This document shows positions 1 through 64,000 of a stretch of 64,000 bases of DNA, in pieces. Within the stretch, counting starts at the first letter, position 1. Every line of letters starts with the position of its first letter. This DNA is from a virus (taxonomy: Duplodnaviria > Caudoviricetes), in IMG/VR virus record IMGVR_UViG_3300025437_000009, one strand, 5' to 3'. The notes below the pieces were generated by a model. The model was not told where the DNA came from. It did no database searches and was given only the letters and a program-made list of their open reading frames with translations. The position numbers and the translations under genes were made by a program.

Positions 1-1317
1 ACGGACAAAGGATTTACCCGGTTCGACCAGCACAAGATTAAAAATCCTAGGAATATTAATACCAACAGCGGCGACACCATAAGTAGCAATAATAATCTTA
101 TTAGTACTTGTCGCAATCTCATCGTATTCATCTTTTCTATCCCCAGCTTTGGTAGCACCACTCACAAATGCTACGTCAGGTTTGTCACCTTTAATTAGGC
201 TAAACAATGTGCTTAATTCTGTTTGTAACAATTTACCTGTTTCAATACGATCAACTAAGATAAGTGTATTACCCGATTCTTTAATTGAATCAATCATCTT
301 AGCCAGGTAAGCAACACGTTCAGCGTTGGTCACTAAGTATTTAAGTTCGCTTTGGTAATCACGGTATTCAACATGATCTACCATCTGTACTATATTTACA
401 TGGCAGTTAGCTAAGTGCCCTGCTTCTTGAAGTTCGCTAGCGGATAGTTTACCTACGACTGGTCCTAGACTGCATAATAAACTAACACGTTCATAATCTT
501 CTTTAGGTATCGTCCCTGTTAAACCCCAACGCAGAGGAACACGGGCAAATACTCCAGTGAGTAAAGTCTTTAGTGCATCAGCTTTGGCCATGTGTACCTC
601 ATCTACCATAACTAAAACAACGCCTTCAATGAATTCACCGATAGTTACTTCTGCTGTGCCGGCCTGTGTTGCTTTTAGTAGAATGTTTAGACTTTGCCAG
701 GTGCAGATAGTATGTGTTTTGCCCCATTCTTTACGATCGCCAAAGTAAACACCTACATCAAGACCTAGGTTCTTGTAGTCTGTTTCCGTTTGTGTAACTA
801 GGCTTTTGTTTGGTACAATAACAATACTACGACCATATGGCTCTACGCTTTTGCTTAGTGCCGCAGTCATAATAGTTTTGCCTGCACCTGTGGCAATTTC
901 CTGTATGCTCTGCGGATTACTTAGGAAGTTGTTGATAATTTCAACTTGATAGTCACGAAAATGTATGGGTTGACCTGCTTGTGGATGCCCCACAGGCCAT
1001 GTTTGATCAGCAAAAGTATCTTCTGAAAATTTACTAAACTCAAAGACCGTTGAGTAATCTCGTAGATCTTCTACGTCAATATCGTAGTTCTTACTTTCTA
1101 AGTACTCAATGATTTCAGGTAGTAAGTTAATGTAACTTGAACCGCCTAATTGAAAGAAAGCCACTTTGCCGTCCCAACGTCCTAGACGAACTGAGGGTTG
1201 ATAACGTGCTCCTGGGATTTCATACTTGAACTTCTTTACCAGCGCCGTGCGATCAGCAAGATCTAGTCCTTCAATCTTTACATTTACTTCGTCTCGAATT
1301 ATTAATTTAGCTTGCAA
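1..1317 (-). CDS. uvsW: UvsW-like SF2 DNA helicase (3' end runs off the window)
   Basis: Not in the ORF track. Read manually from a TTG start at 1317 (AAGGA upstream): MQAKLIIRDEVNVKIEGLD...RLGRWDGK, Walker A EIATGAGKT, DExH VMVDEVH. Confidence 0.8.
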   Translation of the reverse strand, partial: MQAKLIIRDEVNVKIEGLDLADRTALVKKFKYEIPGARYQPSVRLGRWDGKVAFFQLGGSSYINLLPEIIEYLESKNYDIDVEDLRDYSTVFEFSKFSEDTFADQTWPVGHPQAGQPIHFRDYQVEIINNFLSNPQSIQEIATGAGKTIMTAALSKSVEPYGRSIVIVPNKSLVTQTETDYKNLGLDVGVYFGDRKEWGKTHTICTWQSLNILLKATQAGTAEVTIGEFIEGVVLVMVDEVHMAKADALKTLLTGVFARVPLRWGLTGTIPKEDYERVSLLCSLGPVVGKLSASELQEAGHLANCHVNIVQMVDHVEYRDYQSELKYLVTNAERVAYLAKMIDSIKESGNTLILVDRIETGKLLQTELSTLFSLIKGDKPDVAFVSGATKAGDRKDEYDEIATSTNKIIIATYGVAAVGINIPRIFNLVLVEPGKSFVR

Positions 1318-2489
1318 ACTTCGGGTCCTTTGGAATGTTTATTATACACATCCTTGGTAAAGTATACAATCTTTTCGGCTGTTTGAATCCACATTTGGCG
1401 ATCACCGCCGTACATCATACCAGCTGAACTGATCATCAATGGAATACGTCCGACGGGTGTGCGAGGAATTTTGGTAGTATAAATTACTTTGACATCAAAA
1501 TCAAAATCCGCTAATTGATTGTTAGTGACTCTCAGCACTTGATCAGGAAAATGTTTATTAAATTCGGTAAGTAAGCGATCGCTTAGATCAGGCTCATATA
1601 CAAATATAGGAAATCTATTTGTAGCGGTAGCATAGTCAGCAATACTTTTAACTAAATTACTGTTGAATGATTGATCGACTTTAAGTTCACGATTGGCACA
1701 TAGGCTCCAAAAACGTGTACCATAGGCTTCAATTACCACTTCTTTTATTAAATTGTCTACAGTATATCCTAGGATAGGTGCATTGTCTACTAGTGTAAGC
1801 AAATTGTCTGTAACAAGTCCGCCCAATCGATCATTGACATAGTCAACTAATGCATCATGAGCATTGGTAATGGTCAACGCATCAGCAGTGGCCTGTAGTT
1901 CAATCCCGTACTGTTTCTTTTCCTCGGCTAACAATAGGTCCATGGCCGTTTTTAATGTTGAATCTATTTCAAATTTATGTTGTTGGGCAAAAGTATAAAC
2001 CCAATTTACGTTTGGTTCAGTTAGATCAGCTACCCAGTATTTTTTACCATGCTCCCAATGTATACTGCCTTTACTTTGCTTGCCTTCAGTTCTAATTGAT
2101 TCTATTATTTCGTTATCAAATGGAAACTTAATACAGATAAGATCATCCTCTATCCATGCCCGAGCTGTACGGTCAATGGTCCTTAAAGGAATTCTAAATT
2201 CAGGATTGGTTTTAACGGGTGTAATGTCTACACCAAGTTTAAACAGTTGCCTTTCATATTTGGTAACCAGAGCTACTGCCAAAGACGCTTGTTTATCAGT
2301 AAACCCTAGACCACTGTGACATTGTCCAGCAAAACTTTCTATAACCTTAACATCATATCTAGCCAGGCTAACATTCGGTTCAGCAACAAGAAATATATTT
2401 TGTTTGTTTATGCCAGCAGGTGTACGATATCCAGCAATAATTTCAATGTAATCTTCAACGTGAGAATAAGAATAAAGAGTATTAGGCAT
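1302..2489 (-). CDS. hypothetical protein (~395 aa)
   Basis: Long ORF. Start moved to ATG 2489, 6 nt after the -10 box. No recognisable motif. Confidence 0.75.
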   Translation of the reverse strand: MPNTLYSYSHVEDYIEIIAGYRTPAGINKQNIFLVAEPNVSLARYDVKVIESFAGQCHSGLGFTDKQASLAVALVTKYERQLFKLGVDITPVKTNPEFRIPLRTIDRTARAWIEDDLICIKFPFDNEIIESIRTEGKQSKGSIHWEHGKKYWVADLTEPNVNWVYTFAQQHKFEIDSTLKTAMDLLLAEEKKQYGIELQATADALTITNAHDALVDYVNDRLGGLVTDNLLTLVDNAPILGYTVDNLIKEVVIEAYGTRFWSLCANRELKVDQSFNSNLVKSIADYATATNRFPIFVYEPDLSDRLLTEFNKHFPDQVLRVTNNQLADFDFDVKVIYTTKIPRTPVGRIPLMISSAGMMYGGDRQMWIQTAEKIVYFTKDVYNKHSKGPEVCKLN

Positions 2490-2495
2490 ACAGTT

Positions 2496-2524
2496 ATTAT
2501 ACACTAGTTATAGTTTAAAGTCAA
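2496..2524 (-). promoter_or_regulatory. sigma70-type promoter TTGACT-17-TATAAT
   Basis: Near-consensus hexamers with exact 17-nt spacing. Confidence 0.8.
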
Positions 2525-2552
2525 AAAAATCCCCGAGTATTTCTACCCGGGG
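2523..2552 (-). terminator. intrinsic terminator
   Basis: CCCCGGG-tagaaata-CTCGGGG followed by ATTTTTTT. Confidence 0.8.
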
Positions 2553-2606
2553 CAAACCGGTCTTTAAACCGGCTGTAATTCAGGAGCTAGAGTGAATTAC
2601 AGTACA
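2523..2606 (-). ncRNA. candidate late small RNA (two hairpins plus terminator)
   Basis: CTAAATA at 2611-2617, 10-bp hairpin CTGTAATTCA/TGAATTACAG, CCGGT/ACCGG hairpin, then the terminator. Confidence 0.4.
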
Positions 2607-2644
2607 CTAGTATTTAGGCCAGTTTGCTCTGACCTAAAAATTTC

Positions 2645-3691
2645 TTAAGCCGTTTTCATACAAGTAACTTGAGCCATAGCCTTCCATTTAAGTGGGAAAC
2701 TCTTACGCAAATCTGCTACCTTAATTGCCATACGCAACGACATTTCACGGAACTTGTTTTTATTCTCTTCCAAAAACTCAATGATTTCGTCTTGTACTGC
2801 TTGCTCAAAATCATACTCAGCAAACAACTCACCATCTTTGGCAATTTGTTTAATACGGAGTACTTTATCACGCATAGTATCAAGTGTCAAGTCCAAGTAG
2901 TGGCAACGACTCTGTAGTGCATCCAGGTGATCACGCAACTTCTGTGATTTCATTTGATCAAACTTAAGGTTAGTAATAAAGATTACAGAGCCATTGAAGT
3001 TGAAGCTATCTGGAACGCCTTCACGACGCAACATATTACTGTCTGACAACCAACTAATCTTACGCTTCTTACCAGAGTCCAGAGCACCCTTCAGCAGGTT
3101 AAGTGCAACGTCATCAACAAGAATTGAGTCACAGTCGTCAAATACTAATACGCAATTTGAATCTGAATACTTGTAAAGTGTAGTATACAAACCTAATGCA
3201 GTAGCAGAACCTTTAACAACTTCAGCACGTAAACGCTTACCAGAAACCATGTCGAACAAACAGGCCTTCTCAACAATACGTTCCACACCAAAGGACTTAC
3301 CAACTCCTGGGGGACCTGATACAATCATTGCACGGATGTCGCCGTTAGTAGCGGCAGTAGTCATCTCGTCCAAAATTTCAAAACGCTGACGAATACGTTC
3401 AATCACTTCTTCATCAGATTCTTGTGCTAGTTCTAATGCCTGAGTTTCAGCGACAGGTTGATTACCTGCATCAACAAACTCTTGCTCTGATACGAACTCA
3501 TAGTCACTCATTGAGTCAACCTTAACACGAATGTCTTCTGGGAACCCAGGAAAACGTCCGCCATTTTTAACAGTGACATAAGCACCTTTGGCAGTGGTTT
3601 TAAACTGCTCAACTAATTGAAAAATCTCACCGCTGACTTCTTTGTTGCGATAAGCACCACTTTTGATACGAATAAAAGATACGTTTGACAT
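2645..3691 (-). CDS. AAA+ family ATPase
   Basis: Walker A GPPGVGKS, Walker B VLVFDD. RBS AGGAG. Confidence 0.8.
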   Translation of the reverse strand: MSNVSFIRIKSGAYRNKEVSGEIFQLVEQFKTTAKGAYVTVKNGGRFPGFPEDIRVKVDSMSDYEFVSEQEFVDAGNQPVAETQALELAQESDEEVIERIRQRFEILDEMTTAATNGDIRAMIVSGPPGVGKSFGVERIVEKACLFDMVSGKRLRAEVVKGSATALGLYTTLYKYSDSNCVLVFDDCDSILVDDVALNLLKGALDSGKKRKISWLSDSNMLRREGVPDSFNFNGSVIFITNLKFDQMKSQKLRDHLDALQSRCHYLDLTLDTMRDKVLRIKQIAKDGELFAEYDFEQAVQDEIIEFLEENKNKFREMSLRMAIKVADLRKSFPLKWKAMAQVTCMKTA

Positions 3692-3721
3692 ACTAGCTCC
3701 TTCTTTATTAATAATACAACT

Positions 3722-3750
3722 ATTATACTATTTTGGCAATTATGGGTCAA
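3722..3750 (-). promoter_or_regulatory. sigma70-type promoter with AATTGCCAAAAT spacer motif
   Basis: TTGACC-cataattgccaaaatag-TATAAT (17 nt). Confidence 0.8.
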
Positions 3751-4043
3751 GCACCATAGTATACTGCATCTGCATCAGCAAGCTCTTCGGCTTGTTCCAA
3801 TACATCAAAATCTGCCTCCTCTACTACCCAACCGTTGGCACGAAGTTCATCACGGCCTACACGGGTTTCCTTCAAGCGATCCATTTGATTGTGGATAGCA
3901 TTGATTGAAGCTTCTAAATATTCACGGTCACGCCATTGTTCGGGAGTAGCATAACGTGGTCGGAAACCAAAAAAGTCTTTATGGAAATCGCTCAAATAAC
4001 TCTGCAATTCTTCAACTGTTAAATCTGCTAAATGGTTTTGCAT
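3747..4043 (-). CDS. hypothetical protein
   Basis: 98 aa ORF with AAGGAG RBS and its own promoter. Confidence 0.75.
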   Translation of the reverse strand: MQNHLADLTVEELQSYLSDFHKDFFGFRPRYATPEQWRDREYLEASINAIHNQMDRLKETRVGRDELRANGWVVEEADFDVLEQAEELADADAVYYGA

Positions 4044-4072
4044 TGCCGCTCCTTGTTAATTACTATACCCAT

Positions 4073-4101
4073 AGTATAGCATTTTGGCAATTTGGGCACA
4101 A
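4073..4101 (-). promoter_or_regulatory. sigma70-type promoter with spacer motif
   Basis: TTGTGC-ccaaattgccaaaatgc-TATACT (17 nt). Confidence 0.7.
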
Positions 4102-4109
4102 CCAAAATT

Positions 4110-4316
4110 TTAGCTATTTAAAGTATTAAACGGACTATAATCTTCGGTGTTGTCTTTATGCAACACAATATTAACTCGATTATCTACAGATAATGCTGGA
4201 ACATTATCCGCTTCATTATATTCATAATCGATATTATTAACCCAATCCGTAAACTCTCGTTCTTCTGGAAAAGCATCATTATATTCATTATCGATAATCA
4301 TATTCTTGAGTTTCAT
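4110..4316 (-). CDS. small acidic hypothetical protein
   Basis: 68 aa ORF with AAGGA RBS. Confidence 0.6.
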   Translation of the reverse strand: MKLKNMIIDNEYNDAFPEEREFTDWVNNIDYEYNEADNVPALSVDNRVNIVLHKDNTEDYSPFNTLNS

Positions 4317-4325
4317 TATAATCCT

Positions 4326-4790
4326 TTAGTTAAGTGAATCAAAATACTTGCTTTCTAATACCATTTGACGCTGTTTGATATTATCGATCAAATATAAACT
4401 TTCGTACATTTGTTGAGTATCTACTCCGTGTTCTTGATAACCCTGCATTAACATTTCTAAATACCCATCATTTGGAAATTCATCAATATTTTTGCCGGCC
4501 ATATAATAGGTCATACATTTAACTGATTGACCATTATGGAAAACATTAACCATTTTCTTTAAATAATATGTAGGATAACCTTCTAGGGCATCTAAGGCCA
4601 ATTCACAGTCAGGAGTAATTTCCCACAGGACTCCTTGAGTGGCAAATTCAGGATTTTCGATTATGTCTGCGTGACGAGCAAAACGAAATTCATGATTATA
4701 TAAAACCGCTTTGCCTAAACTTTTGGCCTGCGGGCATCGGATGGCCATTTGGCCTAAATTGGTATTCATACCATATGCAAAATATTTCAT
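4326..4790 (-). CDS. gamma-glutamylcyclotransferase (AIG2-like) family protein
   Basis: N-terminal YFAYGMN and LDALEGYP motifs. Start moved to MKYFAYG. Confidence 0.8.
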   Translation of the reverse strand: MKYFAYGMNTNLGQMAIRCPQAKSLGKAVLYNHEFRFARHADIIENPEFATQGVLWEITPDCELALDALEGYPTYYLKKMVNVFHNGQSVKCMTYYMAGKNIDEFPNDGYLEMLMQGYQEHGVDTQQMYESLYLIDNIKQRQMVLESKYFDSLN

Positions 4791-4796
4791 ACTAAG

Positions 4797-4825
4797 AGTA
4801 TAGCATATTGGCAATTTATGGTCAA
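4797..4825 (-). promoter_or_regulatory. sigma70-type promoter with spacer motif
   Basis: TTGACC-ataaattgccaatatgc-TATACT (17 nt). Confidence 0.8.
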
Positions 4826-4850
4826 CAAAAAACCCGCCTCAGCGGGTTCG
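4826..4850 (-). terminator. intrinsic terminator
   Basis: AACCCGC-tgag-GCGGGTT followed by a T run. Confidence 0.8.
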
Positions 4851-4868
4851 ATGTTAGTATATGCTAAC

Positions 4869-5171
4869 TTATTCAGCGGGTGGAGTTGTTACTACTGCTA
4901 ATGCGGCTTTAACTGCGACTACTTGTTCATCGGTCAAAGATAAAACTGCAGAACCTTCAGCAAACTTAGTCAATACATCTTGACCTTCAACATGGCTAAT
5001 GTCAAACAGTACAGGTTGAATTGTTAAATTATGCTTAGTAAGAAGTTCTTGGGCGTCAGTGTTTAAATCGGTAAAACGGGCCTCAACTGCCAAATCTTTA
5101 CTTTTTAATGATGCTAAAACTTCATCAACGTGTGTACCTTGTGAACTAAGTGCGAATAAATGAACTGTCAT
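4869..5171 (-). CDS. hypothetical protein (late gene)
   Basis: 100 aa. Upstream TATAAATA and GGAG RBS. Confidence 0.7.
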   Translation of the reverse strand: MTVHLFALSSQGTHVDEVLASLKSKDLAVEARFTDLNTDAQELLTKHNLTIQPVLFDISHVEGQDVLTKFAEGSAVLSLTDEQVVAVKAALAVVTTPPAE

Positions 5172-5212
5172 TTTAAATCTCCGTTATACTGTATTTATAG
5201 TTATTTCAGCAG

Positions 5213-5253
5213 AAACCCGCCAAAGTGTGCATTGTTAAGAGGCATGGCGGGTA
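5213..5253 (-). terminator. probable terminator after groEL
   Basis: ACCCGCCA...TGGCGGGTTT hairpin with a short T tract. Confidence 0.5.
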
Positions 5254-5273
5254 TGTTACTTAATGCTTGATTT

Positions 5274-7198
<1,925 letters not shown>

Positions 7199-7236
7199 GA
7201 TTCTCCTTTAAAATGAATAAATTTAATTAGTTTTTT

Positions 7237-7266
7237 ATTGTACTACATAGAATGCGGCATTGTCAA
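7237..7266 (-). promoter_or_regulatory. sigma70-type promoter for groES-groEL
   Basis: TTGACA-18-TACAAT. Confidence 0.6.
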
Positions 7267-7291
7267 CAACTACCGCAAAAATATTTATCAC

Positions 7292-8059
7292 TTAGAAATA
7301 AGTAATATTGGTTCTGGGAAAGAAACATTCTCTGTACTGCATGGGTTTCATTTTGTGTAGTTCAACTACCGAAGTTTTGCCCAAGCCCATAGCTATACTA
7401 AGAGCCATACTTTGGTTGCCCAAAAACAAATCAGCGCCTTCAATTAATTCGGCTAGTTCTAAGAAATCTTTAACCGGACGATATTGTATTTTACAGTCAA
7501 ATTTAGCAACAAAAGCTTCATGCTCTGCAGGCGTCCCAACAAATAGTCCATTATTAGCCAAATCTGCGTCATGACACATTTTGAACCAACTAGCATCTGT
7601 GTCAACATCAGGAGTACGATAACGTGGAGTAGAGTTTACAACGATAGCGGCTTCTTTAATAGGGTCTACTTCTAACCAAGGTGTATCATAATCGTTGACT
7701 GTAAATGGTACATTAAAAGTACGGAAATAACTTTCTACAATATTTCCCTCAAATGTACGATACAGTACTGCACGATATTGATCCAAATTGATATCGGGCT
7801 TGTTGTCCCCGTCATGCCAAGCTGTAACCTCTGTGATATATGGTTGACGTTCAATTAGGGGTGCTAACATTCTGTAGTCTTGTTCTGTGTATCGACCTTT
7901 GTGTGCTGGGTCAATATCTTCAGCACGATACCCATAGGTAGGCAGGATAAGTTCAAGGTTACGAATACCAATTTGAAACTCACCGCCGCCCATGCGTTTA
8001 ACCAGGGCCAGGCTATAGATTGTGTCACCGGCTGTGCCTGAATGCAAGTATGTTGTCAT
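7292..8059 (-). CDS. GT9/heptosyltransferase-like GT-B protein
   Basis: HSGTAGD N-terminal motif; LFLGNQSMALSIAMGLG. Confidence 0.6.
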   Translation of the reverse strand: MTTYLHSGTAGDTIYSLALVKRMGGGEFQIGIRNLELILPTYGYRAEDIDPAHKGRYTEQDYRMLAPLIERQPYITEVTAWHDGDNKPDINLDQYRAVLYRTFEGNIVESYFRTFNVPFTVNDYDTPWLEVDPIKEAAIVVNSTPRYRTPDVDTDASWFKMCHDADLANNGLFVGTPAEHEAFVAKFDCKIQYRPVKDFLELAELIEGADLFLGNQSMALSIAMGLGKTSVVELHKMKPMQYRECFFPRTNITYF

Positions 8060-8781
8060 TTATTATTTTTTATTAAAAAGATTCCGTAACCATTATGCCA
8101 AGGACTAGGGAACATAGGATTCTCACCTGTTTCAACTTCAATTTTGTAAAGTATTTCTAAGTTACTGTCATCAAATGCACGATAAGTACCTGCTTTTTCG
8201 CGACTGTTATATTTGACACCCTTGTACTCAACTTCAAAAATATTGTTGTCATTCCAGTCATCAACTATAACTAAACTGATGTCAGCAAGGTGTGGAGCCA
8301 CACGAACAATACCTTGATATTGGCTTTCTTCTTCATGCCAACCATCGTACATATAAACATCGTATGGTCCATATAGTGCAGGATCAAAACTTTCAAAACT
8401 TTGATTCAATAACTGTACGTCGGCGGTTTCTGTTTTTACTACTTCGATGTTACGACGAGCATCTTGTTCAGGAGTTGTACTGTAGTGTGGATAGCTTTCA
8501 GTGTAGTTGTCTACTCCAATGGCTGTGATATTATCAATGCCGCCAATAGCTGAACAAAGAGTTGATCCTTGAAATACTCCTACCTCAAGATATCGGGCAT
8601 CGGTCAGTGTTCTAATATAGTTATTGATAAATCTACGATAAACAATACCACTCATTCCAGTAATCTGTAGTGCATAGTCCGGAATTCCGCTGACTTCTTC
8701 TTGTGCCAGTCGCAAGCACTCTTTGATAATTCCAATCTGTGGGTGATCAGTATATACTTGATCAGTAATAGTAATAGGCAT
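8056..8781 (-). CDS. class I SAM-dependent methyltransferase
   Basis: YLEVGVFQGST, YMYDGWH, VIVDDW. Confidence 0.8.
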   Translation of the reverse strand: MPITITDQVYTDHPQIGIIKECLRLAQEEVSGIPDYALQITGMSGIVYRRFINNYIRTLTDARYLEVGVFQGSTLCSAIGGIDNITAIGVDNYTESYPHYSTTPEQDARRNIEVVKTETADVQLLNQSFESFDPALYGPYDVYMYDGWHEEESQYQGIVRVAPHLADISLVIVDDWNDNNIFEVEYKGVKYNSREKAGTYRAFDDSNLEILYKIEVETGENPMFPSPWHNGYGIFLIKNNK

Positions 8782-8792
8782 AATTTTCTTTC

Positions 8793-9686
8793 TTAATTAA
8801 GTTGTTCTAATATTGCGTTGGCTATACGTTGTGTATCAAACAGTTTGTTACAGCGGAAATCTCCATGTTGGCATACGATTCCACGCACTGGTCGATCTTG
8901 TTTGACGTTGCAACCCACACAGTCAATATCGGCTTGTATAGCAGTCCAGTGCCATGTTGGATCCAAATGTCTAATAGGCATTATATACTCTGGAGGATTA
9001 TGTGTCAACATTCCAATTACGTGTGTATTGCTGGCTCCAGCAATTTGAAATGGTCCCGAATCGATGCCCACAAAACAACGGGCACCATCCAATAATACTT
9101 TTAATTGTTGTGGCGTGTACTGTGCGTTTTTATTCACAATCAAGGGATGATCCAGGCTCAAATCAGTGGGTCCGCCTACTGTAACAATTTTGAAATCTGT
9201 GCGTACTTCAAACGCTTGAGCAAAGATATTGCACCATACGTCAATATCAATATTCTTCAGGGCCCAATGCCACTGACGCATATGAACAGCAATGTAGGGA
9301 CTACCAATTTCCTTGATGTCTGCACTAACTAATTCCAGATCACTGTCAGTTGGATGTAGGTCGGGGTGGCGATCCATGACACTGGTATTATCACCAAACA
9401 CTCGATAAAACATACTGTCAATAAAATGATTTTCTGGATTTAATTCGTAAGCGTCATCTAAGTTATAAACGACATCATAGTCTGCGGGATTACATTCGCC
9501 CCAGTTACGTAGATCTACAATGTAAGGATTGTTTTTATAGACTAATGGAAATTCTGTTTCAACGGTAATTGCACAACGGCCATTGTGATGTTTGTACAGT
9601 TCTCGGACTACACCGGTTGACATTACTACATCGCCCAATGCAGCACGTCGTTTAACTAAGATAGTGGTAGGAGTTTCAATCTTCAT
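8793..9686 (-). CDS. glycosyltransferase family 9
   Basis: RRAALGDVV and FVGIDSGPFQIA motifs. Confidence 0.85.
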   Translation of the reverse strand: MKIETPTTILVKRRAALGDVVMSTGVVRELYKHHNGRCAITVETEFPLVYKNNPYIVDLRNWGECNPADYDVVYNLDDAYELNPENHFIDSMFYRVFGDNTSVMDRHPDLHPTDSDLELVSADIKEIGSPYIAVHMRQWHWALKNIDIDVWCNIFAQAFEVRTDFKIVTVGGPTDLSLDHPLIVNKNAQYTPQQLKVLLDGARCFVGIDSGPFQIAGASNTHVIGMLTHNPPEYIMPIRHLDPTWHWTAIQADIDCVGCNVKQDRPVRGIVCQHGDFRCNKLFDTQRIANAILEQLN

Positions 9687-10911
9687 TGGTTTCTGTCACA
9701 ATAGTTGGAAAATAACGCAGGAATATATCTTGTGCGTTGTTGCGTTTTGCTAGAATCTTCTTTTTAATTTCTGTGTAGAAATTCCATGCCAGCGGAACAA
9801 ATACAACACGTTCTTTGGGATCAGTTATACTATCTAACCATTCGATACTGACCACAGGAATACTAGTGCCCGGGCAATATAGTCCTTGCTTTAAAGGATT
9901 GTCATCAATTACGCAGTCCAGGTGTATGTTACTGGCATTGATCAGTGTCATACCTTTAGCGGCAGCACCGTAACCAACAATAGTATATCCCCAACCACGA
10001 TACTCATCAATTTGATCTTTGAGTTGATCAATTAACTCCTGTACACCTGTAGCCCACTTTGTATAAGTCTCAGGTGTCTGTAGTCCTAGTGCTGATTCTA
10101 CAGCTAGGATATTTTGAATACGTTCTTGATTAGCAGGTTGTTTGGCTAATATAAAGATATAGCTGGTTCCATGAATAGGAGTTTTAATTACATCAATTAA
10201 ATATAGACCAGCACGTTCAGCCAGTCGGCGCATTGATTCTGCATTGTAGTAGCTGATATGCTCGTGATAGATGGTATCAAACTCACCGTTAGGAACCATG
10301 TCAGCTTGACTGGTAGAAATAAAAATCTTACCTTCGTTGTTTAAGTGCTCGCGGCAAAGTTTTAAGTATGCCAGTGGATCTGGAATATGTGCAAATGAAT
10401 TTTGTGTAGTAATAACTGTAAACTTGGTATGTATGTTATCAGAGGTTTCTTTATCCCAAAATCTACACCATATGCGATGATTCGCACTAGACTTTTCGTA
10501 TAAGTTTTCTGCTGGATCTACACCAAATGTCTTATAACCTAACTTCTTAAATGCATCTAATTGGCTACCATCATTACAGCCAATGTCCAATACTGTACCC
10601 ACCATTGGTTTAGCGAACTGTTCAGTTACAAAGCGAGCATACCAGTCCATGTATTCTACATAGGTATTTGATGTACCTGACACATACAGATAGTGTGTGT
10701 AAATCAATTCAGGATTAACTGCGTGTGTAAGTTGTAGGTGATTACAGTCTTCACAACGATTAATAGCTAGGGGGAACCACTGATCTGTATCACGTACTCC
10801 GCCATGCTCTTGAAAGCTGTTGGCCAAGGGTTGATCTTGGAGATCCAGGGTCAAGGTTAAGTCTTGGCCGCCGCAGGCCAAACACTCATCGATTTGTGTG
10901 TAATCTTCCAT
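9676..10911 (-). CDS. NDP-sugar C-methyltransferase
   Basis: Zn motifs CLACG and CEDC, VLDIGCNDG, FDTIYHEH, GYGAAAKG. Confidence 0.88.
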   Translation of the reverse strand: MEDYTQIDECLACGGQDLTLTLDLQDQPLANSFQEHGGVRDTDQWFPLAINRCEDCNHLQLTHAVNPELIYTHYLYVSGTSNTYVEYMDWYARFVTEQFAKPMVGTVLDIGCNDGSQLDAFKKLGYKTFGVDPAENLYEKSSANHRIWCRFWDKETSDNIHTKFTVITTQNSFAHIPDPLAYLKLCREHLNNEGKIFISTSQADMVPNGEFDTIYHEHISYYNAESMRRLAERAGLYLIDVIKTPIHGTSYIFILAKQPANQERIQNILAVESALGLQTPETYTKWATGVQELIDQLKDQIDEYRGWGYTIVGYGAAAKGMTLINASNIHLDCVIDDNPLKQGLYCPGTSIPVVSIEWLDSITDPKERVVFVPLAWNFYTEIKKKILAKRNNAQDIFLRYFPTIVTETNED

Positions 10912-11636
10912 TAATTTTTAATAGCAGTTCCGTTGGGAGCGATTGCCCCTTCAACACCAAGATTTTGAATTTCATGTACATGGTCGGGATTTAAGAACTT
11001 AGCAAGTACGTGTTCAATATCCACATATCCACCTGCAGCTAAACGTTCGGCAAAGAACAGGAAGCTATCTTCATATACACCAATAACTTCGTCTAAGAGT
11101 GCAATAGGCCAAGACCATAAGCGAGCCATGTACTGGAATGGTACTTGTGTTACTTCTGGAGGGAATTGACTTTGATGTTTTGGTCCAATAATAATTTTAT
11201 CTAAATTATCTGTTTGATCGTATGTAGCAGGATCAAACAAATCATTTAATATATAACGTCCAGACATTTTATGAATACGATTAATTCCAACAAAGGCATT
11301 TTCTTGTTTGAGAATACGCAACACACGACCAAAACACATGATTTCTGTGCCGTTCTTTACTACGTCCCAATTATCATTGTCGTACATGTCAATAACGTCT
11401 TGATCTTGGCTACAGTCAATGAACACGTCGCAGTTTTGTCTTATTACTGCTTCTTGATGTGGCTTAATCGAATCCCCACAGCATTCCATTACTATAATTC
11501 TAGCATCAGGGATTTTACGCTTAATGCTATTGATAGTTTCAATAGTTTGATCTAACCGTTGCTTAGGTGCAAACACACCAAACTTACTGTTAATAGCTGA
11601 AGTTACGATAAAACAATGTTTTACTTGCTGAGCCAT
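10911..11636 (-). CDS. hypothetical protein, possibly glycosyltransferase-like
   Basis: ORF inside the glycan island with FIVTSAI and KMSGRY motifs. Start moved to MAQQVK. Confidence 0.6.
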   Translation of the reverse strand: MAQQVKHCFIVTSAINSKFGVFAPKQRLDQTIETINSIKRKIPDARIIVMECCGDSIKPHQEAVIRQNCDVFIDCSQDQDVIDMYDNDNWDVVKNGTEIMCFGRVLRILKQENAFVGINRIHKMSGRYILNDLFDPATYDQTDNLDKIIIGPKHQSQFPPEVTQVPFQYMARLWSWPIALLDEVIGVYEDSFLFFAERLAAGGYVDIEHVLAKFLNPDHVHEIQNLGVEGAIAPNGTAIKN

Positions 11637-12655
11637 CTGTTGTTCTCCAATGTCCATAATGTCATTTCTTTAATGCGTTCGCTTAGTTTAATCTTAGGTT
11701 CCCACCCCAATGACTTTAACAATCCGCCATCTAAGGCATAGCGTAAGTCATGTCCAGGACGTGATCCGTGGAAGTCAACCATTTCGTAATTAAGTTCTTT
11801 ACCTTGTGCTTCAGCAATCATCTTAGCTAAACTCAAATTATCAATTTCTTCTGTACCTACCAAGTTAAACTTAGGACAGTGAGCCCAACCGTAGTCACCT
11901 GTGTGTTTGTAGTCTTTTAAGTTAAGAATAAACATTAGGCCTTCGGCTACGTCTTTAGCATGGATATACATACGTGTGCCAGCTTCTGTGCAGTCTGCGT
12001 TGGCATGGATATAAATCTTTTCACCATCTCTAGCACGTTGAATACACATGGGAATAAATTTCTCTGGATGCTGACGCTCACCAAACACGTTCATAGTATG
12101 TGTAACAACAATTGGCATTTTGTAAGTATTTTCATAAGCTACGCAAAACTCTTCTGCTGCCGCTTTTGATGCTGAGTATGGATTTGTTGAATTGTAACGA
12201 TCGTATTCTTTGTAGCTAACTCCTGGAGGAGCAACACCAAAGATCTCGTCTGTTGAGAAATACACAAAGCGTTCTAAGTTAGGCAAGTTCTTACGTGCAT
12301 AGTCTAACATATTAACTGTGCCAACTACGTTATCCTGCACAAACTCAAACGGATATTGAATTGAACGATCTACGTGTGATCCTGCGGCCAAATGTAGAAC
12401 AATATCAACAGGACCAATGTCCTTGACAATCATTTCATTCAGTTCTGCTTTTAAATCATGGAATACAATACGCAAACGTTCAGCTACCATTTTAGGATCG
12501 TGATCCTGTAGCATATCGTGTAAGCGATTCAAGTTACCACTAATATCTAATCGGTCCAGACATACAATATTGTAGTCGGTTTCTTTGAGCATCTTATCGA
12601 TTACATGGTGTGCGATGAAACCAGCACCGCCTGTTATCAGTACATTTTTTGACAT
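11621..12655 (-). CDS. rmlB: dTDP-glucose 4,6-dehydratase (RmlB-like)
   Basis: GGAGFIA, HLAAGSHVDRSI, STDEIFG, YSASK, RPGHDLRYA. Confidence 0.88.
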   Translation of the reverse strand: MSKNVLITGGAGFIAHHVIDKMLKETDYNIVCLDRLDISGNLNRLHDMLQDHDPKMVAERLRIVFHDLKAELNEMIVKDIGPVDIVLHLAAGSHVDRSIQYPFEFVQDNVVGTVNMLDYARKNLPNLERFVYFSTDEIFGVAPPGVSYKEYDRYNSTNPYSASKAAAEEFCVAYENTYKMPIVVTHTMNVFGERQHPEKFIPMCIQRARDGEKIYIHANADCTEAGTRMYIHAKDVAEGLMFILNLKDYKHTGDYGWAHCPKFNLVGTEEIDNLSLAKMIAEAQGKELNYEMVDFHGSRPGHDLRYALDGGLLKSLGWEPKIKLSERIKEMTLWTLENNRWLSK

Positions 12656-12731
12656 TTATTATTCACCTAAGTTATTTGATAGCAGTATTTACCTGCGTAT
12701 TTTGTTGTTAATTATAAAACAATATCAACTA

Positions 12732-13187
12732 TTAGTCAATGATTGATTTAATTTTTTCTACATAGTCGCTACATATTCCGTAGCAGGAAGCCGATTTAAT
12801 ATTGGCAAATTCTGGATCCGACCATTCTGGCATCAACATAATGCTACGTTTGGATAAAGGTTTATCGGGATAAGTCCAAATGTATTGATGACTAGTCAGA
12901 GTCTGTGTGTCAGACTCGTGCCAAAAGTAGTTTAAAGGTGTGTTGGTTAGATAGTATAGTGCCGCTAGATTTTTGGCATGTATCCATAGACCGTCGCTAG
13001 AAATAAATTCGTATTCTACATTATAAGTAGGAGCATCATGCCCTAAAAAGAATCCGCCATCCGATTTATACCAAAGATCAATTTCGCAGTCATATCCCTT
13101 GGATAATGCTAATTTAATTTGCTCAGGGCGATTTTCTAAATTACTATCAGGACCATTAAACAATCCGCGATGTGCTATCAATTTCAT
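12732..13187 (-). CDS. glycerophosphodiester phosphodiesterase-like protein
   Basis: MKLIAHRGL...EN...EIDLW...LGHD. Confidence 0.7.
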   Translation of the reverse strand: MKLIAHRGLFNGPDSNLENRPEQIKLALSKGYDCEIDLWYKSDGGFFLGHDAPTYNVEYEFISSDGLWIHAKNLAALYYLTNTPLNYFWHESDTQTLTSHQYIWTYPDKPLSKRSIMLMPEWSDPEFANIKSASCYGICSDYVEKIKSIID

Positions 13188-13867
13188 TGGTGATCCATTC
13201 TCCAACGACCCCGGTATTCACCTTTATTCCATTGTGGCTCTACTATAAATGGCAAGCACTCATAGTCTATGCCCGTAACTTTAAAATACTTTTCCAGGCT
13301 TTCTTCTGGATGTATAAACTCAAATGTATCTGCTAAGTGATCTAGGTAATCCCAGTAACCCACAAAACGTTCATACATTTCTGGACTACCAAATAAAAAA
13401 TTATCAGCAAAGTTTTGAGCATTGATCATTTTAGTTTTAACTTTTTCAGCATAGTCACGTAGGTCAACTTCACCACGTGGTACCATGTCTGTACGCATAC
13501 GGAACACCATATCGTACTGTTCACCTGTTTCAGCCACATACTCTTTAAATAAGCGATGACTTTCCACAATTCCCCACCACATGGTAAGAAAGTTAGGTGC
13601 CCAGTGTGCTATCTGTAGAGGCCTACGTGGAGGATGTGCATACTGTGGTCCATCCTCTAGGACCTGCACTACTTTAAATTGACAAGTGTCTGGAATACCC
13701 TCACTACGCAAATAGTTTACAAACTGATCAGCATTTAGGCCAAATTCACTACGCCATGTGCGTATAAAAAAGTCCGCTTGGTCAAATCCTTTGAGAGCGT
13801 CAACCAGTCTAAATAGTCCACGATGTTCGAATCTTGGACCACCGCTTAAACAAAATGCTATCTTCAT
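13184..13867 (-). CDS. hypothetical protein, glycosyltransferase-like
   Basis: MKIAFCLSGGPR, YDMVFRMRTD. Confidence 0.6.
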   Translation of the reverse strand: MKIAFCLSGGPRFEHRGLFRLVDALKGFDQADFFIRTWRSEFGLNADQFVNYLRSEGIPDTCQFKVVQVLEDGPQYAHPPRRPLQIAHWAPNFLTMWWGIVESHRLFKEYVAETGEQYDMVFRMRTDMVPRGEVDLRDYAEKVKTKMINAQNFADNFLFGSPEMYERFVGYWDYLDHLADTFEFIHPEESLEKYFKVTGIDYECLPFIVEPQWNKGEYRGRWRMDHQ

Positions 13868-14424
13868 AAATTCTTTCCCCAACCTAGACCGTTTCTCATA
13901 AAATTATTACCAAACATTTCATTTACTGCACGCACAACTCCTTCAGATCCACGAGTGTGACCATAATCGTCCCCAGCAATAGTACCGCCAGGTTTAACTT
14001 TAGGTAACCATGCTTTAATGTCAGCTAGTACACCTTCATACAAATGATCGCCATCAATGAATACAAAATCCAAACTAGCATCAGGGTATGTTGCGGCCGC
14101 ACTAACACTATCCATACGTACAGCACGATAATATCCCTCTACAGGTTTCATATTAGTAATGAATTCATCATATAGTGTATCATTAACTACACTGGTATCA
14201 GTTTGATGCAATTCTTCGTTTGGGGTACCACGCCAAGTATCAACACAATCAAATTTAATGTCTTTACCACTGTTGATAATCTCAACTGCCATGAATGCGG
14301 CGCTTTGTCCCCGCCAGGATCCTATTTCAACAAAGTGGCTTCCTGTAGGGAAGTATTCAACCATACCCTTGTAGATATCAAAAAAACTGCACCAGCCTTG
14401 TATATTTTGATAAAAATGATTCAC
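13864..14424 (-). CDS. class I SAM-dependent methyltransferase
   Basis: FVEIGSWRGQS, FVFIDGDH, VKPGGTIAGDDY. Confidence 0.85.
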   Translation of the reverse strand: MNHFYQNIQGWCSFFDIYKGMVEYFPTGSHFVEIGSWRGQSAAFMAVEIINSGKDIKFDCVDTWRGTPNEELHQTDTSVVNDTLYDEFITNMKPVEGYYRAVRMDSVSAAATYPDASLDFVFIDGDHLYEGVLADIKAWLPKVKPGGTIAGDDYGHTRGSEGVVRAVNEMFGNNFMRNGLGWGKNL

Positions 14425-15617
14425 TATTTAATCAAACCCCATTTAGCAATAGCTTGATCGTACTCAGGACCGTATGTCTTATCTATTGCTTGACGCATAG
14501 CTGTGGCTCCCGCTACTGTACCGCCTGGATGTCCGTGTACTGCTCCGCCTGCGTTGGCTAGATAATCTTGGCCAGCAATTTCTGTAACTTTTTCTACCAG
14601 GCCGGGATGGAATCCACAGCTTAGAGCAGGAACAGTATTACCTGCACGTAGAATATCTAGACATTCTTTAATCTCTTCTGGGTCATCATTGCTATATCCG
14701 CCAACCATGCCTGTTTGTATAGTGTCGGCGCCCATCAGAGTAGCTAGCTGACACATAACTGGCCAACTGATACTAAAGCGATGATTAACATCTGTGGTAA
14801 CTTTGGCACCAGAACTTTGATAGTGCAAGTACAATGGCAAATCTAATTTGCGAATACTGTTATAACTACCATAGCCAGAGAATACATTGATATGCACACC
14901 TGTTCCGCCTAACTCATGCACACGCTTAACACGATCGACTAACACATGCGGGTCGCAGTTAATAGTATGGCAAAATACGATCTTACGTGATTGTTTTGCT
15001 AGATAGTTAGCAATAATATCTACACGACGATCCAATGGCGCACACGCAGGATTAACCATGATTTCATCTTCTTTGATAAAATCGACCCCACCGTCAACCA
15101 TCTGTTTGACCATCTCTAATAATACTTCAGGAGTAATACCAATCTTAGGTTTTACAATACTACCAAACAAAGGTTTTCCGTATTGGCCGGTTAATGCTCT
15201 AAATCCTGTGATACCAAACTTGGGTCCTAAGAAATGCTGTGTAACTGTTTCAGGAAGTTCTAATTTAATTAATCGGCAACTGTTAAAACAATCGATATCA
15301 ACGTGTCCGCCCATGAGCTGGCATAACATATGAGCGACCCCGTCTGTTGCCCAGTCTGTGTTAGCCACAGGGAAAGCAATTTCTACGTTGCCCCATACAC
15401 GATTTTCAAGGTCTTTTTTATCACCTAGGATGATACAACTGTGATTTTCAAATAGGTCATCTGTTTCCCACTCATTGCGTACACTGGGATTTCCTACGCT
15501 TTGCCCGATAGCTAAATTCCATGCGGCGTCATCTAAGCTAGTCTTACTAGTAATTTTATATGTTGCTATGTAATACTTAGATAAATCTATTTCACTGCGG
15601 TCACGGTAAAACTTCAT
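14424..15617 (-). CDS. RuBisCO-like protein (form IV, RLP)
   Basis: GSIVKPKIG, DFIKEDE, LSCGFHPG, AGGAVHGHPGG..AGATAMRQA. Start moved to ATG 15617 (GGAG RBS). Confidence 0.9.
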   Translation of the reverse strand: MKFYRDRSEIDLSKYYIATYKITSKTSLDDAAWNLAIGQSVGNPSVRNEWETDDLFENHSCIILGDKKDLENRVWGNVEIAFPVANTDWATDGVAHMLCQLMGGHVDIDCFNSCRLIKLELPETVTQHFLGPKFGITGFRALTGQYGKPLFGSIVKPKIGITPEVLLEMVKQMVDGGVDFIKEDEIMVNPACAPLDRRVDIIANYLAKQSRKIVFCHTINCDPHVLVDRVKRVHELGGTGVHINVFSGYGSYNSIRKLDLPLYLHYQSSGAKVTTDVNHRFSISWPVMCQLATLMGADTIQTGMVGGYSNDDPEEIKECLDILRAGNTVPALSCGFHPGLVEKVTEIAGQDYLANAGGAVHGHPGGTVAGATAMRQAIDKTYGPEYDQAIAKWGLIK

Positions 15618-15927
15618 ACTTGTCTCCAATAATACTTGGTCGTTTAACGACACAAACTCTACAATCCTCTAAGAACTCTGGGTCAGCAACGTCACCAGGT
15701 TCAAACCAAAATATATCGCCGGCTTCTACAATCTCCCCAGCAATACGCATACGTCCGTCTAATAATACATTGTATTCTGTAGCGTGTTTATGATAGTGTG
15801 CAGGCCACGCTTCGCCTTTACGATGTGTAAGTATGCCTACTTCAAATAAGGGAGTACGCATAACAGAGGGTTCAAAGTCGCCAATGAACCAACCACGTGT
15901 CATATCAGAAAGTTTTGCTGTTTTCAT
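15601..15927 (-). CDS. cupin-domain protein
   Basis: HYHKHATEYNVLLDG...GDIFWFEPG. Confidence 0.7.
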   Translation of the reverse strand: MKTAKLSDMTRGWFIGDFEPSVMRTPLFEVGILTHRKGEAWPAHYHKHATEYNVLLDGRMRIAGEIVEAGDIFWFEPGDVADPEFLEDCRVCVVKRPSIIGDKYEVLP

Positions 15928-16627
15928 ATCTTAAAAATTCATCTAAGTCATCAGGCACGCCTACGGGATGATGGAACTGATTGGGTATATGATAAATGCC
16001 CACAGTCCGTCCCTGTGCTATCATATGATTATAACTTGGTCCTATGTAAAACTCCCCATTAGGTGCTCGATCGTTTGCTGCAATCATTGCTTCTGCGGCC
16101 TCTACAAAGTAGCGACCTTTCTTCCAGTAATGAATGCCATTTAATGATATATTACTTATCACTTGCTTTTCGCGGATCTCCCGCACAAGGCCTTCTTTGT
16201 TTACACGAGCATAACTGTTTTTATCTGTATCTGCATGATAGGTAACTACAGCACCATCATAGTGACGGACATAATCTAAAAATCTATCGCTAGTCCATTC
16301 CATGATTTGATCACAGTTAGCAATAATTAGTTCTTCATCTGTGTTAATATCGTCTTTGAATAACAAGGCTGTGCTTGCAGGACCTTCTGTTACATAGTCA
16401 ATGGCCAAATAACGGCTGTTGGGCTTGAATGATTCAATCATAGCCAAGACGCCTTCAGTATGCTCGTCTTTGCGAACAATAAAGTGCCACTGTCCATCTA
16501 TATCCAAACTTTCTACAGCACGCTGGATCATTGGTCGACCGTTGATGTCAATAAGTGGTTTGGGAATTAAAATGCGTTTTTCAGCAAATCGGCTACCGCG
16601 ACCCGCCATTGGGATAATTATATTCAT
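15905..16627 (-). CDS. nucleotidyltransferase (NTP_transferase family)
   Basis: IIIPMAGRGSRF...PKPLIDING, IIANCDQ. Confidence 0.85.
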   Translation of the reverse strand: MNIIIPMAGRGSRFAEKRILIPKPLIDINGRPMIQRAVESLDIDGQWHFIVRKDEHTEGVLAMIESFKPNSRYLAIDYVTEGPASTALLFKDDINTDEELIIANCDQIMEWTSDRFLDYVRHYDGAVVTYHADTDKNSYARVNKEGLVREIREKQVISNISLNGIHYWKKGRYFVEAAEAMIAANDRAPNGEFYIGPSYNHMIAQGRTVGIYHIPNQFHHPVGVPDDLDEFLRYENSKTF

Positions 16628-17490
16628 TTATAAGGAAAAGGTGGTAATAAATTGTAAATGTTTTCTTCAGGATTGTCAAGTATATTCTTTTGATATCGGT
16701 CTAGATTAGCTAATAATGTACGTGGGAAGTAGTCGTTGATTTCTACAATTTTATATTCATTGCCAGAGTTACGATTCCACTCTTTGCGTTCTTGAATACT
16801 TTTATCAACGTCGATGTGGGCTAAAAATTCCGGAGTATTACTTTCAGTGTGTGCAAAACTCTGGGCCTTGTTCTTTAACCATTCGTTATCGCCCATATAA
16901 CCAAAATGCCAGCCTGCATGCTCTAGTACTTCACAGCCGTCATTTTTAAATTGATATGGAGCCGACATAAACTGAAATCTCAATTGACGAAATGGATCGG
17001 GCTGTATAGTGTCAAATAAACTCCGACGTCCGGCCATTCCCCAAACTTGATATGGGTCTGGTGCTGTACGCACATAATTAAATTTAAAATTGTGCAGAGT
17101 CATACGTAGAGCAAACAGAGCTTGATTGCTGTCGCGCATATATTCCACTGCTTCTTGACGTACAATCTCATCTAGGTCGCAGACCATAATCAGGTCATCG
17201 GGTGCAGCATCCGCTATACCGCGAGCAATTTGGTTACGTTGAAATATGTCATTAACCCAAGCATCTGGATCCCTTGGCATGTCGGTGACTTTGACGTGAA
17301 TAATCTTATCAGCCCATTGTGCATAGCGAGCTTTATTTTCTTCGTAATAAAAAGGTTTTGGTTGACTAGTATATGTAGTGTCCGCTTCTACGAGCACAAA
17401 GTGGTCGACAAAGTCCGATAATTCTGTTAATCTTAGTTCAAGTAGGTCAAGTTCGTTGTAGAATGTAAAACAGTCGTAGATTTTGTTCAT
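16624..17490 (-). CDS. glycosyltransferase family 17-like
   Basis: DCFTFYNELDLLELRL, VCDLDEI, AGWHFGY. Confidence 0.8.
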   Translation of the reverse strand: MNKIYDCFTFYNELDLLELRLTELSDFVDHFVLVEADTTYTSQPKPFYYEENKARYAQWADKIIHVKVTDMPRDPDAWVNDIFQRNQIARGIADAAPDDLIMVCDLDEIVRQEAVEYMRDSNQALFALRMTLHNFKFNYVRTAPDPYQVWGMAGRRSLFDTIQPDPFRQLRFQFMSAPYQFKNDGCEVLEHAGWHFGYMGDNEWLKNKAQSFAHTESNTPEFLAHIDVDKSIQERKEWNRNSGNEYKIVEINDYFPRTLLANLDRYQKNILDNPEENIYNLLPPFPYK

Positions 17491-17540
17491 AGCTGTATTT
17501 AAGCATATAAATACCTTACTGTCAAATTTTTAAAAAATCA

Positions 17541-18467
17541 ATGAAAAAAATTCTAATAACTGGTGGTGCTGGCTTTTTGGGTAGCCACCTAAGTAGTTCA
17601 CTATTAACTCAGGGCAATCAAGTATACTGTTTAGATAACTTTTGTACTGGTCGCCGAAGCAACATAACTTCCTTACTAGACAATCCAAATTTTGAATTGA
17701 TCAGGCACGACGTTACCGAACCATTTGATTTTGATGTAGATGAAATTTATAACTTAGCCTGTCCTGCCAGTCCGCCACAGTATCAGTTCGATCCAGTTAA
17801 GACTATACGTACTAATATGTTAGGTGCCATCAACGTTTTAGATCTAGCACGTCGTACTGGAGCTCGGGTACTACAGGCCAGCACATCAGAAATATATGGC
17901 GACCCAGAAGTTCATCCGCAACCAGAATCATATTGGGGTCGAGTAAACCCAATTGGTATTCGTAGTTGCTATGACGAAGGCAAACGTGCCGCAGAAACAT
18001 TATTCTTTGACTACTGGCGTCAATATCATACTCGTATCAAAGTAGTACGCATATTCAATACCTATGGACCCAATATGGATCCATCAGACGGGCGGGTAGT
18101 CAGTAACTTTATTAATCAGGCTATACGCAATGAACCAATTACCATTTATGGTGATGGTAGCCAAACTCGTAGTTTTTGCTTTGTATCTGACTTAATTGAT
18201 GTTATAATCAAAGTCATGGCTAGTCCAGACACATTTACGGGTCCAGTTAATATTGGCAATCCTAGAGAATTTACTATGTCAGAGTTGGCTCAACTAGTAA
18301 TTAAAATTACTGGATCTACTAGTGAAATAGTTTACCGAGATTTGCCCAGTGATGACCCTAAACAGCGGCAACCAGATATTACCTTAGCCAAAACTTTGGG
18401 CTGGGCTCCAACTGTAAGTTTAGAGCAGGGCCTAGAAAAAACAATAGAATATTTTAAAGGAATTTAA
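17541..18467 (+). CDS. UDP-glucuronate decarboxylase (UDP-xylose synthase) family
   Basis: [58 protein letters not shown] at 17507-17514. Confidence 0.9.
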
Positions 18468-18468
18468 C

Positions 18469-19134
18469 ATGTACGCAGTTGCTAGCATGAGTACCGAAAA
18501 CATCAAAGAGTTTGCTGATATTACAGATGCATCAAAAAAAGAATACTGTGACAAGCATGGCTACCTATTTTTTCCTTGCAAAGAAGATACATTTACCTTA
18601 GTTACAGAACCATACACTCCATACATGAATTTTAATAAAATGTATGTGTGTTTAGATATTTTTCGAGATCATCCAGAAATTGAATGGCTCCTGTTCAGCG
18701 AATGCGATGCAATGATCACTAACAGTGATATTAAAATAGAAGACCGTATCGACAACGATTATCATTTTATTATTTCTAGCGATAGATTAAACATCAACGC
18801 TGGTAACTTCTTAATACGTAACAGCGAACAGGGTCGTGCTTATTTTGAAATGATCCTTAGTCACAAAGATGAACCCGAATACCGAGATCATCGCTGGACC
18901 GAACAATGGGTTATTATCAATACTATTGAAGAAAATTTGGATATTGTTAAAATTGTTCCACAGTGGCATATGAACAGTTATCAAACCGAACTGTACGACT
19001 ATTGCGATACCAGCAAGGACTTGTTTGGTAATCGTGGTACATGGGAAGATGGTGATTGGATTATACATTGGCCAGGTTTATACGATCACACTCGTATTCC
19101 TGCTGCTCGTAAAATGGCTGAACGTAGAGTATGA
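18469..19134 (+). CDS. glycosyltransferase, GT34-like
   Basis: WLLFSECDAMITN, NAGNFLIRNS, EQ, GDWIIHWPG. Confidence 0.7.
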   Translation: MYAVASMSTENIKEFADITDASKKEYCDKHGYLFFPCKEDTFTLVTEPYTPYMNFNKMYVCLDIFRDHPEIEWLLFSECDAMITNSDIKIEDRIDNDYHFIISSDRLNINAGNFLIRNSEQGRAYFEMILSHKDEPEYRDHRWTEQWVIINTIEENLDIVKIVPQWHMNSYQTELYDYCDTSKDLFGNRGTWEDGDWIIHWPGLYDHTRIPAARKMAERRV

Positions 19135-19934
19135 AACCTAGTATTTTAATCACCGGCGGTTATGGTTTTATGGGTTCGCACCTACGCGAATACTATAAGG
19201 AAAACTATACTGTGTATGCTCCTCGTCACAGTGAACTAGAACTAACAGATTTAGCCGCAGTAACTAAGTTCTTTGACGACTATAAGATTGATGTTGTTAT
19301 ACATACTGCACTAGCAGGACGTGACAATATCTATGGGGTGAACAATGTACAAGAACAGCAAAATATTGCTATGTTTATGAACATATGGCGCAACCGTCAT
19401 AAGTTTACTAAATTCATTAATGCAGGAACAGGCAACGAATTTGATACCACAACCAATATTGATCGAGCACCCGAAGAAATGCTGTTTGATCGAATGCCAG
19501 TAGCTAGTTATGCGTTTGCTAAAAATATTGTAGCCCGTACTTGTAAGACTACAGAAAACTTTTACAACTTAAGATTTTTTGGAGTGTTTCATCATAGTGA
19601 AAAACCTGTTAGGTTCTTTCGCAGAGCTTACAATGCTGTAAACCCAATACATATCTTCCACGATCACTATTTTGATTATGTGAACTTAGAAGATGTACCC
19701 GTTATCATTGATACAGTTATCAATAATAAAATGCCCTACGATGATATTAATGTAGCTTATGACTCTAAGTATAAGCAAAGTGAATTGGCCCGGAACTTCT
19801 TGGCCTTGCATGGGAAAGATACAGAAGTAATCGTAGATGCCCAGGGTGAAAACAATTTCACCGGGGACACTACACGACTACAAAGTTTGAATTTAAAACT
19901 AAAGGGATTAGAAGAAGGTTGGAAACTTTACTGA
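19131..19934 (+). CDS. NAD-dependent epimerase/reductase (SDR extended)
   Basis: ILITGGYGFMG, YAFAK (YxxxK). Confidence 0.8.
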   Translation: MKPSILITGGYGFMGSHLREYYKENYTVYAPRHSELELTDLAAVTKFFDDYKIDVVIHTALAGRDNIYGVNNVQEQQNIAMFMNIWRNRHKFTKFINAGTGNEFDTTTNIDRAPEEMLFDRMPVASYAFAKNIVARTCKTTENFYNLRFFGVFHHSEKPVRFFRRAYNAVNPIHIFHDHYFDYVNLEDVPVIIDTVINNKMPYDDINVAYDSKYKQSELARNFLALHGKDTEVIVDAQGENNFTGDTTRLQSLNLKLKGLEEGWKLY

Positions 19935-20099
19935 TTACTCAGCGGTTTCTTCTTTGCTTACTCGCTCACCGAGATATTGTTTAACAACACGAACTAGTTT
20001 ACGTTCAGTATCGTAGACATATTCTTTAGCTTCCATTTCAGTATTAACTACCAAAATAAAACCATTTGCCGCACGACGGATTTCTAATGATTCAAACAT
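19935..20099 (-). CDS. small hypothetical protein (54 aa)
   Basis: Read manually: MFESLEIRRAANGFILVV..., GGAG RBS, promoter upstream. Confidence 0.7.
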   Translation of the reverse strand: MFESLEIRRAANGFILVVNTEMEAKEYVYDTERKLVRVVKQYLGERVSKEETAE

Positions 20100-20122
20100 T
20101 TACGACTCCAATTAGGGGTTTA

Positions 20123-20151
20123 ACTAGTAGCTAGTATACACTAATCACAGA
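20123..20151 (-). promoter_or_regulatory. sigma70-type promoter
   Basis: TTGACT-17-TATACT. Confidence 0.75.
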
Positions 20152-20157
20152 TTAAAG

Positions 20158-20592
20158 TCAATCAAGTTTGATGACTTCGACTCCGGATCGGGTAAGGAAA
20201 TCCACTCCCTCACTGCTCCGATAGCTATTTCGATAGATAACACTACCAATGCCAGACTGGTATACCAATTTGGCGCAATCAAGGCAAGGACTATGGGTAA
20301 TAAACATAGTGGCACCGAGACCCGAATCACTGCTTTTCGCCAGCTTTGCAATGGCGTTAGTTTCTGCGTGGAGCACTTCTGGTTTTGTTTTGAGTTCATG
20401 ATGTCCGTCTTCTCTCAGTTCTACTATTTCTTCACAATCGTTTTCCCAACCTGCAGGCATACCATTGTATCCAATTGAGATAATGCGATCATCTTTGACA
20501 ATGATAGCACCCACATGCAGTCTACGTGCATGACTAAGTTCCGCAAATATTTCTGCGGTTTTCATGTATGCTTGAACTAGCTTTGGCTTCAC
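20158..20592 (-). CDS. dCMP deaminase
   Basis: SIGYNG, HAETNAI, SPCLDC. Confidence 0.92.
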   Translation of the reverse strand: MKPKLVQAYMKTAEIFAELSHARRLHVGAIIVKDDRIISIGYNGMPAGWENDCEEIVELREDGHHELKTKPEVLHAETNAIAKLAKSSDSGLGATMFITHSPCLDCAKLVYQSGIGSVIYRNSYRSSEGVDFLTRSGVEVIKLD

Positions 20593-20765
20593 CGACCACG
20601 TCCTGCTGATTTTTTTGCTGGTTTGTTTGTGCTGACTTGACCACCGTGTTTGGCGGCTTGCACTTGTGCCGTAGTTTTAGTAGGCACTTTGGGATTGGCC
20701 GCTACTGCTTTTGCAGCATTGGCCATATTGATAAATGGGTTTGGGGATTTTTTTTGTTCAGTCAT
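20589..20765 (-). CDS. small basic hypothetical protein (58 aa)
   Basis: Read manually: MTEQKKSPNPFINMA...SAGRGR. Coupled to both neighbours by overlapping stop/start codons. Confidence 0.65.
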   Translation of the reverse strand: MTEQKKSPNPFINMANAAKAVAANPKVPTKTTAQVQAAKHGGQVSTNKPAKKSAGRGR

Positions 20766-21307
20766 TATTCGCTTAATATATTTCCAAAATCGTATTGTAT
20801 TCTAAGTCCGAGGTATTCTTGTATGCCACTACCATTGGTATTTTTCCAGGTATTGAGTAAACCGCAGGCACTCCATTTAGCAGTTTCATCACCAATCTTA
20901 CGGCAGGCTTCGCCGTACCAAAAATCTTTCATTTGGCTAAATGCTACACCTCTATCATTTACGTTATAATAATGGTTGGCTAAAGTCCACCCTACGTGAG
21001 TTGCCCAAAGATCGTTGTGCCAGAATTTCCAATCTAATACTGCGGCTTCAGACCAAAGTTCGGGAGTAGTATATTTTCCATTTATCCAGGTGTTTTGATC
21101 TCGGTAACTATTTCTATAAACTCGAGCACCAACAGAAACGTTGTCGATAAATTCATAGTTTAATGCAAGACCTGGATTAAAGTCATTTGCTTTATAATTG
21201 TTTTCTAGGTGCACACCCGCAACACCAATTTCTGCCCAAACATCACCTTGCTCTGCATAAGCTATCGGCGATGCAAGTAAAGCCAATACCAAAATAATTT
21301 TTTTCAC
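20765..21307 (-). CDS. secreted/outer-membrane beta-barrel-like protein
   Basis: Signal peptide (M)KKIILVLALLASPIAYA. Alternating aromatic strands FNPGLALNYEF and LGLRIQYDF. Confidence 0.55.
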   Translation of the reverse strand: MKKIILVLALLASPIAYAEQGDVWAEIGVAGVHLENNYKANDFNPGLALNYEFIDNVSVGARVYRNSYRDQNTWINGKYTTPELWSEAAVLDWKFWHNDLWATHVGWTLANHYYNVNDRGVAFSQMKDFWYGEACRKIGDETAKWSACGLLNTWKNTNGSGIQEYLGLRIQYDFGNILSE

Positions 21308-21337
21308 GGTTTTACCCAAAAAGTTGTTAGAGTAGTT

Positions 21338-21366
21338 ATTGTATAATATCGACAGTTATTTGTCAA
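21338..21366 (-). promoter_or_regulatory. sigma70-type promoter
   Basis: TTGACA-17-TACAAT. Confidence 0.75.
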
Positions 21367-21374
21367 GAAATTTG

Positions 21375-21450
21375 TGGTGCCCTCTGTCGGATTCGAACTG
21401 ACCACCTACTGATTACAAATCAGTTGCTCTACCTAATGAGCTAAGAGGGC
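21375..21450 (-). tRNA. tRNA-Thr(UGU)
   Basis: Cloverleaf, anticodon loop TTTGTAA, encoded CCA. Confidence 0.95.
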
Positions 21451-21470
21451 ATAATACTATATTTAATACT

Positions 21471-21721
21471 AATAAGTTTGAGCAGACTAAAATCTGCTTT
21501 TCGACAGTGGACCACAATGCTAACGGGTTGCGATCCCGCAATAATAGCTCGCCTTCCCAGGCTCTTTCATGGTATCTAGCAACGCTTTCACAGTTTTAAA
21601 ATTTCTTATACCCTCGGAAGTATCCGATATTGCCTTGCCAGGCCACGGGGCTGGTACTACGACTGTTACTCACACTCCCACATGTATCAGATGGTCGCCA
21701 CACCGTCTGCTCAAACTTATT
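21471..21721 (-). ncRNA. candidate ~250-nt structured RNA
   Basis: 17-bp perfect terminal inverted repeat with internal hairpins and no credible ORF. Strand is inferred from the neighbours and one GNRA loop. Confidence 0.5.
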
Positions 21722-21726
21722 AATTC

Positions 21727-21813
21727 TGGCGGAGAGTATAGGAGTCGAACCTATCCACCCATTGCTGGATGACGCCTTAGCAGGGCGTTGCCTTACCGCT
21801 CGGCCAACTCTCC
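21727..21813 (-). tRNA. tRNA-Ser(GCU)
   Basis: Long variable arm, loop CTGCTAA, G73-CCA. Confidence 0.93.
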
Positions 21814-21821
21814 CAAAACTT

Positions 21822-22019
21822 TTATTCAGCGGCTTCTGCTGTTTCTACTACAGGTGCTACATAACCTAAATCACGAATTCTACGTTCAATTTTGGCTTTG
21901 ACCTTTTTCTTACTGGTTGTAGCCAGTAACTCAGTTAATTGTTTACCACTTAAACTAACAATCTTTACTCGGCCATCTTTTGTATAACCAGGTTTTTTAC
22001 GTTGTAAATTTTTTGACAT
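21822..22019 (-). CDS. small basic hypothetical protein
   Basis: 65 aa ORF with AGGA RBS. Confidence 0.65.
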   Translation of the reverse strand: MSKNLQRKKPGYTKDGRVKIVSLSGKQLTELLATTSKKKVKAKIERRIRDLGYVAPVVETAEAAE

Positions 22020-22027
22020 TCCTGTTC

Positions 22028-23107
22028 CTAATTTAAAAAATATCTCGTTAATATGTCTTGCGTAACACTAAAACTTTCATTGATTATAACATCTTTGTCT
22101 ATGTCTTGCAAGATATCTATCAAATGTTTGTAAGCTGAATTAGCCACTTTTTGAAACTGCTGTCGATTGTGTTCGCTGGGCTTTGGTTTACCACAGGTCT
22201 TTAAACTCTCCACTAGTCGATCTGCACGTTCTAGAGGATACTCTATAAGATCGTAAGACTCATCTATCACTTGACCAAATGTTTCAAATCCTAAACCTTG
22301 TAGTTTACGTAGACTATGCTGACCGCCGTATACCACAAATGGGTGTCCTAACATCAAACTCTTATAAGTCTTTTCTGTAGGGAACCATTCATTCTGTGTT
22401 GTTTCGCTTACAATGCTTATCTCAGTATTGTAGTAGTGACTGGGATAGTAAGCATAGAAACGGAAATCTGGGTGTACAAAGGGATCTGGCCAATCATCAT
22501 CAGGACCAAATCCATCTGCACTTTTACCTGACCTATGACTCCATATGCTAGAGTCTAGTAATCCAGCCGCTTTAAATAAATCAAAAAAACGTTCTCTATT
22601 GTTACGGAACTCTCCGTTGAAGAATAGAAACTTATGTGTTTTTGTTACTGTATCAATACGTTTACACGTATATTCTAAACGAGCACGATTAAACTCGTTG
22701 TTGATGATCCACGCAAAGAACTCCGGCATGTTATAGTTCTTTACGTAACCATCTATATCCCAATCGCCGCACTTGATTAAATGACCGTTAATGTTCTTTG
22801 CCTGTAATGCTTCAGCAGTAGGACAAAAACTTGCCGATAGTGTTGCGTAGCTTTCGCTAGGGTAATAAAATATAATATCATTGTTTCGTCCCGCGGCTTT
22901 CTCAAGGATACTGGAGGCAATAGCATTTCCAGGATCACCACAGGGGGTTTCCATAAGGAAACAGTCTGTAATAATGGTTCCACCATCAGGTACTGCATCT
23001 ACGTTGCATTCAACGTAGTCCACCCCGTACAGGTCTAGCGTAGCACGTAATAGATCAGCTTGCTTTTCTGCTGGACGTTTAAGTGGGTGTAAGATTAAGT
23101 ATAACAT
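22028..23107 (-). CDS. hypothetical protein of the ET..F.TEKT..PF...G family (paralog 1)
   Basis: SIVSET...FPTEKTYKSL..GHPFVVYG..GFETF..IDESYD. Start moved to ATG 23107 because the longer ORF begins inside a tRNA. Confidence 0.7.
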   Translation of the reverse strand: MLYLILHPLKRPAEKQADLLRATLDLYGVDYVECNVDAVPDGGTIITDCFLMETPCGDPGNAIASSILEKAAGRNNDIIFYYPSESYATLSASFCPTAEALQAKNINGHLIKCGDWDIDGYVKNYNMPEFFAWIINNEFNRARLEYTCKRIDTVTKTHKFLFFNGEFRNNRERFFDLFKAAGLLDSSIWSHRSGKSADGFGPDDDWPDPFVHPDFRFYAYYPSHYYNTEISIVSETTQNEWFPTEKTYKSLMLGHPFVVYGGQHSLRKLQGLGFETFGQVIDESYDLIEYPLERADRLVESLKTCGKPKPSEHNRQQFQKVANSAYKHLIDILQDIDKDVIINESFSVTQDILTRYFLN

Positions 23108-23110
23108 GTT

Positions 23111-23184
23111 TGGTTGCGGGTTCTGGAATCGCACCAGAGACTAGGGCTTATGAGACCCTCGAGATACTCCTTCTCCAACCCGCG
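23111..23184 (-). tRNA. tRNA-Met(CAU), initiator-like
   Basis: C1:A72 mismatch, GGG/CCC run in the anticodon stem, CCA. Confidence 0.85.
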
Positions 23185-23192
23185 ATAGTTTT

Positions 23193-23411
23193 TTATTTTA
23201 CTTTTGCTAGATAATCTGTCATGTTCAGATTACCCGACTGTGCTTCTAATAATGCATCTACTGCGGTTACAAATCCATTGTTTTCTTTAGCACGTACTTT
23301 AAGTTCTCTTGTACGTTGTGCCGCGGCAATAACCAAATCAAAACGACCTTGCCCAGTTTTTTCAACGCACTTTTCAACATCTACCTGTGATGCACGAGTT
23401 TCTTTTTTCAT
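23193..23411 (-). CDS. rpoZ: RNA polymerase omega subunit
   Basis: GRFDLVIAAAQRTREL matches the omega signature (xRFxLVxxAAxRAxxL). 72 aa. Confidence 0.75.
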   Translation of the reverse strand: MKKETRASQVDVEKCVEKTGQGRFDLVIAAAQRTRELKVRAKENNGFVTAVDALLEAQSGNLNMTDYLAKVK

Positions 23412-23434
23412 TGTAGCCTTATGGTTAAGTTATT

Positions 23435-23520
23435 TGGTGCGACTGGCCAGAATCGAACTGGCACTCCATTATAGAATCAGATTTTAAGTCTGACGTGTCT
23501 ACCGATTTCACCACAGTCGC
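23435..23520 (-). tRNA. tRNA-Leu(UAA)
   Basis: Type II cloverleaf, loop CTTAAAA, CCA. Confidence 0.95.
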
Positions 23521-23545
23521 AGTAGTATACTATTATAGAGGTTTT

Positions 23546-24052
23546 TTAAGACTTTGTCAAATATTTTAAGATTCTATCTGGACCTAATGCAAAGTATTGC
23601 CGTTTTGGTTTGCAATAGTTCTTAAATGAAAAATTTTTATCTAACGGATTACTATATACCTTTACAATTTCATTGTTTTCAAATAGTGCAACGTATTGCC
23701 AGAGTCGAGTTAACTCGTCAAGATCTCGATCAGTTCCAACGTAATTTTTTATTCGTAGTGTAAATTGACTGTCACTATCAACTATTGGGATTAGGTCCGG
23801 TCCGTGGATATCAACATATGGAATTAGGAACGCAGTATTGCTTACCGCACAAACATGATCTACTCCCGAGTCTTTTAACTCCGAGTGTGCTGATTGATAT
23901 CTTTTAATTTGATCCCAAGAATTGATGTTTGCTGGCAGTGGCAAACTAAAAACCACTGTGCGACAGCCCGTAAAAAGATCTGCATAATCATTACAATTAT
24001 GCAGTCCTTTAAGTTTTTTAGTATTTAGATTTTCTTGAAAATCAACAGCCAT
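23546..24052 (-). CDS. degenerate peroxiredoxin (Prx5/redoxin)-like protein
   Basis: DLFTGCRTVVFSLP and GVDHVCAVSN resemble Prx5, but PxxxTxxC is missing. Confidence 0.5.
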   Translation of the reverse strand: MAVDFQENLNTKKLKGLHNCNDYADLFTGCRTVVFSLPLPANINSWDQIKRYQSAHSELKDSGVDHVCAVSNTAFLIPYVDIHGPDLIPIVDSDSQFTLRIKNYVGTDRDLDELTRLWQYVALFENNEIVKVYSNPLDKNFSFKNYCKPKRQYFALGPDRILKYLTKS

Positions 24053-24056
24053 TGAA

Positions 24057-25046
24057 TTACGATTTAATAATACCGTCCAATAGTCCTGCTTGGAAGAACG
24101 TTTGATACTTATCGTATAATGGCTTAGTTAGTTCTTTATACTGTGCTGTTTCTTCTTCAGTTAATTCACGGTATGTAACACCGATATCATCGTGATTATC
24201 TTTAGCAGCAAATTCTTCAGAATCATTAACTGACCATTGACGTTCAAGTTTGCTTGCGTATAAACTTGCTTCTGTAAATGCCTGTTGATCAACGGCGTCC
24301 AAAGACTCCCAGAAACTCTTGCTAATAATAATACTTGTTAAGAACAAATTATGTTTTGTATTAATAAGATGTTTTTTGTTTGTGCCTTGGAACTGTGCTA
24401 GATAACGTGGAATTGTTGTTTCTAATAAGTTGGCATTAAACCCTTCTTCAGCCACTTTCTTGGCCCAATCTCTAATAGAGAATGATTCAGGTTTACTACC
24501 CAATGCTTGTACAGTATCTACTGTTACTGGATTAGTACCAATAGCATAAACTAATCCTTTCATGTCCTCTAAACTATTAATAGGAGTTTCAGAAGCCACA
24601 CAGCGGAAACCACCAGAGTAAGTAAATGCCATGCCCTTAGCCGGACTATTTTCTTCTACTGAATCTAACAGGCCTTTACCAATTGGTCCTTCAAACACAC
24701 GAGTTGCATGATCATGATCACGGAATAAGAATGGCATCTCAAGTACCCAAAAATCTGGATTACACCACATAGCTAATTCATTGATATGAACTTGACTAAT
24801 TTCAATGTTTCCTTGTTCCATTTCAACGATTGGGCCGTTGTCTCGGTAAAAGTTACCCATATTGCCTTTGTACTGTTCATGCTCTTTTGCCACTTGGTCA
24901 AAGTAATGTGTTGGGGTAAAAATTTCAATTTCGTATTTTCCATCAGTTAATTCAGCAATTTTAGCACTAAACGCTTCGGCTGTACGCAGGAATAGTTTCA
25001 CAGGCTCGTGTGCGATTAACCAACGGATTTTTCTTGTTTGACTCAT
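24057..25046 (-). CDS. dctP: TRAP-type solute-binding protein (DctP-like)
   Basis: ELTDGKYEIEIF, LEMPFLFRDHDHA, YSGGFR, INSLEDMKGL. Start ATG 25046 with GGAG RBS. Confidence 0.7.
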   Translation of the reverse strand: MSQTRKIRWLIAHEPVKLFLRTAEAFSAKIAELTDGKYEIEIFTPTHYFDQVAKEHEQYKGNMGNFYRDNGPIVEMEQGNIEISQVHINELAMWCNPDFWVLEMPFLFRDHDHATRVFEGPIGKGLLDSVEENSPAKGMAFTYSGGFRCVASETPINSLEDMKGLVYAIGTNPVTVDTVQALGSKPESFSIRDWAKKVAEEGFNANLLETTIPRYLAQFQGTNKKHLINTKHNLFLTSIIISKSFWESLDAVDQQAFTEASLYASKLERQWSVNDSEEFAAKDNHDDIGVTYRELTEEETAQYKELTKPLYDKYQTFFQAGLLDGIIKS

Positions 25047-25156
25047 TTGGGGATTCTCCACTTTCGTAGTAAGATTATATAGTATTATTTATGTCAATAA
25101 ACAACTTTCAATCAAAACTCAACAATAAATAGTTGTATCTTAGTAGTAATCAATCA

Positions 25157-26440
25157 ATGTCAAATAAAATAGAACATACTTCCGCTGGCGGAATCCGCTT
25201 TGAACCAAATAAAAAATTAGGTTATTACATTGTTAATAATGAAATTTATTACAATAAAAATCAGGCCATGCTAGCTGGATCTAAATATCCAATTGATGTT
25301 GGCGGGTTAAACAATGATCCGGTACGTTGGATGTTCAATGAAGATACTTTTTTAAAGTTTCCCTGGCACATAGAACCTCAAGTTCCCCTCAACGAACTAT
25401 ACCGTATTCGTGCTCAACAGCTTAGAGACCAGTACGATTACATACGCTTAGAACTCAGTGGTGGAGCTGATAGCACGACCGTAGCCTATGCATTTTTATT
25501 AAATGGTATACACTTAGACGAAGTTGTGTTTCGTTATCCTAAGTCCGGTTCTAAGAATTTTTCAGGTGATCCGTGGGATACCGAAAGTCGAAATCATCTA
25601 AGCGAATGGGAATTTGCGGCCCGACCCTTGTTAGAATGGATTGCCACTAATTATCCTAAAGTTAAAATAACTGTACACGATTTTGTTGACGAGATTGTTA
25701 AAGAACAGGCCAACGACGAAAACTGGATTTATAAAACACGGCATTACATACATCCTGGTCATGTACACAAACACACTATAGATAAAACCTTAGCAGATAC
25801 TGGTAAACGTATTGGTGTAGTCTACGGTATTGATAAGCCTAAGATCTGTGTCAAAGATGGTAAGTTTTTTATATACTTTGTAGATACACAGGCCAGTAAC
25901 AATCATCCCGAAGTGGGTGATTATACTAATATTACCAACGAATTTTTCTACTGGTCTCCTGATGCTTGCGAACTGTTGGCCAAACAGGCACATGTGATTA
26001 AGACCTGGTTTAGTATGCCAGCACATCATAATATGAGTCATGTTTTGCAATGGCCCAATCAAGATTACAGCACGCGGACCTTTCGAGAACAAATACTTAA
26101 ACCTATCATTTATCCTGATTACGATTTTAGTACATTCCAAACTGCTAAAAGTACTACATCACTCTACGCAGAAATGGATAGTTGGTTTTTTACTAATTTT
26201 CGAGATACCGATTTATATGCAACCTGGACAGCAGGCATAGATTATTTAGAAAAAAATCTCAATGAAAGATATTTTAAGTCTTTTCAAAATACAATTATGG
26301 ATATTAAACAGTACCAATCGCCATTTTATTACATTGGTGATAGTACTATTAAAAATTCTAAACCGTTTCAGCCCACAAAACAACAGATACAGCAATCTCG
26401 GCACATACATTATATACGTGGTCGTTTAGAAATATATTAA
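25157..26440 (+). CDS. PP-loop (adenine nucleotide alpha-hydrolase-like) protein, paralog A
   Basis: LRAQQLRDQYDYIRLELSGGADS. ATAAATA upstream at 25125-25131. Confidence 0.65.
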   Translation: MSNKIEHTSAGGIRFEPNKKLGYYIVNNEIYYNKNQAMLAGSKYPIDVGGLNNDPVRWMFNEDTFLKFPWHIEPQVPLNELYRIRAQQLRDQYDYIRLELSGGADSTTVAYAFLLNGIHLDEVVFRYPKSGSKNFSGDPWDTESRNHLSEWEFAARPLLEWIATNYPKVKITVHDFVDEIVKEQANDENWIYKTRHYIHPGHVHKHTIDKTLADTGKRIGVVYGIDKPKICVKDGKFFIYFVDTQASNNHPEVGDYTNITNEFFYWSPDACELLAKQAHVIKTWFSMPAHHNMSHVLQWPNQDYSTRTFREQILKPIIYPDYDFSTFQTAKSTTSLYAEMDSWFFTNFRDTDLYATWTAGIDYLEKNLNERYFKSFQNTIMDIKQYQSPFYYIGDSTIKNSKPFQPTKQQIQQSRHIHYIRGRLEIY

Positions 26441-26442
26441 TT

Positions 26443-26532
26443 TGGCGGAAGCGGTGAGATTCGAACTCACGGACCTTTTACAGTCGACAGTTTTCAAGAC
26501 TGTTGCAATCAACCGGGCTCTGCCACGCTTCC
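26443..26532 (-). tRNA. tRNA-Ser(UGA)
   Basis: Long variable arm, loop CTTGAAA, G73-CCA. Confidence 0.95.
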
Positions 26533-26538
26533 ATTGTT

Positions 26539-26620
26539 TGGTACCCCAGACGGGACTCGAACCCGCACAGTACTGTCTCTTGAACAGTTGCGTCTACCTA
26601 GTATTTTGCGCCACTGGGGT
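26539..26620 (-). tRNA. atypical Leu-like tRNA (anticodon ambiguous, AAG or CAA)
   Basis: Perfect acceptor and T arms, Leu-type GGTAGACGC, loop TCAAGAG, short variable loop. Confidence 0.6.
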
Positions 26621-26622
26621 GT

Positions 26623-26698
26623 TGGTGGTAATAGTTAGATTCGAACTAACGACCTGCGCCGTATGAAGGCGATGCACTACCGCTGTGCTATATTACCA
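26623..26698 (-). tRNA. tRNA-Met/Ile2(CAU)
   Basis: Loop TTCATAC, U1-A72, CCA. Confidence 0.88.
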
Positions 26699-26711
26699 TA
26701 TTGAAACACAC

Positions 26712-26903
26712 TTAATAAATGTACTTTAATATGGTAGGACCGGTCAGACTTGAACTGACAACCTCGAAGTTAAAAGCCTCTTGCTCTGCCTTTGAGCTAC
26801 GATCCCTCTGTTTCGTTAGCTTACGTAGAGCTTTATTGCTCTTGCGGTGCGAGCCCGCCTTCCGTTTACTAGCTAGTACAGCATAAATGTTTCTTTGTTT
26901 CAT
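26712..26903 (-). CDS. Lys/Arg-rich small ORF reading through tRNA-Lys
   Basis: AGGAG RBS, MKQRNIYAVLASKRKAGSHRKSNKALRK... Confidence 0.45.
   Translation of the reverse strand: MKQRNIYAVLASKRKAGSHRKSNKALRKLTKQRDRSSKAEQEAFNFEVVSSSLTGPTILKYIY
26732..26806 (-). tRNA. tRNA-Lys(UUU)
   Basis: Loop CTTTTAA, CCA. Confidence 0.93.
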
Positions 26904-26923
26904 TTTACTTCTCCTTTTTAAAT

Positions 26924-26998
26924 TGGTCCGGCGTAGAGGAATCGAACCTCTATTGAGAGATTAGAAGTCTCCAGTATTATCCATTATACTAACGCCAG
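26924..26998 (-). tRNA. tRNA-Arg(UCU)
   Basis: Loop CTTCTAA, CCA. Confidence 0.93.
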
Positions 26999-26999
26999 G

Positions 27000-27075
27000 T
27001 GGGGTAACTGATGGGATTCGAACCCACGACAACTGGAATCACAATCCAGGATTCTACCGCTGAACTACAGTTACC
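27000..27075 (-). tRNA. tRNA-His(GUG)
   Basis: G-1:C73 pair, loop TTGTGAT. Confidence 0.95.
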
Positions 27076-27081
27076 ATTGTT

Positions 27082-27157
27082 TGGTGCCTCCTCCTGGTTT
27101 CGCGCCAGGCTATCCAGCTCTTCAGACTGGCGCTTTCACTAGATTAGCTTAAGAGGC
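27082..27157 (-). tRNA. tRNA-Phe(GAA), atypical D/T loops
   Basis: Loop CTGAAGA, T loop CGCGAAA, CCA. Confidence 0.8.
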
Positions 27158-27159
27158 AT

Positions 27160-27233
27160 TGGTAGAGGTACAAGGACTCGAACCTTGAATGACGGAATCA
27201 AAATCCGTAGTGTTGCCATTACACCATACCTCA
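27160..27233 (-). tRNA. tRNA-Gln(UUG)
   Basis: Loop TTTTGAT, U1 mismatch, CCA. Confidence 0.92.
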
Positions 27234-27244
27234 ATTGTAGAATT

Positions 27245-27652
27245 TTAATTCCTCTGCCATTTAATTCTATTCCAGATTCTTTCATGTACTATGTTTAAGC
27301 TAGTATTTACAACCAGCTGTATCGTAGCAAAACTTCCCGATGTAGTTAAGTTACCAGTAAAATAATAAGTAATTCCTGTGGCAGTGGCAAACATAATTAT
27401 TCGCCATACTATAGTTTTAACTATTGTTCTTGCGTGACTTTCGTGTAAGTCACTAATACCCCAGTTGACTCTAAGCCATGCTCTTTCATGTAGGGCATAT
27501 AAAATAGTATTAATAATCAATTGACTCAATGCTATCGAACCAGATATAACAAAATTTTTAGTCAGCAAGTATGCAGTTATAACACCGACAAGTGTTGTAT
27601 AAGTGCGCCAAGTTATTGTTTTGACTAACGTACGGGTTGGGTATTCAATCAT
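27245..27652 (-). CDS. DUF2061-like membrane protein (tandem duplicated domain)
   Basis: RTLVKTITWR...HERAW repeated as RTIVKTIVWR...HERIW. Confidence 0.7.
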   Translation of the reverse strand: MIEYPTRTLVKTITWRTYTTLVGVITAYLLTKNFVISGSIALSQLIINTILYALHERAWLRVNWGISDLHESHARTIVKTIVWRIIMFATATGITYYFTGNLTTSGSFATIQLVVNTSLNIVHERIWNRIKWQRN

Positions 27653-27676
27653 ACTGATTCTTTCTTTAAGTTATTA

Positions 27677-27753
27677 TGGTCGGAGTGGCAAGATTTGAAC
27701 TCGCGACATCTGCGTCCCAAACGCAGCGGTCTACCGGGCTGACCTACACTCCG
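27677..27753 (-). tRNA. tRNA-Pro(UGG)
   Basis: Loop TTTGGGA, C1-G72, CCA. Confidence 0.95.
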
Positions 27754-27758
27754 ATGTA

Positions 27759-27832
27759 TGGTGGAGGATGAGAGAATCGAACTCTCAATCTCGGCTTGCA
27801 AAGCCGATGTTATCCCATTTAACTAATCCCCC
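27759..27832 (-). tRNA. tRNA-Ala(UGC)
   Basis: Loop TTTGCAA, G3:U70, CCA. Confidence 0.95.
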
Positions 27833-27836
27833 AATT

Positions 27837-27912
27837 TGGTACAAGGTAAAGGGATCGAACCTTTGACCTACGGCTTGTAAGGCCGCCGCTCTACCAGCTG
27901 AGCTAACCTTGC
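27837..27912 (-). tRNA. tRNA-Val(UAC)
   Basis: Loop CTTACAA, CCA. Confidence 0.95.
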
Positions 27913-27922
27913 ATAATTCATT

Positions 27923-27999
27923 TGGCCGGCCCTGACGGATTCGAACCGCCAACCGCTAGTTTCGAAGACTAGAACTCTAATCCATTGAGCTAAGGGCCG
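27923..27999 (-). tRNA. tRNA-Arg(UCG)
   Basis: Loop CTTCGAA, CCA. Confidence 0.93.
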
Positions 28000-28002
28000 A
28001 TT

Positions 28003-28080
28003 TGGAGCAACGGGTAGGATTTGAACCTACGGCTTTCAGGATTTGCAGTCCCGTGCATTGGGCCACTCTGCCACCGTTGC
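28003..28080 (-). tRNA. tRNA-Cys(GCA)
   Basis: Loop CTGCAAA, U73-CCA. Confidence 0.93.
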
Positions 28081-28086
28081 ATTGTT

Positions 28087-28163
28087 TGGTGCCTCGACCA
28101 AGACTCGAACTTGGGACCCCCGCGTTATCAACACGGTGCTCTAACCAACTGAGCTATCGAGGC
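28087..28163 (-). tRNA. tRNA-Ile(GAU)
   Basis: Loop TTGATAA, CCA. Confidence 0.95.
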
Positions 28164-28167
28164 TGAT

Positions 28168-28329
28168 TGGTGCCGGTTGATTGGCTCAAGCCGGCAAAGC
28201 CTGTTACATTGCAGGACCGTTGCCGTTCCTGAATCCCACTACACCACCTTCGGCCTGTCTGACGCTGTTCTATCCTGCCAGAAGAAGTCTCCAAAGTGGT
28301 TGAGTTTGGATGACGCTGTTAGATGGTGA
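28168..28329 (-). ncRNA. candidate ~160-nt RNA ending in a hairpin plus CCA
   Basis: 3' end TGCCGG-C-TTGA-gccaa-TCAA-CCGGCA-CCA. Two copies of AACAGCGTCA. Confidence 0.35.
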
Positions 28330-28704
28330 TTATTTTGAACTGAGTTGCTCGATGCGAGCGATTGATTCGGGTGTTGCTTCTTCATCGAGTCCTTCTTGCC
28401 GCTGGGTATCAAATGCTATTTTCCAGGTTTTAGGATCAGGATTGGTAGCACTCATGTTTCCTTGATGATTACGATTGTATTCAGCCATTGCTTGTTCGGC
28501 ATTCATATCAGTCAACACTCTTGCGTAGAACCAGGCCTGATGCCAAGTAAACGGATCAATCCATTTGTTTTCACTTTTTGCTTGTGCTAACGCTGGTTCT
28601 AACCGAGGGTCGTGCGGCAATGTTCTGTCTTTCTTAAAGCGGTCAAAGATACCCTCGTGGATCTTGCCATCTACTAAGTCAATGTATTCTCTAAGTGTTT
28701 TCAT
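28330..28704 (-). CDS. hypothetical late protein
   Basis: Start moved to MKTLREYIDLV, 5 nt after CTAAATA. Confidence 0.7.
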   Translation of the reverse strand: MKTLREYIDLVDGKIHEGIFDRFKKDRTLPHDPRLEPALAQAKSENKWIDPFTWHQAWFYARVLTDMNAEQAMAEYNRNHQGNMSATNPDPKTWKIAFDTQRQEGLDEEATPESIARIEQLSSK

Positions 28705-28714
28705 AATAATATTT

Positions 28715-28743
28715 AGTTTAACATAAGATATTCTATTTGTCAA
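28715..28743 (-). promoter_or_regulatory. sigma70-type promoter
   Basis: TTGACA-17-TAAACT. Confidence 0.6.
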
Positions 28744-28845
28744 GTCCTAAAAAGTGCGTGTGTCCGTGGATAGATGATAAATAAAAGTGTAGTTCGCGGT
28801 GGTGGAACACCCAACTACTCTAACGCAACAAAGGAGCGATCAGCA

Positions 28846-29595
28846 ATGATATTTACTACTATTCCGTTTACCTACCTAATAAGATGGTCTAAACACGACA
28901 TTAACTATTATGGTGTCCGTTATGCCCGCGGCTGTAAACCCGAAGACTTATGGACTCGATACTTTACTTCTTCCGACCGTATCCAAGAATGCCGCGAACT
29001 TTACGGCGAGCCCGATATTATCGAAGTCCGTAAAACATTTAAGCATCACGATATTGCCCGTGCCTGGGAACATAGGGTTCTAACACGAATCAACGCTGTC
29101 CAAAAACCTAACTGGTTAAACGAACACGCTGGCGGCAAAAAAGGATTCCGCATCAAATACGGAGCCGAACATCAAAACTATGGTAAGCGTTGGACATTTA
29201 CCGAAGAGCAACGCCAACACCAAGTAGATACTCATAAAAATCTACGCTGGTGGAACAACGGCACGGAACAAGCATTTAGCGAAGTTCCTCCCGGCCCAGA
29301 TTACAAACGAGGACGACTGCCATTTAATAACCGCGGAGCCAAAATAGGAGCCAAGGTCAATAGTCAAAAATACTGGATTACCGACGGCACTAACGAAGAG
29401 ATGATCTTTAAGACCGACCTTATCCCTGCTGGATATGCTCCAGGAAGAATAGAGTCAGTATTAAAAGGTAAAACAAATCACGCTCGCGGAACGCACTGGT
29501 GGACCGACGGAACTACAACTAAAATGTCCGAAGATTGCCCTGGCCCAGAATGGCGTCGCGGCCGAACTACATGGCCGGCCCATTCCCATTCCTAA
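28846..29595 (+). mobile_element. free-standing GIY-YIG-like homing endonuclease with repeated WxxDG/WxxNG modules
   Basis: YTY-like FTYLIRW..INYYGVR...YFTSS domain, then WWNNG, WITDG, WWTDG repeats. AAGGAG RBS. Confidence 0.65.
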
Positions 29596-30154
29596 ACCCA
29601 ATCGTTCCTCCCTCATCTTTAATCCTCTTTAATACATCTTCGAAGAGGATCGGAGCGAAGTCTGGTGTCTGCTCTACGCATACGCAATGATAGCGAACAT
29701 CGATTACATCTGTGCGTCCGCTTGTTGCTAATGGTCGCATAACACGATTAGCATGGAGGTGGCCATGGACATTCGTGCCAAATCTTCCAAGACTTTCTGG
29801 ATGGACTGGAATGTGCGACAGGATAAGTCCATTCATGACATGATATCCTCGTAAACTTCTAAAGTAAGGCGTATAGTCCTCATCTTTAAAGATATCGTGA
29901 TTACCGCGGATAAGAACTTTGTCACCGTTAAGTCTATTCAAGATAGGTAGTGCCCTGCGATTGATAACCACATCACCTAGGTGATAAACTTTATCATTTG
30001 GTCGAACTCGTTCGTTCCATGCTCGAACCATGGCTTCATCCATCTCTGCGGCATCATCCCAGGGACGAAGCGGTGTAACACCATCGTTGCGAGTGAAGCG
30101 ACATACACCTGCGTGTCCAAAATGCGTGTCTGATACTAAAAATACTGCTGGCAT
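29567..30154 (-). CDS. calcineurin-like metallophosphoesterase
   Basis: SDTHFGH, HLGD, GNHD, HGHLH. Confidence 0.9.
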   Translation of the reverse strand: MPAVFLVSDTHFGHAGVCRFTRNDGVTPLRPWDDAAEMDEAMVRAWNERVRPNDKVYHLGDVVINRRALPILNRLNGDKVLIRGNHDIFKDEDYTPYFRSLRGYHVMNGLILSHIPVHPESLGRFGTNVHGHLHANRVMRPLATSGRTDVIDVRYHCVCVEQTPDFAPILFEDVLKRIKDEGGTIGFRNGNGPAM

Positions 30155-30168
30155 ACTCGCCTCCTTTC

Positions 30169-30627
30169 TTATTTAAAATTACGCCAATCGTCAATGTTGG
30201 GCTTTTCATTTTCATCATAAGTCCAACCCAACGCCTTCATCATACGGTGCTTTACTAAAAGATTAGGGCTACGAAAACGTTCTGTATCATCAAAGCCCAT
30301 CATAACTCCAACTTCACAAACTGCACCGCTACGACAAATACCTGCAAAACAATGTACAACTACGTTCATACGATTGTCTAACGCATGTTGTAATAGAGCC
30401 ACAAGTCGTGCCGCATCTTCATGACTACACTTCATTGCTTCATCTAAAACTTCGTCCTTTTCTTCTACATCTAAAAATTCAAAGTTATGTATTTCTTTGA
30501 ATTTGTGTACAGGAGTAGGACGCCAACTTGCTGGATCAACAATACTGATCAGCATACTATTCTCGCCAGCATCATGATGAAACTTTGTTGAAACATCACT
30601 AGCCGCTACATTTTCAATCCACGGCAT
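30169..30627 (-). CDS. tyrosine/dual-specificity phosphatase-like protein
   Basis: VHCFAGICRS (CX5R). Start moved to MPWIENV (GGAGG RBS); the longer ORF overlaps tRNA-Asn. Confidence 0.8.
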   Translation of the reverse strand: MPWIENVAASDVSTKFHHDAGENSMLISIVDPASWRPTPVHKFKEIHNFEFLDVEEKDEVLDEAMKCSHEDAARLVALLQHALDNRMNVVVHCFAGICRSGAVCEVGVMMGFDDTERFRSPNLLVKHRMMKALGWTYDENEKPNIDDWRNFK

Positions 30628-30647
30628 AATGCCTCCTTTTTTTGTTT

Positions 30648-30723
30648 TGGCTCCCCGAGCTGGGCTCGAACCAGCGACACCGTGATTAACAGTCACGTGC
30701 TCTACCAACTGAGCTATCAGGGA
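30648..30723 (-). tRNA. tRNA-Asn(GUU)
   Basis: Loop CTGTTAA, G73-CCA. Confidence 0.95.
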
Positions 30724-30730
30724 ATTGTAT

Positions 30731-30806
30731 TGGCGCTCTGTACGAGATTCGAACTCGTGTACCCGCCGTGAAAGGGCGGTGTCCTAGGCCTCTAGACGAA
30801 CAGAGC
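30731..30806 (-). tRNA. tRNA-Glu(UUC)
   Basis: Loop CTTTCAC, CCA. Confidence 0.95.
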
Positions 30807-30810
30807 AAAT

Positions 30811-30885
30811 TGGCGGTCCCAACCGGAATCGAACCGGTCTCTCCTCAGTGACAGTGAGGAATACTAACCGATATACTATAGGACC
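30811..30885 (-). tRNA. tRNA-Asp(GUC)
   Basis: Loop CTGTCAC, G73-CCA. Confidence 0.95.
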
Positions 30886-31310
30886 AATTTACTACCTTTA
30901 GGCATACGACCAGTGCGTATAGCATTACCCAACTTTGCCGCGGCCTTTAATCTTTTTCTACCTTCCTCACTAACATTTTTTACACCCCAAGTATCTGTTT
31001 GGGAATGACAGTTAGGACAAAGATATCTTAAATTCTCAACTACATTGTTAGTATTGTTGCCATCAATGTGATCAATCTGCAAACTTAAAGGTTTTCCTTT
31101 ATGAGTTCCGTTATTATCACATTCAACACACTTATATTCTGTATTTTTCTTAAAATACGTATAAGCATTTGCTCTTGTATATACACCACTCTCTATTTTT
31201 TCATTTAGAGAATGTTTTTTTTGGCAAGCAATACTACAATATTTTCCAGATTTTTGTGATGGCATCCATCTAAAATCATTTTTACAGCATAAACAGGTTG
31301 CAATAGGCAT
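30876..31310 (-). mobile_element. free-standing HNH homing endonuclease
   Basis: LQIDHIDGNNTNN...NLRYLCPNCH, with Cys pairs at the N-terminus. Confidence 0.85.
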
Positions 31311-31511
31311 AGGTTAGTTCTCCTTATATCTATTTATCATTCTAACCTGTTATTTATAATTTATGGGAACCTGTTGCCTAGGGCGTTTTTAGTGCCTAGG
31401 TCCGCGGTTGCCTTCCGGACTTGATTCCCACTTACTTCTCAGCAGATCGAGAATGCTCGACGCGGCTAGTGCTTACACACTATTCAATACAGTCGCCACT
31501 GTAACCGAGTT

Positions 31512-31608
31512 TGGTGGACGCTCTTGGAGTTGAACCAAGACGGCTTGACTAAGTAGTCAATTATGAAGCCTTAACAGGTCTTACCGTAAGCCAATTTTAA
31601 CAACGCCC
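31512..31608 (-). ncRNA. 97-nt tRNA-like RNA with Ala identity and no canonical anticodon arm
   Basis: Acceptor GGGCGTT/AGCGTCC (G3:U70), A73-CCA, T arm CTTGG-TTCAACT-CCAAG. Confidence 0.6.
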
Positions 31609-32026
31609 GTAAACAAAATGGTAATAACTTACCATACAACTAAACACTCGGAGGTATCGGAGAGCAAATACATTGACCTCTCAGCAACTCAACGGAATTT
31701 TAATTTGCTCTTACCGTTTGTTGTTGGAATGTTTATGTGTATGGTGTCTTATCGTCTTTTTCATGCCCGCTATCGTCAATAGCACACGCATTTCATATAT
31801 TGTCAGACTCAAGCGATTCTGTTTGGGGTACATGTTGACTAGACATAACCTCCCTCCCGATCTACTCTCAAACCATATTGAAACACACTACCTACGCACC
31901 ATACGGCGTAGCCCACCCGTGGAACCTTTGATCAACTCCGGCCTAAGTATGCTTCAATATAGTAACCCCTCCCGGGGTGCTAATATTCTACTTAAATTGT
32001 TAATGAACTTTAACTACTAAAACAAT

Positions 32027-32055
32027 AGTATAGCATTTTGGCAATTAAAGGACAA
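32027..32055 (-). promoter_or_regulatory. sigma70-type promoter with spacer motif
   Basis: TTGTCC-tttaattgccaaaatgc-TATACT (17 nt). Confidence 0.7.
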
Positions 32056-32067
32056 CCATAATAAACA

Positions 32068-32141
32068 TGGAGCGGGATAAGGGAATCGAACCCTCGTTCT
32101 CAGCTTGGAAGGCTGGAGTAATACCATTATACGAATCCCGC
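32068..32141 (-). tRNA. tRNA-Gly(UCC)
   Basis: Loop CTTCCAA, U73-CCA. Confidence 0.95.
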
Positions 32142-32147
32142 ATTGTT

Positions 32148-32221
32148 TGGCGACCCTCCAGGGAATCGAACCCCGATCTGCGGTTTTGGAGACCGATGTA
32201 ATGCCATTATACCAGAGAGTC
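32148..32221 (-). tRNA. tRNA-Trp(CCA)
   Basis: Loop CTCCAAA, G73-CCA. Confidence 0.93.
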
Positions 32222-32226
32222 ATACG

Positions 32227-32302
32227 TGGAGCGGGAAAGGAGGTTCGAACTCCCGACCTATACCTTGGCAAGGTATCGCTCTACCAGCTGAGCTATTCCC
32301 GC
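32227..32302 (-). tRNA. tRNA-Gly(GCC)
   Basis: Loop TTGCCAA, U73-CCA. Confidence 0.95.
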
Positions 32303-32311
32303 TTTGAAACT

Positions 32312-32395
32312 TGGTGGAGCATCCTGGGATCGAACCAGGCATGTCAAAGACGGCGGATTTACAGTCCACTGCATCACCGTTGATGCTTCTGCTCC
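32312..32395 (-). tRNA. tRNA-Tyr(GUA)
   Basis: Loop CTGTAAA, long variable arm, CCA. Confidence 0.92.
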
Positions 32396-32407
32396 TGTGT
32401 ATTGTAA

Positions 32408-32436
32408 AGTATACTAGTATATATGCCCCGTGTCAA
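32408..32436 (-). promoter_or_regulatory. sigma70-type promoter directly upstream of tRNA-Tyr
   Basis: TTGACA-17-TATACT. Confidence 0.8.
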
Positions 32437-32439
32437 GTG

Positions 32440-32690
32440 GGGTGGTAACCCGAATGGACGTTTACCCGCTCGTCATCTAGTATACTTTAGAATACCCTCT
32501 CTTTCGAAAGGATATGCTAGGGCTATACCCCAGCCTGTAATTTTTTACACCACACAAGGTGCTCCATCCCACAGTCCGCCCATTTAGCTGTTTATAGTGT
32601 AGCAAGGATCTCGTTCCCTATACCACTTTACTGCCGATCAAAGATAGTCTGGCCAAAAAACGTACCAGTCATCTTCATAACCTCAATCCA
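32440..32690 (-). ncRNA. candidate structured RNA
   Basis: 10-bp stem with GAAA tetraloop (ATATCCTTTC-GAAA-GAGAGGGTAT) plus several smaller hairpins. No ORF with an RBS. Confidence 0.45.
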
Positions 32691-32694
32691 CTTA

Positions 32695-32865
32695 TCAGCG
32701 TGAGGAGTATTTCGACCCCCTTGCAGACTCCTGTAACTTCGCGGCTTCTGCTAATGCTTTGACTTGAGCTTCTGCTCTTGCTACCTTTGCTTCCATTAGT
32801 GCAACTTTTTCTTCGTGTGAGAGGACAAAGTGTGATACGTTTCGTTTTTCGTTCTTATGTTCCAT
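32695..32865 (-). CDS. 56-aa helical hypothetical protein
   Basis: Read manually: MEHKNEKRNVSHFVLSHEEKVALMEAKVARAEAQVKALAEAAKLQESARGSKYSSR. AGGAG RBS right after the terminator U-tract. Confidence 0.6.
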   Translation of the reverse strand: MEHKNEKRNVSHFVLSHEEKVALMEAKVARAEAQVKALAEAAKLQESARGSKYSSR

Positions 32866-32875
32866 TTTCCTTCTC

Positions 32876-32916
32876 CTAAAAATAAAAAACCCCGGAGTGT
32901 TTAATTCCAGGGCTTT
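32876..32916 (-). terminator. intrinsic terminator (attenuator)
   Basis: AAAGCCCTGGA-attaaacac-TCCGGGGTTTT followed by TTATTTTT. Confidence 0.85.
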
Positions 32917-32959
32917 AATTAAAATATGGTGTAAAAATATATACTCTAATTAAAACCCT
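32909..32959 (-). promoter_or_regulatory. antiterminator hairpin
   Basis: AGGGTTTTAATTAGAGTAT / ATATTTTAATTAAAGCCCT: 19 contiguous pairs (3 G:U), 13-nt loop, sharing 8 nt with the terminator 5' arm. Confidence 0.75.
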
Positions 32960-33068
32960 CAACGTAATCGCGTTCGCTATTAATCATTGGGCATACTGCT
33001 GACCAATAGGCTAACCCGCCTAATGTTGGCTGTAATTTTGCGGAATGATTAAAAGTGTTCGTTCTCAT
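32946..33068 (-). CDS. candidate 40-aa leader peptide containing all 20 amino acids
   Basis: MRTNTFNHSAKLQPTLGGLAYWSAVCPMINSERDYVEGFN. ATG 9 nt after TATAAT. Confidence 0.65.
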   Translation of the reverse strand: MRTNTFNHSAKLQPTLGGLAYWSAVCPMINSERDYVEGFN

Positions 33069-33077
33069 AATTTAAGT

Positions 33078-33106
33078 ATTATAGTTTATTTATCTTTTTA
33101 TGTCAA
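33078..33106 (-). promoter_or_regulatory. consensus sigma70 promoter with an embedded late motif
   Basis: TTGACA-taaaaagATAAATAaac-TATAAT (17 nt). Confidence 0.88.
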
Positions 33107-34236
33107 CCAATATAGATATCTTTTTTGTTAAATTTGCCCAAACAGTAGAGTCTAGTGTTTAAAGGGCTTAGCCCTACCATTACCCCATGTTTGTAGTCTA
33201 ACAAGCTTCGATCAACCGACGTTAAACTTTGTTTAATATGCCAGCGCCAGCCGTCGAAGAATCTTCTATTGTAGCGTACAACCCAGAAGTCAACTTCTTG
33301 CATGATCGAACCCGAAAACTTATCTGTTTGAAAAGTGTGTATGTTATACTCCGGGTAACAAACTCGAATATATGTATCACGAGGAACGCTATGACCCCTA
33401 GTTATTTCTTGAGTTATCAAAGCCATTTCATCTGCGTTGGCTGTTGTTTCGTAGTAGTGCTTTAGTTCGTGTGCTTGGGCTATAGCAAGCTCGGGCATCT
33501 GTGGAGACCAAAAGAAAGCTTCGCTAATACGTTCTGGATCAGGATCTGCAGGTCCAATTCTATCAACAAAGTACGAATAAAAATTACCGTCTTTGATGTG
33601 GCACATAGTTTTTTCAAAACCATAGATGACGCCTACAGATTTTCCTTGCCTTACTGCTTCACACTCCCATTCACTTTTTCTACTGTATCTAAAAAAGGAT
33701 CCCATGCTTAGATAGTGTCCGCCCTTTTTTAACTTTTCTTCGTTAAAATCATGTTCGTATTCTTCAGAATAATCATCAATACAAATACGTGTATTGGGAA
33801 ATCTTTTGGCAACGTCTTCTAAGACCGGTAGTACTGCATAGTCGTACTCACTGCTGTGATTTATATTGCTAAAATCAGTTGGGTTAGCCGGAGTATATTT
33901 TTTCTGTGCTAAAGGCCAACGTGTGTATACTTCATCTACATGAATGCCATTTGATAAAAAACTATAAAGAGTAGTCCAGGAATCACTGCCGCCACTAAAG
34001 TTTATCACAATATAATCGTAGGTGTCTCGAAGTTGCTGTGCTCTTAATTTATATAATTCTTGCAAAGTTCCTGCGGGACGTTTAGTCCAATTACAGGTAG
34101 AAAATACTTCATCATAAAAATTAAAAACTACGGGATTACCAGTCTTAGATGCAAATTGAAGTGCTTCAAGTTTGTTGGTATAGACTGTGCCACCTACCTC
34201 GTAATGACCATAGTTATTATTGTTTTGGATTATCAT
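33103..34236 (-). CDS. PP-loop protein, paralog B
   Basis: LRAQQLRDTYDYIVINFSGGSDS. Start moved to MIIQNNN because the longer ORF begins inside tRNA-Leu. Confidence 0.65.
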   Translation of the reverse strand: MIIQNNNNYGHYEVGGTVYTNKLEALQFASKTGNPVVFNFYDEVFSTCNWTKRPAGTLQELYKLRAQQLRDTYDYIVINFSGGSDSWTTLYSFLSNGIHVDEVYTRWPLAQKKYTPANPTDFSNINHSSEYDYAVLPVLEDVAKRFPNTRICIDDYSEEYEHDFNEEKLKKGGHYLSMGSFFRYSRKSEWECEAVRQGKSVGVIYGFEKTMCHIKDGNFYSYFVDRIGPADPDPERISEAFFWSPQMPELAIAQAHELKHYYETTANADEMALITQEITRGHSVPRDTYIRVCYPEYNIHTFQTDKFSGSIMQEVDFWVVRYNRRFFDGWRWHIKQSLTSVDRSLLDYKHGVMVGLSPLNTRLYCLGKFNKKDIYIG

Positions 34237-34254
34237 GAGAAGAGTTTCTAAATT

Positions 34255-34339
34255 TGGTGCCCCAAGCGAGACTCGAACTCGCACACCTTACGATACTGGC
34301 TTCTAAGACCAGCGTGTCTACCAATTCCACCATCGGGGC
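34255..34339 (-). tRNA. tRNA-Leu(UAG)
   Basis: Type II cloverleaf, loop CTTAGAA, CCA. Confidence 0.95.
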
Positions 34340-34363
34340 AATACTTTACTTATACTACAAATT

Positions 34364-34451
34364 TGGTGGGCCGGGAGGGACTTGAACCCACAATGAGCTT
34401 TCGCTGGTCGATTATGAGTCGACTGCCTGCAACCAATACGGCGTCCGGCCC
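34364..34451 (-). tRNA. tRNA(CAU) with a long variable arm
   Basis: Loop CTCATAA, variable arm AGC-GAAA-GCT, 3-bp D stem, A73-CCA. Confidence 0.85.
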
Positions 34452-34488
34452 AACTAAGCAACTATTATATACTATTTGCGATTAAAGG

Positions 34489-35670
34489 TCAACGACGTTG
34501 ACGTACCGGCTCTTTTGTCGAAGATCTGCGTGCTCTTGGTGCAGTTGCGTTGGCTTTTGCAGGTTGATCACCAGTTTGATTTAGGCCTCCGCGAAGAAGA
34601 TTACCATTTTTATCAACTAGTACAACATCCTTGGTACCACGTGTACCAAGGGCACGTTTTAGTGTCAGTGCCTGTGGACGTAAGCCACGATATCCAATAG
34701 CTTTACCAGGACGGCTTGCACTATTACCAATGCGCCAAACCATTAAATGGCTTTCTGGAATATCAGCTTTGGTTTTGATAACTGTGTGGCATTCAACAGT
34801 AATATTCTTACCTTCTTGCTTAAAGTGGTGTGGTTTAAAATCTTGAATAACAATACCACCTTCAGGATTAATGTCTGTACCAAAGATAGCTCGCATAGAT
34901 TCTTCTTCAGTTGGTTCTACTACAATCTCTTTGTTGAGTCTGTAGTATTCACGTCCAAGATCATCTGTCAACTTGTCTAATTTTATAGCACCTTGAGATA
35001 ATAGATCGTCAATAATCTTTCTAGCTTTAGCTCCAAAGGAACCTTCAGCACTTTCCCAACTGGCGGCACTTAATTCTTTGATGCTGATTGGTAAATTTTT
35101 TGTTTTACTGCGTAGTACAACGTCAGCTTTTTTAATACCGCCGGTAGCATGTCTTCCAGGAGTTCCTCCAGTTGACTCGACTTCTACAGCATCATGAATA
35201 GTAATGCTTTTGCCGCGAGTATCAACAAAGGTTACATTTATTGAGCCGTATTTTTCAATCATACTGGCCATCATTGCGTCCAAGACAAATTCATTTTCTT
35301 TACCAGCAGATTTATCTGCTTGCTGACCCACGTCTTTGACAGAAATATTAACAGGACTGTTGTCAAAAATAATGACGCCAGCAGAGCTAATATTTGGAAT
35401 ATTTGCGATACGTGGGTTAGCTTTTGGTGCAACTTTTTTTAGGATCTGTAGAATATTTGCCAAGATACTTTGACGATACTTGTTTTTTAATTGACCATCG
35501 GGTATTTGAACTAGTGGCTGTAGTTTGTTACCATTTACTTTTACGTTATCGTAGCCGGCCTTTTTTAATAACTCAAGAACGCCTGTACGATCAATTAGGG
35601 GTTGGACAGATGGTTTTGCTGGTGCTTTGACAGCTTCGTCAAGGATATTAATTAATTCGCGCATTTTCAT
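34489..35670 (-). CDS. hypothetical protein, possible PD-(D/E)xK-like nuclease
   Basis: KADVVL...LPISIKE motif. Start moved to MKMRELINILDEA after CTAAATA. Confidence 0.5.
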   Translation of the reverse strand: MKMRELINILDEAVKAPAKPSVQPLIDRTGVLELLKKAGYDNVKVNGNKLQPLVQIPDGQLKNKYRQSILANILQILKKVAPKANPRIANIPNISSAGVIIFDNSPVNISVKDVGQQADKSAGKENEFVLDAMMASMIEKYGSINVTFVDTRGKSITIHDAVEVESTGGTPGRHATGGIKKADVVLRSKTKNLPISIKELSAASWESAEGSFGAKARKIIDDLLSQGAIKLDKLTDDLGREYYRLNKEIVVEPTEEESMRAIFGTDINPEGGIVIQDFKPHHFKQEGKNITVECHTVIKTKADIPESHLMVWRIGNSASRPGKAIGYRGLRPQALTLKRALGTRGTKDVVLVDKNGNLLRGGLNQTGDQPAKANATAPRARRSSTKEPVRQRR

Positions 35671-35680
35671 AATACAGTAT

Positions 35681-36439
35681 TTAGTCTGTAATTTGATAAA
35701 AGTCTTTGTCCAGCCAAGCAACTACTGTATCTTCTAAACGTGCATATCCATACTTAGTTACGCTACTAACAATACTATCATTGACTAAATTGCGGTCAAT
35801 TATGTCGTGCCAACTAGCGTGTTCGGGCAAGGGCTCATGTTCTGTAGCGTATACCGCTGCTTGTAGCCAAGGAGTCCCTGGTTCACGATAAAAATACGCA
35901 TCTCTACAGTCAAATCCGCTGATGGCCAACATATAGATAAGATTCAAAAGGTTATAACTGTAGTATTGGTGACTATGATTACTAATGATCATTTGACTGC
36001 GTCTATGGTCCCAATAAGTAGTCTGTGGTATAGTTAGCACTAACATACCGTTGACCGTCATAGTTGATTTCCATGTGGCCAGACATTTTAAAGGATTTCG
36101 AGCATATTGAAATGAATCATGTGCCCATAATAGATCAACTTGTCTAGGGATAACTCGTTCCTCAAAATTTCCCTCAATTGGGTGTACATTAGGTAGTGCT
36201 AGTATGCTTGGATCAATCTGTTGAATATTTTGATCAACTGCATAAACAATGTAATTGTGGAATTCCGGAGGATCATCTCTAGTTTGTAGTGTAGCCCACC
36301 ATTTAGCGTCAAATCCGGCACCGCAACCCATGTCTGCTACTACAGTTAAACTATCTAAATAATCATCATACTTGTAGATTAGATCTAAAGTTTTTCGACT
36401 GTGCTCGTGACTTTCGTCGGGATTTTTAAACAGGCCCAT
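35681..36439 (-). CDS. class I SAM-dependent methyltransferase
   Basis: VADMGCGAG, YAVDQ, DLLWAHDSFQY. Confidence 0.8.
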   Translation of the reverse strand: MGLFKNPDESHEHSRKTLDLIYKYDDYLDSLTVVADMGCGAGFDAKWWATLQTRDDPPEFHNYIVYAVDQNIQQIDPSILALPNVHPIEGNFEERVIPRQVDLLWAHDSFQYARNPLKCLATWKSTMTVNGMLVLTIPQTTYWDHRRSQMIISNHSHQYYSYNLLNLIYMLAISGFDCRDAYFYREPGTPWLQAAVYATEHEPLPEHASWHDIIDRNLVNDSIVSSVTKYGYARLEDTVVAWLDKDFYQITD

Positions 36440-36680
36440 TGGTCAATATTTCCATTACTAATTTTTCTTTTAATCGTTGTAGTCGAGGTGCTAGTTGATG
36501 GCAGGCTTCTGCTATTTCATTTTCATCACCCCAACCAAGTTGGGTAGATAAATGGTAAGCAAATTTGGCTACCGCATCTTTTTCTAATTGTATATTTACC
36601 GCATCGTGTTTGGGCTTTGCTCGACAGCAAAGATCAAATTCTGCTAGTAAATTGTTGGCATGTGTTTTCCAGTCGGTCAT
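36426..36680 (-). CDS. hypothetical protein
   Basis: 84 aa ORF overlapping both neighbours. Confidence 0.65.
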   Translation of the reverse strand: MTDWKTHANNLLAEFDLCCRAKPKHDAVNIQLEKDAVAKFAYHLSTQLGWGDENEIAEACHQLAPRLQRLKEKLVMEILTNGPV

Positions 36681-37606
36681 TTACAGTTTTTTTGATGAGT
36701 ATCTAATACATACTTAGCTGTTGCTTCACTGGTACAGTTTTTAACAAAATGATCAAATACACTAGCCTGCAATTCTTCATATACTGCTAGTCCAGCATCA
36801 GCGAACCAATCAACACCGTACTCAGCAATCAATCCATTGACCGCTAATAATTCTTCTTTGGGTAAGGTTGTGCAAATAAGTGGAGGGCATTGCTCAATAC
36901 CGTGAAAGATTGGTACAGAACCCGAAGCCATGATTTCGTAGTGACGTTGGCAATCCCACCCACCCTTCATTTGTGTTTCCCCAAAGTAACTGCGAGCATA
37001 GTCCTTAAAGTAGTCAACTTCGTTGTCAAACTTATAGTGTGCAACACCATTAGCATCTTTAAATACAGGTCGAGATCCTGATATAACAGTATCTTTCACA
37101 ATACCGGTACGATCAATAATTTTTTGTTTGGGGAAACTAAAACTGATGGGATGAATCTTAGGATCATCAAAATAAAGTTCACGTTTAAAATATGTGCCAG
37201 CATCAACTAAGTGTCGGTGATCACGGTAGTGTGTTAGGTCACCTTGATCTTTGCCGTCAATGATGATTATTTTATTTTTAGGGTAAGTTTCTAGGATCAA
37301 ATCTTCATAGATGCTTTTAAAGTCTGCACGAGTCAGTACAATTAAATCAAAATACTGACTACGTATTTTACCTTCAATATCTGTACGATCTACTGTGTCT
37401 CGTTCGATAGTGTTAGATAAGCTAAATCCTCTACCGTGTAGATTGATACGGTTTTCTCCATTGGGTCCTGATTCACTATCACCGTAGATATACCAAAGTT
37501 TTGGGGCATCAACAACCTCACAACCTAAATCAGTAAAACCATGCACTAATAAATCGCTTAGATGATCTGTTCCGTCTTCATTGCTTCGTGTACATAAAAT
37601 TTTCAT
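36677..37606 (-). CDS. glycosyltransferase-like (GT-B) protein
   Basis: IIIIDGKD, YFKRE, GGWDCQRHYEIMASGSVPIF. Start moved to MKILCT (ATGA overlap with uvsY). Confidence 0.65.
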   Translation of the reverse strand: MKILCTRSNEDGTDHLSDLLVHGFTDLGCEVVDAPKLWYIYGDSESGPNGENRINLHGRGFSLSNTIERDTVDRTDIEGKIRSQYFDLIVLTRADFKSIYEDLILETYPKNKIIIIDGKDQGDLTHYRDHRHLVDAGTYFKRELYFDDPKIHPISFSFPKQKIIDRTGIVKDTVISGSRPVFKDANGVAHYKFDNEVDYFKDYARSYFGETQMKGGWDCQRHYEIMASGSVPIFHGIEQCPPLICTTLPKEELLAVNGLIAEYGVDWFADAGLAVYEELQASVFDHFVKNCTSEATAKYVLDTHQKNCK

Positions 37607-38058
37607 GCTATTGTAATGTCTTCCATTCCTGCTGTGCGTAGTCGAACCACATGCCCCAACATAAAGTTCTTTGATTCGATTCCTTTCATGAGCCCCAACC
37701 ATTTATTACGAAGTAGTGCCACTTCATTAATGATTGTTTCCATGTCAATTACTTCATCTTCTGCTTCAGCATACTTTTCAGCATCACGACTTGTTAGCGC
37801 ACGATTGTATGCTTCTAGATATTTTTTATAATGCCGTTGACGTATCTTACGCAGTTGAATATTTAGAAATTCTAATACCGCTTCAATTTCTTGTAGCTGA
37901 TTAAATCTCTGCTCTGTTTCACCGGGCAAGTTACTGAGTTCACGTTCAACCTTACCGTGGATTTTAACATTGGCACGTGCAGAGATAAGTTCCTGCTCAT
38001 AGTAATCTATAAAAGCAGGAATTTCTCCTAGGTCTCTAACTATTTTATTATAGAACAC
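37603..38058 (-). CDS. uvsY: recombination mediator UvsY
   Basis: YYEQEL, YKKYLEAYNRALTSRDAEKY..E, RNKWLGLMKGIESKNF. Adjacent to uvsX. Confidence 0.8.
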   Translation of the reverse strand: MFYNKIVRDLGEIPAFIDYYEQELISARANVKIHGKVERELSNLPGETEQRFNQLQEIEAVLEFLNIQLRKIRQRHYKKYLEAYNRALTSRDAEKYAEAEDEVIDMETIINEVALLRNKWLGLMKGIESKNFMLGHVVRLRTAGMEDITIA

Positions 38059-38061
38059 AGT

Positions 38062-38292
38062 TTACCACTCTGAATCCTCGTCCTCGTCTTCAGCTTCGTC
38101 ATCTGCTGTGTACTCTTTAAGAGCACGTTTAAGGGTAGCATCAGTAGTGCCAAACTCTTTAAGTTCTTGGTCGCCTAACATATCAACCATAACACTCATT
38201 AGGTTATCTGCACACTCTTGACGATCCTTGCTAGGAACGTACTGTTTCATAATGGTATATAGTTCGCTTAGAACTTCTACATCGATTGTCAT
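38062..38292 (-). CDS. small acidic hypothetical protein
   Basis: 76 aa ORF between uvsX and uvsY. Confidence 0.7.
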   Translation of the reverse strand: MTIDVEVLSELYTIMKQYVPSKDRQECADNLMSVMVDMLGDQELKEFGTTDATLKRALKEYTADDEAEDEDEDSEW

Positions 38293-39362
38293 TCTGTAAC
38301 TTCCTCTTCTGGTTCTGCTACAGGTGTAGCAGTTCTATGTGGGTTCGCAGCAAAGTCAACCATAACTTTATCTAATGTGCCGTCTTCGTTGCGTTCCCAT
38401 GCCTTACGGAACTGTTTAATAATAGTACCATCAGCTAGAGTGTATTTAAGACTATTACCGTCTTTGGTTAATAAACCTTTGCCTTCCATTAGATCTACTA
38501 ATCCAGAGTAAGGATTCATCCCTTGTTCATACGGAATCTTAACCTGTACTGATTCAAATGGTTTAGCATAACGAGTCTTCATAATCTTACATGCAGCACG
38601 AATACCTTTAACTTCTGAAATCTTATTACCATCTTCGTCTTCTTTTAACTTTAACTTACGCATAGCAACTACAATAGAGCTAGCATAGATGAAGCCTTGG
38701 CCGCCTGAGATTTTATCATCTGGATCAAACATGTCTTGGCTAGCGTAGGTATGATTTGTACATACTAGTCCAATGTTTAGGTCGCCAAACATGTTTACAC
38801 AGTTACGAACTAGTGCTGTCAGTGCTTTGGGCTTACGACCCATATCACCTTTGAGGTCACCTGCTTCAAACTGATTAACGTCTGTTGGGGTCAACATCAT
38901 ACCTAGGGAGTCGAGTACAAATAAGACCTTAGGACGTTGATCTTCTGGTAGTGTTTTATATTCTTTAACAAAGTCATTGATCAATTTTGCTACATCATCA
39001 ATCATAGCTACGTTAAGTTTAAGCAACTTGTCTTCACTAGTATCTACACCTAGTGCGTGCAACCATGCTTCATCGAGTGCGTTTTCTGTATCAACTAGAA
39101 TAACATAAATGCCTTGCTCTTGTGCATTCTTAACAATATTACCCGAACAGATAAACGATTTACCTGCACCAGATTCGCCAGCAAACACAGTAACTTTACC
39201 CATCGGGATTCCTTTATGGAAGTCACCAGAGATAAGATAGTTTAGTGCATAGTTGTTAGTTGAGATCCATGTGTCAGGATCACGAAATCCTACAGAGATA
39301 CCGTCAATGCTTTTAGTAATGCTCTTGCGAAATTTTGATACGTCGAATGGTTTATTTGCCAT
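38289..39362 (-). CDS. uvsX: UvsX/RecA-like recombinase
   Basis: FAGESGAGKS, LVDTENA, FVLDSLG, NHTY, SGGQGFIYASS. Confidence 0.93.
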   Translation of the reverse strand: MANKPFDVSKFRKSITKSIDGISVGFRDPDTWISTNNYALNYLISGDFHKGIPMGKVTVFAGESGAGKSFICSGNIVKNAQEQGIYVILVDTENALDEAWLHALGVDTSEDKLLKLNVAMIDDVAKLINDFVKEYKTLPEDQRPKVLFVLDSLGMMLTPTDVNQFEAGDLKGDMGRKPKALTALVRNCVNMFGDLNIGLVCTNHTYASQDMFDPDDKISGGQGFIYASSIVVAMRKLKLKEDEDGNKISEVKGIRAACKIMKTRYAKPFESVQVKIPYEQGMNPYSGLVDLMEGKGLLTKDGNSLKYTLADGTIIKQFRKAWERNEDGTLDKVMVDFAANPHRTATPVAEPEEEVTE

Positions 39363-40524
39363 GATAGTTTTCCTTGATATTATATAACTCTTTAAAAATT
39401 TTACTGCTGTCTAAATTGCGTCGTTGGTCTAACTCGTTTAACTGTGTCATTGACCTTAGAAAATTCTTTTCAATTGGTTGTTTGATATAGTTTAACATAT
39501 TTTTATAGCTTTCTTCAAGCAAAAATCCTGGTTTTTTTGCAATACGATTATTCAATTTTTCTTCTAGTGAGTATAACACACTTTCTGGTAAATGTCTAAT
39601 GTTTAGGTAGTCTGGCATTGCTAATGCTCCAATAATAAAACTGTTGTTATGGAATCCTATACCAGTTAAATAGTCCACACAGTCAAAAATGGAATTAAAA
39701 TTTAGTATAAACCAAAGCATGTTGAATGATATTTTATGATTTAGTTTTCGAATTGTATTTAAATTATCCAGGAAGTCTGTCCATTTTCCGCCATATCTAA
39801 TGTATTCAAATTCATCTCCAGTGGTTTCTGCACTAATGGTCCAATGAACATTTTTAAACTCGCAAATTTTATCAAATACTCGAGTATCGACCTTGCTTAA
39901 ATTTGTGTTAATTCTTAGATTTACATTGGGGTTTACAGTTTTTAAAATATCCAATAGTTCTAAATTTTCTTTCATTAGCAAGGGCTCGCCACCAGCAAGA
40001 TACACGTGTTTTAGTGTGTTAGCTTGACTAGTAATATACCACTTGAGACTATCAATTTGTTCTTTAGTGGGTGTTGCTAAATGCATCTGTAGTTCATCGG
40101 CCCATCGACTGCTAAAATCTGGTCCACAATAGACACAGGCAAAATTACACAGATTGGTCCAACGTATATCAATTGCTTGTAGGCCTGGACGTCCTACACT
40201 AGAGTATATTGATGGGTCGTTTTCTTTGAGTTCACGTATGTAAAAAACGCGATCACTAATACCATCAAATCCGCGTCGATCTTTTTCTAAATCGTAACAG
40301 CCAGTACAGGATTTGACTGGCTGACGTTGCTGTATAGCAATCTGTCTATTTCTATTTTCTACTCCGCCCAATATTTCTTGTATGTTGTTGTTTTGTAGAT
40401 TACCGATTGGCATAGCATCATTGCTACGTATACAATTTTTTACTGATCCATCAAAGTTGTACATCATTCCAGTCCATGGCATGGGACAAAAATACGGATT
40501 AGTTAAAATATCTTTAGGTGTCAT
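39352..40524 (-). CDS. radical SAM protein with SPASM/twitch domain
   Basis: CPMPW...VKNC N-terminus, CNFACVYC, LAGGEPLL. Confidence 0.88.
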   Translation of the reverse strand: MTPKDILTNPYFCPMPWTGMMYNFDGSVKNCIRSNDAMPIGNLQNNNIQEILGGVENRNRQIAIQQRQPVKSCTGCYDLEKDRRGFDGISDRVFYIRELKENDPSIYSSVGRPGLQAIDIRWTNLCNFACVYCGPDFSSRWADELQMHLATPTKEQIDSLKWYITSQANTLKHVYLAGGEPLLMKENLELLDILKTVNPNVNLRINTNLSKVDTRVFDKICEFKNVHWTISAETTGDEFEYIRYGGKWTDFLDNLNTIRKLNHKISFNMLWFILNFNSIFDCVDYLTGIGFHNNSFIIGALAMPDYLNIRHLPESVLYSLEEKLNNRIAKKPGFLLEESYKNMLNYIKQPIEKNFLRSMTQLNELDQRRNLDSSKIFKELYNIKENYHGK

Positions 40525-41066
40525 TGGTGTTTTGGTCCAAGGGATATGTCTGGTATCACCAAATTGTTAGTTGCGGCCATGTTGAATATGTTAACCAGTG
40601 TATTGGCCCAGACTGTTACGTCAGCGGCCGGAGGTACCGTTTTATCCGGACTTGTTGCTATATTACCCGGACGTACTACAGTAAGTTTGACACCAATATA
40701 TTTTGCACGAATTTGTCGAACTGCTTCTTCGAGTGCTACTTTTTGTACACGATATTCGTCCATATCTAAACCAGGCAAGGGTGATGAGGGAGCCTGTGTC
40801 ATCATAGTACTGATAATCATGATATGTTTGTTTGTTCCAGACCATCGGCGAGCCATTTCAAACAGCAATTCTGTCTGAGCAAAGCCTGCTTGGGCATTGT
40901 TAACAAAACGATCGCAAGGTTCTATCAGTGATGCAATTTTTGGTATGCTACGAATGTTATAGCCATCTCGTTTACTCAAACCGACAATTTCGTGTCCAAG
41001 ATTTTCATATTCTCTAGCAAGTGCTTGACCAATACCGGCCGTATGTCCTGTTATAGCTATTTTCAT
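40521..41066 (-). CDS. short-chain dehydrogenase-like protein
   Basis: IAITGHTAGIG, FVNNA, YRVQK. Confidence 0.75.
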   Translation of the reverse strand: MKIAITGHTAGIGQALAREYENLGHEIVGLSKRDGYNIRSIPKIASLIEPCDRFVNNAQAGFAQTELLFEMARRWSGTNKHIMIISTMMTQAPSSPLPGLDMDEYRVQKVALEEAVRQIRAKYIGVKLTVVRPGNIATSPDKTVPPAADVTVWANTLVNIFNMAATNNLVIPDISLGPKHQ

Positions 41067-41536
41067 TTTAATAGATCCAGGGGTTCATTGTGAAAGGTAA
41101 AACTGGCAACGATACGTGGCAACGCAATGTCATTGACTTGCACAACACTATGGGGAATTTGAGAGTTTAGTACAATTGGTTTTTCCATACCAACCACTTC
41201 CCCAATCATTACATCATTTTCGTACCATCTATTTGCCCAGCCTGCGGTATTTATAACTGGTATGTTGACTTTTGCTATTACAGGCAATTCGTCAATGTGC
41301 AAGGGAAGGCTTTTATTGTCAATAACTACTGTTACAGCTGCGTGCCGAGGAATTAGTTTTAGTTGTTTAAACCATGTTAATAGTTCTGGTGCTTGTTCTA
41401 ATAATAAATTTTTATCAACAAAATGCCATCCAGGAATCAGTGTATCTAAAATATCAGTTTTTTCTTTTAGAAAATTGTGTATTTCCTGCGAAATTACACT
41501 TAAACTTTCACAATCTAATTCAATAAATGGTTTCAT
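41063..41536 (-). CDS. hypothetical protein, cupin/2OG-oxygenase-like
   Basis: LPLHID...PHSV...RIVASF. Confidence 0.5.
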   Translation of the reverse strand: MKPFIELDCESLSVISQEIHNFLKEKTDILDTLIPGWHFVDKNLLLEQAPELLTWFKQLKLIPRHAAVTVVIDNKSLPLHIDELPVIAKVNIPVINTAGWANRWYENDVMIGEVVGMEKPIVLNSQIPHSVVQVNDIALPRIVASFTFHNEPLDLLK

Positions 41537-42411
41537 ATGCTTCTTAATTGTTTTTGTTGTTGTATATATGCATCAACAGCGACGGTGTCTTTATTATTGA
41601 TATTCAATACCGCCGGTTCACTGAGATATGCAAAGCTGTGCTCAATTCCATGTTCTTGAGCAAATGCCTGTATGTTAGATAAGTCGTTGACATTAAGTAT
41701 GCTGACTGTGGTCCATAAGTTTAACTTAACTGGCATAATTTTATATTGCATTAAATTTTTATAAAAGGTATCCCAAGTAATAGGCCAACGCATAAACTCA
41801 TGTACTGGGCCAATACCATCGCAACTTACGGTGACTGTAACTTCAATCCCTCGTTCAGCTATATTGACTAATTCTTCCAATACCACGTTACAATTAGTAT
41901 TAAGTCTAAGTGTTTTAAGGTTGGGCGGTAAATTGGCCAACAACTGTTTGTAGTTTTTACTGTAGCTGGGTTCGCCACCATTGATATCTAAATGTAGTAT
42001 TCGTTCTTGGGGCAAGTCCCAAAAACGATTGGTATTGTTTACAATAGGAAACGTCCGACTGTGTAGTGCACCAATTCTCGTGCTACATTCAGGACTACAT
42101 GTCATACAAGCAGCATTACATACATTATCTAATACCCCGCCCACCTGAAGATAATTCCCTGTCTCAGCTCGATCCAATTTCAATGCGTATGTTCTTATAC
42201 TGTCTCGCGAGTCTGCTTCGGCTTCTTCACAACGACGGCATTCGCTTGGCCAAAGGTCTTGAGCAAATTGTTCTTTAATTTTACGCAACCACACACTGGA
42301 ATCCATTTGCTCCAGAGTATCAAACTGTGCTGGATTGACCATGTGGCCACAGCGACTTACAGTTCCATTTGAATTAAATCGAACAAAGTGATCTAGTCTA
42401 GGACAGCGCAT
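41533..42411 (-). CDS. radical SAM protein with SPASM/twitch domain
   Basis: MRCPR...VSRC, CNAACMTC, INGGEP. Confidence 0.85.
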   Translation of the reverse strand: MRCPRLDHFVRFNSNGTVSRCGHMVNPAQFDTLEQMDSSVWLRKIKEQFAQDLWPSECRRCEEAEADSRDSIRTYALKLDRAETGNYLQVGGVLDNVCNAACMTCSPECSTRIGALHSRTFPIVNNTNRFWDLPQERILHLDINGGEPSYSKNYKQLLANLPPNLKTLRLNTNCNVVLEELVNIAERGIEVTVTVSCDGIGPVHEFMRWPITWDTFYKNLMQYKIMPVKLNLWTTVSILNVNDLSNIQAFAQEHGIEHSFAYLSEPAVLNINNKDTVAVDAYIQQQKQLRSI

Positions 42412-43007
42412 AGTTCTTGACTCCTTTCAATCACTTCTTTATACAGTTCGGGATAGGTATTTTTGATATATGCTAATATCATTTTAAATGTTACAGTCTG
42501 ACCCATGAACTCGTAGTATAAGACTTTATCTAACCGTAGATAAAAATGCAATTTACTGTTGTCTTTAAAATAGTCCACAAGTGTTTGGTCACGTGTCAAA
42601 CTATTCCAAATTTCACCTAGGTCATTATCAAGTTCTGTCATTGGTTTGAATGTCATCCATATATTACTATTAAAGCGTTGTAGATTTACCAACCAGTGGA
42701 ATTGTAATGCAAAATGTCTGTTTAAAAATAAGTATTCGTCAATCATCGACAATGCTGTTGCACGATCAAGATGTGGGTTATATCGTAAGTACGTTTGTAC
42801 TCCACTAACATAACGTTCAAATGGTTCACGAACAAATACTTCTACAGTTTTTAAATGTTTAATGACTTCTGAGCCCGTTACAGAACGAGATTTTTCAAAC
42901 AAGCCACTGCTACCATTTTTATAGATAGGATAGACAAAACGTCCCGGTTCGAGTTCAACTACCAGAATTTCATCAGGGAAAAGGATCGGATCTAGATAAG
43001 ATAGCAT
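42393..43007 (-). CDS. sulfotransferase-like protein
   Basis: PIYKNGSS (5'-PSB-like) and VREPFERYVSG (3'-PB-like). Confidence 0.55.
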   Translation of the reverse strand: MLSYLDPILFPDEILVVELEPGRFVYPIYKNGSSGLFEKSRSVTGSEVIKHLKTVEVFVREPFERYVSGVQTYLRYNPHLDRATALSMIDEYLFLNRHFALQFHWLVNLQRFNSNIWMTFKPMTELDNDLGEIWNSLTRDQTLVDYFKDNSKLHFYLRLDKVLYYEFMGQTVTFKMILAYIKNTYPELYKEVIERSQELCAVLD

Positions 43008-43015
43008 AAACAGGT

Positions 43016-43044
43016 AGTGGGGGATCGTCTTCCCCCACTATTTT
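43016..43044. terminator. GC-rich hairpin after the SSB gene
   Basis: TAGTGGGGGA-tcgtct-TCCCCCACTA. Confidence 0.5.
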
Positions 43045-43062
43045 AGACACAAGCTATTTTAA

Positions 43063-44055
43063 TTACTGCTTTTGACGATTGCGAATCATTGCCAAAATGT
43101 CTTGAGCATTTTGTTTAACTGGTTCAGCTGTCACTGGAGCAGTTGGTGCTGGTACTTCGTCTGGTTCGTCATCTGCAACAAATGGACTAGCTGTTGCTGG
43201 AGCACTTGCTACTGGGGCTGGTGCATCAGCGGCATCTGCTTTAGGGGCAGCATTGGGAGTGTCCAAACCATATGGTTTGTAGTAGGCACCCCATTTGTCA
43301 GCATCGTATGGTTGACCATCAACACTAGCTTCAAACATTTCTTTGATTACTTTAAGATCTGTTTCGCTAGGTTTCTTTGGAAGGAAATCGCTTAAATTAA
43401 ACAGGCCATGCTCATCAATTGCAGCTTGTTCTTCTGCTGTTAGTGCAGATTCTTTACGAGCCCACTTTGATGTTGAATAGTCAGCGTAACCACCCTTGCT
43501 TGTTTTAATGATTTGGAAATCCAAGCCACGTTGGAAATCTGTTGGTAATTCTTCCATTTCTGGATCCATTAGTGCCGCTTTGATAATATTAAAAATCTGT
43601 GGGCTAATAGTAAAGCGACGGATTGGATTTGCTGGAGCCTTGTCGTCACTTAATGCATTTTCACGCACAAAGCCTTGGAATACATATGACTTCTTCTTCC
43701 AATACTTACGACCCATTTCCTCTAGACTTGGATCCTTAAACCATGGACGAACTTCTGCTAATACTGGGCACGCTTCGCCATACATTTCCATACATGGAAC
43801 TTGTACTACTACTGGTTTTGAATCTGATTGTCCTTTAACTCCAGCAAATGGCAATTTGATCATTGCACGCTCAGCCCAAAAGAATGAGTTCTTAGTGTTT
43901 GCGTCTGGGAGGAATCTTACTCTTGCTGTGGAACCTTCTGCGATGTTCCAGTGTGGATAGATAGCGTTGTCGCCACCTGATTGTTTGTTGTTACCGCCTT
44001 TGTTGCCTTCTGATGCTTGTAACTTTGCACGAATTTCTGCTAATGTTGTTGCCAT
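43063..44055 (-). CDS. single-stranded DNA-binding protein (gp32-like)
   Basis: VRFLPD, VPCMEMYGEACPV, YWKKKSY, GYADYSTS, acidic tail. Confidence 0.88.
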   Translation of the reverse strand: MATTLAEIRAKLQASEGNKGGNNKQSGGDNAIYPHWNIAEGSTARVRFLPDANTKNSFFWAERAMIKLPFAGVKGQSDSKPVVVQVPCMEMYGEACPVLAEVRPWFKDPSLEEMGRKYWKKKSYVFQGFVRENALSDDKAPANPIRRFTISPQIFNIIKAALMDPEMEELPTDFQRGLDFQIIKTSKGGYADYSTSKWARKESALTAEEQAAIDEHGLFNLSDFLPKKPSETDLKVIKEMFEASVDGQPYDADKWGAYYKPYGLDTPNAAPKADAADAPAPVASAPATASPFVADDEPDEVPAPTAPVTAEPVKQNAQDILAMIRNRQKQ

Positions 44056-44120
44056 GATTAATTTCCTTTATAAGATGGTCTTAATGTACTACTTGCCTAG
44101 ATATACTCTAGCACCCTGCT

Positions 44121-44150
44121 AGTGTATAACAAATGTATTTAGCTTGTCAA
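44121..44150 (-). promoter_or_regulatory. composite sigma70 plus late promoter
   Basis: TTGACA-18-TACACT with CTAAATA inside the spacer. Confidence 0.55.
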
Positions 44151-44186
44151 ATATTTTTTAAATTATTTTGCCCAATAAATATCTGT

Positions 44187-44969
44187 ATGAATATCCCGTA
44201 CAACATTGAAATTTATGACAATTTATTGTCCGTTGAAGACCATAACAAAATTTGGGAGTATGTAAAAACCCTTCAATTCTTTGGAACATGGGAACGGGAA
44301 GAACAGGTAAATTTTAATTTTACACTCGATAGTCCAAAAAATCCCAATGATTGGATGGTTTATCAATCCTTTGGTAGGAGAACCAAATTATCAAGAGCTC
44401 CCCTTGCCACTGACGAACTTAGTTTAAAATCTAATCATCTGCCCATATACTTGTTATGGAAAAAATTAAATAGTCAACTCAATAATCAATTTGAAATAAC
44501 TGGAACTCCTGAGGGTATGCGGTCTGAAATTGACTTACCTCCGGTCTCTGACCCTGGGTTGAAATTAGGTTGGCGTGTTTATGTAAATGCCAATTATAAT
44601 TCACATACCGGTCATGGCAACGAAGGGTATGCACATCGAGACACACCGTTAGAATCGAATAATGACAAAACAGTTACTATGGTATATGTAGCAAACACTG
44701 AGTGGTATCCGTCATGGGCTGGAGAATTAAAATTTTATCCTGAAGACCCCGAGGGAGTAACTAAAGATCATCAACAATTTAACACTGGCACATATCAACA
44801 ACAACGAAATTACAAGTTAGGATGGTTAGATCAAGGACAAATAGTAAGTCCAGTACCAGGAAGATTGGTTATTTACGACGGACGGTGCTTACACTCAACT
44901 ACACCAGCTGCCAGTGATCTCAATACCCCAAGCATCAAAATTGTCTTTAGAGCACAAAAAATTATTTAG
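44187..44969 (+). CDS. 2OG-Fe(II) oxygenase
   Basis: AHRD, WAGELKF, GRCLHST, KIVFR. Start moved to ATG 44187, 5 nt after ATAAATA. Confidence 0.8.
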   Translation: MNIPYNIEIYDNLLSVEDHNKIWEYVKTLQFFGTWEREEQVNFNFTLDSPKNPNDWMVYQSFGRRTKLSRAPLATDELSLKSNHLPIYLLWKKLNSQLNNQFEITGTPEGMRSEIDLPPVSDPGLKLGWRVYVNANYNSHTGHGNEGYAHRDTPLESNNDKTVTMVYVANTEWYPSWAGELKFYPEDPEGVTKDHQQFNTGTYQQQRNYKLGWLDQGQIVSPVPGRLVIYDGRCLHSTTPAASDLNTPSIKIVFRAQKII

Positions 44970-45918
44970 AGTATTGCTGATAGATCTCAACATTCTGGCC
45001 AGCTAATCGATACAGCTCTTGTAGCTTCTCTGCTTTACTTGGATTGGTATACAAGGTTTGTAGACTAGCTGTCAAGTGTTTAATACGATCATATGGATTT
45101 GATTCTCGATCGTAGGTTTCATCTAGTACAGAATCAAATGTTCGAAATCCCATATCACGTAAACGAGCCAGACTCCCCTGACCGCTGACTAAGACAAAAG
45201 GCTTACCTGTAGCTAGACAATTGGCAGTTTTTTCGGTAAACCAAAAGTTATCCATACTATCCGTTTCACTTACAACTTCAATTTGATAACGGTTCCAGAC
45301 ATTTCCGTAGCTACGGCAAGCATCATACCAATTGATCATACCCATATGATGTGTACTGACTAAGTCGCGATCAAATTGTTTAGTTGCTATCCAAGCCAGC
45401 TCTTGTTGGTATTCGACGCCAAAATGTCGTAGTTGATCATTGATAAATTTTACATCAGGTTGAAATGTAATATATGTATCATTGGCAAATGTTTGATCTA
45501 GTTCATACGCTAAACGAAATCGACTTAGGTTATAGCGACCCAACAAGCAACCAACAAAACGTGCATTGGTTAAATCTCGATTGAACTCCCGGGGCAAATA
45601 CTGTGCAACACTGATAAAGATACCAAGTTTTAATTGTGTTAGATTAAAGTTTTTTATGTCAGCGGAGTGTGATTCAAATGTTACGTTACTGTATGGAATA
45701 TTAAGTGTATCACACGCATACGTCATAAACGATTCGAACCCGCTAAAGCCTGTGTTCTCTCCATCTAGCAAACGGATTGTAATCTGCTGACCAGAATATT
45801 GTTTTGCCAGGATGTCCAGCAGGATATCTTTACGTGTGACGCTGTAGTCTTTGTGTATAAAGAACTGTCCTAGTATAACTATTTCATTTGGGGTAACTGT
45901 GACTGCTTGCTCTATCAT
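44962..45918 (-). CDS. ET..F.TEKT family protein (paralog 2)
   Basis: EVVSET...WFTEKTANCL..GKPFVLVSG..LARLRDMGFRTF..LDETYD. Confidence 0.7.
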   Translation of the reverse strand: MIEQAVTVTPNEIVILGQFFIHKDYSVTRKDILLDILAKQYSGQQITIRLLDGENTGFSGFESFMTYACDTLNIPYSNVTFESHSADIKNFNLTQLKLGIFISVAQYLPREFNRDLTNARFVGCLLGRYNLSRFRLAYELDQTFANDTYITFQPDVKFINDQLRHFGVEYQQELAWIATKQFDRDLVSTHHMGMINWYDACRSYGNVWNRYQIEVVSETDSMDNFWFTEKTANCLATGKPFVLVSGQGSLARLRDMGFRTFDSVLDETYDRESNPYDRIKHLTASLQTLYTNPSKAEKLQELYRLAGQNVEIYQQYSK

Positions 45919-46658
45919 AATTGAGTTATTAAATAATTGGCCCATAGTCTGTGACCTTGTTCTGTAGGGTGACGGCTGTCTTCTTTGTTACAAAACTCAC
46001 ACGAATCTAATATGTCAATACGAGATAGGGCTCGATCTATTACTTCTATAGAATCTGGATATGTTCGATTGTAGTTTAACTGTTTGATGTGATCACTAAT
46101 AACAATGTACGTATCAGTCTGTAATTGTTGTTTAGTTAATACTTCTAACCAAGACTGTTCTATAACGCCGTGTTCGGGTATGCTATCTGTAAAATTGTGT
46201 GCTATTTTAAATGTTATTTTTGGATAGCGTAGTTGTATTTCTTTAACCATTGCATAGGTTTTAAGTACTATATTTTCCAATGCTGGTTGCAATAGATCTC
46301 CCTGTGCCCAGTTTATTTCTTCGTGACGGCCAGATTCTGTTAGGGTAATAATACAAGTAACGTTGGCATACTTGTATCTATGACTCAGCAGTTGTCCTAG
46401 CCAATTTAACATACAAAAATTACTGGCACCAGGCAAGGCCAAGTTCATCCAGTCTGCACCTATCTGCTCTGTGAGTAAGTTACCGTATACATGATCGAGT
46501 CTATATTCTGTATCGTCTATGCCATTGCGTACTTTAGTCTTACCTAAACTATCACCGTAGGTCCACGAATCTCCTACTGTAATTATTAACTGATCACTAT
46601 CACGTGATTTGTAATAGTAAGGATTGTTGATCATTGACCAAGCAGGTACGTTAAACAT
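45915..46658 (-). CDS. SGNH/GDSL hydrolase-like protein
   Basis: VGDSWTYG, NLALPGASN, DSRHPTEQGH. Confidence 0.7.
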   Translation of the reverse strand: MFNVPAWSMINNPYYYKSRDSDQLIITVGDSWTYGDSLGKTKVRNGIDDTEYRLDHVYGNLLTEQIGADWMNLALPGASNFCMLNWLGQLLSHRYKYANVTCIITLTESGRHEEINWAQGDLLQPALENIVLKTYAMVKEIQLRYPKITFKIAHNFTDSIPEHGVIEQSWLEVLTKQQLQTDTYIVISDHIKQLNYNRTYPDSIEVIDRALSRIDILDSCEFCNKEDSRHPTEQGHRLWANYLITQL

Positions 46659-47667
46659 ATTGTGTTAGATCCAAATTATTCAAACGATTCCATTGCTCAT
46701 AAGCATACTGGCGGAAACGACGTTTGTTATTTTGACAGCGGCCAAAGTACTTTTGATATTCGCTATAGGGATTACTTATTTTGTTAATGGCATCAATAGC
46801 CACCTGTGCATACTGAGCCTGCTTAGTTGGATCACCTGCCGTTTCATTTACTATACTATAGTCAAATATATCTTCAAAGATATCAAACCCAGAATCTTTT
46901 AAGTATTGTCGTAGTGGTGCTTGGCCGTAGACAAAGAAAGGACGCATACCTATAATAGGTTTAAATGTTTTTTCACTGGTAAAGAAATTGTTGGGGTTGG
47001 CATTGCTAAATTCTGTTTCTGTTACCAGACATAAAAAACTTTTACTCCAAATTTCTTTAGACCCTATACTAAAAATGTCATTAAGGATTGTTTTACTTAC
47101 AAAACGTTCATCCACTCCCAGGTTACCGTATTCATCCCGAATGCCCTGCTCATCTGCAAATTCTTCGTCTAAGGTAATGGGATTTCCTGGTAAGCCGAGG
47201 CTAATATAACCCTGCTCTCGATATGGTAGTAATTGATTTACTAAACTGACACGATGTGGGTGAGGTTTACGATTTAGACAAATAAATTTACGTGCATCTG
47301 TTTGCAGTTGCAGATCTTGTTCTTCATAGTTTTGGAAATATAAGTCGCATACCATTGCCCAAAAGTCAATGCGATATTGTGCAGAATTACCTAGTATAAT
47401 GTAAGGAACACCGCTGGTTTCTATTGCTTCAAATATTTTGGGTACAGCAGGATCTACAAAATTGTGACAAATGATAAAATCCGGACGGGAGTCTCGAATA
47501 TGTTGTGCTATATCATTTTCATGTAGCCAAGTGGGATTGATAAACATAACACGATCAACTGATAACTGTTCTCGTGCTTTATTTTCTAATATACTGCGTA
47601 TTAGTTGTTCGACTCGACCAGCTTTCCAAGCATAAGGAAAGCCGTTAGTTGATTTTATAATTTCCAT
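46651..47667 (-). CDS. ET..F.TEKT family protein (paralog 3)
   Basis: FICLNRKPHPHR, LVTET...FTSEKTFKPIIGMRPFFVYG..GFDIF. Confidence 0.7.
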   Translation of the reverse strand: MEIIKSTNGFPYAWKAGRVEQLIRSILENKAREQLSVDRVMFINPTWLHENDIAQHIRDSRPDFIICHNFVDPAVPKIFEAIETSGVPYIILGNSAQYRIDFWAMVCDLYFQNYEEQDLQLQTDARKFICLNRKPHPHRVSLVNQLLPYREQGYISLGLPGNPITLDEEFADEQGIRDEYGNLGVDERFVSKTILNDIFSIGSKEIWSKSFLCLVTETEFSNANPNNFFTSEKTFKPIIGMRPFFVYGQAPLRQYLKDSGFDIFEDIFDYSIVNETAGDPTKQAQYAQVAIDAINKISNPYSEYQKYFGRCQNNKRRFRQYAYEQWNRLNNLDLTQYV

Positions 47668-47690
47668 TTGATAATAACTTAGCTAGTAAG

Positions 47691-49184
47691 TTATTTACGA
47701 ATTCCTGCAAGGCTCCGAATAAAATCTAGTGGATCTTCAGTATCTTCATAGGCCATGTTCCAACCAGTTGCACCAGCGCCACTCTTGTCTACTGCACGAT
47801 CGTCACCGTATTCTTTACCATGTGGCTCAACCGGACTTGTTGGAGTTGCAAAGTTGGTTTGGCTATTACGTAGAGTTGGTTCTTGTTTTTGCTGTACTTG
47901 GCTGTAGATATCTGGACGATGTTGACCTAACCATTCTTTGATTAAACCCGCAACATCAGCATCAGGACCGTGTTGAATAAACAAATCATTCATTAAATCA
48001 TCAAGGTCGTTTTTAATGTCTGGTCCAATAATTGGTACTAGTTTGTCTAATAGTGCAGAACCATCAATACCATCAATGCCTACTGGTTTTGGTTTACTTA
48101 ACATTTCTACGCAAGCATCAATTTGGTCTTGTTCAGAGTGTGCTGAAGTCCAAACATTTTCTGTAATTTCGTCAGCCCATTCTTCTAATTCTGTGGATAC
48201 GTTATTTTTTTGTTTAACATACGCTCTATAAACAATTGGCAATGCATCATTGAATCGTTCGTCATAGATTTTCTTAACAAAGCGTTCTTTGAGAGCATCA
48301 ACATCAACAACTTCTTCAACAGAAGCTTCTGGCGTCCATGATTCAAAATAACTACGATAGCCGCGGGCACCACGCATTTGACGTAGTTTGCGTTTGACTT
48401 GATCATAGTGATGAACTGCTGCACGAGTCATGTCAGCAGTTTCTTGATCTTCAAATTGACGATGTTTTGTACTACGAACAAAATGACGCATAGCTGACAT
48501 TTCGTTTACTAAATTGGTAATGTGTTCAGCACATTTATCATACATTGTTCCGCCATGACTAATGTGTTGTGCTAGGGCACGTGCTCCATCTAAATTTTTA
48601 AATGGTACTAATAATCTTTCGCCGCGACTAGTTTCAATAAAAATATCTCTAATGCGACGAGCACGATCGCCGTGCTTTTCGTCGCTGACTAAACCATCAT
48701 GTTTAATAACTAATTTACATTCACCCATGTCGGCATAACTATTACGGCTTGTACCATATAATTTGCTTTCAGTGACCTTAACGTCATTCATGGTAGAAAC
48801 GTCGTCGGATTTAGATTGTTGTTTAACGTCTTGTAGATTTAAATTAGATTTGTTGATATCGCGAGTATCAAATGTTAATAAATTGCGTTTTGCAAATTTG
48901 CGTAGACTGCGTAAAAAATCATACCAGTCGTGGCGTTGTTCACGATCCATTTCACCACTAATGTTCTGTCCAAAATATACTTTTAAACTTGTTTCGTCAA
49001 TCAAGCTGATTGTTACTTTACCAAATTTAGCACCTGTTTCGTCTGTATATGTAAAGTTAAAAAAACGTGCCTTAGATGGGTCTGTACAAGCCTTAGCGTT
49101 TTCATCGCCCAGCGTGACATTGTCAAAACGCGAGCGTACTTTGTCAAAAAGTGCTGTAGATACTGATTCGATTTCTTTTGCCAT
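47691..49184 (-). CDS. hypothetical protein (497 aa, late gene)
   Basis: Long ORF downstream of the terminase, with ATAAATA 5 nt before ATG. Confidence 0.75.
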   Translation of the reverse strand: MAKEIESVSTALFDKVRSRFDNVTLGDENAKACTDPSKARFFNFTYTDETGAKFGKVTISLIDETSLKVYFGQNISGEMDREQRHDWYDFLRSLRKFAKRNLLTFDTRDINKSNLNLQDVKQQSKSDDVSTMNDVKVTESKLYGTSRNSYADMGECKLVIKHDGLVSDEKHGDRARRIRDIFIETSRGERLLVPFKNLDGARALAQHISHGGTMYDKCAEHITNLVNEMSAMRHFVRSTKHRQFEDQETADMTRAAVHHYDQVKRKLRQMRGARGYRSYFESWTPEASVEEVVDVDALKERFVKKIYDERFNDALPIVYRAYVKQKNNVSTELEEWADEITENVWTSAHSEQDQIDACVEMLSKPKPVGIDGIDGSALLDKLVPIIGPDIKNDLDDLMNDLFIQHGPDADVAGLIKEWLGQHRPDIYSQVQQKQEPTLRNSQTNFATPTSPVEPHGKEYGDDRAVDKSGAGATGWNMAYEDTEDPLDFIRSLAGIRK

Positions 49185-49196
49185 ATAACTATTTAT

Positions 49197-50762
49197 CTAG
49201 AACATTATAAAGGGCATGGGTTCTATAAAGTTGTCTAACGCATCCTTAAGCTCAGAATCTAACGTAGCATCAAAACTCTGTAGCATCTGTATCATACGTA
49301 CTGCTAGTAATGTGCTCATAACTAAATCATCATGCTCGCCAATTTTTGCTGCATAGCTACCGCCTGATGCTACAAAGTTTTTTAGTTCGCTGATTAATGC
49401 TTTACTTGCTATAAACAAACGTTTGGTTTCAACTAAACTTTTAAATTTAGCACAGGCACTTAATTTAGATTTATTAGTGGTATTAAATCCTTTACGGAAT
49501 CGTGTACCGCCGCCGCCCATGCGTTTAGGTTCGCTTAGAAATATGCCAGGAATATTTTCTTCACCTATTTCACTAATACAAACTAGTGCAGCTTCACCTA
49601 AGGTATTATTTTCTACTGAATAATACACATGAGTTTGTCCAGCAACGTCTGCTAAGTATCCGCAAATTTCTTTCATAATAACAACCTGACGTTGTACGAT
49701 TGTTTTATTATGGCTCCACTCGGCCACTTGTTTGAGTCCAGGCAATTCAAATACCTGTATGGCCGCGGGGTCTGATCCGGTACCAAGACTTGGATCTAGT
49801 GCAACTACATAAGTCTTGTCACGCTCGGGACGTTTATACCAACGTATCTGACCTTGTTTCTCTATAGGATCAAGACCAGCCATCTCACTTAGCATGACGG
49901 GATTAATCAATGTTTCATCAAAGATGATGAATTCACATTCCATCTCACGACGGAAACGTTCTTCGCCTAACTGTGCTCGCATCTGCGCGGCCCACTTTTC
50001 ATCACGTTCTGGATGTTCTTCCCAACGACTGCGGAACGCTTTAAATCCGTTAACACCTAATTCTGTTTCATTGCCAAACTCATCAAAACATTTATTAGCC
50101 TGACGCCAAATTTGTGCAAACTGATCTTCGTCTGAGTTTGGTGTTGATGTAATAATACACTTACCACCAGTTGCTAGTGTAGGTGTAATGGAAGTCCAGA
50201 ATTCACTCGCAATAGTTGGGCGAACGAACGCAAACTCGTCACAGTATAGTAGTGATATGGACATACCACGACCTGTATTTTCTGTTGTTGTTTGACTTAC
50301 TATGCGGCTACCATTTTCAAAGTCCAAGCTACCTTTATTGTAACTTGTTACCCCGGCTCGGATAAAGTCTGGACAGTTCTCATAAGCGTGACGAACACGT
50401 TGCATAATCTCCTGTGCGCCCAAATACTTGTGAGCAGCTACAAGGATGGTACTGTCTGGAACAAACATTGCATACCACAGCAAGTATCCTGCGGCGCTGG
50501 TCGATTTGCCCGTTTGTCTAGGCATTAGGCTAATACTGAATCTATAATTATGATATGTATCTATCAAACGTTCTTGATAGTCGAATGGGTGGTATTGTAT
50601 AGCACCCTTTGTTGGATGTTGGATAAAGAAGTAATTATCCATAAAGTACTGCGGGCCAGACACAGGATCAGCACACTGAGCAAGCTCCTGTATTTGATGC
50701 TCAGTATAAGACATTTTCTTATACGGTGCTTTGATAATTGCAGTTTCTAATTCTTTAGCCAT
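49197..50762 (-). CDS. terminase large subunit (gp17-like)
   Basis: PRQTGKS, LLYCDEFAF, ITSTPN, VALDPSLG, HDDLVM. Start moved to MAKELET. Confidence 0.95.
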   Translation of the reverse strand: MAKELETAIIKAPYKKMSYTEHQIQELAQCADPVSGPQYFMDNYFFIQHPTKGAIQYHPFDYQERLIDTYHNYRFSISLMPRQTGKSTSAAGYLLWYAMFVPDSTILVAAHKYLGAQEIMQRVRHAYENCPDFIRAGVTSYNKGSLDFENGSRIVSQTTTENTGRGMSISLLYCDEFAFVRPTIASEFWTSITPTLATGGKCIITSTPNSDEDQFAQIWRQANKCFDEFGNETELGVNGFKAFRSRWEEHPERDEKWAAQMRAQLGEERFRREMECEFIIFDETLINPVMLSEMAGLDPIEKQGQIRWYKRPERDKTYVVALDPSLGTGSDPAAIQVFELPGLKQVAEWSHNKTIVQRQVVIMKEICGYLADVAGQTHVYYSVENNTLGEAALVCISEIGEENIPGIFLSEPKRMGGGGTRFRKGFNTTNKSKLSACAKFKSLVETKRLFIASKALISELKNFVASGGSYAAKIGEHDDLVMSTLLAVRMIQMLQSFDATLDSELKDALDNFIEPMPFIMF

Positions 50763-50793
50763 TGTGTAATAATCTTTTATATAAGTATATTTA

Positions 50794-51324
50794 ATGTCAG
50801 ACACATTACTGTTAAATTCTAATTACGAGCCAATTTCAGTATTACCCCTAAGCGTAATCGGTTGGCAACATGCTATCAAACTCATGTATTTGGGACGTGT
50901 ACACGTCATCGAAACCTATCCAGATTGGATTGTACACTCTGAACGACTAGCAATAAATGTTCCCAGTGTAGCAGTAACTCGAGATTATTTTCACTACAAA
51001 AAAGCTGTCAAGTTTAGTCGTTATAACTTGTACATGCGTGACCTATTCAAATGTCAATATTGCGATGATGTATTTGACTATGACGAATTAACTATCGATC
51101 ACGTTATTCCACGTATGGCTGGCGGTAAAACTAATTGGGAAAATTGTGTAACTGCTTGTAAGGCATGTAATCATGCCAAAGGTAGCCATACAAACATTAA
51201 ACCAAGAATCAAACCCTACAGGCCAGACTACTATAGTTTAGTCAATCAATGGAAAAAAATGGATTTTACTGTTAAACAAGCATCATGGAATCAATACTTG
51301 GGATTAGACAAGCGAATTGCTTAG
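50794..51324 (+). CDS. HNH endonuclease
   Basis: CQYC, TIDHVIPR..GG..WENCVTACKACN. Confidence 0.88.
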   Translation: MSDTLLLNSNYEPISVLPLSVIGWQHAIKLMYLGRVHVIETYPDWIVHSERLAINVPSVAVTRDYFHYKKAVKFSRYNLYMRDLFKCQYCDDVFDYDELTIDHVIPRMAGGKTNWENCVTACKACNHAKGSHTNIKPRIKPYRPDYYSLVNQWKKMDFTVKQASWNQYLGLDKRIA

Positions 51325-51746
51325 TCAAGTGCTTTAGGTTGGTTTTCTGGTAATTTACCAGGATGACGTTCGAAGTATTGTTTAATTTTTTCTTCTAGTG
51401 TACCTGCGTTAGCACCAAGTCCACGCACAGGCTCAAAGTTAATTAAAAACCATAGATCGTCGCCAGGTTTAGCATTATACTTTTCTAATAACTCGTTTCT
51501 GTATTTTGCAGTATAAGATATGTTACTGCCGACTGGGCTTGTAATTCCACCTTCACTGGCAGTAGGCACTTGGTTTTGTCCGCTGTAGATTCCGCCTAGG
51601 CCGTTAGGTCCAGGACCTTCGCCCTCAACAACAAGGCCGGCTAGTTTTTTAATTTGATATAAGTCTTGGGAATCCATAACAGCATCGGCATCACCAGTCT
51701 CACCTTGGTGTACAAAGTTTTGACTAGTGATTCGATATTGTTTCAT
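51321..51746 (-). CDS. hypothetical protein
   Basis: 141 aa ORF in the morphogenesis region. Confidence 0.7.
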   Translation of the reverse strand: MKQYRITSQNFVHQGETGDADAVMDSQDLYQIKKLAGLVVEGEGPGPNGLGGIYSGQNQVPTASEGGITSPVGSNISYTAKYRNELLEKYNAKPGDDLWFLINFEPVRGLGANAGTLEEKIKQYFERHPGKLPENQPKALD

Positions 51747-53944
51747 TAGTTAGATTTTTTAATACTTTCGTACTCAGCGGCTAACTTAGCTTCCAACTTA
51801 AGAGTAGTTTCCATAGTCTTAACTGGTTTAGCAGGACGATTAGGTTGTTGCTTCATCTTGTTGTCACCGGCGCCGTCATAGTTATTCTTCTCGCCCGAAT
51901 CAGCTTCACCTGGATTTAGTGTACTAGCTTTCATGCTCATGTATTCTTCTTTAGTACCGTTTACAGGATCTTGATCACTAGTATTATCATCAACTTCTGG
52001 ATCGCCATAAGTTTTTTCATCTTTGGCTAATGCTTCTTCAATTTTACCAGTATCTAATCCAGCTACACGTAGCATAGCAAGCAGTTCTTGTGCTTCTTTG
52101 ACTGAATCTTTTTTAGTATCTTTTTCGTCGTCACATTCACAAGGATCGCAATCGCACTTAGAGCAATGATCTTCTTTGGCTTCTTTAACTTGATACTCTT
52201 TGCCATCAACTTCAAAACTGTCTTTGTGTTGTGCGCGAGCTTTGGCTAATTCGCCTGAAAATTCATTACCTTCATTTGGTTCTTCATCTAGTGTACTTGT
52301 GTCTGTGTACTCTTTACCATCTAAATCAAACTTTTCACCTTTTGGTGTATCTTTTAATTTACCAGTAAATGCATTGCCCTCATCAGCCATACTCAGACCA
52401 GCTAGTTTAGCTAGTTCATTTAGTTCAGCTTCCATTGCATCTTCTTCGTAGTAGTTACGACCACGACCTTTTAATAAAGCAGTTTTACCAGGAATCTGGC
52501 TAGCAGGTAGGCTTGAACCAACTGGATGTGGGTTTGCTGGATTGCCACCTTTTACATGCTCCCAAGGACTTTTGCTTGGCTGTTGTGCTGTAGCTTGTTG
52601 ACCTGGGAATGGTAATACATTTTCTTCCATTTGACGCTTAGAATGTGCATATACTTCCATCATGTCGCGTAAACGATCGGAGCATACACCAGTTTCTTTG
52701 AACTGTTGCATGTCTGTGCTCATGCACTCTAACATTTCTTCTAGAGTCATGTGTTGTTCTTCCATCATACGTTTGAAGTTTACACTTTCGGCTACCATCT
52801 TGCCCATGCTGTACTTCTTACCGGAGTCAGAATCTGTTTTCTTTGAATCATGTTTAACACGACCAAATGGATCATGTGATTTGCTTAGGCCGCCTTGGTG
52901 GCGATCGCTATCAGATTTTTCTTTCTTTGGACGACCAACGTTACCTTTGTTTTTAGGATCACGTCGTGGGTTTTTAGTTACAGCCTTACGAGGACGACCT
53001 TTTTTAGGTTTGTTATCTTCTTCGTCATCTTTTTCAATATCGTCACTTGGATATCCAGGGAAGTCTGTTTTAGTATGCTTGATACCGTGTTTGGTTTTTG
53101 AAACTTCACCTTCGTTGGTATGATCGCAAGAGCATTCGCTTTCAAACATACCGCACTCGTTGCAAGAACTTTCTTCAAAGTCAACAATGTTGCCGTGCTC
53201 GTCAGGTCCAAATGAGTTAACTGGGCCTAAACTGTCTGGCAAGTTGCAACCAAGGATTTCACATACGTCTTGATAGTTCATTTGGCAATCGCCGCCAATT
53301 GACTCAATGTCTTCTGCTTCTAAGTCATGAACACTACGAATGCCGTTCATTTCCATATAATCTCTAGCGCATTGTTTAACTGCCTTTACTGGATCATATT
53401 TTTCACTAACGTGTTGTGGCAAACCTTTGTGCTTTGTAGCAGCAAAGTCGTGTGTATCTTTAGGCTTCATTGTCTTAGCAACTTTTTTCAATTCAGGACT
53501 TGCACCCTTGATCTTTTCACCCTTTTGCATAGCATGTGCCATGCCCATAAACTTTTGTTGAGCTTGGCTAACTGCTTTCTCACCAACAACACCCATACCG
53601 CCCATGCCACCATCTAATGTCTCGCCCATTTTCTTACCGGCGGCAGCGGCTTTTTGGAATGCCTTCTTGCCATATTTTTCACGACCAATTGCGGCAGCAA
53701 CTGCACCCGCATCTTTGACATCACCCTTGGCGGCAATAGACTTTTCTAATTTCTTAAAGCCCATATACTTTTCAGCAAGAACTTGTTCTGTAGTTTTTAC
53801 ACCAGTAAGAATACTACCCTTAGCTGGAATCTCAGCATATTCCTTTAGTGTAGGTGCTTCTGACTTTGGAGCTTCTTTAGGAGTTAGTGCTTCTAATTTT
53901 CCTAAGATGCTGTAAATGTTGTCGTGTGGATGATTCTTGCTCAT
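51746..53944 (-). CDS. large charged low-complexity protein, possible head scaffold/internal protein
   Basis: 732 aa, E/K/D-rich with internal repeats, located near the terminase. Confidence 0.55.
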   Translation of the reverse strand: MSKNHPHDNIYSILGKLEALTPKEAPKSEAPTLKEYAEIPAKGSILTGVKTTEQVLAEKYMGFKKLEKSIAAKGDVKDAGAVAAAIGREKYGKKAFQKAAAAGKKMGETLDGGMGGMGVVGEKAVSQAQQKFMGMAHAMQKGEKIKGASPELKKVAKTMKPKDTHDFAATKHKGLPQHVSEKYDPVKAVKQCARDYMEMNGIRSVHDLEAEDIESIGGDCQMNYQDVCEILGCNLPDSLGPVNSFGPDEHGNIVDFEESSCNECGMFESECSCDHTNEGEVSKTKHGIKHTKTDFPGYPSDDIEKDDEEDNKPKKGRPRKAVTKNPRRDPKNKGNVGRPKKEKSDSDRHQGGLSKSHDPFGRVKHDSKKTDSDSGKKYSMGKMVAESVNFKRMMEEQHMTLEEMLECMSTDMQQFKETGVCSDRLRDMMEVYAHSKRQMEENVLPFPGQQATAQQPSKSPWEHVKGGNPANPHPVGSSLPASQIPGKTALLKGRGRNYYEEDAMEAELNELAKLAGLSMADEGNAFTGKLKDTPKGEKFDLDGKEYTDTSTLDEEPNEGNEFSGELAKARAQHKDSFEVDGKEYQVKEAKEDHCSKCDCDPCECDDEKDTKKDSVKEAQELLAMLRVAGLDTGKIEEALAKDEKTYGDPEVDDNTSDQDPVNGTKEEYMSMKASTLNPGEADSGEKNNYDGAGDNKMKQQPNRPAKPVKTMETTLKLEAKLAAEYESIKKSN

Positions 53945-53946
53945 AA

Positions 53947-54555
53947 TTAACCTTTGGTTGGATCTGGGATTTTGTTTTGCTTACTGCCCACAGGATCTAC
54001 ATTACCCTGTGCTATTTCGTTTGTTGTTTTGCCATACGAGCTTTGTTTATCTCCGCCGACAGTAGTGTCGGTGCCGGCAATCTCAAATTGACGTGATTCT
54101 AATTCTTTTAACAAGCTACCAATGCGAACTTGTCCTACTAGGCTCTGACCTTCTTTTGAACCGCCTAGATCTTCTTGATCTAGTAGTGCGCCCTTGGCAG
54201 CATCTGCGTTTGGTGCTTCGGCTTCATCTGTGAATTCAGCTTCATGTAAATTACGTACACAAATCCAGTCTGGATTTAGTTGAGCACGTTCTTTTAATGT
54301 TTGACGAATTTGAACTGTGTTAGTTGGGTAAGCAACTTTAATGTCAAATGTCCAGCACTCGCAAGGACCCCAGTTTGGAAACTCACGGTGCTCTTGTATT
54401 GGTAAACTCTTAACTGCACTAACGCTTTCTAATTGCCAAGTGTCAAGAGCACTTTTAATTTGTTCCATTACTGTTTTTGGATCAATGGTAGCCATTTTAA
54501 TGCGAAATTCGCAAGGCTTACTTAATTCAAATATGTAACTTTGGAATGGTTTCAT
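53947..54555 (-). CDS. hypothetical protein
   Basis: 202 aa with CTAAATA and AGGA RBS upstream. Confidence 0.72.
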   Translation of the reverse strand: MKPFQSYIFELSKPCEFRIKMATIDPKTVMEQIKSALDTWQLESVSAVKSLPIQEHREFPNWGPCECWTFDIKVAYPTNTVQIRQTLKERAQLNPDWICVRNLHEAEFTDEAEAPNADAAKGALLDQEDLGGSKEGQSLVGQVRIGSLLKELESRQFEIAGTDTTVGGDKQSSYGKTTNEIAQGNVDPVGSKQNKIPDPTKG

Positions 54556-54595
54556 TTTTAATTCCTATTATGTTATATTTAGCCTTTTTGGCAAT

Positions 54596-55087
54596 TTATT
54601 TTTTATTCAGAATCTGCTTGAGTAATTCGTTACGATCAAGCACGATTCCCTCACCCTCAACTGCTTCTTCAGCAGGGGATTTTTTATCTTTGGCTATTTG
54701 ATGATCCAACTTGGCTTTTTGCAGTTGCAGATTAATCATACGCAACTTTTTGTCTAGTTTAGCAGTTTTAGCAGTAATAGCATGCCCTAGTAATGTGCCT
54801 GCTGTCTGCAGAATAACACCCGAAAAACGTGGTTCCACATTCATACCTAGATCAATTAAATCTTCAGCTTTATCTTTGGCTAAATTTGCTAGTTCGTCAA
54901 GCTCTGAATCCGCTGTGTCTAAATCCCTAACAGTGGGTAGTGCTATATCAATTTTATCAATAGCAAGATTTACTTCGTTAATTAAATCTTTATTTTCATC
55001 AACAAAGTTTTTAGCTTCTTCAGCGGTGGGTGTGTCTAAATCTGTGGTTGGAGGTAAGTTAAATAACTCTTCTAATTTTTTTGTCAT
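54596..55087 (-). CDS. hypothetical helical protein, possible terminase small subunit
   Basis: 163 aa coiled-coil-like. The function is a guess from size and position. Confidence 0.4.
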   Translation of the reverse strand: MTKKLEELFNLPPTTDLDTPTAEEAKNFVDENKDLINEVNLAIDKIDIALPTVRDLDTADSELDELANLAKDKAEDLIDLGMNVEPRFSGVILQTAGTLLGHAITAKTAKLDKKLRMINLQLQKAKLDHQIAKDKKSPAEEAVEGEGIVLDRNELLKQILNKK

Positions 55088-55095
55088 ACCAATAT

Positions 55096-55533
55096 TTATT
55101 TGGCTTTACCTTGATGGAAAATATCATTTTCGGTAATGACTCGAAAAGTTAAATTATGAGCTCGACACCATTGGCGTGCGGCTTCCCATTTGGCCATATT
55201 GAGTATGGCTGCTGCTTGTGCTCGGGGACTTTTACCAGCTTCTTGTAAACTGGTTTCTTTAAGAGGTTTTACTTCAATCACTTCTGCATGCTGACGTTGA
55301 TTAGCATCAACATAGGTAATTAAAAAGTCGGGGACGTATATTGTATTTTTGCCAGTTAAAGGATTACGATAGTTAATGTGTACTGCTTCACTGGCCCATT
55401 GTAGTATGTTAGGATTATTATCGCACATGGTCATGAACGTATGTTCCCAACCAGATCTATATGTAGGAGATTTGTTGCCCACATACTTTTGTGGATTCTT
55501 TAATTGATATTTGCCTTGTGCGTATTTAGACAT
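55096..55533 (-). CDS. head completion nuclease (gp4/TnsA-like)
   Basis: YRSGWE..FM..CD.NP.I..WASE...Y..P..GK..IYVPDF. Confidence 0.85.
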   Translation of the reverse strand: MSKYAQGKYQLKNPQKYVGNKSPTYRSGWEHTFMTMCDNNPNILQWASEAVHINYRNPLTGKNTIYVPDFLITYVDANQRQHAEVIEVKPLKETSLQEAGKSPRAQAAAILNMAKWEAARQWCRAHNLTFRVITENDIFHQGKAK

Positions 55534-55940
55534 TACGGAAGAATTGTGCGTGTGATCAGCGGACTAGTAGTAGTTGATGTTTTAATACCAAGTTGACTAG
55601 TTGGCACTCGATTATAATTTAAAAATGCTGCCAGGTATGTGTTGAGTTGCCCGGGTGTTAATTGTTTAAATTCCGTCAACAAGGACATAGGATCAAGATT
55701 CTGTGCCAGGGCCGTATAAATTATAGTTCCAGCCAACTGTTTTCCTGCAGACGCACTACCTGTGTACTGTTCAAAAAATGCAACTATAGCATCGTTAGCA
55801 ACACCAATATCAAAATTGCCCGCAAAGAAATTATTGAAGTACTGTTGAGCATTACTAGTCCCACCGGGTGTTGTGGCATTTACACCTAGGGATAAATTAG
55901 GTGCCTGTAAATTGGTTGCGGCGGTAATTTGATTAGTCAT
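55533..55940 (-). CDS. hypothetical protein
   Basis: 135 aa ORF in the structural operon. Confidence 0.7.
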   Translation of the reverse strand: MTNQITAATNLQAPNLSLGVNATTPGGTSNAQQYFNNFFAGNFDIGVANDAIVAFFEQYTGSASAGKQLAGTIIYTALAQNLDPMSLLTEFKQLTPGQLNTYLAAFLNYNRVPTSQLGIKTSTTTSPLITRTILP

Positions 55941-55943
55941 TGG

Positions 55944-57404
55944 TTAGTCTGCTGTTGATATATCGGACACTGAACCAAAATCTGGAGACTGTATAATAGG
56001 ACCTCCTATTACTTCACCGTTTGTAACGCCGCTGAAGAGTCCAGTACCACTTGATCCAAATGTCAATGATGTCTGTAGTCCAGTTACCTGTCCTGATAAG
56101 TAGTTTTGTAAATCGCCAAACGCATTGCTAATACCAGTGGATACTGGAGACAATGCACCAGAGATACCTGTTGCAATTTGTTGTCCAGCTTGACTTGCCA
56201 AACTGTTAATGCCTTGAGTGACCGCACCTGTGGCAAATTTAATTGCCATGTTCTCAACAGTAGTAAGAGCCGCACTTGGATTAGCAATCGCTGCTGCCGC
56301 TAGTGTAACAATACTTGTACCAGTTGACCCCAGGCCAGTAGCCACACCTTTGAGTACTCCACCAGCTAATGTGTTAGCGGCTGTACCTGCTAGGCTGTTT
56401 GCTGCTGCTTGTAATTGTTGACCAACAATATTACTATTGCTGATTCCTGATGTTAAGCTACCAAGACTTGGTAGGGCAAATCCACCATTGTTACTACCAG
56501 CAGCACTTGATAAGCCTGTTATCACTCCACTCAGAGTACCAAAGGCAAATGCCGCACTTAACGCACCTGTGTTGGGAGTTGGTACTACTGCACCACCTGA
56601 GGTTGATAAATTAAAATTAGCTAAGTCAGTAATATTGTTAGATGCTGTTTTGTAGTTTGGTGTATTGCCCGAGGGATATTGATTGGGTGTTGGTGTAGTG
56701 TCATAGTGCAAATCGATATATCCACCTACAGTATTTTCTGTAGTATACCCAGTTTGATATTTTACTGTTTCAAAAGTAATTGACATTTGATGTTCAAGTA
56801 GAGCTTGATTTTCACCATTAACATGTTCGCCATGTTTAAATGCTGTAATAAGAGGATTAATTAGCTCATACTCATCAAATCTTCCTTGATACAAACTGTA
56901 GATTCTAATAGCCTGAATGTATTGATAATCTTGATATGCGTTGGCACTATTGTAACTTTGAACTGGGCGTGGACTATATCCCCACTCAAAACTTGGACGT
57001 TCTTGATATTTGTTAATTATGTTATATGTTGCATCGGCATAGTCACTGTCACGGTAAAAGAAACTGTAGTAGTCGTACCAAAATTCTCTTACATTATCGG
57101 CTTGGTCATCATGGAATACAATGTTAATTGGATCATACTGTATTCTATTCTGTACAATATTTTTACGATTGTAGGCATTGTGTACTTTAGTATCAATAGT
57201 AAACTTAGGTAAGCCCACACTCTTGACAATCATACCCATTTCTTGTGCTGATGTATTACTGACGTTGCTGATTAATGGATTGAAATCAAATTCAACATAA
57301 AATAGGAATCCGTACTTAGGGCTTAGACGATAGTTAGCATCAACAAAAATTCTACTTGCATGCTGGTAACTACGTAAGACCGTTTGACTAGTATTAACTG
57401 CCAT
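55944..57404 (-). CDS. tail-tube-like/baseplate tube initiator protein
   Basis: KSVGLPKFTI...YDPINIVFHDD gp19/gp54-like domain with an A/G/S/T-rich tail. Confidence 0.6.
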   Translation of the reverse strand: MAVNTSQTVLRSYQHASRIFVDANYRLSPKYGFLFYVEFDFNPLISNVSNTSAQEMGMIVKSVGLPKFTIDTKVHNAYNRKNIVQNRIQYDPINIVFHDDQADNVREFWYDYYSFFYRDSDYADATYNIINKYQERPSFEWGYSPRPVQSYNSANAYQDYQYIQAIRIYSLYQGRFDEYELINPLITAFKHGEHVNGENQALLEHQMSITFETVKYQTGYTTENTVGGYIDLHYDTTPTPNQYPSGNTPNYKTASNNITDLANFNLSTSGGAVVPTPNTGALSAAFAFGTLSGVITGLSSAAGSNNGGFALPSLGSLTSGISNSNIVGQQLQAAANSLAGTAANTLAGGVLKGVATGLGSTGTSIVTLAAAAIANPSAALTTVENMAIKFATGAVTQGINSLASQAGQQIATGISGALSPVSTGISNAFGDLQNYLSGQVTGLQTSLTFGSSGTGLFSGVTNGEVIGGPIIQSPDFGSVSDISTAD

Positions 57405-57435
57405 AATTATTCCTTGTTACTAGTATTTATCTAAT

Positions 57436-57463
57436 AAAAAACCCGGAGTTTTAAGTCCGGGTT
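57436..57463 (-). terminator. intrinsic terminator after the tail tube gene
   Basis: AACCCGGAC-ttaaa-ACTCCGGGTT followed by TTTT. Confidence 0.8.
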
Positions 57464-57491
57464 AAGTTGCATCATCTAGTTACAAACTTAA

Positions 57492-58109
57492 TTAGCCTGT
57501 CGCTGTTGTTCCTAGTATTGTTGGTGTTACGGTAGTACCAACGCCGCCGCCAACTGTTTGAATTGCGTTGTCAAATTTGATATTAATTGCAATTTGAACT
57601 TGATCGTTGCTACTGTAGGCCATATCGCCCCAGTCAACTGAACTTAAGAAGCAACCGTCTAATTCCCATGCTTCAAGAACGTTAACAGTTGTAGCACCGT
57701 TACCGCCATCAAGCATTTCAAATAACAATTGGAATTTGTAGTCAATACCGCTTGGGGCACTTGCTTGTTCTAAGAAGTCATACTGTTTCTGAACCTGTTG
57801 ACCGATTAGAGTAGTAACTGCACCAGTAGCATCATCACGTAGATTGATTGTTGTTTCTTGCCATTCTGGCTTACCTTGCAAGTAGATTTTTGAGTTATAA
57901 ACGTCAAGTGTAATTGGGTTAAAGTTTACGTTTGGACGTTTGATATCTACTACTTGTTTGGTTAGTTCTGTTGTTGCGTTGTTTACACCAAAGTTAATAA
58001 ATGTAGCGCGAAAGCGATACTTTAGTTTTGGCATTAGCAAGCCCTGAGTGGTTGCACTCTGACTGCTATTCAACGGTACTGTAAAATTACTTAAACTTGC
58101 TACTGGCAT
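57492..58109 (-). CDS. tail tube protein (gp19-like)
   Basis: KYRFR, YLQGKPEW, LRDD, WELDGCF. Follows the sheath gene. Confidence 0.85.
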   Translation of the reverse strand: MPVASLSNFTVPLNSSQSATTQGLLMPKLKYRFRATFINFGVNNATTELTKQVVDIKRPNVNFNPITLDVYNSKIYLQGKPEWQETTINLRDDATGAVTTLIGQQVQKQYDFLEQASAPSGIDYKFQLLFEMLDGGNGATTVNVLEAWELDGCFLSSVDWGDMAYSSNDQVQIAINIKFDNAIQTVGGGVGTTVTPTILGTTATG

Positions 58110-58137
58110 TTTATTCTCCTATACTCTTATTTATTCA

Positions 58138-61100
58138 TTAACTGGACTGAGTGTTTAACGACTTAATTGTGCCAGGATTATAAATTGCGATTGGAATGTA
58201 GATGAATTCAACATCTTTCATTGGTTCAATAGCAACGTCAACATACAACTGATTATTAGCAATAGTAGCTGGTGTATTGTTGCTAGTATCGCAAATTACT
58301 AAAAAGTCATATAAACCACGGTGTGCTAACACGTTATTAAGAGCATTTTCGATCGATGTTGCAATTGACTTACGTGTAATTGCATCATTAGGTTCAAACA
58401 AGTAACCGTTACTAACGCTAGTAAAGATTGAACGTAAATAGTTCTCTAAACGAACAACGTTAACACGATTCTGTGCTGTTGTATCTAAGCTACGAGTCAA
58501 CTGACCAAATACTACTAGGCCGGCACCGGGTAACTGTGTAATTGGGTTAATTGACAAGTTAAATAGTGCATCACGTAGACCTTGGCTTATGCTGTTGTGT
58601 ACAAACGCACCTGTTGACGCATTGAGATATCCAATGTCACTTAGATTACTTACTAAGCCGCGGTTAACACCAGCAGGTGCAAACCATGGATAACTAACTT
58701 GATCGTTGTACAAGTATGTACGCAATACTGCATGGCTAGCTGGAACAACAATTTGGTTTCCAGATAGATCGTTAGTTAAGCCAGCTGGATAATACAAGGC
58801 CAAGTATGGACTTGAGCTTGCATCGCTTGGTAATCCAGTACCTGTGGTATTGTTTACCCAGTTAGTAATATCAACTGTGTTTGGTCCTAATGTCATTGGT
58901 GTATCACCAATAATAAACGCAGTATCACCGCGGTTGTCATTTAGAGTTAACATGTTAGGAATCAACTCTGGATAGTTAGGAGCACAAATTAAATTAAATT
59001 TGTATGTTGGGCTTAACACATCTAAGTTACTGTCAACAGCTGATTGCATCGCTGCAACAACTAAAGCACGTTGAGCTGCACTACCAGCATACATAACACC
59101 ATTTTCATTTAATCCACTGTCAGACACCCATGCATCTGTAATGGTAGGTGTTGAAGTTGGTAAGTTTTCTGGATTGTTACTTGGGTTTGCTGGTGGGAAA
59201 CTTGTGTTATTGAAATAGTTTTGTACATATTTCTTAACATTGTAACCACTACGACGTGTGTTAAACAACAGAGTACCGCGTGGGTATAAGCGCCAATCTG
59301 GAGCATCTAAATCAATATAGTTGCTGGTCAGTAGTGCTGAGATTGGTGGGAAAACTCCACTGATAGGATCTGTTGTGCCGCTGGTATCCCAACGTGCATC
59401 AGCAAATACAATACCGTTTGATGTTGTGTGATCTGTAGTATTGATTGATACCCAAGTTGTACCGTTGTAACGATATAGACTTGGATAGTTAACTAGATCA
59501 CCGGAGTCTAACCACAAGTCGCCAGCTACTAGTGCAGAACCAGTACTTTGACTTGTTGGAGGTGTTGTTGGAGTAACAATAACACCATTTGGATCTGTAT
59601 TAGCTAGATCGTAACCACGTTGATCTGAAGTTACATTGCGATAACCTTTCCAGCCGCTGTTATTGATCATAATATCAATGTCTGCTGGATTGCTATAGTA
59701 CCAAATTGTACCGGTAGCTGGTTTAACGTATGGTGCTGAGGATTGATAATAAATGTTCTTTGTAATATTTTTAAAATTACTGATAGTAACTTGATTAGTT
59801 ACTGAATTGTAAATCCAACCAGATCCCGAACTGCCAGAAAAGCCTGCAGATGCTAGTGGTGTACCAGATACAATATCAATATTAATTTGTCCACCTAAGG
59901 TGTGACCAATTGAAATAGTTCCATTGTCGTTTAGCTGTGCAGTAACATACGGAACGTTAGCTGCTAAAATAGCACTGACAAAACCAGCAGGTGATACAGC
60001 GGATACTGTAACTGTAGCAGATGCAAGAGTTGAAGTTCCTGGCTGTGATGCATTTATAGTAAAACTACCGCTAATACTCGATGATGGTGTTCCACCTGTA
60101 GCATTAGTTGGTTGATTTGATGCTACTACGTCAAAACGCAACATGTTATAGGTTGTGTCAGCTTGATAGTAAGATGTTACCAATTGACCAACAGTGAGTC
60201 CGGAGCCGCCGCCAGTTGGATCAAATGCGTATATTGCTGAACTAAACGTTGGAAATGGTGGGGCACTTTCTGCTACCCATTGACCTGACGCAGAATTATA
60301 TTGGAAAAATGCTGGATTTAATCCGTTACCAGTAATACTGGTTTTCCACCACACTGATCCAGTTGGGCGTGGTTGTGTGTCTGTTGTCATCCAACTTGGT
60401 TGTGCAGTATAAGGACCATAGAAAAACGATAGTGAATTGGTATATCCAGTTGGATATCCGCATAGTGCTAACGGTGTATTTGTTCCATCAAGGAATAATG
60501 CATTACCGTGTCCATCAGCGGCACTTGTAAGGAAAATCTGTAGATAACCGTTAGGTGCTGCAGCAAATACTCCTGGGATAGCAGCAGTATTAATAGAAGC
60601 AGCAAGTGCCGCTACGGTTGTTGTTGATCCAGTTGTAACTGTATTACCGTTGATACTAAATGTGCTGTTAGCAGGGATAGTAGGATTTAGTACTGTGCCA
60701 GTTCTTGCTGGACTTGAAGTCTGCCAGTCTGGACTACCAACTTCTACCCATTGATTATTTAAACCGCCAGTTGTTACACCACCTGAAGTACTAACAGAAT
60801 TAATACCTGCTTTGTAAAATAATCGTAATGCTGAAGGGGTAGTGCCATCTGGATTAACGCAAACGATTGCGTATTGACCAATTTGTCCAACAGAGTTAAG
60901 TGGGGTTGGAACATTGTTGGTTGTATTAACTGTTACATACTGTACTTGTGCTGGGTCAGTAATATTCAATGGAGCAAGATTTGTAAATGCACCTGTGGCT
61001 TCGTTCCACTGATAGATACCCCATTGTGTATTAGAAACGTCTAACCAATATGTGCCATTTGCAGGAGGATCGATTGGACGTACACTTGTACCAACTAGTT

Positions 61101-61449
61101 GGTTTAGGTCGATATCAGCACGGATAGCAAACAACTGATTGCTCAGTCCTAAAGCACTATAAGCTGCCATCAAACCGTATTCATTGATTTCACTACCATT
61201 AACTGGTGTTCCTGCAGAGCTCAATTGGAACGTTGGTGTGCCCAATTGGGTAATCAAATCACGTTGGCTTGTGAATGATAATAGTTTGCCAGCATTTGCT
61301 GGTAGTGTTCCAGTAGCAGGTGAACCTGAAGGATTAGTTTTGTTCGACGCTGTTGCTAACACTACTAATGGTACAGAACCTACGTTACTGTTTACATATT
61401 GGCTTTGATCATTAATTGTGATCGATACGCCTGGAGATACTAGTGCCAT
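58138..61449 (-). CDS. contractile tail sheath protein (gp18-like)
   Basis: MALVSPGVSITIND, WFAPAG.NRG, INPI, RVNVVRL, FEPND, VAIEPMKDVEFIYIPI. Confidence 0.93.
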   Translation of the reverse strand: MALVSPGVSITINDQSQYVNSNVGSVPLVVLATASNKTNPSGSPATGTLPANAGKLLSFTSQRDLITQLGTPTFQLSSAGTPVNGSEINEYGLMAAYSALGLSNQLFAIRADIDLNQLVGTSVRPIDPPANGTYWLDVSNTQWGIYQWNEATGAFTNLAPLNITDPAQVQYVTVNTTNNVPTPLNSVGQIGQYAIVCVNPDGTTPSALRLFYKAGINSVSTSGGVTTGGLNNQWVEVGSPDWQTSSPARTGTVLNPTIPANSTFSINGNTVTTGSTTTVAALAASINTAAIPGVFAAAPNGYLQIFLTSAADGHGNALFLDGTNTPLALCGYPTGYTNSLSFFYGPYTAQPSWMTTDTQPRPTGSVWWKTSITGNGLNPAFFQYNSASGQWVAESAPPFPTFSSAIYAFDPTGGGSGLTVGQLVTSYYQADTTYNMLRFDVVASNQPTNATGGTPSSSISGSFTINASQPGTSTLASATVTVSAVSPAGFVSAILAANVPYVTAQLNDNGTISIGHTLGGQINIDIVSGTPLASAGFSGSSGSGWIYNSVTNQVTISNFKNITKNIYYQSSAPYVKPATGTIWYYSNPADIDIMINNSGWKGYRNVTSDQRGYDLANTDPNGVIVTPTTPPTSQSTGSALVAGDLWLDSGDLVNYPSLYRYNGTTWVSINTTDHTTSNGIVFADARWDTSGTTDPISGVFPPISALLTSNYIDLDAPDWRLYPRGTLLFNTRRSGYNVKKYVQNYFNNTSFPPANPSNNPENLPTSTPTITDAWVSDSGLNENGVMYAGSAAQRALVVAAMQSAVDSNLDVLSPTYKFNLICAPNYPELIPNMLTLNDNRGDTAFIIGDTPMTLGPNTVDITNWVNNTTGTGLPSDASSSPYLALYYPAGLTNDLSGNQIVVPASHAVLRTYLYNDQVSYPWFAPAGVNRGLVSNLSDIGYLNASTGAFVHNSISQGLRDALFNLSINPITQLPGAGLVVFGQLTRSLDTTAQNRVNVVRLENYLRSIFTSVSNGYLFEPNDAITRKSIATSIENALNNVLAHRGLYDFLVICDTSNNTPATIANNQLYVDVAIEPMKDVEFIYIPIAIYNPGTIKSLNTQSS

Positions 61450-61564
61450 GGTTTATATCCTTTATATTACATGTTATAGTTATTTATAAGAAAGGTATAA
61501 AATATGGTAGGTTACAGGAGCCTTTGCAAAGGTTTAATTGATTTTTGCATCATAAATACAGCAT

Positions 61565-61915
61565 ATGATACGACCAATATGTCCTGTATGCTCTGAAAAC
61601 TACGTTGCTATTAATTATAAACGTGGCGGTATGTTACACTATAGAACAAAGTGTGCTGCCTGCATTAGAAAAGGAAAAAAATTAAAGCCGCAGGCTCCTG
61701 CATGGGCTAAGTCGGGATACAAAAAAGCCGAGCGTTGTGAAGTATGTAACTTTAAAGCAAAAATTCCCACCAAACAATTATTTGTATATCATGTGGACGG
61801 GAATCTTAAAAACAACAATTGGCACAATTTAAAAACAATCTGTGCTAATTGTAGAATTGAACTTGCTGTAAGTCGAGTTAGTTGGAAACCGGCTCCTATT
61901 GTACCAGACTTTTAA
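61565..61915 (+). CDS. zinc-binding HNH-like protein
   Basis: CPVC, CAAC, CEVC, HVDGNLKNN...TICANC. Confidence 0.75.
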   Translation: MIRPICPVCSENYVAINYKRGGMLHYRTKCAACIRKGKKLKPQAPAWAKSGYKKAERCEVCNFKAKIPTKQLFVYHVDGNLKNNNWHNLKTICANCRIELAVSRVSWKPAPIVPDF

Positions 61916-62519
61916 TATTAGCGTAGAGTTCTTCGATAGTACCGTTGTTGTCAATTTCATAATCAAATTTTGTACCTACCCACGCAGTTTCGCTGATATG
62001 CACTCCAAGCTCTCTAAGAATTTCGCTAGATGCATTGGGCTGTGGCGGATTGTTATTTGCGGCCAGTGCTACACCATACCAGCTAGGTAATTCGCCGCGT
62101 CGAACCCAAACAATTTTACCGCCAGCATTACGAATACTTTGTATTTCGTTAGGGAAACGGACATCACTGATGACAGTATTATCACTACGACGACTTAGTC
62201 GTGCTTCCAGGGCCGCGATCCAAATGTCGTCGTGGAAGGCTTTACGGCAAACTTCAGTGCCCCAGTACTGTAGTACCCAGCGGGGAGTTAAATTGGGCAT
62301 GTTAAGTCTATTGGCCCACCATGGATCCACTTGTTCACGCCAAGCACGTGCTTCAGGAGTACGACCTTCTAAGAGTTCACGATCCCAACCAAATACTGCG
62401 GCCACAGCATCTTTAAGTGTACCAGCAAAACTATCGCGTCTGTAGCCGTGAAAACCAACTAAGTAGTCGGCAATAGTATCTTTACCTGAACCAATAAATC
62501 CGCATACACCAATGATCAT
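61896..62519 (-). CDS. deoxynucleoside monophosphate kinase (gp1-like)
   Basis: IGVCGFIGSGKDT, FAGTLKDAV, RWVLQYWGTEV, ISDVRFPNE, HISE. Confidence 0.9.
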   Translation of the reverse strand: MIIGVCGFIGSGKDTIADYLVGFHGYRRDSFAGTLKDAVAAVFGWDRELLEGRTPEARAWREQVDPWWANRLNMPNLTPRWVLQYWGTEVCRKAFHDDIWIAALEARLSRRSDNTVISDVRFPNEIQSIRNAGGKIVWVRRGELPSWYGVALAANNNPPQPNASSEILRELGVHISETAWVGTKFDYEIDNNGTIEELYANIKSLVQ

Positions 62520-62550
62520 AAAAAAGCCCTTTGTAATAAGGGCTATTTTT
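62520..62550. terminator. bidirectional-looking intrinsic terminator
   Basis: AAAAAGCCCT-ttgtaata-AGGGCTATTTTT. Confidence 0.7.
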
Positions 62551-62573
62551 ACATAATTTAAGTAGTTTGTCAA

Positions 62574-63527
62574 CTATCCCATTAACCAAGTCAGTGGTTG
62601 CGATCCGTCAACATACTGTTTTAGATCGTCCTCTAATTTTTCCATTTCAGCTTGTGCTTCAGCTTTTAGTTGGGCTCCATTCAGACTAGTACCACCCTGT
62701 GGTCCCGCAATTTGGCTAAACTTTTCGCGTGCTTCACCTAGGATACGTTTGCAAAAACTGTAGGCATAATCTTGAATCCAGGGAAATGCATAGGTATCGT
62801 TAAGGATTATAGAATCTGGCTTTTGATTAAACATCCAAAGTATAACAGTTTCTTGCTGTGTTAAATCGGGGTTAGCACCTTGCCATGGCATCTTACGAAC
62901 TAGTGTTAGTTTTTTTGTTACTGGGTTAAATGTAAAGTTCATAAAGCCACCAAACATTTTCATAGCTAGTTTTTGATAGTCAACAAACAATTCATAGTTT
63001 GTTAGGCCACCAACACGTCCAGCTACCAACATATACGTGTTTAAGTATCCTGATGAAAATGGCTCAAATTGACTAGCACTAGTACCTGTAGTTGAACCAA
63101 TACCACGACGGAAAATTTGTCGAACGCTCATTACTTCTTTGGGTAGTATATACTCCTGGGTTTCAGGAAGTAATACCATGCTTGCATAGCTTTCTTCTGT
63201 GGAGTTTTGAGCACGTTGACGATATTTGATCAGAGCCTGTGTAACTCCCATTTCGTAGTGTTCTTTATCTAGTTCAACGTCCACAATGCCGTCAGCTAAT
63301 CGTAAACGAATATAGTCGGTGATAGCAGCACGTAGACTATCGTTGGTATTACCAAATGTCCAGTTTGGGTCTTGGACACCGGGGAAGCCTACTCGAGAGT
63401 CGCCAGTAAATTCGATATGGCCAGCACCAGAACCAGTGTTGGCATTAAAAAGGCTTTCTGTGCCTATGTTAAGATTTGCGTCAAACCCAGGATCTTCAAT
63501 GATCGGGCCTGTATAAGGTGTTACCAT
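62574..63527 (-). CDS. neck protein (gp13-like)
   Basis: DYIRLRLADGIVDVELD, LGEAREKF..IAGPQGG..LNG..LKAEA. Located near the sheath gene. Confidence 0.78.
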   Translation of the reverse strand: MVTPYTGPIIEDPGFDANLNIGTESLFNANTGSGAGHIEFTGDSRVGFPGVQDPNWTFGNTNDSLRAAITDYIRLRLADGIVDVELDKEHYEMGVTQALIKYRQRAQNSTEESYASMVLLPETQEYILPKEVMSVRQIFRRGIGSTTGTSASQFEPFSSGYLNTYMLVAGRVGGLTNYELFVDYQKLAMKMFGGFMNFTFNPVTKKLTLVRKMPWQGANPDLTQQETVILWMFNQKPDSIILNDTYAFPWIQDYAYSFCKRILGEAREKFSQIAGPQGGTSLNGAQLKAEAQAEMEKLEDDLKQYVDGSQPLTWLMG

Positions 63528-63575
63528 ATATTACTCCGTTATCAAGTATTTATTACTCTGTAACGGAGTTTGGGT

Positions 63576-64000
63576 TTATTGTACCTTTAGTAGAATCACA
63601 TCAGCACTAATACGACCATTGAGTTTTGTTTCAGTTGCTTTGATATTTTCTATAAACTTACGCAGTTCTATCTTAGTAGCACGAGCAAACTCTTTGAGCT
63701 TTTCCTCTGGTTTACGCAAGGTTTTTGTTACACTTTTATGTTCATCGAAGCCGATAATGCCAGTTCCTTTGACGTTTAAGGGTCCTTTTAGACTGTCAGC
63801 TACATACTTGCCTAACTTACGTGTTTTAGTGTTATAGACCCATAGTTCTTGTGCACCAATAATATCTGCAGGATTAACGCTAACCAAGCGTAAAACTTTA
63901 TCTTCTTTGGCATATTTGAGTTTAGCTACTACTTTTTCTTTGCTTACGGATTTTGGGGCACGAATCTTTTTAGTAGCTTTCTTGACGCCACGATATTGAA
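63576..64000 (-). CDS. hypothetical protein (5' end outside the window)
   Basis: The frame stays open from the window edge: ...LWVYNTKTRKLGKYVA...KTLRKPEE. Confidence 0.7.
   Translation of the reverse strand, partial: QYRGVKKATKKIRAPKSVSKEKVVAKLKYAKEDKVLRLVSVNPADIIGAQELWVYNTKTRKLGKYVADSLKGPLNVKGTGIIGFDEHKSVTKTLRKPEEKLKEFARATKIELRKFIENIKATETKLNGRISADVILLKVQ

Follow-up and report, generated by a model that had tools for sequence, protein, structure and literature searches.

Why should a hairpin at the 3' end of a phage gene display in its loop a sequence that exactly complements the ribosome-binding site (RBS) of the same gene, and through which RNA might such a loop act? The question is raised by a 64,000-nt stretch of Caudoviricetes DNA from a large uncultivated phage (IMG/VR record IMGVR_UViG_3300025437_000009), which is the DNA analysed here and is referred to as the window. 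An earlier note on this DNA had described the hairpin and proposed that its loop RNA, either as a late antisense RNA or as part of a long-range 3'UTR-RBS contact, shuts off early genes. Judging from the sequences of the window and its relatives, we consider it probable that the hairpin acts from the 3'UTR as an anti-RBS element and represses translation of the message that carries it, in cis or as a 3'-end fragment.

Architecture of the ATPase transcription unit

The minus strand is the coding strand of every gene near the anti-RBS hairpin, and the features of this unit all lie on it. The gene in question (2645-3691) encodes an AAA-type P-loop ATPase of 348 aa (PHROG 1250), for whose function searches of PDB and NCBIfam returned P-loop similarity only. 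A consensus scan placed a sigma70-type promoter (TTGACC, 17-nt spacer, TATAAT; 11/12 matches) at 3722-3750, which predicts a transcript start near 3715 and a 5'UTR of about 24 nt ending in AAGGAGCTAGT-ATG. By direct reading, the Shine-Dalgarno (SD) sequence and spacer make up the string AGGAGCTAG (3693-3701), which ends 1 nt before the ATG at 3691-3689. The promoter is one member of a family that shares the spacer motif ATTGCCAA(A/T)AT (families D3/D7), with sites at 3722-3750, 4073-4101, 4797-4825 and 32027-32055, all on the minus strand.

The 122 nt after the ATPase stop codon fold into four hairpins, with a minimum free energy of -47.3 kcal/mol (z = -6.15 relative to shuffled sequences). 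The first of these (2613-2638, 10 bp) was found by folding and, from a comparison of flanks, is not conserved in relatives. The second is the anti-RBS hairpin (2573-2602), recognized by direct reading, by folding and by a covariance model; its arms, CTGTAATTCA (2602-2593) and TGAATTACAG (2582-2573), form a perfect 10-bp stem that closes a 10-nt loop, CTCTAGCTCC. The anti-RBS string, CTAGCTCCT (2590-2582), is fully complementary to AGGAGCTAG (3701-3693). A small third hairpin, CCGGTT/GACCGG (2557-2572), again found by folding, is variable or absent in relatives. The fourth is an intrinsic terminator (2523-2552) whose layout is kept in relatives, a 9-bp GC-rich stem (2552-2531) being followed by a U-run; this last hairpin alone combines a GC-rich stem-loop with a U-run, and the anti-RBS hairpin does not. 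Reading of the sequence thus confirmed the features that the earlier note had listed, namely a CTAAATA motif (2617-2611), the 10-bp hairpin, the small hairpin after it and the terminator.

The U-run of the terminator overlaps the -35 element of the next sigma70-type promoter (TTGACT, 17-nt spacer, TATAAT; 2524-2496), which drives a 395-aa gene that is leaderless and has its ATG at 2489. This promoter is the boundary of the unit and not a part of the anti-RBS element. Leaderless early genes, whose ATG follows the -10 element (TATAAT or TATACT) of a sigma70-type promoter by 6-7 nt, occur at 2489-2524 and at 4790-4825 (both minus strand), and the leaderless arrangement of the 395-aa gene is kept in dozens of relatives.

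Specificity of the match between loop and RBS

In the window, the match between loop and RBS exceeds chance. The 9-mer AGGAGCTAG is present once per strand of the 64 kb, as the RBS itself and as the complement of the loop, where 0.16 copies per strand would be expected. The duplex between loop and RBS has a predicted energy of -17.1 kcal/mol, the best among 67 start regions (the runner-up reaches -12.5), and a GGAGC SD precedes just two of the 67 called minus-strand genes, those for the ATPase and for a 98-aa protein immediately upstream of it. The hairpin is likewise unique: its covariance model (R1), which is too narrow for distant members and was used for copy number alone, gave a single coding-strand match in the window, at 48.5 bits, and its only other match there was the reverse complement of the hairpin itself. 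In a 100%-complete relative of 356,865 bp the same model again found one copy of the element, and the corresponding string of that genome, AGGAGCTAA, was found only at the RBS and in the loop.

Searches against Rfam 15 returned, at the element, only a sub-threshold anti-hemB match at the terminator, whose 22.2 bits fall short of the gathering score of 49.5, and the element of a relative gave no match. By these searches, the anti-RBS element appears to lie outside all described RNA families.

Relatives and their common layout

A DNA search against 50,697 phage records gave no match and so, with nothing similar in the cultured-phage collection, relatives were reached through the ATPase protein, hundreds of whose relatives, 64-94% identical to it, are encoded on IMG/VR contigs that reach 374 kb in length. 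Our sample comprised 199 IMG/VR loci with 141 distinct ATPase genes, all from uncultivated phages, and a downstream terminator was present in 120. The recurrent layout consists of the last stop codon of the unit, a displayed GCTCC (in a hairpin, or in single strand beside one), a short U-rich linker, a GC-rich terminator and the TTGACT of the next promoter. In several relatives an A/U-rich flank (the stop codon followed by GTTTTAC) lies 5' of the hairpin and a U-rich linker precedes the terminator. Among downstream GCTCC sites on the coding strand, 78/168 lay in a hairpin loop, the stem having at least 6 bp and the hairpin being followed by a T-run; in three control regions or strands the equivalent counts were 3/84, 9/164 and 17/307.

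About a fifth of the loci have no element within 4 kb. In eleven loci without a detectable element over this distance, the C that follows GGAG was lost in eight (six have GGAGT, L033 has GGAAG and L165 has GGAC). No complement of the RBS was found after the ATPase gene in the cultured homologues VAP7 and phiA8-29 (Ackermannviridae) and KM16 (T4-like). The cultured jumbo Pseudomonas phage PA5oct (L081) has an ATPase homologue that is 40% identical. At L081:3643-3690, the RBS spacer AGTAGCAT has an 8-nt complement, ATGCTACT, in a hairpin 20 nt past the stop codon, which may be due to chance; RNA-seq data exist for this phage.

The stem of the hairpin was examined in 12 co-linear members, while statistics on the loop and RBS were computed in scripts. 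Within the clade of the window, 94.9% of cells in the stem are paired, compared with 25-37% when the register is slid, and seven of the ten stem pairs show compensatory changes on both sides. Between clades the stems have almost no sequence in common and yet pairing is kept. Alignment of 41 hairpins with MAFFT, followed by RNAalifold, did not yield a consensus structure, owing to misalignment of stems that have no sequence in common.

Covariation of the loop with the RBS

Evidence that the loop follows the RBS came from a test that assumes no motif, in which the 70 nt or less before the first terminator past the ATPase gene were searched for the longest perfect complement to the RBS region (-20 to +3). 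Over 120 distinct loci the mean match was 8.53 nt, compared with 4.83 nt in 2400 control windows drawn from the same strand of the same loci, and a perfect complement of at least 8 nt was present in 75% of loci but in 1.0% of control windows. The matched RBS and tail strings took 37 distinct forms. These include (RBS with tail) AGGAGCTAG with CTAGCTCCT in the window, AGGAGCTAA with TTAGCTCCT in L003 and L004, AGGAGCCAACC with GGTTGGCTCCT in L052, CGGAGCAA with TTGCTCCG in L055, TAGGAGCTAGA with TCTAGCTCCTA in L024, AAACAGGAGC with GCTCCTGTTT in L063 and TTCTGGAGC with GCTCCAGAA in L170.

This result bears on the possibility that we are looking at an ordinary stabilizing hairpin before a terminator, or at the SD of a tiny ORF on the opposite strand, with the match to the RBS arising by chance. 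Hairpins before terminators are common, and in the window a plus-strand AGGAGC is followed by GTG and a frame of 18 codons. The difference between 1% and 75% speaks against a chance match. As for the opposite-strand ORF, in 74 of 100 distinct hairpins no start codon is found 4-10 nt past the GGAG of the opposite strand, and we rejected this reading on that basis; most of the others open frames of 3-28 codons. Taken together, an ordinary hairpin or a mini-ORF is scarcely credible as the explanation.

Both the core and the flanks of the match show compensated forms. Core pairs (RBS/tail) are GGAGC/GCTCC, GGGGC/GCCCC and GGAGT/ACTCC, while the flanks occur as the haplotypes TAG/CTA, TAA/TTA, TGA/TCA and CAA(CC)/(GG)TTG. 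Seven loci (the clade of L116) have a GGGGC SD, with the RBS GGGCTAGAAA and the loop TTTCTAGCCC; L202 keeps a related form, GGGC/GCCC, in which one more position shows a compensated change (GGGCTAGTAA with TTACTAGCCC); and L167 and L172 combine a GGAGT SD with ACTCC. Across 63 unique combinations of RBS and loop, cognate pairs form on average 8.70 contiguous Watson-Crick bp as opposed to 7.13 bp when shuffled, a value reached in none of 20000 shuffles. Position +1 is Watson-Crick in 50/63 combinations where 29 are expected, through T:A, C:G and A:T pairs, position +3 in 44/63 (25 expected), and all of +1 to +3 match in 32/63 (8.7 expected). The relatedness of the loci is a caveat on these counts: when changes were placed on the ATPase tree, there were about two independent co-changes at +1 and about four at +3, all in the same direction, with single-site sign tests giving p values of approximately 0.1-0.5. 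Furthermore, one large clade keeps a fixed loop, TTTTGWTAGCTCCTTTT, while its RBS drifts in the 3' flank with no compensating change; only 7-9 bp form there, through the core and the A/U flanks.

The earlier note had asked that the complementarity persist in relatives that keep the hairpin; it does, and it covaries, so that this preset test favored the idea of contact between loop and RBS. Its claim that the loop exactly complements the SD and spacer of the ATPase gene accordingly stands, with the added observations that the 9-mer is unique and that the match is conserved and covaries in relatives. We take the pattern to indicate that complementarity to the SD region of the ATPase gene is kept by selection.

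Complementarity on one strand is equivalent to an inverted repeat in duplex DNA, and one could suppose that two protein-binding or recombination sites flank the ATPase gene with no pairing of RNA. A protein site would be conserved, however, and not swapped for 37 different matched strings. In addition, the downstream copy is exposed in every case, in a loop or in single strand beside a covarying stem; it adjoins a terminator on the transcribed strand, and its distance from the upstream copy varies from 1.1 to 4.6 kb. An explanation at the level of DNA is therefore very improbable, and we return to the reading in which RNA pairs with RNA.

Probable location of the element on the ATPase message

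If the loop acts as RNA, the next issue is which transcript carries it. In the window and in relatives the element is located at the first terminator past the ATPase gene, after the last stop codon, such that the anti-SD and the SD it matches belong to one transcription unit, with the anti-SD in its 3'UTR. This also holds where the two are far apart: 39 loci have other small genes, up to 3.5 kb in all, between the ATPase gene and the element, often overlapping the ATPase stop codon as TAATG, and the spacing from RBS to element ranges from 1.1 to 4.6 kb across loci. No terminator-like site was found between the ATPase gene and the element in any of these 39 loci. The long-range 3'UTR-RBS contact that the earlier note gave as one option fits this anatomy.

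The other option in the earlier note was a late sRNA of its own, with CTAAATA as the promoter of an RNA of approximately 83 nt that starts at the hairpin and acts in trans to shut off early genes. The motif is situated 8 nt before the hairpin in the window, and TAAATA-like motifs precede the holin gene in two relatives, which makes this type of motif plausible for the phage group. It may be real in these phages but is not a conserved part of the anti-RBS element. Of 50 distinct relatives, just one has TAAATA in the 70 nt that precede the hairpin, and the closest relative (94% identity) lacks it. Moreover, the window contains 15 copies of CTAAATA where 16 are expected, so the motif carries no statistical weight. 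A consensus scan detected no sigma70-like site between 2644 and 2603, and a conserved promoter of its own directly upstream, as expected of an independent sRNA gene, was not found. In many relatives the hairpin begins 10-25 nt past the stop codon, too short a distance to accommodate an intergenic promoter, and the element was never encountered apart from the 3' end of the ATPase unit. A separate late transcript is thus decidedly unlikely, and we continue with an element that is part of the ATPase message.

Two further features were seen in the same part of the relatives' genomes. Between the ATPase stop codon and the hairpin, several lineages (L035, L042, L050, L074, L077 and others) have an inserted mini-ORF that is hydrophobic, runs to about 30 codons and overlaps that stop codon as TAATG or TGATG. 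A second conserved element of about 50 nt (CCCCTGC.GTGTGCGTAA..GGCAATGTCAATAAG..CC..CGATAA) is found at L013:5026-5080, directly past the ATPase stop codon in L017, L018, L029, L051, L066, L069 and L076, and just upstream of the hairpin in L024. It is absent from the window and had no match in Rfam.

Targets of the loop

The earlier note named two candidate targets, the RBS of the ATPase gene and the AGGAGC in the RBS of the 98-aa gene (4043-3747). Covariation gives strong support for the former, the RBS of the sigma70-driven gene, and weaker support for the latter, whose AGGAGC is indeed present (4053-4048, minus strand) and could form 6 bp with the loop. GGAG is followed by C in 76/77 scored ATPase RBSs (99%). 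Among GGAG SDs, the share with GGAGC is 66% within 1.5 kb upstream of the ATPase gene and 12-27% further upstream, between the ATPase gene and the element, or beyond the element. Upstream genes form 6.86 bp with their cognate loop as compared with 6.51 bp in shuffled combinations, a level reached in 8/5000 shuffles. Since they pair less well with the loop than the ATPase RBS does, the ATPase message is the main partner, and the 98-aa gene is a plausible secondary target.

Matches outside the early unit are also seen. In the complete relative G001, AGGAGCTAG precedes the ATG of three further genes (L207:2056-2502 and L208:2147-2491, minus strand; L209:61-339, plus strand), which encode a GTA_holin_3TM holin and two small proteins. 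In relative G003, where the loop is GGTTGGCTCCT, the holin RBS is AAAGGAAACTC and the tag is absent. The link between holin and loop is therefore not conserved, and we do not claim a wider regulon that includes lysis genes or control of the holin.

Several other observations were made in the window. The Rfam abiF RNA (RF03085) matched at 5215-5251 on the minus strand with 49.6 bits (gathering score 37; E = 4e-7), just upstream of a 100-aa gene (5171-4869) and beside a GroEL-like gene (5274-6893). Two 11-nt complements link the regions upstream of doubtful GTG-start ORFs (near 21307 and 20592, minus strand) with downstream non-coding DNA at 18810-17140 and 20157-19069.

Proposed mechanism

The anatomy of the tail, the uniqueness of the match, the covariation of the stem and of the loop with the RBS, and the position at the first terminator were all observed directly. 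From these we infer that pairing takes place in vivo, that it represses, and that it does so in cis or in trans. In our working model the early unit to which the ATPase gene belongs would carry in its shared 3'UTR an anti-RBS element, the hairpin, and the exposed loop of this hairpin (GCUCC with lineage-specific flanks) would pair with the SD and spacer of the ATPase mRNA through 9 bp in the window and 6-11 bp in relatives. Such pairing would occlude the ribosome-binding site and thereby reduce translation, and it might lower the stability of the mRNA as well. Because the tail is transcribed last, the element would be made only once the message had been transcribed to its end, and we propose that the outcome is a delayed negative autoregulation.

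Two modes of action can be envisaged. Pairing might occur within the same molecule, or a fragment of about 80 nt comprising the hairpin and terminator might survive decay of the message and act on new messages. We lean slightly toward the trans mode. A point against the model as a whole is that a contact of 6-11 bp that has to span 1.1-4.6 kb may be weak against translating ribosomes.

We have assumed repression, as opposed to stabilization, from the occlusion of the SD. The same contact could instead have a positive role, in which pairing of the 5' and 3' regions shields the message from decay that depends on the 5' end or couples stability to translation. Covariation reveals pairing and not its sign, and there is a documented case, the hbs message of B. 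subtilis, where an interaction between the 5'- and 3'-UTRs controls ribonuclease access (PMC5737220). Here, however, the paired segment consists of the SD itself and the spacer, ending 1 nt short of the start codon, so that binding of the 30S subunit and pairing would be mutually exclusive, and in a systematic test anti-SD-like sequences located far downstream lowered both RNA level and translation (PMC12697547). A protective role is unlikely for these reasons, and repression remains the reading that we favor.

A more far-reaching version of the repression model is that the phages possess a private translation switch made of RNA only. A non-canonical SD tag (GGAGC plus a lineage-specific spacer) would mark the ATPase gene and one to three neighboring early genes, and the loop RNA at the end of the transcript would act as a built-in timer, with ribosomes loading only while the message is being synthesized or until tail fragments accumulate. 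We put this forward as a tentative possibility. If correct, it would constitute a protein-free counterpart of the early shut-off brought about by RegA and RegB in phage T4, with an address that can be re-coded by paired mutations.

Should the basic model hold, large phages would be tuning an early gene through an RNA contact that is encoded in the message itself, and the ATPase, which is conserved from T4-like to jumbo phages, would be marked as a protein whose dose matters. With more than a hundred natural variants, compensatory mutants are already at hand. The model would also yield a compact, re-addressable part for autoregulated expression, consisting of a tagged SD and a hairpin loop of about 30 nt.

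Comparison with known systems

There is precedent in phages for shutting off early-gene translation at the SD or initiation region. In T4 this is done by the RegB endoribonuclease, which cuts GGAG in early messages, and by the translational repressor RegA. These are proteins that act on many messages, whereas the element described here would be an RNA that acts on one main message and one or two neighbors. The hok mRNA of plasmid R1 is closer in form, as its 3' end pairs with its own 5' region to keep the message translationally inert until 3' trimming activates the toxin message. The phage element would resemble hok in that the 3' end of a message pairs with its own 5' region, but the hok contact does not lie directly on the SD.

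With its A/U-rich flank (in many relatives), U-rich linker and terminator with a U-tail, the phage tail also has an anatomy that we take to recall Hfq-type sRNA modules. OppZ and CarZ of Vibrio cholerae are autoregulatory sRNAs derived from 3'UTRs; they are products of RNase E and bound by Hfq, and OppZ triggers Rho termination (PMC7398697). The phage element shares with them a place at the 3' end of an operon, the use of the operon's terminator, complementarity to an initiation region in its own operon and, as proposed above for the trans mode, feedback on the same transcript. It differs in having no sequence relationship to them (no Rfam match), in carrying its seed in a loop and in having the first cistron, not an internal one, as its main target.

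The nearest parallel for action in cis is icaR of Staphylococcus aureus, where an anti-SD motif (UCCCCUG) in a 3'UTR of about 390 nt pairs with the SD of the same message and blocks the initiation complex, with cleavage by RNase III documented in one genus (PMC3868564). In both cases one gene has one tail whose anti-SD is complementary to its own SD. The phage seed, however, is presented by the loop of a hairpin that immediately precedes the terminator. It covers a gene-specific spacer in addition to the SD and tolerates up to 3.5 kb of inserted genes; the phage case is based on covariation and that of icaR on experiment. Gill et al. (2025) found that pyrimidine-rich, anti-SD-like 8-mers located hundreds of nt from an RBS pair with it in vivo and lower translation and stability, and that such sequences are deleterious and depleted from genes (PMC12697547). 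A distant anti-SD-like sequence that pairs with an RBS is common to their study and to our model, but the phage sequence appears to be positively maintained, is displayed in a loop and co-evolves with a private variant of the SD.

A full-text literature search of incomplete coverage found no phage example of a 3'UTR anti-SD regulator, and none of the known examples that it did find was backed by deep covariation. The phage element would work in the manner of these known regulators, and what sets it apart is the depth of its natural covariation and its private SD tag.

What the first reader, a model, noticed from the sequence alone, without database searches (positions are those of the whole stretch)
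14424..16627. Phage RuBisCO-like protein with a remodelled active site inside a sugar-biosynthesis operon
Seen, by manual alignment to form I numbering: K175/K177 (KPK) and K201-x-D203-E204 (KEDE) are kept. H294/R295 read Q/S (LHYQSSG), H327 reads Q, and loop-6 K334 reads Y (DTIQTGMVGGY). The gene is coupled to a cupin and a nucleotidyltransferase. Established: RLPs act on enolate intermediates in methionine salvage and in branched-sugar (apiose, hamamelose) catabolism. Inference: this RLP is biosynthetic, isomerising a sugar phosphate or forming a C-C bond for a branched NDP-sugar. It would not fix CO2.
Basis: partly seen in the sequence, partly recalled or inferred. Interest (0 to 1): 0.7.

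Follow-up and report, generated by a model that had tools for sequence, protein, structure and literature searches.

The report
RuBisCO-like enzyme feeding nucleotide-sugar synthesis
A giant phage carries a RuBisCO relative that cannot fix CO2; across hundreds of phages and in SAR11, Legionella and tiny archaea it sits beside a sugar-activating enzyme in surface-glycan gene clusters, which points to a biosynthetic job not yet shown for this enzyme family.

Summary
A 397-aa RuBisCO-like protein (RLP, 14424-15617, minus strand) overlaps an upstream 108-aa cupin gene, which in turn overlaps a nucleotidyltransferase (NTase) gene. The window comes from a giant myophage. An alignment to an annotated form I enzyme shows that K175, K177, K201, D203 and E204 are kept. 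H294 is Q, R295 is S, H327 is Q and K334 is Y.

Phage RLPs are already published (Jaffe et al. 2019), with function unknown. I found no paper that reports the following.

- The clade is monophyletic and lies apart from MtnW and OiaX. Q at 294 and Y at 334 are invariant across it.
- The NTase is adjacent in 76 of 80 viral loci and in about 44 of 50 cellular loci. The cellular loci include a complete Pelagibacter chromosome, Legionella isolates, DPANN and CPR.
- A mini-GDPD (67 of 80 viral loci) and the cupin (56 of 80) usually accompany it.
- Fusions link RLP to NTase, a beta-phosphoglucomutase-like HAD domain to NTase, and NTase to GDPD.
- The neighbouring genes are glycan genes.

Best reading (about 0.6): the RLP isomerises a ketose phosphate by enolisation, and the product is nucleotide-activated for a surface glycan. 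The substrate is unknown. Nothing supports C-C bond formation or a branched sugar made by the RLP.

The parts
15905..16627 (-). Nucleotidyltransferase (240 aa), cassette type NTase-1
   Evidence: Pfam NTP_transf_3 at 32.8 bits. Best solved relative is 4evw. A family profile then hits Man-1-P guanylyltransferases, HddC, RmlA and GlmU. Adjacent to the RLP in 76 of 80 viral loci.
15601..15927 (-). Small metal-type cupin (108 aa)
   Evidence: Cupin_2 and Cupin_7 hits are below their cut-offs. H44, H46 and E51 are invariant. Present in 56 of 80 viral loci, mostly 310 nt upstream of the RLP start and overlapping it. It overlaps both the NTase gene and the RLP gene.
14424..15617 (-). RuBisCO-like protein (397 aa), the phage 'IV-like' clade
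13864..14424 (-). TylF/Methyltransf_24-type O-methyltransferase (186 aa), start shares one base with the RLP stop
   Evidence: Pfam Methyltransf_24 at 76.8 bits and TylF at 31.7 bits. This exact family is found in only about 5 of 80 viral loci. Other methyltransferase families are common near the cassette.
13184..13867 (-). DUF7796-family protein (227 aa), function unknown; candidate transferase
   Evidence: The family lies beside the cassette in 36 of 80 viral loci and 10 cellular loci. Eight of 19 members hit PF25072. No solved relative was found.
12732..13187 (-). Mini-GDPD (151 aa), a compact glycerophosphodiester-phosphodiesterase-like protein
   Evidence: The HRG, EN, ExD and GHD motifs are invariant. 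The family profile hits GDPD 7e0v at E=2e-4. The model has pLDDT 97.7, and its top Foldseek hits are almost all GDPDs. Present in 67 of 80 viral loci. Full-length archaeal counterparts pass the Pfam GDPD cut-off.
16651..16679 (-). Promoter-like site (TTGACA-17-TACAAT) just upstream of the NTase gene
   Evidence: It is a consensus match only; the total number of sites in the region is not above the shuffled controls.
12711..12739 (-). Promoter-like site just after the mini-GDPD gene; it would bound the six-gene unit
   Evidence: Consensus match only.

Best explanation
The RLP belongs to a distinct, widespread RLP subfamily that works with a co-transcribed sugar-phosphate nucleotidyltransferase.

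Proposed mechanism (inferred):
1. The RLP uses the retained RuBisCO enolisation machinery: the Mg2+ site on K201, D203 and E204, the base and proton shuttle K175 and K177, and the retained phosphate-binding glycines (G381, G403, G404). With these it enolises a phosphorylated ketose from central metabolism and reprotonates it, which amounts to epimerisation or a carbonyl shift. It adds no CO2 and cuts no bond.
2. The resulting rare sugar phosphate is tailored, where the genes are present, by the small metal cupin (a ketose-aldose isomerase or tautomerase, as PMI is for GDP-mannose).
3. A phospho-esterase or mutase step follows. It is done by the mini-GDPD, or in other loci by a beta-phosphoglucomutase-like HAD domain fused to the NTase.
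4. The NTase converts the product to an NDP-sugar.
5. Glycosyltransferases, or the DUF7796 protein, place the sugar on a glycan: a cell-surface glycan in the cellular carriers, and the infected host's envelope or the virion in the phage.

Shown: the fold, the residue pattern, the distinct clade, the gene linkage, the fusions and the glycan context. Inferred: the chemistry, the order of steps, the substrate and the acceptor.
For: - Residues: the enolisation set is invariant in 130 of 130 clade members, and H294->Q and K334->Y are invariant.
- Clade: it is monophyletic (SH-like support 100) and separate from the MtnW and OiaX-like groups.
- Viral linkage: the NTase is adjacent in 76 of 80 loci, the mini-GDPD in 67 and the cupin in 56. 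The rest of the glycan island varies.
- Cellular linkage: the same linkage, with rearranged gene orders, occurs in a complete Pelagibacter chromosome, Legionella maceachernii, L. nautarum and L. drozanskii, Azospirillum, Nonomuraea, Woesearchaeota, Beckwithbacteria and Saccharibacteria.
- Fusions: RLP-NTase (P0126); HAD-NTase, whose HAD part is most like the beta-phosphoglucomutase family; NTase-GDPD.
- Substitution: the viral loci with HAD-NTase show no mini-GDPD.
- NTase type: the family profile is closest to anomeric sugar-1-phosphate NTases.
- Neighbours: GT2, GT9, GT17, WavE, LicD, SDR dehydratases and methyltransferases.
- Control: a sister-group RLP has aldolase-like and isomerase-like neighbours and no NTase.
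Against: - No biochemical data exist, and the substrate is not identified.
- The cupin is missing in about 30% of viral loci and about 70% of cellular loci. Legionellales loci have only RLP and NTase, so no fixed four-step pathway is required.
- The RLP-NTase fusion rests on a single 2.5-kb metagenome contig.
- Many of the viral loci are related phages, so their synteny is not 80 independent observations.
- Some 'cellular' SAG and MAG contigs could be phage contamination.
- The LicD neighbour in Legionellales and the phosphodiesterase fold of the mini-GDPD fit a phosphodiester head-group better than a classical NDP-sugar.
Confidence: 0.6

Rival explanations
1. Phosphodiester head-group variant. 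The RLP product keeps its original, non-anomeric phosphate and is activated as CDP-X or NMP-X, as with CDP-ribitol, CDP-arabinitol, CDP-choline or CDP-glucitol. A LicD-type or DUF7796 transferase then transfers it as phospho-X onto a glycan. The GDPD-type proteins make, trim or recycle that phosphodiester.
For: A LicD family gene (151 bits) lies divergently next to RLP-NTase in all four Legionellales loci. These loci need only RLP and NTase. GDPD is a phosphodiester enzyme and is paired or fused with a second NTase subtype.
Against: The NTase profile ranks anomeric sugar-1-P NTases first. LicC, IspD and TarI types do not appear near the top. LicD is absent from the window and from every other locus searched. 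The HAD partner resembles beta-phosphoglucomutase.
Confidence: 0.2
2. SAM by-product salvage, in the manner of the known RLPs. The RLP plus the cupin would act on 5-methylthio- or 5-deoxy-ribulose-1-phosphate. Precedents are MtnW/MtnX/MtnD, and the R. rubrum RLP with its cupin methylsulfurylase that yields DXP. The purpose would be to recycle waste from the many methyltransferases and radical-SAM enzymes nearby.
For: An RLP-cupin pairing and a phosphatase-type partner recall both known pathways (established knowledge). Methyltransferases are frequent neighbours, and radical-SAM genes occur in 13 viral loci.
Against: It is not in the MtnW clade, and NCBIfam MtnW models score 126-161 bits against cut-offs of 409-514. 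The solved DeepYkr-type RLP 2qyg scores lower (75.8 bits) than MtnW or form III. No mtnA, mtnB or mtnK genes are among the conserved neighbours. The cupin is dispensable, whereas the NTase is the near-universal partner, and salvage does not explain that.
Confidence: 0.08
3. A true RuBP carboxylase, acting as an auxiliary carbon-fixation gene.
For: Only the fold and the retained K175, K201, D203 and E204.
Against: K334, H294, R295, H327, E60, T65, W66 and N123 are all replaced. Form I, II and III models score 89-168 bits against cut-offs of 438-497. No small-subunit or PRK gene was found in the annotated ORFs of the island (7292-19934).
Confidence: 0.01

Closest known systems
Phage 'form IV-like' RuBisCO-like proteins of Jaffe et al. 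2019 (Mol Biol Evol 36:435, PMC6389311)
   Same: A divergent RLP on large myovirus-type phage contigs from many environments. It groups with Beckwithbacteria sequences; here the Beckwithbacteria MAG locus L093 is 47% identical. Key residues differ from canonical form IV.
   Different: That paper left the function open and treated the clade as essentially phage plus Beckwithbacteria. The analysis here adds the conserved NTase, cupin and mini-GDPD cassette, the fusions, the glycan context, and chromosomal copies in SAR11, Legionella, Azospirillum, Nonomuraea and DPANN.
MtnW / YkrW, 2,3-diketo-5-methylthiopentyl-1-phosphate enolase (PDB 2oej, 2zvi, 4nas)
   Same: Same fold, the same K175/K201/D203/E204 metal-enolisation core, and a monophosphate substrate. 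4nas is the best solved sequence match (137 bits, 28% identity).
   Different: It is a separate clade and falls below the equivalog cut-offs. H294 is kept in MtnW but is Q here. The operon partners are mtn genes, not an NTase.
R. rubrum RLP (5-methylthio-D-ribulose-1-phosphate 1,3-isomerase) with its cupin 1-methylthio-xylulose-5-phosphate methylsulfurylase (Erb 2012 and Warlick 2012; recalled, not read here)
   Same: An RLP isomerase followed by a small cupin. The chemistry proposed here, an enolisation-driven carbonyl shift, is of this type.
   Different: No reference sequence was available for a direct test. The related solved RLP 2qyg is a weak match. The product of that pathway, DXP, feeds isoprenoids and not an NTase.
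OiaX / OiaC-type RLPs of D-apiose catabolism (Carter et al. 2018)
   Same: RLPs that act on branched sugar-acid phosphates. They are the only sugar-pathway RLPs with assigned functions.
   Different: They are catabolic, lie next to acid-sugar kinases, and keep H294 and R295. The NCBIfam OiaX model scores 148.5 bits against a cut-off of 700.
GDP-mannose and GDP-heptose logic: PMI cupin + phosphomutase, or GmhB HAD phosphatase + ManC/HddC NTase, including type II PMI-GMP fusions
   Same: An NTase most similar to Man-1-P and heptose-1-P guanylyltransferases. A small cupin lies next to it, and a HAD or phosphoesterase partner is sometimes fused to it.
   Different: An RLP takes the place of the usual first isomerase. 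The phospho-esterase is usually a 150-aa mini-GDPD, which I know of in no nucleotide-sugar pathway.

Membership tests
RuBisCO large-subunit superfamily (PF00016) | Catalytic TIM-barrel domain plus N-domain; passes the Pfam gathering score | tested here: met
   127.8 bits against a cut-off of 30.1. The model has pLDDT 95.1 and TM 0.9 to 2d69, 3kdo and 8dht.
Bona fide RuBisCO (forms I-III) | Complete catalytic and RuBP-binding set: K175, K177, K201, D203, E204, H294, K334, R295, H327, S379, G381, G403/404, E60, T65, W66, N123 | tested here: not met
   H294Q, K334Y, R295S, H327Q, E60G, T65N, W66P and N123G. NCBIfam form III, I and II models score 168, 161 and 89 bits against cut-offs of 497, 438 and 489.
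MtnW (DK-MTP-1-P enolase) | Passes the equivalog models TIGR03332 and NF007095; falls in the YkrW clade | tested here: not met
   126 and 161 bits against cut-offs of 514 and 409. The MtnW-labelled group (P0230, 652 bits) lies elsewhere in the tree.
MtnW (DK-MTP-1-P enolase) | Methionine-salvage gene context (mtnA, mtnB, mtnK, mtnX, mtnD) | tested here: not met
   The conserved neighbours are NTase, mini-GDPD, cupin, DUF7796, methyltransferases and SDRs.
OiaX (3-oxo-isoapionate-4-phosphate decarboxylase) | Passes the equivalog model NF042437 | tested here: not met
   148.5 bits against a cut-off of 700.
DeepYkr MTRu-1P 1,3-isomerase (R. rubrum type) | Clusters with the R. rubrum and R. palustris RLP2 sequences | tested here: inconclusive
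   No labelled R. rubrum sequence could be brought in. The solved R. palustris RLP2 (2qyg) scores only 75.8 bits, below MtnW and form III.
Phage 'IV-like' RLP clade (Jaffe 2019) | On phage contigs with myovirus-type structural genes; groups with Beckwithbacteria RLPs, outside the canonical form IV groups | tested here: met
   Phage genes are in the window. 380 IMG/VR contigs carry relatives. The Beckwithbacteria MAG locus L093 is 47% identical and was recovered by the same clade-specific motifs. The clade is monophyletic. The paper's own sequences were not compared.
GDPD family (for the 151-aa partner) | HRG, EN and ExD motifs, a second catalytic His, and the GDPD barrel | tested here: met
   The motifs are invariant. 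The profile hits 7e0v at E=2e-4. The best Foldseek hits are almost all GDPDs, with probability up to 1.00 and TMq about 0.55. The protein is much shorter than canonical GDPDs and does not itself reach any Pfam hit.

The most novel reading that the evidence does not exclude
This RLP subfamily catalyses the committed step of a previously unknown nucleotide-sugar (or nucleotide-activated sugar-phosphate) pathway used for surface glycans by SAR11, Legionella, DPANN and CPR organisms and by giant phages. That would be the first anabolic, glycan-building role for the RuBisCO superfamily, with a mini-GDPD acting as a new kind of sugar-phosphate mutase or esterase.
Probability: 0.45. Interest if true: 0.8.

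Novelty: new variant of a known kind. Interest (0 to 1): 0.68.

Why it matters
Every RLP with an assigned function so far is catabolic or works in salvage: methionine salvage, the MTA-isoprenoid shunt and apiose breakdown. A biosynthetic RLP that feeds an NDP-sugar would add a new reaction class to the evolutionary history of RuBisCO.

It would also assign a role to a gene found in at least 380 IMG/VR viral contigs and in the hypervariable glycan regions of SAR11, one of the most abundant bacteria. And it would define an unknown sugar on the surfaces that phages and grazers recognise.

The hypothesis is directly testable, because cultured carriers exist: Legionella maceachernii, L. nautarum, L. 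drozanskii, Azospirillum oleiclasticum and Nonomuraea rosea.

Tried and rejected
- Cultured phages: megablast of the island and tblastn of the RLP against 50,697 GenBank phage records gave no match. The clade is therefore known only from uncultivated phages.
- Whole genome: none is held for this window.
- CO2 fixation: rejected on the residue pattern and the model scores.
- Methionine-salvage or MTA-shunt analogue: considered because of the RLP + cupin + phosphatase pattern, then downgraded (see the rival explanations).
- Cupin identity: the PDB profile search and the ESM Atlas give only generic metal cupins, such as quercetinase, small PMI-like proteins and KdgF. No function could be assigned.
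- DUF7796 protein: Atlas, Pfam and PDB profile searches gave nothing beyond the DUF name.
- LicD: found only in the four Legionellales loci.
- GroEL co-occurrence with RLP phages: 3 of 5 large records, so there is no rule.
- 3D test of the His swap between positions 105 and 301: not possible, because model coordinates are not exposed to scripts.
- Tabita 2007, wanted for the IV-GOS clade, is not held. Whether this clade equals 'IV-GOS' stays open.
- Literature searches for RLP with NTase, cupin or cytidylyltransferase found no functional report.
Full report
**What is there.**
The window is part of a giant myophage. It encodes a 1103-aa tail sheath, a tail tube, a large terminase and GroEL. It has no close relative among 50,697 deposited phage genomes.

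The finding covers three overlapping minus-strand genes:
- a nucleotidyltransferase (NTase), 15905-16627;
- a 108-aa cupin, 15601-15927;
- a RuBisCO-like protein (RLP).

The RLP's true start is the ATG at 15617, behind a GGAGA. This gives 397 aa, the length of more than 100 homologues at 80% identity or more. The RLP start overlaps the cupin stop by 17 nt, and the cupin start overlaps the NTase stop by 23 nt.

Three more genes follow without gaps:
- a TylF-type O-methyltransferase, 13864-14424;
- a DUF7796 protein, 13184-13867;
- a 151-aa GDPD-like protein, 12732-13187.

Promoter-like sites bracket this six-gene unit. They are consensus matches only. The unit lies inside a larger island of glycosyltransferases (GT17, GT9, GT34), SDR dehydratases and epimerases including an RmlB-like enzyme, and an NDP-hexose C-methyltransferase.

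The RLP hits Pfam RuBisCO_large at 127.8 bits. Its AlphaFold model (pLDDT 95.1) superposes on form III RuBisCO at TM 0.9.

I aligned it to an annotated form I large subunit.
- Kept: K175, K177, K201, D203, E204, S379, G381 and G403/404.
- Changed: H294->Q, R295->S, H298->A, H327->Q, K334->Y, E60/T65/W66->G/N/P and N123->G.

So the metal and enolisation core survives. The residues that stabilise CO2 addition (K334) and that drive hydration and cleavage (H294) are gone. Those roles are from established RuBisCO mechanism.

All curated NCBIfam models fall far below their cut-offs: forms I, II and III, two MtnW models, and OiaX.

**What the family looks like.**
A search of 1.8 billion representative proteins gives a graded clade down to about 35% identity. 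In a tree of 108 representatives it is monophyletic (support 100). It is separate from the group I could label as MtnW and from the OiaX-like group. Its weakly supported sister is an unlabelled RLP group. The one sister example has aldolase-like and sugar-isomerase-like neighbours and no NTase.

Across 130 clade members the following are invariant:
- the enolisation residues;
- Q294 and Y334;
- a GQSxGNP motif in the N-domain;
- an LSCG motif at the S379 site.

Four positions co-vary and define two subtypes. Q105/K295/D298/H327 occurs in 77 members. H105/S295/A298/Q327 occurs in 40, including the window. This looks like a histidine changing places within the active site. I could not check it in 3D.

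**Gene neighbourhood.**
IMG/VR holds 380 viral contigs that encode a relative. I fetched the best 80 (54-86% identity). The counts of neighbours were:
- the NTase in 76;
- the mini-GDPD in 67;
- the cupin in 56, mostly 310 nt upstream of the RLP start and overlapping it;
- the DUF7796 family in 36;
- assorted methyltransferases in about 30;
- SDRs in 25.

The glycosyltransferases and the RmlB/C-methyltransferase part of the window's island are not conserved.

The clade is not confined to phages. A scan of one genome per prokaryotic species found 51 loci. They include:
- a complete Candidatus Pelagibacter chromosome (56% identity) and many SAR11 single-cell genomes;
- Woesearchaeota and Nanoarchaeota;
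- Beckwithbacteria and Saccharibacteria;
- cultured Legionella maceachernii, L. nautarum, L. drozanskii, Azospirillum oleiclasticum and Nonomuraea rosea.

RLP and NTase are adjacent in about 44 of 50 loci. The gene orders differ: NTase-cupin-RLP-GDPD, GDPD-NTase-RLP, RLP-cupin-NTase, GDPD-RLP-cupin-NTase, NTase-RLP-NTase, and plain RLP-NTase. Linkage that survives such reshuffling across phyla argues for a shared function.

The cellular neighbours are GT2, GT9, WavE, methyltransferases and SDRs. In all four Legionellales loci there is also a divergently oriented LicD gene.

**Fusions.**
- P0126 joins the RLP to the cassette-type NTase. It rests on a single contig.
- Three viral loci and the Pelagibacter chromosome carry a HAD-NTase fusion. 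Its HAD part is most like the beta-phosphoglucomutase family, although below the cut-off. Those viral loci show no mini-GDPD.
- A Micrarchaeota locus fuses an NTase to a GDPD.

**The partners.**
- The mini-GDPD keeps the HRG, EN, ExD and GHD motifs. It folds confidently (pLDDT 97.7), and almost all of its best structural matches are GDPDs.
- The cupin has an invariant HxH...E metal motif but no informative relatives.
- The NTase family profile matches the uncharacterised 4evw, then mannose-1-P and heptose-1-P guanylyltransferases, RmlA and GlmU. It does not match LicC, IspD or TarI types near the top.

**Interpretation.**
The most economical reading has four parts.
1. The RLP makes an unusual sugar phosphate. 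It does so by enolisation and reprotonation of a common ketose phosphate, which is chemistry that RuBisCO itself performs as side reactions and that the R. rubrum RLP performs as its main reaction.
2. The cupin isomerises or tautomerises the product where needed.
3. The mini-GDPD or the beta-PGM-like HAD repositions or removes a phosphate.
4. The NTase makes the nucleotide-activated sugar for the glycan machinery next door.

This parallels the PMI-PMM-GMP route to GDP-mannose and the GmhB-HddC steps to GDP-heptose, with an RLP in first place.

I put about 0.6 on this general scheme. I give about 0.2 to the variant in which the product is activated on its existing phosphate and transferred as a phosphodiester head-group. 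LicD and the GDPD fold favour that variant, and the NTase type argues against it. Salvage of SAM by-products and carbon fixation are unlikely.

The substrate, the nucleotide and the acceptor are unknown. Nothing points to C-C bond formation by the RLP. The island's own RmlB plus C-methyltransferase would account for a branched sugar.

**Novelty.**
Jaffe et al. (2019) already reported about 80 divergent 'form IV-like' RLPs on phage contigs, including a phage of about 200 kb, grouping with Beckwithbacteria. They left the function open.

I found no paper that links RLPs to nucleotidyltransferases, cupins or glycan synthesis. The 2007 GOS paper noted new RuBisCO-homologue branches in ocean data. 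Whether one of them is this clade I could not test.

So the gene itself is known. The conserved cassette, the fusions, the wide cellular distribution, the catalytic signature and the resulting functional hypothesis appear to be new.

I re-derived each item independently.

Noticed in passing
window 5274-7198 (-): Phage-encoded GroEL (539 aa) and GroES (100 aa) directly abut the glycan island. RuBisCO-fold proteins are classic GroEL clients. GroEL is present in 3 of 5 large RLP-phage records, so the link is not obligatory.
   Followed up: partly
protein P0172 (representative library): A 583-aa protein fuses an N-terminal TIR_2 domain to a complete RuBisCO-large protein (N and C domains). It is about 30% identical to the window RLP. 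It may be a defence-type or NAD-product-processing RLP.
   Followed up: partly
proteins P0160 and P0188: IF-2B (ribose-1,5-bisphosphate isomerase-like) domains fused to form III-like RuBisCO. This is a single-polypeptide version of two steps of the AMP pathway.
   Followed up: no
window 9676-12655 (-): An RmlB-like dTDP-glucose 4,6-dehydratase (234 bits, under the cut-off) and a TylC3-type NDP-hexose C-methyltransferase. This is a separate, conventional route to a branched deoxysugar in the same island.
   Followed up: partly
L097-L106 (SAR11), L100-L130 (DPANN), L111:10013-11530: Cellular loci carry two NTase subtypes. One is next to the RLP. The other is paired with, or fused to, a GDPD. This suggests two linked activation steps.
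   Followed up: partly
L124:6934-7773 and the equivalent genes in L123, L126, L128: A LicD-family phosphotransferase is divergently adjacent to RLP-NTase in all four Legionellales loci, and nowhere else in the 130 loci.
   Followed up: yes
window 20158-20592 (-): A dCMP/cytidine deaminase-family gene lies just beyond the glycan island.
   Followed up: no
window 13184-13867 (-) and 46 related loci: A DUF7796 family protein with conserved SG..R, R.R.D, D.F and PE motifs repeatedly flanks the cassette in phages, SAR11 and Woesearchaeota. It has no solved relative and is a candidate for the transferase that uses the product.
   Followed up: partly

Follow-up and report, generated by a model that had tools for sequence, protein, structure and literature searches.

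A single-copy structured RNA gene at the tRNA-Ser/tRNA-Thr junction of phage tRNA islands

Between the genes for tRNA-Ser and tRNA-Thr, a 64,000-nt stretch of phage DNA (IMG/VR record IMGVR_UViG_3300025437_000009; hereafter the window) carries a 255-nt element that is almost certainly a structured RNA gene. It occupies positions 21469-21723 of the minus strand, delimited by the outermost base pair of its closing helix P1. These boundaries were drawn from the covariation of P1, and the covariance model R1 matches 21461-21728 with 304 bits. On balance, we favour a reading in which the gene product is an early-expressed, trans-acting and end-clamped stable non-coding RNA that is released by tRNA processing and serves as a specific ligand or scaffold. 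The family has so far been seen only in tRNA islands of uncultivated giant T4-like phages, and it is absent from Rfam 15.

A sequence-only reading of the window had described the element as enclosed by a perfect 17-bp helix. The 17-mer and its reverse complement lie exactly where that reading had placed them, no further perfect copy of the 17-mer occurs in the 64-kb window, and the perfect inverted repeat actually extends to 18 bp (21470-21487 and 21705-21722). It is the sole perfect inverted repeat of at least 17 bp within 600 nt in the window, for a chance expectation of about 0.001 by our own arithmetic (64,000 x 300 / 4^17). The 17-nt arm starts, as described, 5 nt past the CCA of tRNA-Ser(GCU) (21727-21813, minus strand, CCA encoded), the gene directly upstream of the RNA; once the outer pairs supported by homologues are counted, P1 starts 3 nt past this CCA. 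On the other side, tRNA-Thr(UGU) (21375-21450, minus strand) follows 18 nt downstream of P1. Both genes were predicted by ARAGORN and lie, like the RNA, on the minus strand, as do all 25 tRNA-type genes found in the window, each of the 25 listed genes encoding its CCA. The G+C content across the element is 0.48-0.52, as in the tRNAs, and 0.27-0.45 in the surroundings. The minimum free energy amounts to -92.1 kcal/mol for the minus strand (z = -5.2) and -76 kcal/mol for the plus strand.

The first homologues were reached through the upstream gene for a 368-aa protein, which pointed to four IMG/VR contigs; three of these carry a copy of the RNA of about 80% identity. A first scan of IMG/VR with a 14-mer was too unspecific and returned mostly chance matches; pattern scans of IMG/VR and the JGI metagenomes with invariant words enlarged the set to about 50 loci. 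These comprise 32 distinct homologous sequences from uncultivated phage and metagenome contigs, which are 58-99% identical (mean 76%). A blastn comparison of three family members with 50,697 INPHARED phage records gave no match, nor did one of the window copy with E. coli genomes, and a pattern scan for the P6 module described below returned 0 matches in 185,579 GTDB genomes (one per prokaryote species). The carriers are T4-like, as four of five related contigs encode a Gp23 capsid protein, and two carrier contigs of about 355 kb are 98-100% complete according to CheckV. Several contig names suggest that the carriers come from lakes. DNA and covariance-model searches of five contigs, including the two near-complete T4-like genomes of about 355 kb, found one copy per genome.

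The consensus fold, curated on 32 sequences, comprises 13 nested helices with 68 pairs. In the MAFFT alignment, standard pairs occupy 95.1% of 2171 cells, compared to 34-39% after a shift of the 3' partners by 1-3 columns. Changes on both sides of a pair, and thus compensatory, were seen in 37 of the 68 pairs against 7-13 in the shifted controls, and the covariation score reaches 0.306 against 0.04-0.07. For four of five measures, none of 500 shuffles matched the observed value, and the alignment fitted to R1 agrees with the MAFFT result. Compensatory pairs occur in all helices but P3a. There are 122 G-U cells against 12 A-C cells, which argues that the pairing works on the tRNA strand only. 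The unpaired core is constrained as well: although the sequences are only 58-99% identical, 60 of its 121 positions reach 90% conservation or more, 45 of them without any variation, and such conservation points to a specific function rather than to a mere spacer. An early consensus of four sequences had included a 'P2' made of UGUGG and CCACA, which was superseded at 32 sequences by a GGN/NCC hairpin together with P3 and P4.

In overall layout, the P1 clamp is followed by the mini-hairpin P2 and the long-range helix P3, which leads into a central junction with two arms, each forking into a three-way junction. The 19-nt 5' strand of P1 (21705-21723, minus strand) pairs with 21469-21487. Compensatory changes affect 13-14 of the 19 pairs, 97% of cells pair, and G-U pairs fit only the minus-strand reading. 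The length of P1 is constant across the 32 sequences except for a 1-nt insertion in L147. The local alternative hairpins that the sequence-only reading had proposed for the two terminal arms are peculiar to the window, since in relatives the sequence of each arm tracks its P1 partner and not the invariant neighbouring segments. P2 (21693-21704, minus strand) is a 3-bp hairpin with the 6-nt loop GUGGCG (21696-21701). All three of its pairs covary, with variants GC/AU/GU and UA/CG/AU, and pair in 100% of cells, and the loop is invariant in 32 of 32 sequences. P3 consists of three segments with a near-invariant internal loop, in which AU stands opposite CGAAAAG. Its 5' strand (21678-21691, minus strand) reads UCUG, AU, ACn, U, GUGG and pairs with the 3' strand (21493-21510, minus strand), which reads CCAC, nGU, the internal-loop sequence CGAAAAG (in 31 of 32 sequences) and CAGA. 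The n:n pair of P3 covaries (UA 13, AU 12, CG 2, GC 2), and its remaining pairs are invariant apart from four U-A to U-G changes.

The two arms diverge behind the conserved junction strand J3/5 (21667-21677, minus strand). In the P5 arm (21590-21666, minus strand), P5 itself (21662-21666 with 21590-21594, all five pairs covarying) encloses J5/6, the P6 domain and J6/5, which contains the conserved word AUUUUAAAAC. In six relatives, J5/6 holds an additional, optional hairpin capped by a GNRA loop (GCAA or GAAA). Optional peripheral hairpins are known from large folded RNAs. The P6 three-way junction (21608-21652, minus strand) is formed by P6 (CCC/GGG plus an R-Y pair), the variable hairpin P6a and the hairpin P6b (21614-21627, minus strand) with its invariant loop UACU; P6a and the closing pair of P6b covary. 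The UACU loop is a candidate pseudoknot partner of AGUA at the end of J3/5: the 4-bp pairing is possible in 95% of cells, and UACU never varies. The strand J5/4 (21573-21589, minus strand), which reads GAA...AGAU, has conserved ends and a variable middle. In the P4 arm (21512-21572, minus strand), the helix P4 (CCAU 21569-21572 with GUGG 21512-21515) encloses P7 (21551-21562, minus strand), a hairpin with a mostly GNRA loop, and the bipartite hairpin P8 (21519-21548, minus strand), both of which covary strongly. P4 is only 4 bp long, and two independent double changes, in L125 and L129, preserve its pairing.

Three internal hairpins named by the sequence-only reading thus proved real, corresponding to P7, P6b and P8b, and compensatory changes preserve them in homologues. 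Among the unpaired strands of the 32 sequences, no further helix is kept in at least 85% of sequences and no consistent J5/4-J3/5 helix was found, the only candidates being AGUA:UACU and a weak J3/5-J5/4 link. A kissing contact between the loops of P2 and P8 was discarded, as it involves variable positions without covariation. A coding role was likewise rejected, the short AUG-led frame being broken by 1-nt indels in relatives.

The RNA keeps a constant genomic setting behind tRNA-Ser and usually ahead of tRNA-Thr. Of the 42 loci that extend to an upstream tRNA, 40 have tRNA-Ser there (anticodon GCU, ACU or UGA), and the next downstream tRNA is tRNA-Thr(UGU) wherever one is within reach, always on the same strand. 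The distance to the 5' tRNA is 0-53 nt or about 1.67 kb. To the 3' tRNA, most loci have either 11-48 nt or about 1.6 kb, and a few have 586-815 nt. The long spacers consist of gene cassettes, which encode either a DctP-like protein and a redoxin or a radical-SAM/SPASM protein. In T4, the genes for tRNA-Ser and tRNA-Thr are adjacent in the same order with a spacer of 7 nt, which indicates that the site of the RNA is an ancestral junction of T4-type tRNA clusters. The other neighbours (genes for the omega-like, dCMP-deaminase-like, DctP-like plus redoxin and 368-aa proteins) are shuffled and none is constant, so that no candidate partner protein co-occurs constantly with the RNA among the neighbouring genes. 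A riboswitch or other cis-acting leader was considered and rejected, as the downstream neighbour varies (tRNA-Thr, DctP-like or other), P1 is a fixed 19-bp helix and there is no terminator.

Where the RNA abuts tRNA-Ser, as in the window, it has no promoter of its own, the 70 nt upstream being the tRNA itself. No promoter or terminator adjoins the RNA in the window, and no terminator was found 3' of it in the window copy or in the relatives. Where the RNA is detached by at least 40 nt (loci L081, L142, L164, L133, L147, L138, L001, L167, L151, L027 and L153), it is preceded by a near-consensus sigma70-type promoter (TTGACA or TTGCAT, a 17-nt spacer, TATAAT or TATACT) whose -10 box ends 3-13 nt ahead of P1. 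Promoters of this type are the 'early' promoters of T4. For lack of an own promoter next to tRNA-Ser, the RNA of the window must be co-transcribed. Both routes of production place the 5' end at the foot of P1, and no other observation speaks more strongly for the folded RNA as the actual product. In many relatives, a DctP-like gene follows 35-45 nt downstream with its own TATAAATA motif, the late-promoter word of T4, and there the RNA could also be part of a longer transcript.

tRNAs with an encoded CCA are standard substrates of RNase P and 3' trimming, both in bacterial tRNA maturation and in the processing of the T4 tRNA cluster. By analogy, the RNA of the window would be cut from the tRNA-operon transcript by tRNA-maturation enzymes of the host. 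Its 5' end would arise from an endonuclease cut and trimming past the CCA of tRNA-Ser. The 3' end would result from RNase P cleavage at tRNA-Thr, followed by 3' exonucleases that are halted by P1, and the P1 clamp would then stabilise the RNA.

Among known RNAs, rnaC (species 1, 139 nt) and rnaD (species 2, 119 nt) of T4 come closest in context and presumed biogenesis. They too are structured RNAs other than tRNAs, lie on the tRNA strand inside a T4-type tRNA cluster and are presumably freed from tRNA precursor transcripts by tRNA-processing enzymes. The RNA of the window is twice as long and far more branched, and it sits at the Ser-Thr junction, whereas rnaC and rnaD follow tRNA-Arg. T4 rnaC ends in a GGUUCGAAUCC arm, in contrast to the RNA of the window, which has no tRNA-like T-arm. 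The two are not homologous to it, since R1, run with filters off on the tRNA region of T4, scored no more than 3.6 bits, which is noise.

Comparison with Rfam 15 at gathering thresholds identified in the whole window only tRNAs and, elsewhere, an abiF motif. At E<=10, four divergent members (21300-21900 of the window together with L133, L134 and L138) gave no match to RNase P RNA, 6S RNA, tmRNA, SRP RNA, Y RNA, ROOL or GOLLD. A 2023 catalogue drawn from IMG/VR is described as comprising 10,006 candidate viral RNAs (PMC10690425). Protein searches of five related contigs, two of them near-complete, revealed no gene for TROVE (Ro60), RtcB, reverse transcriptase (RVT_1), RNase III, RnpA or SmpB, and the controls of the TROVE search scored.

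These searches bear on the possibility that the element is a very divergent housekeeping RNA (RNase P RNA, 6S, tmRNA, SRP RNA or Y RNA) that escaped the covariance models, which we regard as very improbable. Size and the end-clamping helix do recall these classes, and the sequence-only reading had been reminded of RNase P and 6S RNA. Bacterial RNase P RNA (type A/B) indeed shares the size class, a terminal helix that joins the ends, a long-range helix behind it that surrounds two domains, and the link to tRNAs, and a phage with at least 25 tRNA genes could gain from an RNase P of its own. The well-supported helices are all nested, however, and form neither a P4-type pseudoknot nor conserved CR-I/CR-V regions, and the related phage genomes encode no RnpA. 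The words that had been taken as echoes of the conserved regions vary freely among homologues; GAGTAACAGTC, for instance, is replaced by CCU-GUUG(U/C)AGU at the same place in four relatives. A homologue of the omega subunit encoded nearby might hint at a 6S-like ligand of RNA polymerase, but 6S RNA is a mostly double-stranded rod with a large central bubble, and the present fold consists of two forked arms around a central junction. For tmRNA, there is neither an ARAGORN prediction in the window nor an SmpB gene in the related genomes. Y RNAs and YrlA (RF00019, RF02553) have in common with our RNA a long conserved stem formed by the ends and a complex module, and some are phage-borne near tRNAs; it differs from them in that it has no tRNA-like module and that genes for TROVE and RtcB are missing from the five contigs. 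The own-strand Rfam matches all belong to unrelated families and lie far below the gathering score. An element that acts as DNA, be it a miniature inverted-repeat element, a recombination site or a replication origin, is scarcely credible. It would account for the perfect 18-bp terminal inverted repeats and for the gene cassettes of about 1.6 kb that stand on either side in relatives. Against it, each genome of about 355 kb holds one copy at a fixed site between the same two tRNA genes, without target-site duplication; eleven internal helices covary; the G-U pairs preserve pairing on one strand only; and the cassettes are also found elsewhere in the tRNA island, as at 23546-25061 of the window. 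The earlier classification as an unclassified ncRNA therefore stands, backed by strong strand-specific covariation, single copy number, synteny, a promoter where the RNA is detached from tRNA-Ser and the lack of a relevant Rfam match, while the miniature inverted-repeat element was rejected and the resemblance to RNase P and 6S was not borne out.

Two further readings accept an RNA and differ from ours in what it does. P1 might be an RNase III-type cut site that separates the tRNAs and neighbouring mRNAs, the RNA being a cis-acting processing or insulating element without a role after excision. RNase III requires about two helical turns, which is the length of the nearly fixed P1 (19-20 bp, with partial sequence conservation), and many relatives hold the RNA between ORF cassettes without a terminator. 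Yet 45 unpaired bases that never vary and eleven additional conserved helices are more than a processing stem needs, and strong dedicated promoters directed at P1 argue for the RNA itself as the product. RNase III is not encoded in the related phage genomes, and a spacer of 7 nt suffices for T4 at the same Ser-Thr junction. We therefore consider this function quite doubtful. Also unlikely, in our view, is an RNA that works free of protein, either as a new large ribozyme, for example on tRNA or its own precursor, or as a self-assembling particle like the nanocages of ROOL and GOLLD. These are large ornate RNAs of phages and prophages that often lie near tRNA islands and form nanocages seen by cryo-EM (bioRxiv 10.1101/2024.12.08.627333), and as ornate phage RNAs beside tRNA islands they are the closest counterparts of the present RNA, which shares with them the lack of a known protein partner or function. 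The ornate architecture, the conservation of half of the unpaired core, the GNRA loops on P7 and on the optional J5/6 hairpin, which resemble the docking elements of large ribozymes, and the failure to find a candidate partner protein would all suit this idea, as would the conserved self-complementary UUUUAAAA in J6/5, whose A-to-G variants keep pairing with U possible. With 255 nt against about 580 and 800 nt, however, the RNA is two to three times below the size of ROOL and GOLLD and shows no resemblance to them in Rfam. None of the self-complementary loops is strictly conserved, at least five members having a disrupted UUUUAAAA palindrome, and there is no cleavage site or catalytic motif that could be named. 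The missing linked protein gene is weak evidence, since a host protein could serve. A bolder version, to which we give little credence, is a new protein-independent RNA class of giant phages, made early, which as a ribozyme or self-assembling particle captures or processes tRNAs and reshapes the translation apparatus of the host, with GUGGCG as a possible contact.

Under the favoured reading, the RNA would act in trans at an early stage of infection, its invariant loops and junctions making it a specific ligand or scaffold. The most likely target is a component of the tRNA/translation machinery or of the transcription machinery, the link to translation being drawn solely from the genomic context. 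The P6 module (CCCC-GUG, an optional hairpin, AAUA, the UACU hairpin and GGGUAY) provides a lead. It reappears nearly letter for letter (R1 positions 78-128, E 9e-8) in a strongly folding RNA of 311 nt (z = -4.9) at 2037-2347 on the minus strand of contig IMGVR_UViG_3300021952_000020 (L134). This RNA belongs to a different phage, where tRNA-Tyr and tRNA-Ala flank it within a densely packed array of 15 tRNAs. It is otherwise unalignable, the P6 module and a GAAAAG-containing stretch being all that the two have in common. Such recurrence suggests that the module is a functional unit that can move between RNAs, perhaps a binding site. A weaker and unspecific lead is the UGGCG of the invariant P2 loop, which is complementary to the CGCCA 3' ends of both tRNA-Ser species and of the tRNAs for Asp, Glu and Trp of the phage, so that a contact is possible on grounds of complementarity. 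T-box RNAs and RNase P grip the 3' ends of tRNAs. A narrower proposal, that the UGGC of the loop binds the 3' end of tRNA-Ser specifically, was dropped because GCCA ends are common to seven phage tRNAs, and a T-box-like reading of codons by an AGN triplet in J3/5 was found to be inconsistent with the anticodons of tRNA-Ser.

Structured RNAs beside phage tRNA genes have been known since the 1970s, when species 1 and 2 of T4 were described, and ROOL and GOLLD are more recent additions. To our knowledge, none of them has an assigned job. The present family adds a mid-sized and unusually well-defined member, with 13 helices, most of them supported by covariation, and a sharply delimited conserved core. 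Two routes of biogenesis lead to the same 5' end, and a sub-module is shared with an unrelated RNA from a different phage. This combination of fold, core, shared 5' end and recurring module makes the RNA tractable for structural work and pull-downs, and it could help to explain why phages place ornate RNAs beside their tRNAs.

Several other features of the tRNA island were recorded. A gene for a 72-aa protein resembling the omega subunit of RNA polymerase (23193-23411, minus strand; NCBIfam rpoZ TIGR00690, 26.6 bits for a cut-off of 23.6) contains the motif GRFDLVIAAAQRTRELK. It lies within the island and is found near the RNA in most relatives; as a matter of speculation, a phage omega might alter the ppGpp control of tRNA promoters. 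The two-gene cassette of about 1.6 kb that encodes a DctP-type solute-binding protein and a redoxin shifts its place within the tRNA island. It occurs on the 5' or the 3' side of the RNA, on both (L027, 4176-5808 and 6124-7603) or elsewhere, as on the minus strand of the window (23546-25061), and L001 carries it at 9846-11364. It is usually preceded by the TATAAATA late-type motif. ARAGORN assigned an A at anticodon position 34 to several tRNAs of relatives, namely Ser(ACU), Phe(AAA) and Leu(AAG), at 7789-7878 in L001 and at 2111-2200, 4123-4199 and 5041-5117 in L081. The window has Ser(GCU) where relatives have Ser(ACU). A 144-aa deaminase is encoded at 20158-20592; it is dCMP deaminase-like, although its ComEB score of 88.6 bits is far under the cut-off of 219 bits, and it is only faintly TadA-like.

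Just past tRNA-Thr, a near-consensus promoter on the minus strand (21338-21366; TTGACA, 17 nt, TACAAT) precedes a gene for an outer-membrane beta-barrel-like protein (20765-21319). The Rfam abiF RNA motif of the window lies at 5215-5251 on the minus strand and scores 49.6 bits, for a gathering score of 37. A 19-nt inverted repeat at 32399-32495 has arms that are 95% complementary and separated by 59 nt.

What the first reader, a model, noticed from the sequence alone, without database searches (positions are those of the whole stretch)
31512..31608. tRNA-like RNA with alanine identity but no anticodon loop
Seen: a 7-bp acceptor with G3:U70 and A73-CCA, a canonical T arm and a weak D-like arm. 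In place of the anticodon arm is ACGGT-AAG-ACC(T)GT with a 3-nt loop, followed by a long arm GGCT-[TCATAAT bulge]-TGACT-ACTT-AGTCA-AGCC. Established: G3:U70 suffices for AlaRS charging, and it is the tmRNA tRNA-like-domain signature. There is no room for an mRNA-like domain. Inference: a mini-TLD that could bind SmpB/EF-Tu, interfere with trans-translation, act as a nuclease decoy or donate Ala non-ribosomally.
Basis: partly seen in the sequence, partly recalled or inferred. Interest (0 to 1): 0.7.

Follow-up and report, generated by a model that had tools for sequence, protein, structure and literature searches.

The report
Alanine-type tRNA look-alike in phage
A giant freshwater phage carries, among its 27 tRNA genes, a 97-base RNA gene that keeps the alanine-accepting end of a tRNA but has a forked arm where the codon-reading arm should be; it is real and appears conserved, is not a tmRNA, and its job is unknown.

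Summary
The element is real: window 31512-31608, minus strand, 97 nt, in a same-strand array of tRNA genes that all encode CCA. It has a 7-bp acceptor stem with G3·U70, A73 and CCA, and a canonical T arm.

The body is not a normal tRNA. Rfam's tRNA model gives 12.9 bits (cut-off 29) and aligns only the acceptor and T arms. ARAGORN forces a "tRNA-Asn(GUU)" with two G·U D-stem pairs. The lowest-energy fold is a 14-nt D-like loop, then a 5-bp helix carrying two hairpins, then the T arm.

No tmRNA family matches it. The same test gives the known tag-less tmRNA of phage DS6A 34.7 bits.

Two independent metagenomes hold it:
- one copy is identical, beside flanks that differ by 2.5%;
- one is a variant in a different context, whose match ends at the predicted RNA ends, with a compensatory U50-A63 to C-G change.

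It is absent from 47 related phage records.

Best reading (0.45): a maintained, tRNA-derived, probably alanine-charged, non-decoding tRNA mimic. This is a new variant of a known kind. This scan noted similar alanine mimics on other phage DNA before. Function is untested.

The parts
31512..31608 (-). The whole 97-nt tRNA-like RNA gene. RNA position i corresponds to window position 31609-i.
   Evidence: ARAGORN call at these ends. A variant contig from another study matches the window only over 31510-31608. Folding z-score is -2.66.
31602..31608 (-). Acceptor stem 5' strand GGGCGUU (RNA 1-7); G3 is at 31606.
   Evidence: Pairs 7 of 7 with 31516-31522; pair probabilities 0.68-1.0.
31588..31601 (-). 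D-like region GUUAAAAUUGGCUU (RNA 8-21): no convincing stem, G at position 8, GG for the T-loop contact.
   Evidence: ARAGORN finds two G·U pairs only. The Rfam tRNA model skips it. C19 is deleted in the X8 variant. The motif AAAAUUGG is otherwise found only in two tRNA-Tyr genes of related phages.
31583..31587 (-). Helix H2, 5' strand ACGGU (RNA 22-26).
   Evidence: Pairs with RNA 65-69 in the MFE and centroid folds; probabilities 0.56-0.71. No covariation data are available.
31566..31582 (-). Hairpin A (RNA 27-43). Either a 6-bp stem with bulged A30 and a GUUA tetraloop, or ARAGORN's 4-of-5-bp anticodon stem with the 7-nt loop CUGUUAA (GUU = Asn).
   Evidence: The loop is identical to that of the phage's real tRNA-Asn. 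It is unchanged in both natural variants.
31545..31560 (-). Hairpin B (RNA 49-64): UUGACU-ACUU-AGUCAA. This is the 'variable arm' of the ARAGORN reading.
   Evidence: Present in every fold model. U50-A63 becomes C50-G63 and loop A55 becomes U in the X8 variant.
31540..31544 (-). Helix H2, 3' strand GCCGU (RNA 65-69), directly abutting the T stem.
31523..31539 (-). T arm CUUGG-UUCAACU-CCAAG (RNA 70-86).
   Evidence: Aligned with high posterior probability to the Rfam tRNA model; canonical G53, T54, Psi55, C56, A58 and C61 equivalents.
31512..31522 (-). Acceptor 3' strand AGCGUCC (U70 at 31518), discriminator A73 (31515) and encoded CCA (31512-31514).
31435..31630 (-). Replaceable 196-nt cassette: a 22-nt leader, the RNA gene, and a 77-nt trailing stretch.
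   Evidence: An X9 contig joins 31434 to 31631 with 77 other letters between. X6 and X8 contigs leave the window sequence at 31630 (tables 5 and 7).
30876..31310 (-). HNH homing-endonuclease gene 200 nt downstream. It is a separate mobile cassette, not part of the RNA.
   Evidence: PHROG and Pfam HNH hits. In related phages the HNH gene sits before tRNA-Asp and the homology stops at about 31350.

Best explanation
It is a tRNA-derived gene for a non-decoding tRNA mimic with alanine identity, kept as a discrete unit of the phage's tRNA array.

Shown:
- A complete acceptor/T-arm half with G3·U70, A73 and an encoded CCA.
- A body that neither tRNA nor tmRNA models accept.
- Ends that coincide with the ends of the unit conserved in another genomic context.
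- One compensatory base-pair change.

Inferred from established rules:
- It is transcribed with the array.
- It is cut at G1 by RNase P and trimmed to CCA, because both enzymes need only the acceptor/T minihelix.
- It is alanylated by the host AlaRS, because G3·U70 with A73 is sufficient even in minihelices and in odd tRNAs.
- It cannot read codons. The D stem is missing, and the anticodon-type hairpin sits on top of an extra 5-bp helix, which makes the arm about twice the normal length.

Inferred weakly: the charged or uncharged RNA acts as a competing ligand for proteins that read the top half of tRNA-Ala or tmRNA (AlaRS, EF-Tu, possibly SmpB), or that read a GUN anticodon hairpin. Of these roles I rank interference with, or a tag-free form of, ribosome rescue first, at about 0.15 absolute. 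Two things favour it: a tag-less tmRNA of phage DS6A does this in E. coli, and sister phages carry complete tmRNA genes.
For: - Acceptor, T arm and CCA are as described. It is on the same strand and has the same CCA style as 26 neighbouring tRNAs, which already cover all 20 amino acids including Asn and Ala.
- G3·U70 plus A73 is exclusive to tRNA-Ala among 868 distinct tRNAs of the family.
- The Rfam tRNA model scores 12.9 bits against a cut-off of 29 and aligns only the acceptor and T arms. The phage's own odd tRNAs score 34-44 bits.
- The H2-plus-two-hairpins fold is 10 kcal/mol better than the ARAGORN cloverleaf. Whole-fold z-score is -2.66.
- Natural variation: an X7 contig from another study has 0 changes in the 97 nt against 7 in the 283 nt upstream (chance of 0 about 0.09).
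- Natural variation: an X8 contig from a third study matches only 31510-31608. Three of its five base differences are listed, plus one deletion. Two of the three listed restore the U50-A63 pair as C-G (my estimate: about 1% by chance). The third lies in that hairpin's loop, and the deletion lies in the D-like loop.
- Literature: G3:U70 makes long-armed odd tRNAs accept Ala in vivo (PMC5389517). A tag-less tmRNA of phage DS6A inhibits E. coli tmRNA (PMC11915505). Jakobid mitochondria keep tag-less tmRNA (PMC3590771).
- Related phages carry permuted tmRNA genes.
Against: - Only two independent variants exist, so H2 and hairpin A have no covariation support.
- Two of the five base differences in the X8 contig are not listed, so I cannot place them. 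Retention of G3·U70 in that variant is therefore unverified.
- The element is absent from the closest sampled relative (91% identical neighbouring gene), from the whole records behind 47 related loci, four of them at least 95% complete, and from all pattern scans. A narrow, young distribution also fits a neutral relic.
- There is no expression, processing or charging data.
- No tmRNA signature motifs, so SmpB binding is doubtful.
- The exact tRNA-Asn loop CUGUUAA hints that the hairpin may still be an anticodon arm.
Confidence: 0.45

Rival explanations
1. Neutral relic: a duplicated or recombinant tRNA gene (a type-II, Tyr-like or mixed parent) that lost its D stem and decoding geometry. It survives because it is young, or only because its acceptor/T half still serves as an RNase P / 3'-trimming punctuation mark between the upstream leader RNA and the HNH mRNA. 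On this view G3·U70 is an accident, one transition away from the A3-U70 of related tRNA-Tyr genes.
For: - Very narrow distribution.
- It sits in a slot that holds other sequences in relatives; an X9 contig has 77 other letters there.
- tRNA arrays here are reshuffled around HNH genes.
- Related tRNA-Tyr genes have A3-U70, U6·G67, the same rare D loop and, in L223, the same T loop.
- Only the acceptor and T arms look canonical.
Against: - The compensatory change in hairpin B, with no change in the remaining body positions covered by the listing.
- The unit is kept intact while both flanks are replaced (X8).
- Zero changes against 2.5% in the adjoining sequence (X7).
- G3·U70 with A73 is otherwise strictly avoided outside tRNA-Ala in this family.
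- Ancestry from tRNA-Tyr is not statistically secure.
Confidence: 0.27
2. An aberrant but working type-II tRNA, as ARAGORN draws it: anticodon GUU on a long-variable-arm scaffold. It would be charged with Ala through G3·U70 (or with Tyr or Asn), so that it recodes or mistranslates AAY (Asn) codons, like the allo-tRNAs with G3:U70.
For: - ARAGORN calls a cloverleaf with the 7-nt loop CUGUUAA, U33 and A37.
- That loop equals the loop found in the family's tRNA-Asn genes (37 distinct sequences carry it).
- The nearest tRNA-Tyr genes also have only a 2-bp D stem in ARAGORN's drawing.
- Allo-tRNAs with G3:U70 insert Ala in E. coli (PMC5389517).
Against: - The D stem is two G·U pairs, position 8 is G, and 4 and 5 unpaired bases flank a 26-nt variable region.
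- The anticodon stem has an A·G mismatch.
- This fold is 10 kcal/mol worse, and the 31-39 pair has probability about 0.
- The Rfam tRNA model rejects the D and anticodon arms.
- The phage already has a normal tRNA-Asn.
- Proteome-wide Asn-to-Ala substitution would be costly.
Confidence: 0.1
3. A true, highly reduced tmRNA (a homologue of the tRNA-like domain), as in phage DS6A or jakobid mitochondria, working with SmpB.
For: - Same layout and similar size as the DS6A RNA: 83 nt, a 14-nt D loop, then a helix, then the T arm.
- Alanine identity.
- T loop UUCAACU as in E. coli tmRNA (from memory).
- Related phages carry tmRNA genes.
Against: - No match to any tmRNA family at E<=10, while DS6A scores 34.7 bits in the same test.
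- No UCGAC D-loop motif and no linker before the T stem.
- No similarity to the relatives' tmRNA genes.
- ARAGORN's tmRNA mode finds nothing.
Confidence: 0.08

Closest known systems
Tag-less (CDS-less, TLD-only) tmRNA of mycobacteriophage DS6A, with the reduced tmRNAs of jakobid mitochondria and some plastids (PMC11915505, PMC3590771)
   Same: - A small phage-encoded RNA with G3·U70 and A73.
- A stemless 14-nt D-type loop, a helix in place of the anticodon stem, a T arm, and no tag reading frame (DS6A RNA located at L267 28478-28560).
   Different: - The window RNA is not recognisably homologous to tmRNA: no Rfam tmRNA hit, against 34.7 bits for DS6A.
- It lacks the UCGAC motif and a linker before the T stem (CAC in DS6A; GGAC in the relatives' tmRNAs).
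- It carries two hairpins on the helix, one of them with a tRNA-Asn-type loop.
- It encodes its CCA.
- It lies inside a tRNA array.
Allo-tRNAs and other long-variable-arm tRNAs with G3:U70 and non-alanine anticodons (Mukai et al. 2017, PMC5389517)
   Same: Long extra arm, G3·U70 on a tRNA whose anticodon is not an alanine one, found in bacteria and phages. They have been proposed as missense suppressors or regulatory RNAs.
   Different: Allo-tRNAs have 8/4 or 9/3 acceptor/T stems, proper D and anticodon arms, and decode in E. coli. This RNA is 7/5, has no D stem, and has an irregular, probably non-decoding body.
Stable RNAs C and D (species 1 and 2) of the phage T4 tRNA cluster
   Same: Small non-tRNA RNAs encoded among phage tRNA genes and matured with them, function unknown. 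This comparison rests on memory and on an earlier scan note, e1-5380246.
   Different: No sequence relation was tested here, and no alanine identity is known to me for them.
Canonical type-II tRNA-Tyr of related phages (L223 3131-3217, L169 5208-5294)
   Same: The rare D loop AAAAUUGG, a 2-bp D stem in ARAGORN's drawing, the U6·G67 wobble, A73, a long variable arm, a loop one base away from CUGUAAA, and (in L223) the T loop UUCAACU.
   Different: Overall identity is only about 57%. G3·U70 stands in place of A3-U70, the D-stem pairs are G·U instead of G-C, the variable region is 26 nt with the extra helix H2, and the anticodon is GUU. Acceptor/T and D-region comparisons do not single out Tyr.

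Membership tests
Canonical tRNA (Rfam RF00005 / ARAGORN cloverleaf) | 7-bp acceptor stem, discriminator base, CCA end | tested here: met
   GGGCGUU/AGCGUCC, A73, encoded CCA.
Canonical tRNA (Rfam RF00005 / ARAGORN cloverleaf) | 5-bp T stem with a 7-nt T-Psi-C loop | tested here: met
   CUUGG-UUCAACU-CCAAG, aligned at high posterior probability.
Canonical tRNA (Rfam RF00005 / ARAGORN cloverleaf) | D arm with a 3-4-bp stem, U8, A14, G18G19 | tested here: not met
   G at position 8 and only two G·U pairs. A 3-bp A-U alternative has probability 0. The model skips the region. GG is present.
Canonical tRNA (Rfam RF00005 / ARAGORN cloverleaf) | Anticodon arm: 5-bp stem and 7-nt loop at the standard distance from the core | tested here: inconclusive
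   ARAGORN finds 4 of 5 bp plus the loop CUGUUAA. The energy model closes the loop and places the hairpin on an extra 5-bp helix. The Rfam model skips it.
Canonical tRNA (Rfam RF00005 / ARAGORN cloverleaf) | Score at or above the curated family threshold | tested here: not met
   12.9 bits against 29; no hit at gathering threshold.
tmRNA, including TLD-only forms (RF00023, permuted, mitochondrial) | Alanine identity: G3·U70, A73, CCA | tested here: met
tmRNA, including TLD-only forms (RF00023, permuted, mitochondrial) | Recognisable tmRNA tRNA-like domain (D-loop consensus with UCGAC, helix 2a, linker, T arm) | tested here: not met
   No tmRNA-family match at E<=10 on 105 nt. The positive control, DS6A TLD-only RNA, scores 34.7 bits (E 4e-13) in the same kind of search.
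tmRNA, including TLD-only forms (RF00023, permuted, mitochondrial) | mRNA-like domain with resume codon and tag frame (full tmRNA only) | tested here: not met
   97 nt in all. ARAGORN's tmRNA mode finds none in the window. No similarity to the relatives' tmRNA genes.
tmRNA, including TLD-only forms (RF00023, permuted, mitochondrial) | Binding of SmpB and entry into stalled ribosomes | not testable with these tools
   Needs biochemistry. The rest of this phage's ~290-kb genome could not be searched for an SmpB gene.
Allo-tRNA (Mukai 2017) | 12-bp acceptor branch split 8/4 or 9/3 | tested here: not met
   7/5.
Allo-tRNA (Mukai 2017) | Long variable arm | tested here: met
   6-bp hairpin at RNA 49-64, with one compensatory change in a natural variant.
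AlaRS substrates (functional class) | G3·U70 in a regular acceptor helix with A73 and G2:C71 | tested here: met
   Sequence features are present and are exclusive to tRNA-Ala in this family. Actual charging was not tested.

The most novel reading that the evidence does not exclude
Phages have built, from an ordinary tRNA rather than from tmRNA, an alanine-charged RNA that cannot decode. It would be delivered to ribosomes, or to tRNA-directed host enzymes, to release stalled ribosomes without tagging, or to block host trans-translation or a tRNA-targeting defence. That would be a convergent, tRNA-derived counterpart of the tag-less tmRNA, and one member of a wider, undescribed class of anticodon-defective tRNA mimics in phage tRNA arrays. 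A second, better-conserved mimic with no alanine marks (no G3·U70) in sister phages is listed under Noticed in passing.
Probability: 0.18. Interest if true: 0.72.

Novelty: new variant of a known kind. Interest (0 to 1): 0.45.

Why it matters
Phage tRNA arrays are now read mainly as replacement pools against host tRNA-cleaving defences and codon mismatch. A maintained array member that keeps only the charging and processing half of a tRNA shows that these arrays also carry RNAs with other jobs.

If it is alanylated and meets the ribosome or SmpB, it would be a second, independent route to the tag-less tmRNA solution known from phage DS6A and from organelles. It would also give a compact natural tool for probing trans-translation.

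Practically, it is a case where ARAGORN reports a confident-looking but misleading "tRNA-Asn". That call inflates tRNA counts and suggests a duplicate Asn isoacceptor that is probably not one.

Tried and rejected
- **Exact and degenerate pattern scans.** Four patterns in IMG/VR found nothing. Two in species genomes found nothing. One two-anchor pattern in metagenome contigs gave two hits, both chance matches inside a marine coding sequence.
- **Similarity searches over fetched loci.** blastn, nhmmer and a structural descriptor over 240 loci found no second copy.
- **Single-sequence covariance model R1.** Run over 65 sources and over the whole records behind 47 related loci, it returned only ordinary tRNAs at 27 bits or less. 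One 108-nt hit in L085 proved to be the acceptor piece of a permuted tmRNA with a chance 5' partner.
- **Variant contigs through neighbouring genes.** The phosphoesterase at 100% identity gave three copies of the same phage. The 92% group lacks the element. HNH relatives at 77-80% lack it. The 54-aa pseudo-ORF next to it has no called homologues.
- **This phage's own 290-kb contig** could not be searched.
Stretches without contig cover in X6 and X9 are not counted as absence.
- **A second anticodon-like string**, UUCAUAA at RNA 42-48, has no stem and was rejected.
- **The 77 nt after the CCA** fold as a three-hairpin cloverleaf, but the z-score is only -1.3, so I treat it as unproven.
- **A group I intron or HEARO-type RNA** around the HNH gene: no Rfam support.
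- **Descent from tRNA-Tyr.** It is suggested by rare motifs but not singled out by acceptor/T or D-region scoring, so I leave it as a lead.
- **Literature.** One search on phage non-canonical tRNAs gave nothing specific.

Full report
**Setting.** The window is part of an uncultivated freshwater jumbo myophage.
- It encodes a GroEL, a 1103-aa tail sheath, and a large terminase 54% identical to that of Pseudomonas phage PA5oct.
- The same phage lies on contigs of up to 290 kb in several lake samples.
- Between 21.3 and 34.5 kb, all on the minus strand, ARAGORN finds 25 tRNA genes and Rfam adds tRNA-Phe and tRNA-Tyr.
- All of them encode CCA, and all 20 amino acids are covered without the element studied here. 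A normal tRNA-Asn(GUU) lies at 30648-30723 and a tRNA-Ala(UGC) at 27759-27832.

**The observation.** On the minus strand, 31608 to 31512 reads as a 97-nt RNA.
- The acceptor GGGCGUU pairs 7 of 7 with AGCGUCC, giving G3·U70 and U6·G67.
- It has A73 and an encoded CCA.
- The T arm CUUGG-UUCAACU-CCAAG carries every canonical T-loop residue.
- Among 868 distinct CCA-ending tRNAs that I collected from this phage family, G3·U70 with A73 occurs in 32 of 32 tRNA-Ala and in no other isotype. The alanine marks are therefore not a chance feature.

**The body.** ARAGORN labels the gene tRNA-Asn(GUU), but its cloverleaf is irregular.
- The D stem is two G·U pairs and position 8 is G.
- The anticodon stem has an A·G mismatch.
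- The variable region is 26 nt, with four and five unpaired bases on either side of a 6-bp hairpin.

Rfam's tRNA model does not report the element at its gathering score, nor at E<=10 in 0.5-kb and 1.9-kb searches. On 105 nt it scores 12.9 bits against a cut-off of 29 and aligns only the acceptor and T arms. The phage's own unusual tRNAs still reach 34-44 bits.

Folding gives a different body:
- RNA 8-21 is unpaired.
- ACGGU (22-26) pairs with GCCGU (65-69) and abuts the T stem.
- That helix, H2, carries hairpin A (27-43: bulged A30, GUUA tetraloop) and hairpin B (49-64: ACUU loop).

Energies of the three folds:

| Fold | Energy (kcal/mol) |
|---|---|
| H2 plus two hairpins | -27.0 |
| ARAGORN's cloverleaf | -17.2 |

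The whole fold has a z-score of -2.66.

'No anticodon loop' depends on the model. The seven bases CUGUUAA are exactly the loop found in the family's tRNA-Asn genes. Energetically, however, the loop is closed. If H2 forms, the hairpin also sits on five extra base pairs, too far from the elbow to decode.

**Is it conserved?** It is not conserved across the clade. I found no copy in:
- 240 loci of related phages, by blastn, nhmmer and a structural descriptor;
- the whole IMG/VR records behind 47 related loci, four of them at least 95% complete, searched with a covariance model built from the element;
- the closest sampled relative, whose neighbouring phosphoesterase is 91% identical;
- the 92% phosphoesterase group and the 77-80% HNH relatives;
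- seven pattern scans of three collections.

Public read sets do hold it. Apart from runs that may be the source of the window, contigs of two other studies carry it.

In X7 (a microbial-mat metagenome) one contig covers 31472-31891. It has seven differences, all upstream of 31644, and none in the 97 nt. At that rate the chance of none is about 0.09.

In X8 (an aquatic metagenome) a 967-nt contig matches the window only over 31510-31608, that is, the predicted RNA from G1 to CCA plus two bases. Its changes are:
- U50 to C and A63 to G, which together turn the U50-A63 pair of hairpin B into C-G;
- A55 to U, in that hairpin's loop;
- loss of C19, in the D-like loop.

I estimate the chance that two of three random substitutions restore one predicted pair at about 1%. 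Two further differences are counted for this contig but not listed, so I cannot place them. I therefore cannot confirm that G3·U70 is kept in that variant.

An X9 contig joins 31434 to 31631 with 77 other letters between, and contigs of X6 and X8 leave the window at 31630. So 31435-31630 is a replaceable cassette in an otherwise shared frame.

Together these results show a discrete unit whose ends match the predicted mature ends. It moves or persists independently of its flanks, and the little variation seen is of the constrained kind. This is thin but real evidence against simple decay.

**Is it a tmRNA fragment?** Related phages do carry permuted two-piece tmRNA genes, with tags such as ANDEQFALAA. 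The window has none.

Jakobid mitochondria also keep tmRNA without the mRNA-like part, with G·U at position 3 and an A discriminator (PMC3590771).

I located the DS6A RNA at L267 28478-28560. It is 83 nt: acceptor, a 14-nt D loop ending in UCGAC, a helix with an inner hairpin, three linker bases, then the T arm. The window RNA has the same layout, including a 14-nt stemless loop.

The family test separates them. On about 100 nt, Rfam's tmRNA model gives the DS6A RNA 34.7 bits (E 4e-13). No tmRNA family reaches E<=10 on the window RNA. The UCGAC motif and the linker before the T stem are also missing. It therefore may work like a tRNA-like domain, but I do not file it as one.

**Origin.** It is tRNA-derived, but the parent is unresolved.
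- The D loop AAAAUUGG occurs elsewhere only in two tRNA-Tyr genes (L223, L169).
- Those genes also have a 2-bp D stem in ARAGORN's drawing, U6·G67, A73 and a long variable arm.
- They have A3-U70, one transition from G3·U70, and the loop CUGUAAA, one base from CUGUUAA.
- L223 also shares the rare T loop.
- Scoring of the acceptor/T half or of the D region does not single out Tyr. A GUUA...UAAC type of D arm, common in tRNA-Ala, Thr and Ile of these phages, fits about as well if bases 8-9 are missing.

**What it most likely does.** The steps that follow from established rules are these.
1. RNase P and the 3' trimming enzymes need only the acceptor/T minihelix, so it should be matured like its neighbours.
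2. G3·U70 with A73 is sufficient for AlaRS even in minihelices, and it makes odd long-armed tRNAs accept alanine in vivo (PMC5389517). It should therefore be alanylated.
3. Without a D stem and with a forked, over-long lower arm, it should not decode.

My best reading (0.45) is a maintained, alanine-accepting, non-decoding tRNA mimic. Its downstream role is inference only. I rank competition with, or a tag-free version of, ribosome rescue first, at about 0.15 absolute. Next comes a decoy for an enzyme that reads GUN anticodon loops or the tRNA-Ala acceptor.

Rivals:
- A neutral relic, possibly kept as a processing mark between the upstream leader and the HNH mRNA (0.27).
- A working but aberrant tRNA that puts Ala at Asn codons (0.10).
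- A true reduced tmRNA (0.08).

**Relation to earlier notes of this scan.** Word and place look-ups show that the scan has already noted anticodon-less alanine-type tRNA mimics in other phages and bacteria, and T4 RNAC/RNAD-like small RNAs in lake jumbo phages. None shares sequence with this element.
- Those notes gave me the DS6A lead, which I checked myself.
- They do not count as evidence for function.

**Verdict.**
- The alanine-mimic idea is reasonable, but the tmRNA kinship fails its test.
- The element is real and probably under selection. It is rare and of unknown function.
- It is a new variant of a known kind, of moderate interest.

Noticed in passing
L138 4767-4877; L149 11659-11769; L136 2003-2112; L160 13232-13342; L139 from 15482; L157 from 4586; L150 from 15772: A second, better-conserved tRNA-shaped RNA of about 111 nt in sister phages, not called by ARAGORN. 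It has a covarying 7-bp acceptor stem, a tRNA-Leu-like D arm, a CCUCC/GGAGG stem holding an insert of roughly 20-30 nt where the 7-nt anticodon loop should be, a long variable arm, a canonical T arm and ACCA. It looks like another anticodon-defective tRNA mimic family; it has no G3·U70.
   Followed up: partly
L082 659-1073; L083/L084 3820-4197; L114 5090-5424; L159 1999-2323; L085 about 5720-6110: Related phages carry permuted two-piece tmRNA genes next to a tRNA-Met, with tags ANDEQFALAA, ANASNDEVFALAA and a 29-residue tag. The L085 copy is missed by ARAGORN: its acceptor piece ends at 5827, and its 5' strand GGGCCAU starts at 5917.
   Followed up: partly
window 34364-34451 (-); e.g. L103 4820-4911, L124 4969-5063, L158 895-989: The window has an 88-nt tRNA with anticodon CAU and a long variable arm. 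Many relatives have 90-95-nt long-armed 'tRNA-Ile(UAU)' genes. Type-II architecture is unusual for Met/Ile tRNAs.
   Followed up: no
window 31630-31890 (-) and 31372-31434 (-): Two non-coding blocks flank the cassette and recur, about 90-97% identical, in contigs of four other runs, some at very high depth. Substitutions in the first block do not favour third codon positions of its 40-aa ORF. The second folds as a stem enclosing two hairpins (z-score -2.4). They are probably leader or UTR RNAs.
   Followed up: partly
window 31872-31889 and 26695-26712 (-): An 18-nt motif, AGUGUGUUUCAAUAUGGU, is repeated just 5' of tRNA-Met2. It also occurs in L095, L098, L122, L127, L158 and L170. It is possibly a processing or promoter-proximal signal that precedes tRNA 5' ends.
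   Followed up: no
window 32010-32062 (-); 4056-4108; 4794-4826; 3709-3753: A promoter-like sequence (TTGTCC, 17 nt, TATACT with an upstream TG) just downstream of tRNA-Gly(UCC), about 420 nt 5' of the element, is repeated three times elsewhere in the window. It is likely a phage promoter class, and implies a separate transcription unit for the element and the HNH gene.
   Followed up: no
L081 8547-8620; L095 304-377; L099 90-163: The tRNA-Gln(UUG) genes of three relatives have U1·U72 and G3·U70 with G73. This is an alanine-type wobble pair in a non-Ala tRNA.
   Followed up: no
window 27085-27157 and 32315-32395 (-): tRNA-Phe(GAA), with the odd T loop GCGAAAC, and tRNA-Tyr(GUA) are found by Rfam (44.3 and 33.9 bits) but missed by ARAGORN. 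ARAGORN does call the non-canonical 97-nt element.
   Followed up: partly
window 5215-5251 (-): An Rfam abiF RNA motif match at 49.6 bits (cut-off 37), next to the phage GroEL gene.
   Followed up: no
window 31435-31511 (-): The 77 nt right after the CCA can fold into a closed four-way junction with three tetraloop hairpins. The z-score is only -1.3, and no comparative data are available.
   Followed up: partly
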